The notes under the pieces are model-generated. The model was not told the origin of the DNA, ran no database searches, and saw only the letters and a program-made list of their open reading frames with translations. Of a DNA stretch of 12,774 nucleotides, positions 1-12,774 are shown piece by piece; the stretch's first letter is position 1, and each line of letters begins with the position of its first letter. This stretch comes from Armatimonadota bacterium (GTDB lineage: Bacteria > Sysuimicrobiota > Sysuimicrobiia > Sysuimicrobiales > Humicultoraceae). The translations under genes were made by a program, and so were the position numbers. The stretch lies in the NCBI GenBank assembly GCA_037443365.1, contig JBBIOM010000046.1, forward strand, positions 1 to 12,774. Direction: 5' to 3'.

Positions 1-900
1 AGGGCGATCCGCCGCATCCTGGGCGGCCAGCTCACGGAGGGCGAGCTGGCCGCGCTCCTGCTCCTGCCCTGCTTCCTGTTCCTGGCGACCTTCGCGGTCT
101 ATCCGATCTTCAACGCGCTGTGGACGAGCCTCCACACGCTGCGGCTGGACCAGCCTCACGTCGGGTTTCCCTTCGTGGGGCTGCGCAACTTCGGACGCGC
201 CTTCGGCGACGCCAACGCCTGGCACTCGATAGGCGTTACCCTGCGGTACACGGTCGTCACGGTCGCCGCGCAGTTCGCGCTCGGGCTGGCGATAGCGCTG
301 GTGATCAACAGGCTGGTGAGGGCGCGCGGCCTCGTGCGGGCGGCGGCCCTCCTGCCCTGGACCATGGCCCCGGTGCTGGCCGGCCAGATGTGGCGCTGGC
401 TGTTCAACGACCAGGCCGGCGTCATCAACGACCTGCTGCACCGCGCCGGGCTGGCGAGCCAGCAGATCATATGGCTGGGGAGCCCGGCCCTTGCGTTCTT
501 CGCAGTGACCGTGGCGGCGACGTGGGGCGCGGCATCGTACATGGCGCTGATCCTCCTGGCCGGCCTGCAGGGCATTCCCGAAGAGCTGTACGAGTCCGCC
601 AGCCTGGACGGCGCGTCCCCGTTCAGGGCCTTCCTCGCGGTCACCCTTCCGCTTCTGCGCAACGCCATCATGGTCTCGCTCGTGCTCAGGACGCTGGGCG
701 CGCTGCAGGCCCTCGACCTACCGTTTGCCATGACGGCCGGCGGGCCGGGCAACGCCACCGAGACGTTCGCGCTGTTCATCTACAAGAACACGTTCGAGTT
801 CCTCGACTTCGGCTACGGCGCCACGCTCTCGGTGATGCTCGTGGTGATTGCGCTCACGTTCGCCGGCACCTACTACAGGCTGCTGGCCTCGAGGGATTGA
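1..900 (+). CDS. Carbohydrate ABC transporter permease (MalF/UgpA-like), 5' end outside the window
   Basis: Frame is open from base 1 (RAIRRILGGQLTEGELAALLLLPCFLFLATFAVYPIF...FVGLRNF) to TGA at 898-900, so it extends upstream of the 175 start in the ORF track. Several hydrophobic helices and an EAA loop (LQGIPEELYESASLDGASPFRAF). C-terminal 'MTAGGPGNATET' and 'DFGYGA' are typical of CUT1 permeases. Confidence 0.95.
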   Translation, partial: RAIRRILGGQLTEGELAALLLLPCFLFLATFAVYPIFNALWTSLHTLRLDQPHVGFPFVGLRNFGRAFGDANAWHSIGVTLRYTVVTVAAQFALGLAIALVINRLVRARGLVRAAALLPWTMAPVLAGQMWRWLFNDQAGVINDLLHRAGLASQQIIWLGSPALAFFAVTVAATWGAASYMALILLAGLQGIPEELYESASLDGASPFRAFLAVTLPLLRNAIMVSLVLRTLGALQALDLPFAMTAGGPGNATETFALFIYKNTFEFLDFGYGATLSVMLVVIALTFAGTYYRLLASRD

Positions 901-904
901 GACG

Positions 905-1738
905 ATGGCCGGCCGCCGACCCCTTGCACGGATCGTCCTGGCGCTCCTGGTCACCCTCGTGGTGGTTTGGTCGCTTGCTCCCTATGTCTGGACCGTCTTC
1001 ACCTCGCTCAAGACCGAGAGGGAGCTCTACCAGTTTCCCGTCACCTACTGGCCCAAGGCGCCCACACTGATCAACTATGTCAACGTCTTCGCCCAGAACC
1101 CGTTCGGGAGGTTCCTGCTCAACAGCGTCATCGTCACCCTCTCGTCGACAGCGCTGTGCCTCTTCATCGCCTCGCTCGCGGCGTACGCCTTCGCGCGCCT
1201 GCGCTTCAAGGGCCGCGAGGTGCTGCTCGTGGGCCTGCTCGTGGTGGCGATGATCCCGCTGATCACCGTCATCGTCCCCCTCTACATCCTGGTGCGCGGC
1301 CTGGGCCTTCTGAACAGCTACGCGGGGTTGATAGCCCCGTACGTCACCTACTCGCTGCCGGTAGCGATCTTCATCCTGACCGCGTTCTTCCGTGAGATCC
1401 CCCGCGAGCTCGAGGAGGCCGCGCTGATCGACGGCTGCACCCGGCTCAACGCCCTCTGGCGGATCATCGCGCCGCTCTCGGCCCCGGGGCTCATCACGGC
1501 AGGGATCATCGTCTTCGTCTATACTTGGAACGAGTTCCTGGTGGCCCTCACGCTGACGAGCACCAACGCCGCGCGGACGATCACGGTGGGGATCGCGCTG
1601 TACCGCGGGGAGTTCGCCTTTCCCTGGGGCGTGATCACGGCGGCCGTGACGCTGGCGACGATACCGATCATGGTGCTGATACTTCTCGGGCAGCGGCTGG
1701 TGATCAAGGGGCTGACCGCGGGGGCGATCAAGGGATGA
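905..1738 (+). CDS. Carbohydrate ABC transporter permease (MalG/UgpE-like)
   Basis: ATG at 905 lies 4 nt after the previous stop, with GAGGG at 891-895. Contains 'TSLK', 'FLLNS', an EAA loop (EIPRELEEAALIDGC), 'WNEF' and C-terminal 'GLTAGAIKG'. Confidence 0.95.
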   Translation: MAGRRPLARIVLALLVTLVVVWSLAPYVWTVFTSLKTERELYQFPVTYWPKAPTLINYVNVFAQNPFGRFLLNSVIVTLSSTALCLFIASLAAYAFARLRFKGREVLLVGLLVVAMIPLITVIVPLYILVRGLGLLNSYAGLIAPYVTYSLPVAIFILTAFFREIPRELEEAALIDGCTRLNALWRIIAPLSAPGLITAGIIVFVYTWNEFLVALTLTSTNAARTITVGIALYRGEFAFPWGVITAAVTLATIPIMVLILLGQRLVIKGLTAGAIKG

Positions 1739-3123
1739 ACTCCGTCGTCGGCGCGATTCGAGTGGGCCTGGTGCCGCTGGTCCGTCCGCTGTTCCGCGGC
1801 GCCAGGATGGGGCTGGCCGAAGCCAGCCTCGAGGCGCTGAAGGGGCTTGAGGCACTGCTCGGGTTCAGCCTGACCTACGTCTCTCCCCCGGTTGGCGAAC
1901 TCGAGGAGGCGCTCAGGCGGACCGCCGAGGTCAGGGATCTACACGAGAGCGGATCCCTGGACCTCCTGCTCGTGGAGCACGTGACCTTCTCGTCCGGCGA
2001 CGTCATCGCCCCCTTCCTGGACCTCCCGATGCCGCTCGGACTCTGGGCCCTGCCCGAGGCGACGACCCAGGGCCCGCTGCCCCAGAACGCCCTGTGCGGG
2101 CTGAACCACGGCCTCAGCCTGCCCACGGCGCGCACAATCCCGGTGAAGTGGCTCTACGGCAACGCGGAAGACAGCCAGTTCCAGGCCAGGCTTGGGCTGA
2201 CCCTGCAGGCGCTGCGGGGGCGGCGGGCCCTGTGCACCGGCCGTGTATTGTGGGTCGGCGGCACGGCACCTGGCTTCTCGCGGCTGGAGGCTTTCCCGGA
2301 CCTGCCGCTGCGCGTGGACCGGGTTTCCCTGGGCGAGCTCTTCCGGGCGGTCGGTGCGATCGGTGAGGATGAGGTGAGCGAGGCCCTGGCCGCGCTCGAT
2401 GAGCCGCGCGGCCTCGAACTGGAGGCCCTCCGCCAGACGGTGAGGCTCGAGCTTGCGATCGAGCGCCTGGCGGCCGGGTACGATGGGGTTGCGCTGCGCT
2501 GCTGGCCCGAGGTTCCCGACCGCATGGGTGCGATGGCCTGCGCGGCGTTCGCCCGTCTCTCCGACCGCGGGCTCGCGCTCGCCTGCGAGGGCGATGCCGC
2601 GGCCGTGGCCTCGATGATCGCCGTCGCGGCGGTGAGCGGCGCGCCGGCCATCACCCTGGACCTGTCGCACGCGGCAGAGGACGGGCTGCTCTTCTGGCAT
2701 TGTGGAAACGCGGCCCGCGCCTGGGCGCGGGCAGGTGAGACACGCCTCTCCCCCCACTTCAACCGGGGCCTGCCCGCGGTGCGCGACATGCGGTTGGAGC
2801 CGGGGCCCGTGGGCGGCCTGAGGTTTCTCGAGGGGCGTAGGGCCGTGGTCTACGGCGGCGCGGTCACCGGGCGCGCTGATGCCTACGATGGCGTGTCCGG
2901 ATGGATCGGAGGGCTGCGTTGGGCAGGGCAGGAACTGCCCCCGGTGGAGTTCCTGGCCAGCGTGCTCAACCACAGGCTTCCCCACCACCTGGTATGGGGG
3001 CGCGGCGAGATCGAGGCGGCCCTGATCGAGATGTGCGCCTGGATAGGGTGCAGGGTTCTGCCTCCCGATCCGGAGACGCTCCTGCTGAGATGGCGCGGTC
3101 TTGAGGGCGCAGATGAGCGCTGA
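1735..3123 (+). CDS. L-fucose/L-arabinose isomerase-like sugar isomerase (FucI/AraA superfamily), substrate unknown
   Basis: ATGA overlap with the permease stop (1735-1738); 462 aa. Motifs 'LWALPE', 'NALCG', 'ALRCWPE', 'ACEGD', 'FWHCG' and C-terminal 'HH' match FucI-related isomerases, where E/D and H are the putative metal ligands. Confidence 0.8.
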   Translation: MNSVVGAIRVGLVPLVRPLFRGARMGLAEASLEALKGLEALLGFSLTYVSPPVGELEEALRRTAEVRDLHESGSLDLLLVEHVTFSSGDVIAPFLDLPMPLGLWALPEATTQGPLPQNALCGLNHGLSLPTARTIPVKWLYGNAEDSQFQARLGLTLQALRGRRALCTGRVLWVGGTAPGFSRLEAFPDLPLRVDRVSLGELFRAVGAIGEDEVSEALAALDEPRGLELEALRQTVRLELAIERLAAGYDGVALRCWPEVPDRMGAMACAAFARLSDRGLALACEGDAAAVASMIAVAAVSGAPAITLDLSHAAEDGLLFWHCGNAARAWARAGETRLSPHFNRGLPAVRDMRLEPGPVGGLRFLEGRRAVVYGGAVTGRADAYDGVSGWIGGLRWAGQELPPVEFLASVLNHRLPHHLVWGRGEIEAALIEMCAWIGCRVLPPDPETLLLRWRGLEGADER

Positions 3124-5314
3124 CCTGGGAAGGATGCGCCGGCTGGGGCTGCGCTGGCTGCGGTCGAGAGCCGATCGCGAGGCGGTCTTCGACCTTGACT
3201 GGGGTACGCTCACTGTGGCGGCCTACGCGCCTGGGGTGCTGCGGCTGCGCTTCGAAGGGCCGGCGACCGATGCCCCGCCGCGCCACGACTACGACCTGAT
3301 CGCCGCGCCGCCCGGTGGCGAGGCGTGGGATCTGGTTGAGAAGGACGGCCTCTACCGGTTCGAGAGCGGCGGCCTCTGCCTGGATATCAGCAGGAACCCG
3401 TTTGGGCTTCGACTGATTCGAGACGGCAGGGCTCTGCTGGAGACCACCTGTGACGGGCACATCAGCGGCGGGCTGCGCATCCCCTCCTTGGCGATCTACG
3501 AGCGTTCTGGGGAAGGCGCCTGGTGGATCGCGTTCGGTCTGCGCAGCGGCGAGGCGGTCTACGGGCTCGGCGAGAAGTTCGGGCGTCTGGACCGCCGTGG
3601 ACAGCTGGTCATCTCGTGGAACGAGGACGCGCTCGGCGTCAACAGCGAGCCCTCCTACAAGAACGTCCCGTTCGCGTGGAGCACCGAGGGCTGGGGGCTG
3701 TTCGTTCACACGACCGCGCGCGTATCTCACGGCGTCGGCTATCCGCAGTGGTCGGCGCGGAGCTATGCGCTGCGGGTCGAGGAGCCGGTGCTCGACCTGT
3801 TCCTGCTGGTGGGCGACTCCCCTGGCGCGCTGCTGGAGCGCTACACGCACCTTACTGGCCGCACGCCCCTTCTGCCCCGCTGGAGCTACGGCGTCTGGAT
3901 GTCACGCTGCTACTACGCCACCGCGGACGAAGCCCTCGCGGCCGCGCGTGGGCTGCGCGAGCGGAGCATCCCCTGCGATGTCATCACCCTCGACGGCCGC
4001 GCGTGGCTGAAGGTGGAGACGAGGTTCGGGTTCGAGTGGGATCGGGACCGCTACCCGGATCCCCGCGGCTTTGCCCGGATGCTGAGGGATTTGGACTTCC
4101 GCCTCTGCGTCTGGGAGTACCCATATATCTCGGTCCACAATCCGCTGTTCGCCGAGCTTGCCGGGAAGGGGTACCTGCTGCGCACGCCCTCGGGAGGGCC
4201 CTACATCTACCAGTGGGATCCAGGCCCCTTCGGCGTGATCCTGACGCCGCTGCCTCCCAGCGGGATCGTCGACTTCACCAACCCGGAGGCGTATGCCTGG
4301 TTCCGCGACGCGCACCGCCCCCTCTTCGAGGCAGGGGTGGACGTCATCAAGAGCGACTTCGGCGAGCAGGTCCCGCCCGAGGCGCTTGCGGCCAGCGGCG
4401 ACGATGGTAGGCGCCTGCACAACGTCTACCCGCTGCTGTTCAACCGGTGCGTCTACGAGGCCACGGCGCGCCACTCGCACGGGGGCGCGATCGTCTGGGG
4501 CCGGTCAGGGTGGACCGGAAGCCAGAGGTATCCCATACAGTGGGGTGGCGACCCGCAGGCCGACTGGGAGGGACTGGCCGCCAGCATCCGCGGCGGGCTG
4601 TCGTGGTGCATGAGCGGCGCGGCGTTCTACGCCCACGACATAGGCGGCTTCTACCACCTCAAGCCCGGGATGATGCCCGACGCGGAGCTCTACGTACGCT
4701 GGGCGCAGGCCGGCGTGATGTCTTCCCACACCCGCTTCCACGGCACCAGCCCCCGCGAGCCGTGGTACTACGGCGACGAGGCCGAGGAGATAGTTCGCCG
4801 CTGGCTGCTGTGGCGCTACCGCCTGATCCCCTACTTGGAAGCCGCGGCCTACGAGGCGCACAGGACCGGGATGCCGGTGATGCGCGCGATGCCGCTGGCT
4901 TTCCCCGGCGACTTAGCGGCCCAGGCCTTCGAGCATCAGTACATGCTGGGGCCGGCCCTGCTGGTGGCGCCGGTACTGGGGCCCGGCGGAGGGGTGCAGG
5001 TCTACCTGCCGGCAGGCGGGTGGTACGACGTCGAGTCGGGTGAGCGGCAGGAAGGGCCGCGCGTGCTCGATCTCAAGATGCCGCTCGACCGGATCCCTAT
5101 CTACGGCAGAGAGGGGCAGGTGCTGCCGCTGGGACCTGCCGTGCGGCATACCGGAGAGCTCGAAATGGGCACGCACCTAGAGGAGATGTGGGTCTTTGGC
5201 GATCCCTGGTGCTCCGTGGAGTGGCCCGATCTGGCAATCGGCGCCGACGACATGAGGCAGGGCCGCCTTCCGGCCGGACTGAAGCTGCGCCGCCTGGGCG
5301 TATCCAGCGCCTGA
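3113..5314 (+). CDS. Glycoside hydrolase family 31, alpha-xylosidase YicI-like
   Basis: ATG at 3113 with GAGGG at 3103-3107, overlapping the upstream gene by 11 nt; 733 aa. Motifs 'VYGLGEKF', 'SYKNVPF', 'VDFTNPEA', nucleophile motif 'KSDFGE' (YicI has KTDFGE), acid/base 'WGGD', 'HDIGGF', 'RFHG...REPW'. No signal peptide. Confidence 0.92.
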   Translation: MSADLGRMRRLGLRWLRSRADREAVFDLDWGTLTVAAYAPGVLRLRFEGPATDAPPRHDYDLIAAPPGGEAWDLVEKDGLYRFESGGLCLDISRNPFGLRLIRDGRALLETTCDGHISGGLRIPSLAIYERSGEGAWWIAFGLRSGEAVYGLGEKFGRLDRRGQLVISWNEDALGVNSEPSYKNVPFAWSTEGWGLFVHTTARVSHGVGYPQWSARSYALRVEEPVLDLFLLVGDSPGALLERYTHLTGRTPLLPRWSYGVWMSRCYYATADEALAAARGLRERSIPCDVITLDGRAWLKVETRFGFEWDRDRYPDPRGFARMLRDLDFRLCVWEYPYISVHNPLFAELAGKGYLLRTPSGGPYIYQWDPGPFGVILTPLPPSGIVDFTNPEAYAWFRDAHRPLFEAGVDVIKSDFGEQVPPEALAASGDDGRRLHNVYPLLFNRCVYEATARHSHGGAIVWGRSGWTGSQRYPIQWGGDPQADWEGLAASIRGGLSWCMSGAAFYAHDIGGFYHLKPGMMPDAELYVRWAQAGVMSSHTRFHGTSPREPWYYGDEAEEIVRRWLLWRYRLIPYLEAAAYEAHRTGMPVMRAMPLAFPGDLAAQAFEHQYMLGPALLVAPVLGPGGGVQVYLPAGGWYDVESGERQEGPRVLDLKMPLDRIPIYGREGQVLPLGPAVRHTGELEMGTHLEEMWVFGDPWCSVEWPDLAIGADDMRQGRLPAGLKLRRLGVSSA

Positions 5315-5336
5315 CCCAGAGACAGCCCTGACGCCA

Positions 5337-5363
5337 GCAGGAAGGCACGCCCGGCGGGCGAAG
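5337..5363 (+). promoter_or_regulatory. Putative sigma-H-like promoter (GCAGGA-N17-GAAG) for the LysM-NlpC/P60-murT-gatD-MFS block
   Basis: GCAGGA at 5337-5342, 17-nt spacer, GAAG at 5360-5363, in the 99-bp intergenic gap. Resembles the Bacillus sigma-H consensus (AGGA...GAAT). The same arrangement occurs upstream of the minus-strand operon. Confidence 0.4.
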
Positions 5364-5402
5364 GAAGGCAGGGCTCTATCGAACTGGCCGCAGCCGGCCC
5401 AC

Positions 5403-5408
5403 AGGAGG
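5403..5408 (+). promoter_or_regulatory. Shine-Dalgarno sequence AGGAGG
   Basis: Perfect AGGAGG 5 nt upstream of GTG at 5414. Confidence 0.85.
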
Positions 5409-5413
5409 CGCGA

Positions 5414-6130
5414 GTGCGCTGCGTTCGGGCGGCCATATGGGCCGCCGCCGTGATCTTGATGGCAACCGCAGTAGCCCCGGCCGAGGCGCAGGGCGCGCGC
5501 CCTGTCCCGCAGCGCCCTGCCGCGCCGGCACCCGCAGTTGCCTACTACCGCATCCAGGCAGGCGACACCCTCTGGGCCCTGGCCCGTCGCCACCGCACGA
5601 CCCCCGAGCGCTTGGCGGCCATGAACGGCATCGCGCTCTCCTCCACGCTCCAGATCGGGCAGCGGCTGAAGGTCCCGGTAATCCCTGCCGCCCAGGCCTC
5701 CCCGGTGAAGGCCGGCGCGACCGGGCGGCCTGCGCGTGAGGGCGTGCTGCCCTCGCGCGGGCAGAAGTGGGCCCTCGCGCTGACCGGACTTGCCACGCGC
5801 TACGTGGGCGTCCGGTACCGGTGGGGAGGCAGCAGTCCGGCGGGCTTCGACTGCTCGGGGTTCCTGTACTACCTGTACGCACGGAACGGGGTCGCGCTGC
5901 CGCGCACGACGTTTGCGATGTTCCACTCAGGGGTGCCGGTGCCGCGCGAAGCGCTCCAGCCCGGCGACATCGTGTTCTTCCAGACGCTTCGGCCCGGTCC
6001 GTCGCACGCCGGGATCTACCTGGGCGACGAGCGGTTCGTGCATTCCTCCTCGGGATATGGGCGAGTGACCATCACGCCGATGAGGCACCGCTACTACGGC
6101 CCGCGCTACCTGGGTGCCCGCCGCTTCTAG
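5414..6130 (+). CDS. Secreted LysM + NlpC/P60 (C40) peptidoglycan endopeptidase
   Basis: Signal peptide ending in A-E-A, Pro/Ala linker, one LysM domain (YRIQAGDTLWALARRH...LAAMNG...LQIGQRLKVP), and an NlpC/P60 domain with 'YRWGG...GFDCSG' (catalytic Cys), 'HAGIYLG' and 'FVHSS'. Confidence 0.95.
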   Translation: MRCVRAAIWAAAVILMATAVAPAEAQGARPVPQRPAAPAPAVAYYRIQAGDTLWALARRHRTTPERLAAMNGIALSSTLQIGQRLKVPVIPAAQASPVKAGATGRPAREGVLPSRGQKWALALTGLATRYVGVRYRWGGSSPAGFDCSGFLYYLYARNGVALPRTTFAMFHSGVPVPREALQPGDIVFFQTLRPGPSHAGIYLGDERFVHSSSGYGRVTITPMRHRYYGPRYLGARRF

Positions 6131-6156
6131 CCCGACGGACGCGGGTATGGGGCCGC

Positions 6157-7542
6157 ATGCGTGAGACCGCGGCGATCACCGCCGCACGACTCGTTGCATC
6201 GCTGTGCCGCCTGACGCGGCTCGGGGGAGGGACCACCCTGCCCGGCCGCGTCGCCGCGATGCTGTGGCCTGGCCTGATTCCAGGGTTATCGGCGCGCCTC
6301 GCAGGCGGTGTGGTCCTGATCTCGGGCACCAACGGCAAGACGACCACCGCCCGGTCCCTGGCCGGGATCCTGGATGCCGCCGGGATCTCCGTTGTGCACA
6401 ACCGCGCCGGCGCCAACCTGCTCTCGGGCATCGCCACGGCACTGGCCGCGCACGCGTCGCGCCGCGGCCAGACGCGCGCCGATGTCGGGCTCTTCGAGGT
6501 AGACGAGGCGACCCTCCCTGCCGCGGTCGAGGCGACCCGGCCCCGCGTCGTGGTTCTGCTCAATCTCTTCCGGGACCAGCTCGACAGGTACGGCGAGATA
6601 GACCTCGTCGCCGAACGCTGGCGGCACGCGTTGGCAGCGCTTCCGCCCGAGTCCGCCCTTGCCTACAACGCCGACGACCCCATGGTGGCCGACCTGTGCC
6701 GGGCGCGCGAGGGCAGGGTTCTGGCGTTTGGCCTGGAGGATGTTCCGCGCAGCGATACCCGAACCCTCGAGCACGCCGCCGACGCGCGCTACTGCTACCG
6801 GTGCGGGCGTCCCTACGAGTACTCCCTGATCACGCTGGGGCACATGGGGCACTACCGCTGCCCGGGGTGCGGCGCGGCCCGGACGGCGCCCCAGGTGCGT
6901 GCGCGAGAGGTGCGCCTCCACGGCGCAGACGGCGGTGCCGCCGCGATTGTCCACGACGGCGCACAGATCCCGGTTGCCACCGTGCTGCCCGGGCTCTACA
7001 ACATCTACGACGTCACGGCGGCTGCTGCCGCAGGACTTGCGCTTGGGATAGCCCCGGAGGCCGTGGCGCGCGGCATAGCCGCCACGGCGCCCGCCTTCGG
7101 GAGGGGCGAGCGCGTCGGCCTGGAAGGACGCGACGCGCTCATGTTGCTGGCCAAGAACCCGGCCGGGTTCAACGAGGTCCTGCGCACGGTCCTGCTGGCG
7201 GAGGCGGCCCCTGTAGTGCTTATCGCCATCAACGACCTGATCGCCGACGGAAGGGACATCTCGTGGCTGTGGGACGTGGACTTCGAGATGCTGGCGGAGC
7301 GCGCCCGCGCAGTGGTGACGACCGGGCTGCGGGCCGAGGACATGGCGCTGCGCCTAAAGTACGCGGGACTGGAAACCGGGCGGATGAGCGTGGAGAGAGA
7401 TGGAGAGCGGGCGCTTGCGGCCGCGCGCCAACTCCTGCGCGAGGGCGAGCGACTCTACATCCTGCCCACCTACACGGCTATGCTGCACCTGAGGGAGATA
7501 CTGGCGCGGCGGGGAGCCGTGCGCGGGTTCTGGAAGGACTAG
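6157..7542 (+). CDS. murT: Lipid II isoglutaminyl synthase subunit MurT (Mur ligase + DUF1727)
   Basis: ATG at 6157 (the longer ORF would overlap the upstream gene); 461 aa. 'GGGTTLPG', P-loop 'GTNGKTTT', 'GANL', 'EVDE', 'NLFRDQLDRYGE', 'NADDP', four-Cys zinc ribbon (CYRC...CPGC), 'LAKNPAG', 'DGRDISWLWD', 'PTYTAML'. Adjacent to gatD. Confidence 0.93.
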   Translation: MRETAAITAARLVASLCRLTRLGGGTTLPGRVAAMLWPGLIPGLSARLAGGVVLISGTNGKTTTARSLAGILDAAGISVVHNRAGANLLSGIATALAAHASRRGQTRADVGLFEVDEATLPAAVEATRPRVVVLLNLFRDQLDRYGEIDLVAERWRHALAALPPESALAYNADDPMVADLCRAREGRVLAFGLEDVPRSDTRTLEHAADARYCYRCGRPYEYSLITLGHMGHYRCPGCGAARTAPQVRAREVRLHGADGGAAAIVHDGAQIPVATVLPGLYNIYDVTAAAAAGLALGIAPEAVARGIAATAPAFGRGERVGLEGRDALMLLAKNPAGFNEVLRTVLLAEAAPVVLIAINDLIADGRDISWLWDVDFEMLAERARAVVTTGLRAEDMALRLKYAGLETGRMSVERDGERALAAARQLLREGERLYILPTYTAMLHLREILARRGAVRGFWKD

Positions 7543-7567
7543 GATGCCTCCGTCGGTGGGAGCGGTG

Positions 7568-8347
7568 ATGGAGCTTCGCATATGCCATCTCTACCCTGAC
7601 CTGCTGAACCTCTACGGAGACCGGGGTAACGTAATGACGCTGATCAGACGCGCGCAGTGGCGCGGCATCAGGGCCCTCGTGCTGGAGGCGCGTCTGGGCG
7701 ACCCGGTGGACCCCCGGGCCGGCGACCTCTTCTTCATCGGCGGCGGTGAAGACCGCCAGCAGCGCCTGGCCGCGCCCGACCTGCGCGAGGTGAAGGGGAC
7801 GGCGCTGCGCGAGGCAGCGCAGGATGGCGCGGCGATCCTGGCGGTCTGCGGCGGCTACCAGCTCCTGGGGCGCTACTACAGGCCCGCGGAGGGCCCGGAC
7901 CTGGAGGGGCTGGGGCTGCTCGACCTGCACACCGTGCACCCGGGGCCCGGAGCCCGCAGGCTGATCGGCAATATCGTCGTCAGGGAGAGCGGCACCGGGC
8001 GCATCCTCGTGGGTTTTGAGAACCACGGAGGCCGGACCTACCTGGGGCCGGGCGCGCGCCCGATCGGAACCGCGGTCGTGGGGTTTGGCAACAACGGCCA
8101 GGACCGCGGCGAGGGCGCGGTCTGGCGCTCTGTCTACGGGACATACCTGCACGGTCCGCTGCTGCCCAAGAACCCGTGGCTGGCCGACGAGCTGATCGCA
8201 TCGGCGCTTCGTCGCCGGTACGGCCAGGTCGAGCTGGCACCGCTCCCGGATGTCGAGGAGCACGCCGCAGCGGTCGCCGCGGCAGCGCGCGCCGGCGCCC
8301 GCGGTCTTACATGGCCCGGCACGCGGAATCCGGAGGCGGCGGCGTGA
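7568..8347 (+). CDS. gatD: Lipid II isoglutaminyl synthase glutaminase subunit GatD (CobQ-like type 1 glutamine amidotransferase)
   Basis: Probable start ATG at 7568 with GGGAG at 7558-7562 (alternatives at 7544 and 7565). 'HLYPDLLNLYGDRGN', 'GGGED', 'AVCGGYQLLG' (catalytic Cys), 'GFENHGG', 'GTYLHGPLLPKNP' (catalytic His). Confidence 0.93.
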   Translation: MELRICHLYPDLLNLYGDRGNVMTLIRRAQWRGIRALVLEARLGDPVDPRAGDLFFIGGGEDRQQRLAAPDLREVKGTALREAAQDGAAILAVCGGYQLLGRYYRPAEGPDLEGLGLLDLHTVHPGPGARRLIGNIVVRESGTGRILVGFENHGGRTYLGPGARPIGTAVVGFGNNGQDRGEGAVWRSVYGTYLHGPLLPKNPWLADELIASALRRRYGQVELAPLPDVEEHAAAVAAAARAGARGLTWPGTRNPEAAA

Positions 8348-9543
8348 ACAACGAGCGCGCGCCGCGACGCATCGCCTTCATAGTCGGCCTGGCTCAGCTC
8401 GGGTTCGCAACGGTCATACCCCTGCTGCCGCTCTATCTGACCGGATACCTTGGAGCCAGCGTCAAGCTCGTGGGCTTGGTTGTGGCCACGTTCGCGCTTG
8501 TGGAGACCTTCTTCAAGACGGCATGGGGCGGCGTCACGGACCGCATCGGGCGCAAGCCGGTTCTGATCGTCGGGCTGCTGCTAAGTGCCCTGGCGCCGCT
8601 CGTCATGGCGGTGCTGCGGACGCCGGTCCTGTTCGTGCCGCTGCGCCTGGTGGACGGCCTCGGTTCGGCTGCGCTCTGGCCGGCGGCTGCGGCAGCGGTG
8701 GCCGATGTGACCACCCGAGACCGCCGCGCCACTGGCATGGGCATGCTCAACCTGGCCTTCCTGGCAGGCCTGGCCGCAGGGCCTTCGCTGGGTCTGTTCG
8801 TCGCCGGGTTCACCGGCGAGGTGCGGGCCGGCTTCTACCTGTCGAGCGGCATCATGGTCCTGGCCGTCTTCGTGGCGGCGCTCTACTTCCCCGGGCGCAA
8901 CGACGGCGGCGGGCAGGCCGACGCTTTCGTCGGATACCACACCACAGCGCCCCGGCCAAGCCTGGCGAGCCTGGCAGGCAGCATCGCCGCCTCGCCGGTC
9001 CTGTTCGCGCTCTACCTGGTGGCATTCGTGCAGATGTTCGGCGTGGGCCTGCTGGTGCCGATCGCTGCCATCTTCGCCAAGCAGGTCGTGGGCCTGAGCG
9101 AGCAGTCCATCGGCGCCCTGTTCATGGCCATCGTTCTGGCCGTGGCCGTCGCCACGGTTCCTGCCGGACGAATGGCCGACCGCATCGGCAAGCGCCGCCT
9201 CGTCGCTGTGGGCATGCTGCTGGGCGCGCTGGGCATGTGGATGATGTCCGCGAGCGGCCGCCTGACCGAGATGCTCATAGCCGGCGCGCTGCTGGGCGCA
9301 AGTTACGCGCTGTCGGCGCCGGCCTGGCTGGCCCTGGTGAGCGAGCTGGCGCCGCCCAGCCACCTGGGCCTGGCCGTGGGCGCATCCGAGACCGTCCAGG
9401 GCCTGGGGCTGGTCCTGGGCCCGCTGCTGGGCGGCATCCTGTGGGATGCATTAGGGCCGCGCGCGCCGTTCGTGGCCAGCGCGATCGTGATGACCATCGG
9501 GACCGCCATCGCCCTGGCCGCGTTGCGCATCCGGAGGCGCTAG
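8344..9543 (+). CDS. Major facilitator superfamily transporter (DHA1/TetA-like)
   Basis: GTGA overlap with the gatD stop, GGAGG at 8332-8336; 399 aa with about 12 hydrophobic segments. Motif A appears in both halves (GGVTDRIGRK, GRMADRIGKR), plus 'GPSLG' and 'GPLLGG'. Confidence 0.92.
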   Translation: MNNERAPRRIAFIVGLAQLGFATVIPLLPLYLTGYLGASVKLVGLVVATFALVETFFKTAWGGVTDRIGRKPVLIVGLLLSALAPLVMAVLRTPVLFVPLRLVDGLGSAALWPAAAAAVADVTTRDRRATGMGMLNLAFLAGLAAGPSLGLFVAGFTGEVRAGFYLSSGIMVLAVFVAALYFPGRNDGGGQADAFVGYHTTAPRPSLASLAGSIAASPVLFALYLVAFVQMFGVGLLVPIAAIFAKQVVGLSEQSIGALFMAIVLAVAVATVPAGRMADRIGKRRLVAVGMLLGALGMWMMSASGRLTEMLIAGALLGASYALSAPAWLALVSELAPPSHLGLAVGASETVQGLGLVLGPLLGGILWDALGPRAPFVASAIVMTIGTAIALAALRIRRR

Positions 9544-10421
9544 CGCGCCCGGCGCAGAAGCGCGCCTCCCTGCACAAGGATCACGCCCCCCAGCACGAGC
9601 GCGGCGCCTCCCCACTGCGCCGCGGACATGGGCTCGCGCAGCAGCAGCGTGCCGGCCAGCGCGGCTACGACCGGTTCCAGCGTGGCCACCACGCTGGCCC
9701 TTCCGGCCTCCACGTGACGCAGGCCTGCGATGTAGAGGAGATAGGCAGCGCAGGTGGGGGCGGCGACCATGTAGGAGATCGCCGGGAAGGTGGCGGCGCG
9801 CGCCCCGGGCAGTCCGCCCGCGGCCGCCACCAACAGGACCGCCCCGAACCCGCTGGTGTAGAGCACGGTAGTCATTGGCGAGTGCCGGCGCAGCGCCGCC
9901 TTGCCGAAGATGCTGTAGAGCGCGTAGGTCAGCCCCGCGCCCAGGCCGGCTGCCAGCCCCCCGGTGGAGAGGCGCAGCGCCCCGGGCCCGAACGCCCCGA
10001 CGACCAGCGCGCAGCCCGCGAACACGAGCATCACGGCCGCGGCCTTCGTCGGCGTGATCGCCTCGCCGTAGATTGCGCGCGACAGGATCACGACCCATGC
10101 CGGTGCGGTGTACAGGAGCACCGCCGCGGTGGCCACGGTCGCAAGGTCGATCGCCGTGAAATAGACGGTCATGAACCCGGCGACGCTGACCGCTCCGAAT
10201 GTGGCCAGCAGGGGAAGGTCCCCGCGCCGCACACCGAGCGACGACCGGTCCGCGAGCAGGCAGTAGAGTAGCAGGACCGCCGCTGCGCCGCTTGCCCGCC
10301 AGGCGGCGGTCTCCAGCGGGCTCATGCCGGACGCCAGCAGGCTCCGCACCGGCACGCCAAGCGTCCCCCACAGCACGGCTGCGGCCGCCACCTGGAGATA
10401 CCCGCGCAGGGCCGGGCTCAC
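9540..10421 (-). CDS. EamA/DMT family transporter
   Basis: GTG start; 293 aa with about 10 hydrophobic segments in two EamA repeats. 'AAVLWGT', 'LLYTAPAWV', 'YALYSIFGK', 'ASVVATLEPVVA', 'LLREP'. Confidence 0.92.
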   Translation of the reverse strand: MSPALRGYLQVAAAAVLWGTLGVPVRSLLASGMSPLETAAWRASGAAAVLLLYCLLADRSSLGVRRGDLPLLATFGAVSVAGFMTVYFTAIDLATVATAAVLLYTAPAWVVILSRAIYGEAITPTKAAAVMLVFAGCALVVGAFGPGALRLSTGGLAAGLGAGLTYALYSIFGKAALRRHSPMTTVLYTSGFGAVLLVAAAGGLPGARAATFPAISYMVAAPTCAAYLLYIAGLRHVEAGRASVVATLEPVVAALAGTLLLREPMSAAQWGGAALVLGGVILVQGGALLRRAR

Positions 10422-10433
10422 AACAGCCCCGGG

Positions 10434-12008
10434 TCAGGGTTCTGTTTCGGCGAACAGCTCGTTCTGGCGCAGGAAGCTGCTGAGCAGCAGCCGCAGGTAC
10501 GGGCTATCGAGTTGGCTCTTGTAGCCGCGCAGTGCCGCGTGCTTGACCGCGAGCTCCTCGGGCTGGAGGTCGAGCCGCAACCAGCGGTAGCCGCTCCTCA
10601 GGGACTTGGGGGGCAGCAGGGCCTCATCCGGCGCGTACCGCAGGGGTCGCGGGAAGTCCCAGGCATGCACCAGGAACGTGTAGAGGCGCGGCTGAGCCAG
10701 CGCTCCTTGCCGCGAAAGCAGCAGTATGGCCTCGCGCACGAAGCCGTTGAGGGCACGGTGGTCGCCGTGCTTGTCGGCCTCGTGGTGCGTTACGACCACC
10801 GTGGGCCGCACCTGCCGCATGATCTCCACGAGGTCGCCCTGCAGATCAGCGCCGGTGTACGGCGCGCGCGCACGGAACGTATCCCGGTACGGCGAGGCGG
10901 ACACCCTGGTGAAAGGCGAGGTGTAGGGCCGTCCCCTCTCCCGCCGCTGTGTGGCCAGGGCCGTCAACCCGCGGTCGGGATACCCAAGGAAGAAGAGGTT
11001 GCCGTGCGGCACGCCGAGCCGGGCAGCCACGCCGCTGGCCTCCTGCTGCCGCGCGCGGCCCTCGGCAATGAAGTCGGCCGGCCTCGCCAGCAGCCGCCTG
11101 CCGCCCAGCGACGCTGCCAGGCGGTTGGCGTCGCCGTTCGTGGCGAAGACCATCCAGACCTCGGCGTCCGCGGCCAGCGCGCGCTGGATCAACCCGCCTG
11201 CCGCGAGCAGCTCGTCGTCGGCGTGCGCGGTGACGACCAACACCCGGTCGGCGTGCTCGGGCTCGGGGAGCGCATCGAGCGCGCTGCCCACCGCGCGTTG
11301 CGCTGAGAAGAGGCCCATGCTAAGGTACACGGCCGCCAGGGCCAGGCTGGTCAGAGCCAGCAGGGGCGCCTTCTGCGGCGATGGGCTGCTGCGCCGCCGG
11401 CGGCCGAGCCCCAGCACCTCGACCGTCATGCGCGCCTTCCCGCACCATCCCCGAACCAAGCCGTACTTCTCTTCCTTTCGAAGATGCGTCACACCCGTGA
11501 ACGGTAGCCGCTCGACCTTCCAGCGCTCGCGCCGCGCCAGTTCGGTCAGCGCGCGCTCGAAGCCGAACCGGGTTACGGCCAGGTGCGGCCGGTCGAGCAG
11601 CAGGCTCTTCCGGATGGCTCGGATGCCGGAGAGGTGCGGCAGCACCGTCTGTACGAGATCCGCCTCCAGGACGCCCACCGCCATGTCCGCGCGGCCCTGC
11701 CGAACCGCCTGCACGAGATCGCGGATCTCCTGGGGCTTGAGGTTGGCCAGGTCGGCGTCGAGCAGGAGCAGGATATCTCCTCCTGCCCGCCGCGCGCCGG
11801 CCAGGATCGCTCCACCCTTGCCCAGGTTCCTGGGAAGCCGGATGACGACGTCGGCGCCCGCCGCCGCCGCCTCCTCCGCGGTGGCATCGGAGGAGCCGTC
11901 CGAGACCACGATGATCTCGCTCACATCGCGCGTGCGGCGCGCGGCCTCGACGACACACGCCACCGTGCGCTCCTCGTTGTAGGCGGCGATGACGCATGAA
12001 GTCGTCAT
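10434..12008 (-). CDS. Fusion protein: N-terminal GT2 glycosyltransferase, single transmembrane helix, C-terminal PIG-L/LmbE family deacetylase
   Basis: ATG at 12008 overlaps the methyltransferase stop (ATGA); 524 aa. Residues 1-200 are GT2 ('VIAAYNEE', 'VVSDGSSD', 'NLGKGGA', DxD in 'LLDADL', 'LSGIRA'). Residues about 216-236 are hydrophobic. From about residue 255 it is PIG-L ('VLVVTAHADDE', 'ATNGD', 'RQQE', 'FLGYPD', 'HGDH', 'KHAALRGYKSQ'). Confidence 0.88.
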   Translation of the reverse strand: MTTSCVIAAYNEERTVACVVEAARRTRDVSEIIVVSDGSSDATAEEAAAAGADVVIRLPRNLGKGGAILAGARRAGGDILLLLDADLANLKPQEIRDLVQAVRQGRADMAVGVLEADLVQTVLPHLSGIRAIRKSLLLDRPHLAVTRFGFERALTELARRERWKVERLPFTGVTHLRKEEKYGLVRGWCGKARMTVEVLGLGRRRRSSPSPQKAPLLALTSLALAAVYLSMGLFSAQRAVGSALDALPEPEHADRVLVVTAHADDELLAAGGLIQRALAADAEVWMVFATNGDANRLAASLGGRRLLARPADFIAEGRARQQEASGVAARLGVPHGNLFFLGYPDRGLTALATQRRERGRPYTSPFTRVSASPYRDTFRARAPYTGADLQGDLVEIMRQVRPTVVVTHHEADKHGDHRALNGFVREAILLLSRQGALAQPRLYTFLVHAWDFPRPLRYAPDEALLPPKSLRSGYRWLRLDLQPEELAVKHAALRGYKSQLDSPYLRLLLSSFLRQNELFAETEP

Positions 12009-12652
12009 GCATGAACCGTCCCGCCCGGGCGCAGCGCAAGGAAGTACCGCCCCGAGCCGACCTGGCGGGTATCCACATCCTGGCAGCCCAGCGCGTAGAA
12101 CTGCTGCCGGAGCGCGCGCACGATCCACGGCAGAACCGCTCCGCCGGCAGAGTAACTCAAGATTACCCATCCCCCAGGGCGCGTGACGCGAACCAGTTCG
12201 GCGGGCACCGGGAAGGCGTTCTGCACGGTCACCAGGTCGAAGCTGCCCTCGCGGAAGGGAAGGCGTCCGGCGTCGCCCGCGACGAGCCGGACCGGCCAGG
12301 CGCCCGCGCAGGCGTGCCGTGCGGCGCGGGCCAGCATCTCCTGCGACAGGTCAACGGCGGCTCCGCGGCACCCGGGGAACCTGCGCACGAGAACGCTCAC
12401 CACCGCGCCGGTGCCCGTGCTGACGTCCAGCACCTGGGCCGGGGCCGCCGGCAGACGATCCAGGGCGGCCTCCAGCGGCGCGAGATAGCCGTCCTGGGGG
12501 AGCACGTCGGCCTCGTAGTTGCGCGCCAGGGCTCCGTATCTGGTGCGGGCGACGGCGCGCTGCAGGGGCGAGCCCACGAGCCGCGACGACCACGCGCCCA
12601 CGGTCAGGTAGATGGTGTCGGTTACAAACGAGCTCAGCCGGGTTGCCCGCAT
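12005..12652 (-). CDS. Class I SAM-dependent methyltransferase (UbiE/Methyltransf_11-like)
   Basis: ATG at 12652 with GGAG 6 nt upstream; 215 aa. Motif I 'VLDVSTGTG', 'AVDLSQEML', 'GDAGRLPFREGSFDLV', 'ELVRVTRPGG'. Confidence 0.9.
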   Translation of the reverse strand: MRATRLSSFVTDTIYLTVGAWSSRLVGSPLQRAVARTRYGALARNYEADVLPQDGYLAPLEAALDRLPAAPAQVLDVSTGTGAVVSVLVRRFPGCRGAAVDLSQEMLARAARHACAGAWPVRLVAGDAGRLPFREGSFDLVTVQNAFPVPAELVRVTRPGGWVILSYSAGGAVLPWIVRALRQQFYALGCQDVDTRQVGSGRYFLALRPGGTVHA

Positions 12653-12712
12653 CAGGCGCTCCAGGAGATGGCGCTACAGGGTCTGCTGCTATGCTCCGGT
12701 GTGAAACGTTAC

Positions 12713-12739
12713 GTTCTCCGTCGGCCCGGGAGCTCCTGC
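12713..12739 (-). promoter_or_regulatory. Putative sigma-H-like promoter (GCAGGA-N17-GAAC) for the methyltransferase-GT2/PIG-L-EamA operon
   Basis: The minus strand reads GCAGGA (12739-12734), a 17-nt spacer and GAAC (12716-12713), about 60 nt upstream of the methyltransferase start. Same geometry as the motif at 5337-5363. Confidence 0.42.
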
Positions 12740-12774
12740 CGCGCAGCACCAGGCGGCGCCGCGTCCTGCACGCA

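Follow-up and report, generated by a model that had tools for sequence, protein, structure and literature searches.

Can a glycosyltransferase and a deacetylase that would work on opposite faces of a membrane be encoded as one polypeptide, and what would such an enzyme make? The question is raised by a locus on contig JBBIOM010000046.1 of an uncultured Armatimonadota bacterium from soil or the subsurface (assembly GCA_037443365.1), of which a stretch of 12,774 nucleotides, here called the window, was analysed. An earlier note on this DNA had described an uninterrupted 524-aa open reading frame in which a GT2 glycosyltransferase is joined through one membrane helix to a PIG-L deacetylase. The fused gene, its parts and its two same-strand neighbours are located as follows.

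12005..12652 (-): class I SAM methyltransferase, 215 aa (Pfam Methyltransf_25/11), upstream and translationally coupled through an ATGA overlap
10434..12008 (-): fused gene, 524 aa, consisting of GT-A glycosyltransferase, linker, one TM helix and PIG-L deacetylase; stop codon 10434..10436
11388..12008 (-): GT-A domain, predicted cytoplasmic, aa 1-207, closing with a cationic amphipathic helix (aa 184-207)
11751..11759 (-): DxD motif D84-A-D86, nucleotide-sugar and metal site, with invariant residues
11364..11411 (-): Arg/Lys-rich linker GRRRRSSPSPQKAP, aa 200-215, pLDDT <50
11301..11363 (-): single TM helix, aa 216-236, from hydropathy and the AF2 model
10437..11276 (-): PIG-L/LmbE deacetylase domain (PF02585), predicted exported, aa 245-524
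11211..11225 (-): HADDE, aa 262-266, with H262 as Zn ligand, D264 as general base and D265 as Zn ligand (roles from the motif in PMC4101496)
10758..10769 (-): HGDH, aa 414-417, with H414 and H417, the third Zn ligand
9540..10421 (-): EamA/DMT transporter with 10 TM helices, 293 aa, following the fused gene on its strand after 12 nt; a candidate for export or flipping

At its full extent the reading frame runs over 10434..12170 (-) and would encode 578 aa. The start at ATG 12170 was rejected, since it overlaps the methyltransferase gene and the homologues begin at M55. The N-termini of 47 aligned homologues coincide with the ATG at 12008, which shares an ATGA with the stop codon (TGA) of the methyltransferase gene before it, and the protein is thus the one of 524 aa read earlier; the positions given at that time for the helix, HADDE and HGDH were also all correct. 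That two genes were merged by the assembly or the annotation, through a lost stop codon or a frameshift, has a negligible probability. The halves are encoded separately in G030, G032 and G027 (other families, same order), which speaks for a merger, whereas a single frame without internal stops occurs in independent assemblies of 25 of the 41 related genomes (19/24 of the same family, 5/5 of a second family, plus G000, the genome of the window itself), of 120 protein clusters listed at 90% identity and drawn from several sources 86 carry both domains, and contigs from public runs contain no indel across 9540..12652. The junction (11300-11420), for which the earlier note had called for a check, is indel-free in these contigs, and 11283..11445 is spanned without difference by one contig from a second sample, which is weak independent support because the study is the same and X1 may be the source of the window DNA; in runs X2-X4, all from the same study, the stretch is covered by short contigs only. 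No RNA dataset covering the stretch was listed. The interval 10434..12008 (-) of the window is confirmed as one real fused gene, and an assembly artefact is effectively refuted.

The architecture extends well beyond this lineage. Of the 150 best-matching representatives in a set of 1.84 billion, at least 28 are full-length fusions, which gives the architecture at least 28 clusters at 50% identity, distributed over Armatimonadota, Chloroflexota, Bacillota and Patescibacteria. The earlier note had left its rarity unsettled; the fusion is rare without being unique. The halves need not occur together, and each is also found alone: in G030 a transferase of ~212 aa without TM helix accompanies a 325-aa PIG-L protein with an N-terminal anchor, and G030, G032 and G027 have the two genes on separate contigs. 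Among five distant genomes holding one half, one has both, three have only the transferase and one has only PIG-L, and a search of genome contigs for related loci returned 80, each matching one half only. The PIG-L clade gave 692 matches at E<=1e-30, most of which are 450-530 aa long and have PIG-L as their only domain. After a TM helix the same clade also sits behind a GT4 transferase (P0108), a GNAT (P0273) and a PEMT-type membrane methyltransferase (P0366, P0320). Longer forms of 680-770 aa (P0255, P0262) carry an extra C-terminal part of ~160 aa that matches no Pfam family at E<=0.01. In the literature searched, with most subscription journals outside it, no paper on a GT-A/PIG-L fusion or an exported LmbE-family enzyme was found.

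The transferase domain matches Pfam Glycos_transf_2 (PF00535) over aa 4-121 with 83.2 bits against a cut-off of 23.3, and D84 and D86 are invariant in 47/47 fused homologues and 27/27 GT-domain sequences. When this domain was modelled alone (pLDDT 89.3, pTM 0.85), the nearest folds were MpgS (Z 20.8), GpgS (Z 20.6) and MGS (Z 19.6), whereas the polyprenyl-phosphate GT2 folds of DPMS (Z 17.8), ArnC (16.7) and GtrB (15.4) ranked 3-5 units under the GpgS group. For aa 1-206 the closest solved fold, again in the GpgS/MpgS/MGS group, aligned 191 residues at Z 21.9, rmsd 2.2 and 27-30% identity, and over aa 1-206/211 the Z values of this group (20.6-21.9) exceed those of all polyprenyl-phosphate GT2s. 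GpgS, MpgS and MGS are also the best-scoring sequence models, and the nearest ESM Atlas clusters bear the automatic label 'glucosyl-3-phosphoglycerate synthase family'. Specific family models remained far under their cut-offs: 65.4 bits vs 262 for the NCBIfam GpgS model NF010496, with only aa 2-101 aligned, 51.8 vs 370 for PpgS, 48.8 vs 529 for ArnC, and 31 vs 375 for the halobacterial dolichyl-phosphate hexose transferase. By modelled fold and sequence, the domain appears closest to the retaining glucosyl/mannosyl-3-phosphoglycerate synthases, not the polyprenyl-phosphate GT2s; the earlier label 'GT2' holds as a Pfam name and fails as a description of the fold. Because the GT-A domain resembles GpgS, transfer probably retains configuration.

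The motifs DxD, GKG, LSG..A and (F/Y)G.E are common to the fused transferase and glucosyl-3-phosphoglycerate synthase GpgS (CAZy GT81), and LSGQRA of the fused protein aligns with LSGEYA of GpgS. In the acceptor loop, Q/I and an invariant R130 stand where GpgS has E-Y, and DPMS has F at the R130 position. K178 and K181 are nearly invariant, and with R130 they would fit an anionic acceptor; from the motif alignment to GpgS and DPMS the acceptor was not assignable. Phosphoglycerate was already among the candidate acceptors of the earlier note. GpgS, MpgS and MGS differ from the fused transferase in being soluble proteins of ~320 aa with other C-terminal parts and soluble acceptors, and they carry neither a membrane tether nor a fused deacetylase. 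The amphipathic helix that closes the domain has a median hydrophobic moment of 0.45 and a median charge of +3 in 26 family members, compared with 0.36 and +2 for the window's own segment.

The C-terminal half matches Pfam PIG-L (PF02585) over aa 257-428 (97.5 bits vs a cut-off of 28.2). H262, D264, D265, E266, D416 and H417 are invariant in 47/47 fused homologues, and H414 falls in the class conserved in at least 90% of them; the HxDD+H zinc motif, H262-A-D264-D265 and H417, is complete. The metal and general-base motif of the LmbE family is HXD1D2 + H, and in the HXDD of PIG-L proteins X is any residue (PMC4101496); HADDE, which had been taken as a departure from the usual HPDD, is therefore not unusual. 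The D265-H417 spacing of 152 residues lies just above the 97-148 listed in PMC4101496. With VIA-align, the domain matched diacetylchitobiose deacetylase (Z 22.1, rmsd 2.4, 206 aligned), BshB (Z 22.0) and TT1542 (Z 20.5), the first two over aa 245/253-524, and Foldseek matched MshB at E 1.8e-10. Profile, HXDD+H motif and Rossmann-like alpha/beta fold all place the domain in the PIG-L/LmbE superfamily (PF02585; CAZy CE14), and the BshB1 and MshB models scored under their cut-offs (36.7 bits vs 182.5 and 27.1 vs 224, respectively). Zinc-dependent de-N-acetylase activity is predicted from the intact motif.

As to how the two domains are disposed, the fused protein contains one hydrophobic segment (Kyte-Doolittle 2.04 over 19 aa), and a segment of at least 1.75 occurs at the matching position in 47/47 homologues, its sequence itself not being conserved. 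In the AF2 model of the fused protein (mean pLDDT 85.4, both domains about 94) it forms one straight helix of about 29 residues, aa 214-242, with a hydrophobic core of 19-21 residues. Five Lys and Arg residues lie in the 15 residues before the helix of the window protein and one after it; the family means are 5.4 for the N-flank and 1.2 for the C-flank, with N > C in 45/47 homologues. By the positive-inside rule, such asymmetry predicts an N-in/C-out anchor. Further, a hydrophobic N-terminal segment precedes HxDDE in 91 of 109 PIG-L-only relatives, and in many of them the N-terminus resembles a signal peptide and lies close ahead of the catalytic motif. A transferase inside and a deacetylase outside is the best reading of these signals, because elsewhere this PIG-L clade follows signal peptides or anchors, and the opposite-face arrangement proposed in the earlier note stands as a prediction.

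It is very unlikely that both domains are cytoplasmic, with the helix serving as a re-entrant or monotopic anchor of an inner-leaflet enzyme. The domain-to-domain orientation is uncertain in the AF2 model (pTM 0.56), which leaves room for such an arrangement, and in eukaryotic PIG-L a single N-terminal helix is combined with a catalytic domain at the cytoplasmic face. GpgS and GpgD of Pseudomonas aeruginosa are likewise predicted to be cytoplasmic (PMC12713373). The length and straightness of the helix, the strong charge bias around it and the signal-peptide-like N-termini of the relatives all argue against this disposition.

The gene neighbourhood gives further indications. Among 14 relatives' loci examined, 12 have a methyltransferase homologue adjoining the fused gene, 8 of these with it upstream and in the same orientation, and the EamA gene keeps its downstream position in 8. 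The transporter of the window scores 148.9 bits for EamA in Pfam and 134 bits for TIGR00950, under the cut-off of 230. In G037 the fused gene runs at its 3ʹ end into an overlapping, flippase-like PF03706 gene, and G034 has an MprF-like pair close by; in G000 (97.7% complete) no PF03706 gene was found, and the EamA gene occupies that place. PF03706 occurs in 27 of the 41 relatives, and its presence does not track the fusion. Among six divergent loci scanned, a polyprenyl synthase gene adjoins the fused gene in three. SIS and Amidohydro_1 genes are adjacent in 2/6 loci, and we read them as NagB/NagA-like, an amino-sugar context. Stand-alone GT relatives lie directly behind rseP (M50) and ispG in 5/5 Bacillota/Atribacterota loci (dxr in 4, cdsA in 1) and adjoin DedA/VTT genes in 2/2 proteobacterial loci.

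Taking these results together, we tentatively propose, as a reading that is quite possibly correct, that the fused protein is a bitopic, bifunctional envelope enzyme with which a HexNAc conjugate is made inside and deacetylated outside after transport. The architecture, its conservation, the intact catalytic motifs of both domains and the sequence signals for topology are directly established, and to these we add by inference the donor sugar, the acceptor, the transport step and the action of both domains on one molecule. The cytoplasmic GT-A domain, held at the membrane by the amphipathic and TM helices, would take an N-acetylhexosamine from a nucleotide sugar and attach it to a membrane-associated acceptor that bears phosphate; candidates are a phospholipid head group, for instance PG or PGP, and a polyprenyl phosphate. 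The product would then be moved to the outer leaflet, for which the EamA transporter of the operon is the local candidate and, in some relatives, the MprF/UPF0104-type flippase encoded at its position. At the outer face, the zinc-dependent PIG-L domain would strip the N-acetyl group, and with its amine free the amino-sugar lipid or glycoconjugate would be cationic or zwitterionic. A further modification of this molecule probably comes from the co-transcribed methyltransferase; being SAM-dependent and cytoplasmic, that enzyme could act on an amine first freed outside only if the molecule came back. Other observations also weigh against the proposal: the nearest GT folds (GpgS, MpgS, MGS) act on soluble acceptors, the specific transferase models score far under their cut-offs, one of five distant genomes with one half holds both, and PF03706 is absent from G000.

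The nearest published logic is that of two recently described pathways. In the HexSDF model of Clostridioides difficile (PMC10128005), N-acetylhexosamine is placed on a membrane lipid inside, the product is flipped by an MprF-like protein, and the deacetylase acts outside to give a cationic or zwitterionic aminoglycolipid; the membrane-crossing intermediate foreseen in the earlier note thus has a published precedent. The proposed order of inside synthesis, flipping and outside deacetylation is the same as that suggested here. HexSDF differs in consisting of three separate proteins of unrelated families (HexS annotated as MGDG-synthase-like, HexD as a CE4 polysaccharide deacetylase), compared with a GpgS-like GT-A joined to PIG-L, and in its MprF-like flippase, compared with G000, which is without a PF03706 gene. 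GpgSDF of P. aeruginosa makes glucosaminyl-phosphatidylglycerol by adding GlcNAc to an anionic phospholipid and then deacetylating it, and its operon encodes a synthase, a deacetylase and a UPF0104/PF03706 flippase (PMC12713373). Here too synthase and deacetylase are encoded together, and in G037 the PF03706 gene directly follows the fused gene; in contrast, the P. aeruginosa enzymes are a GT4 (GpgS) and a COG3233 deacetylase (GpgD) from separate genes, both predicted to be cytoplasmic (PMC12713373, Table 2), and not a GpgS-like GT-A and a PIG-L domain in one ORF. By analogy, the logic of the fused protein would on our best reading match both models, but with unrelated enzyme families fused in one protein.

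Older pairs resemble the fused protein in part. In MshA/MshB, BshA/BshB and PIG-A/PIG-L, a transferase makes a GlcNAc glycoside that a PIG-L-fold zinc enzyme then deacetylates, and the fused domain keeps HxDD+H intact and matches the folds of BshB and MshB; the genes of these pairs are separate, however, and their deacetylases are cytoplasmic or on the cytoplasmic face. The transferases MshA, BshA and PIG-A belong to GT4. In ArnC/ArnD, FlmF2/NaxD, LgmA/LgmC and HpnI/HpnK, a small GT-A works on a lipid carrier and the N-acyl group of an amino sugar is removed before transfer to the envelope, by deacetylases of the CE4 or YdjC families that are thought to act before flipping. Pairs of this type are not fused, and the polyprenyl-phosphate transferase folds of DPMS, ArnC and GtrB lie lower in similarity. 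The fused protein has an amphipathic helix and one TM helix, and its kin have isoprenoid-related neighbours in other phyla.

A doubtful but serious alternative is that the two domains share a location and act at different levels, the transferase starting or decorating a lipid-linked glycan and the exported PIG-L domain de-N-acetylating GlcNAc in a finished envelope polymer (peptidoglycan, wall polysaccharide or linkage unit, exopolysaccharide), in the manner of the CE4 enzymes PgdA, PplD and PgaB. Hundreds of exported PIG-L-only relatives without a transferase, among the 692 matches, are consistent with this, as are the stand-alone PIG-L gene of G030, which is flanked by a PAP2 gene on one side and a CE4 polysaccharide deacetylase gene on the other, and the opposite-strand cell-wall genes of the window (MurT, GatD, NlpC/P60-LysM), whose synteny is kept to ~51% identity. 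These cell-wall genes are convergent and not co-transcribed with the fused gene, though, and action on a polymer leaves the repeated fusion of cytoplasmic GT-A, GT4, GNAT and PEMT to the PIG-L clade unexplained; moreover, among the characterised LmbE enzymes in PMC4101496 none acts on a polymer. PplD offers a parallel as a single-TM extracellular deacetylase of linkage-unit GlcNAc (PMC8807736). As a possible exported PIG-L protein it was rejected, being a CE4 enzyme in the same text.

The resemblance to GpgS, MpgS and MGS in fold, sequence models and ESM Atlas label also suits a soluble product, in that the GpgS-like domain would make a small HexNAc glycoside of a 3-phosphoglycerate-like acid, which EamA would export and PIG-L would deacetylate outside or during uptake and recycling. 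EamA-type transporters are known mainly for small metabolites, and the EamA gene next in the operon in 8/14 loci therefore fits this scheme. A ComB-like phosphatase gene adjoins the split transferase in two genomes (G032, G027), reminiscent of the GpgS/GpgP pair, and MshB and BshB deacetylate small GlcNAc glycosides (PMC4101496). We nevertheless consider a soluble product unlikely, as a membrane tether, an amphipathic helix and a far-side deacetylase are ill-suited to a freely diffusing molecule, and the low score for NF010496, the Q/I and R130 of the acceptor loop in place of E-Y, and the lipid and isoprenoid gene neighbourhoods in other phyla all argue against it.

Returning to the bitopic envelope enzyme, the product to which the fused gene leads is probably an amino-sugar lipid or envelope component with positive charge. 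Lipids carrying amino sugars, and envelope glycans that have lost N-acetyl groups, alter surface charge. A more specific version, which we regard as speculative and rather improbable in its entirety, is that the GpgS-like domain glycosylates PG or PGP at the phosphoglycerol head group, a moiety similar to 3-phosphoglycerate, and that the outer domain then turns the product into glucosaminyl-PG or a cationic lipid related to it, in a pathway that has no relation to GpgSDF. The protein would then belong to a large unrecognised clade of exported PIG-L/LmbE (CE14) deacetylases, repeatedly fused via one TM helix to GpgS-like GT-A, GT4, GNAT and PEMT, in which the amine is kept acetylated inside and exposed outside. 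The repeated fusions to enzymes that install N-acetyl sugars, acetyl or methyl groups would indicate such a trans-membrane strategy.

To our knowledge, HexSDF and GpgSDF, both very recent, are the only aminosugar-lipid pathways tied to genes, and PIG-L/LmbE enzymes have so far been placed only in the cytoplasm or on the membrane face turned towards it. If the proposal is true, the fused protein would be a third, unrelated solution beside these two pathways, and it would be the first case of a PIG-L/LmbE enzyme outside the cell. The fusion, in a compact protein of 524 aa, would also hard-wire a topology (synthesis inside, deacetylation outside) that is only a model for HexSDF. In addition, it would suggest where to look for the function of about 2,000 small GpgS-like transferases that stand alone and are automatically annotated as either 'glucosyl-3-phosphoglycerate synthase' or 'polyisoprenyl-phosphate glycosyltransferase'.

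The reading frame of the fused gene (10434..12170, minus strand) is open over 578 codons. As the ATG at 12008 shares the sequence ATGA with the stop codon (TGA) of the upstream methyltransferase gene and coincides with the N-termini of 47 homologues in an alignment, we placed the true start there, which gives the 524 aa stated in the earlier note. The operon, all on the minus strand, runs methyltransferase, fused gene, EamA transporter, with the following features:

12005..12652, minus strand: methyltransferase gene, first of the operon
aa 4–121 of the fused protein: Glycos_transf_2 (Pfam 83.2 bits, cut-off 23.3)
11301..11363, minus strand: transmembrane (TM) helix
aa 257–428 of the fused protein: PIG-L (Pfam 97.5 bits, cut-off 28.2)
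11211..11225, minus strand: HADDE motif of the PIG-L domain
10758..10769, minus strand: HGDH motif of the PIG-L domain (aa 414–417)
9540..10421, minus strand: EamA transporter gene, last of the operon

The start placement and both Pfam matches bore out a single-ORF protein, and the coordinates noted earlier for the helix and HADDE were exact. The observation of a glycosyltransferase/TM/PIG-L fusion was thus confirmed; its interpretation, a two-step enzyme with domains on opposite membrane faces, was supported in part.

The GT-A/PIG-L fusion is a rare yet established architecture. Of 41 related genomes, 25 encode the protein in full in a single uninterrupted frame, namely the source genome (2.2 Mb, 97.7% complete), 19 of the 24 other genomes of the same family and all five of a second family; these counts take in the unpublished genomes G024 (full length) and G015 (none), and become 24 of 39 without both. 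Searching 5.8 billion proteins yielded 133 matches, and 86 of the 120 clusters listed among them had both domains, the named ones being Armatimonadota MAGs, one Patescibacteria MAG, one Anaerolineae MAG and Moorella mulderi. At least 28 full-length fusions were among the best 150 of 1.84 billion 50%-identity representatives. An assembly artefact was ruled out by the full-length frame in these 25 genomes and 86 listed clusters. Contigs from public runs had zero indels over 9540..12652, the runs coming from one study and one of them (X1) possibly being the source of this DNA; a contig from a second sample of that study spanned 11283..11445 without difference, which adds little. In genome G007 the fused gene was cut off by the contig end, and in G020 (C35:26714-28063) an in-frame fusion lacked aa 151–222, from the last part of the transferase domain through the linker into the start of the TM helix; the loss may be natural or stem from misassembly. 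Fused forms of 680–770 aa from Chloroflexota and Bacillota (P0074–P0094, P0255, P0262) carried about 160 extra aa C-terminal to PIG-L, without a Pfam match in the two scanned (P0255, P0262); many PIG-L-only relatives of 450–560 aa had a similar extension.

The fused protein is very probably bitopic, with the deacetylase on the outer side. In each of the 47 fused homologues, one and only one 19-residue window was strongly hydrophobic (minimum 1.75), and it always fell at the same place, the helix being conserved in position and not in sequence. Lys plus Arg averaged 5.4 in the 15 residues before the helix versus 1.2 in the 15 after it, and the N-flank was the more basic in 45 of the 47. Since there is no signal peptide and a nucleotide sugar is needed, the transferase domain must be cytoplasmic, and one helix would then put PIG-L outside. 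Independent support came from stand-alone relatives: of 109 PIG-L-only representatives with HxDDE no further in than residue 110, 91 had a hydrophobic segment ahead of it (among the remaining 18, several were truncated or had a shorter signal-like segment), and many N-termini of these relatives resembled classic signal peptides ending shortly before the motif. The AlphaFold2 model (mean pLDDT 85.4, pTM 0.56) contained two domains at about 94 pLDDT and a single helix (aa 214–242), with the linkers at low confidence.

In three genomes from other families of the same order (G030, G032 and G027), the halves were separate genes on different contigs. The stand-alone transferase of G030 (about 212 aa) stopped right after an amphipathic helix without a TM segment, and its deacetylase (325 aa) began with a basic stretch and then a hydrophobic anchor, indicating that the TM helix is part of the deacetylase half and that the fusion united a peripheral cytoplasmic enzyme with a membrane-anchored one. 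At locus L104 of G030, the anchored deacetylase lay in a same-strand run (6660..9645, minus strand) between a PAP2 phosphatase and a CE4 polysaccharide deacetylase.

Sequence profiles could not tell GpgS from DPMS, ArnC or GtrB for the transferase domain, because the nucleotide-binding half alone aligns; comparison of predicted structures does so. Among the 50 best re-examined Foldseek rows, transferase-domain matches of the full-length model were all GpgS, MpgS or mannosylglycerate synthase (best Z 21.9, rmsd 2.2, 191 residues, 27–30% identity). When aa 1–212 were modeled alone (pLDDT 89.3, pTM 0.85) and aligned to 48,161 PDB representatives without a pre-filter, MpgS (Z 20.8), GpgS (20.6) and MGS (19.6) ranked above DPMS (17.8), ArnC (16.7) and GtrB (15.4). 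The modeled domain is thus nearest to retaining glycosyl-(phospho)glycerate synthases, so the earlier "GT2" label agrees with the Pfam match but not with the fold. The NCBIfam GpgS model scored 65 bits on this domain, under its cut-off of 262. The acceptor loop of the family is LSG(Q/I)RA; its Arg130 is invariant, with Tyr at this position in GpgS and Phe in DPMS, and K178 and K181 are nearly invariant. These residues are compatible with an anionic acceptor, without naming one. About 2,070 stand-alone relatives shorter than 288 aa span the whole domain under automatic, contradictory names.

As judged from sequence and fold, the PIG-L half is a superfamily member with an intact predicted catalytic motif, and it falls in none of the characterized subfamilies. 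H262, D264, D265 and H417 were invariant in the 47-sequence alignment, and H414 fell in the tool's class of 90% or more conservation. HADDE had been taken as a departure from the usual HPDD; this did not hold, since the family motif, HXD1D2+H (zinc and base), admits any X (PMC4101496) and the position is taken by Ser, Asn or Pro in other fused homologues, the Ala being a lineage habit. The fold (aa 245–524) matched diacetylchitobiose deacetylase (Z 22.1, rmsd 2.4, 206 residues), BshB (Z 22.0), BC1534, LnmX and TT1542, and MshB by Foldseek; scores with the BshB1, BshB2 and MshB equivalog models were far below each cut-off.

A methyltransferase homologue adjoined the full-length fusion in 12 of 14 loci of relatives (upstream on the same strand in eight), and EamA lay downstream in eight of the 14. 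The neighborhoods of divergent fusions and stand-alone transferases are lipid-carrier and phospholipid ones. Across six divergent fused loci, a PF03706 (MprF/UPF0104 flippase-like) gene in G037 overlapped the fused gene at its end, an MprF-like pair lay nearby in G034, and a polyprenyl synthase gene adjoined the fusion in three (G009, G023, G008); SIS and amidohydrolase neighbors, read as NagB/NagA-like, occurred in two. GpgS-like stand-alone transferases of about 210 aa lay directly behind rseP (M50) and ispG in all five Bacillota/Atribacterota loci (L001, L002, L004, L005, L008), usually in a dxr-rseP-ispG-(proS) run (dxr in four, cdsA in one, proS between ispG and the transferase in two), with polC or rimP-nusA downstream, often after an intervening gene of the MgtC family. 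Both proteobacterial loci had DedA/VTT genes beside the stand-alone transferase.

We suggest that both domains may act, one after the other, on a single membrane-associated HexNAc conjugate. Several points speak against a simple story: the nearest structural relatives of the transferase domain act on soluble acceptors, in two genomes the split transferase had a ComB-like phosphatase gene next to it, and EamA transporters usually carry small molecules. PF03706 was absent from the source genome (97.7% complete), and its presence in 27 of the 41 relatives did not track the fusion; of five distant genomes with one half, just one had both. An amine that is first exposed outside, moreover, is out of reach of a cytoplasmic methyltransferase, which also counts against the simple story. 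For these reasons, we only infer an acceptor and a link between the two activities.

Sequential action on a HexNAc conjugate has parallels. MshA/MshB, BshA/BshB and PIG-A/PIG-L share reaction order and deacetylase fold with the fusion, but their transferases are GT4 and they work on the cytoplasmic side. In HexSDF of C. difficile (PMC10128005), HexS puts N-acetylhexose on a glycolipid, the acetylated intermediate builds up without HexD, HexF is MprF-like, and the authors' model proposes deacetylation outside after flipping. For GpgSDF of P. aeruginosa, PMC11483062 and PMC12713373 give GlcNAc-PG, then GlcN-PG, as product, with GpgS (GT4) and GpgD (COG3233) predicted cytoplasmic and GpgF as COG0392/UPF0104. 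The fusion has the same logic, but its parts differ and are joined in one protein, an architecture that would fix sidedness. PplD, a single-TM extracellular deacetylase considered as an exported PIG-L, was ruled out, being CE4 (PMC8807736).

The newest aspect of the finding is an exported PIG-L clade with recurrent trans-membrane fusions. Behind a TM helix, this clade was also joined to GT4 (P0108), a GNAT acetyltransferase (P0273), PEMT/ICMT-type membrane methyltransferases (P0366, P0320) and a 7-TM domain (P0304), indicating that the linkage of this deacetylase, through the membrane, to a modifying enzyme in the cytoplasm is a recurring design.

Elsewhere in the window, overlapping ORFs at 1525..3123 (plus strand, 532 aa) and 1939..3213 (minus strand, 424 aa), between ABC permease genes and a GH31 gene, had no Pfam match. 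Neither did a 673-aa ORF (8250..10271, plus strand) overlapping the MFS and EamA genes, whose Arg/Gly/Pro/Ala-rich translation we read as a GC-driven spurious frame. A MurT/GatD pair (5767..7542 and 7544..8347, plus strand) is convergent to the operon; MurT/GatD carry out lipid II isoglutamine amidation, and both scored well under the NCBIfam equivalog cut-offs (241 versus 800 bits and 200 versus 450). As the MurT match begins at aa 131 and the ORF overlaps the NlpC/P60 gene, its true start is probably further downstream. The MFS transporter gene (8176..9543, plus strand), which matches Pfam MFS_1 from aa 67 on, converges on the EamA gene, and the MFS-GatD-MurT-NlpC block is still found beside the operon where identity has fallen to about 51%.
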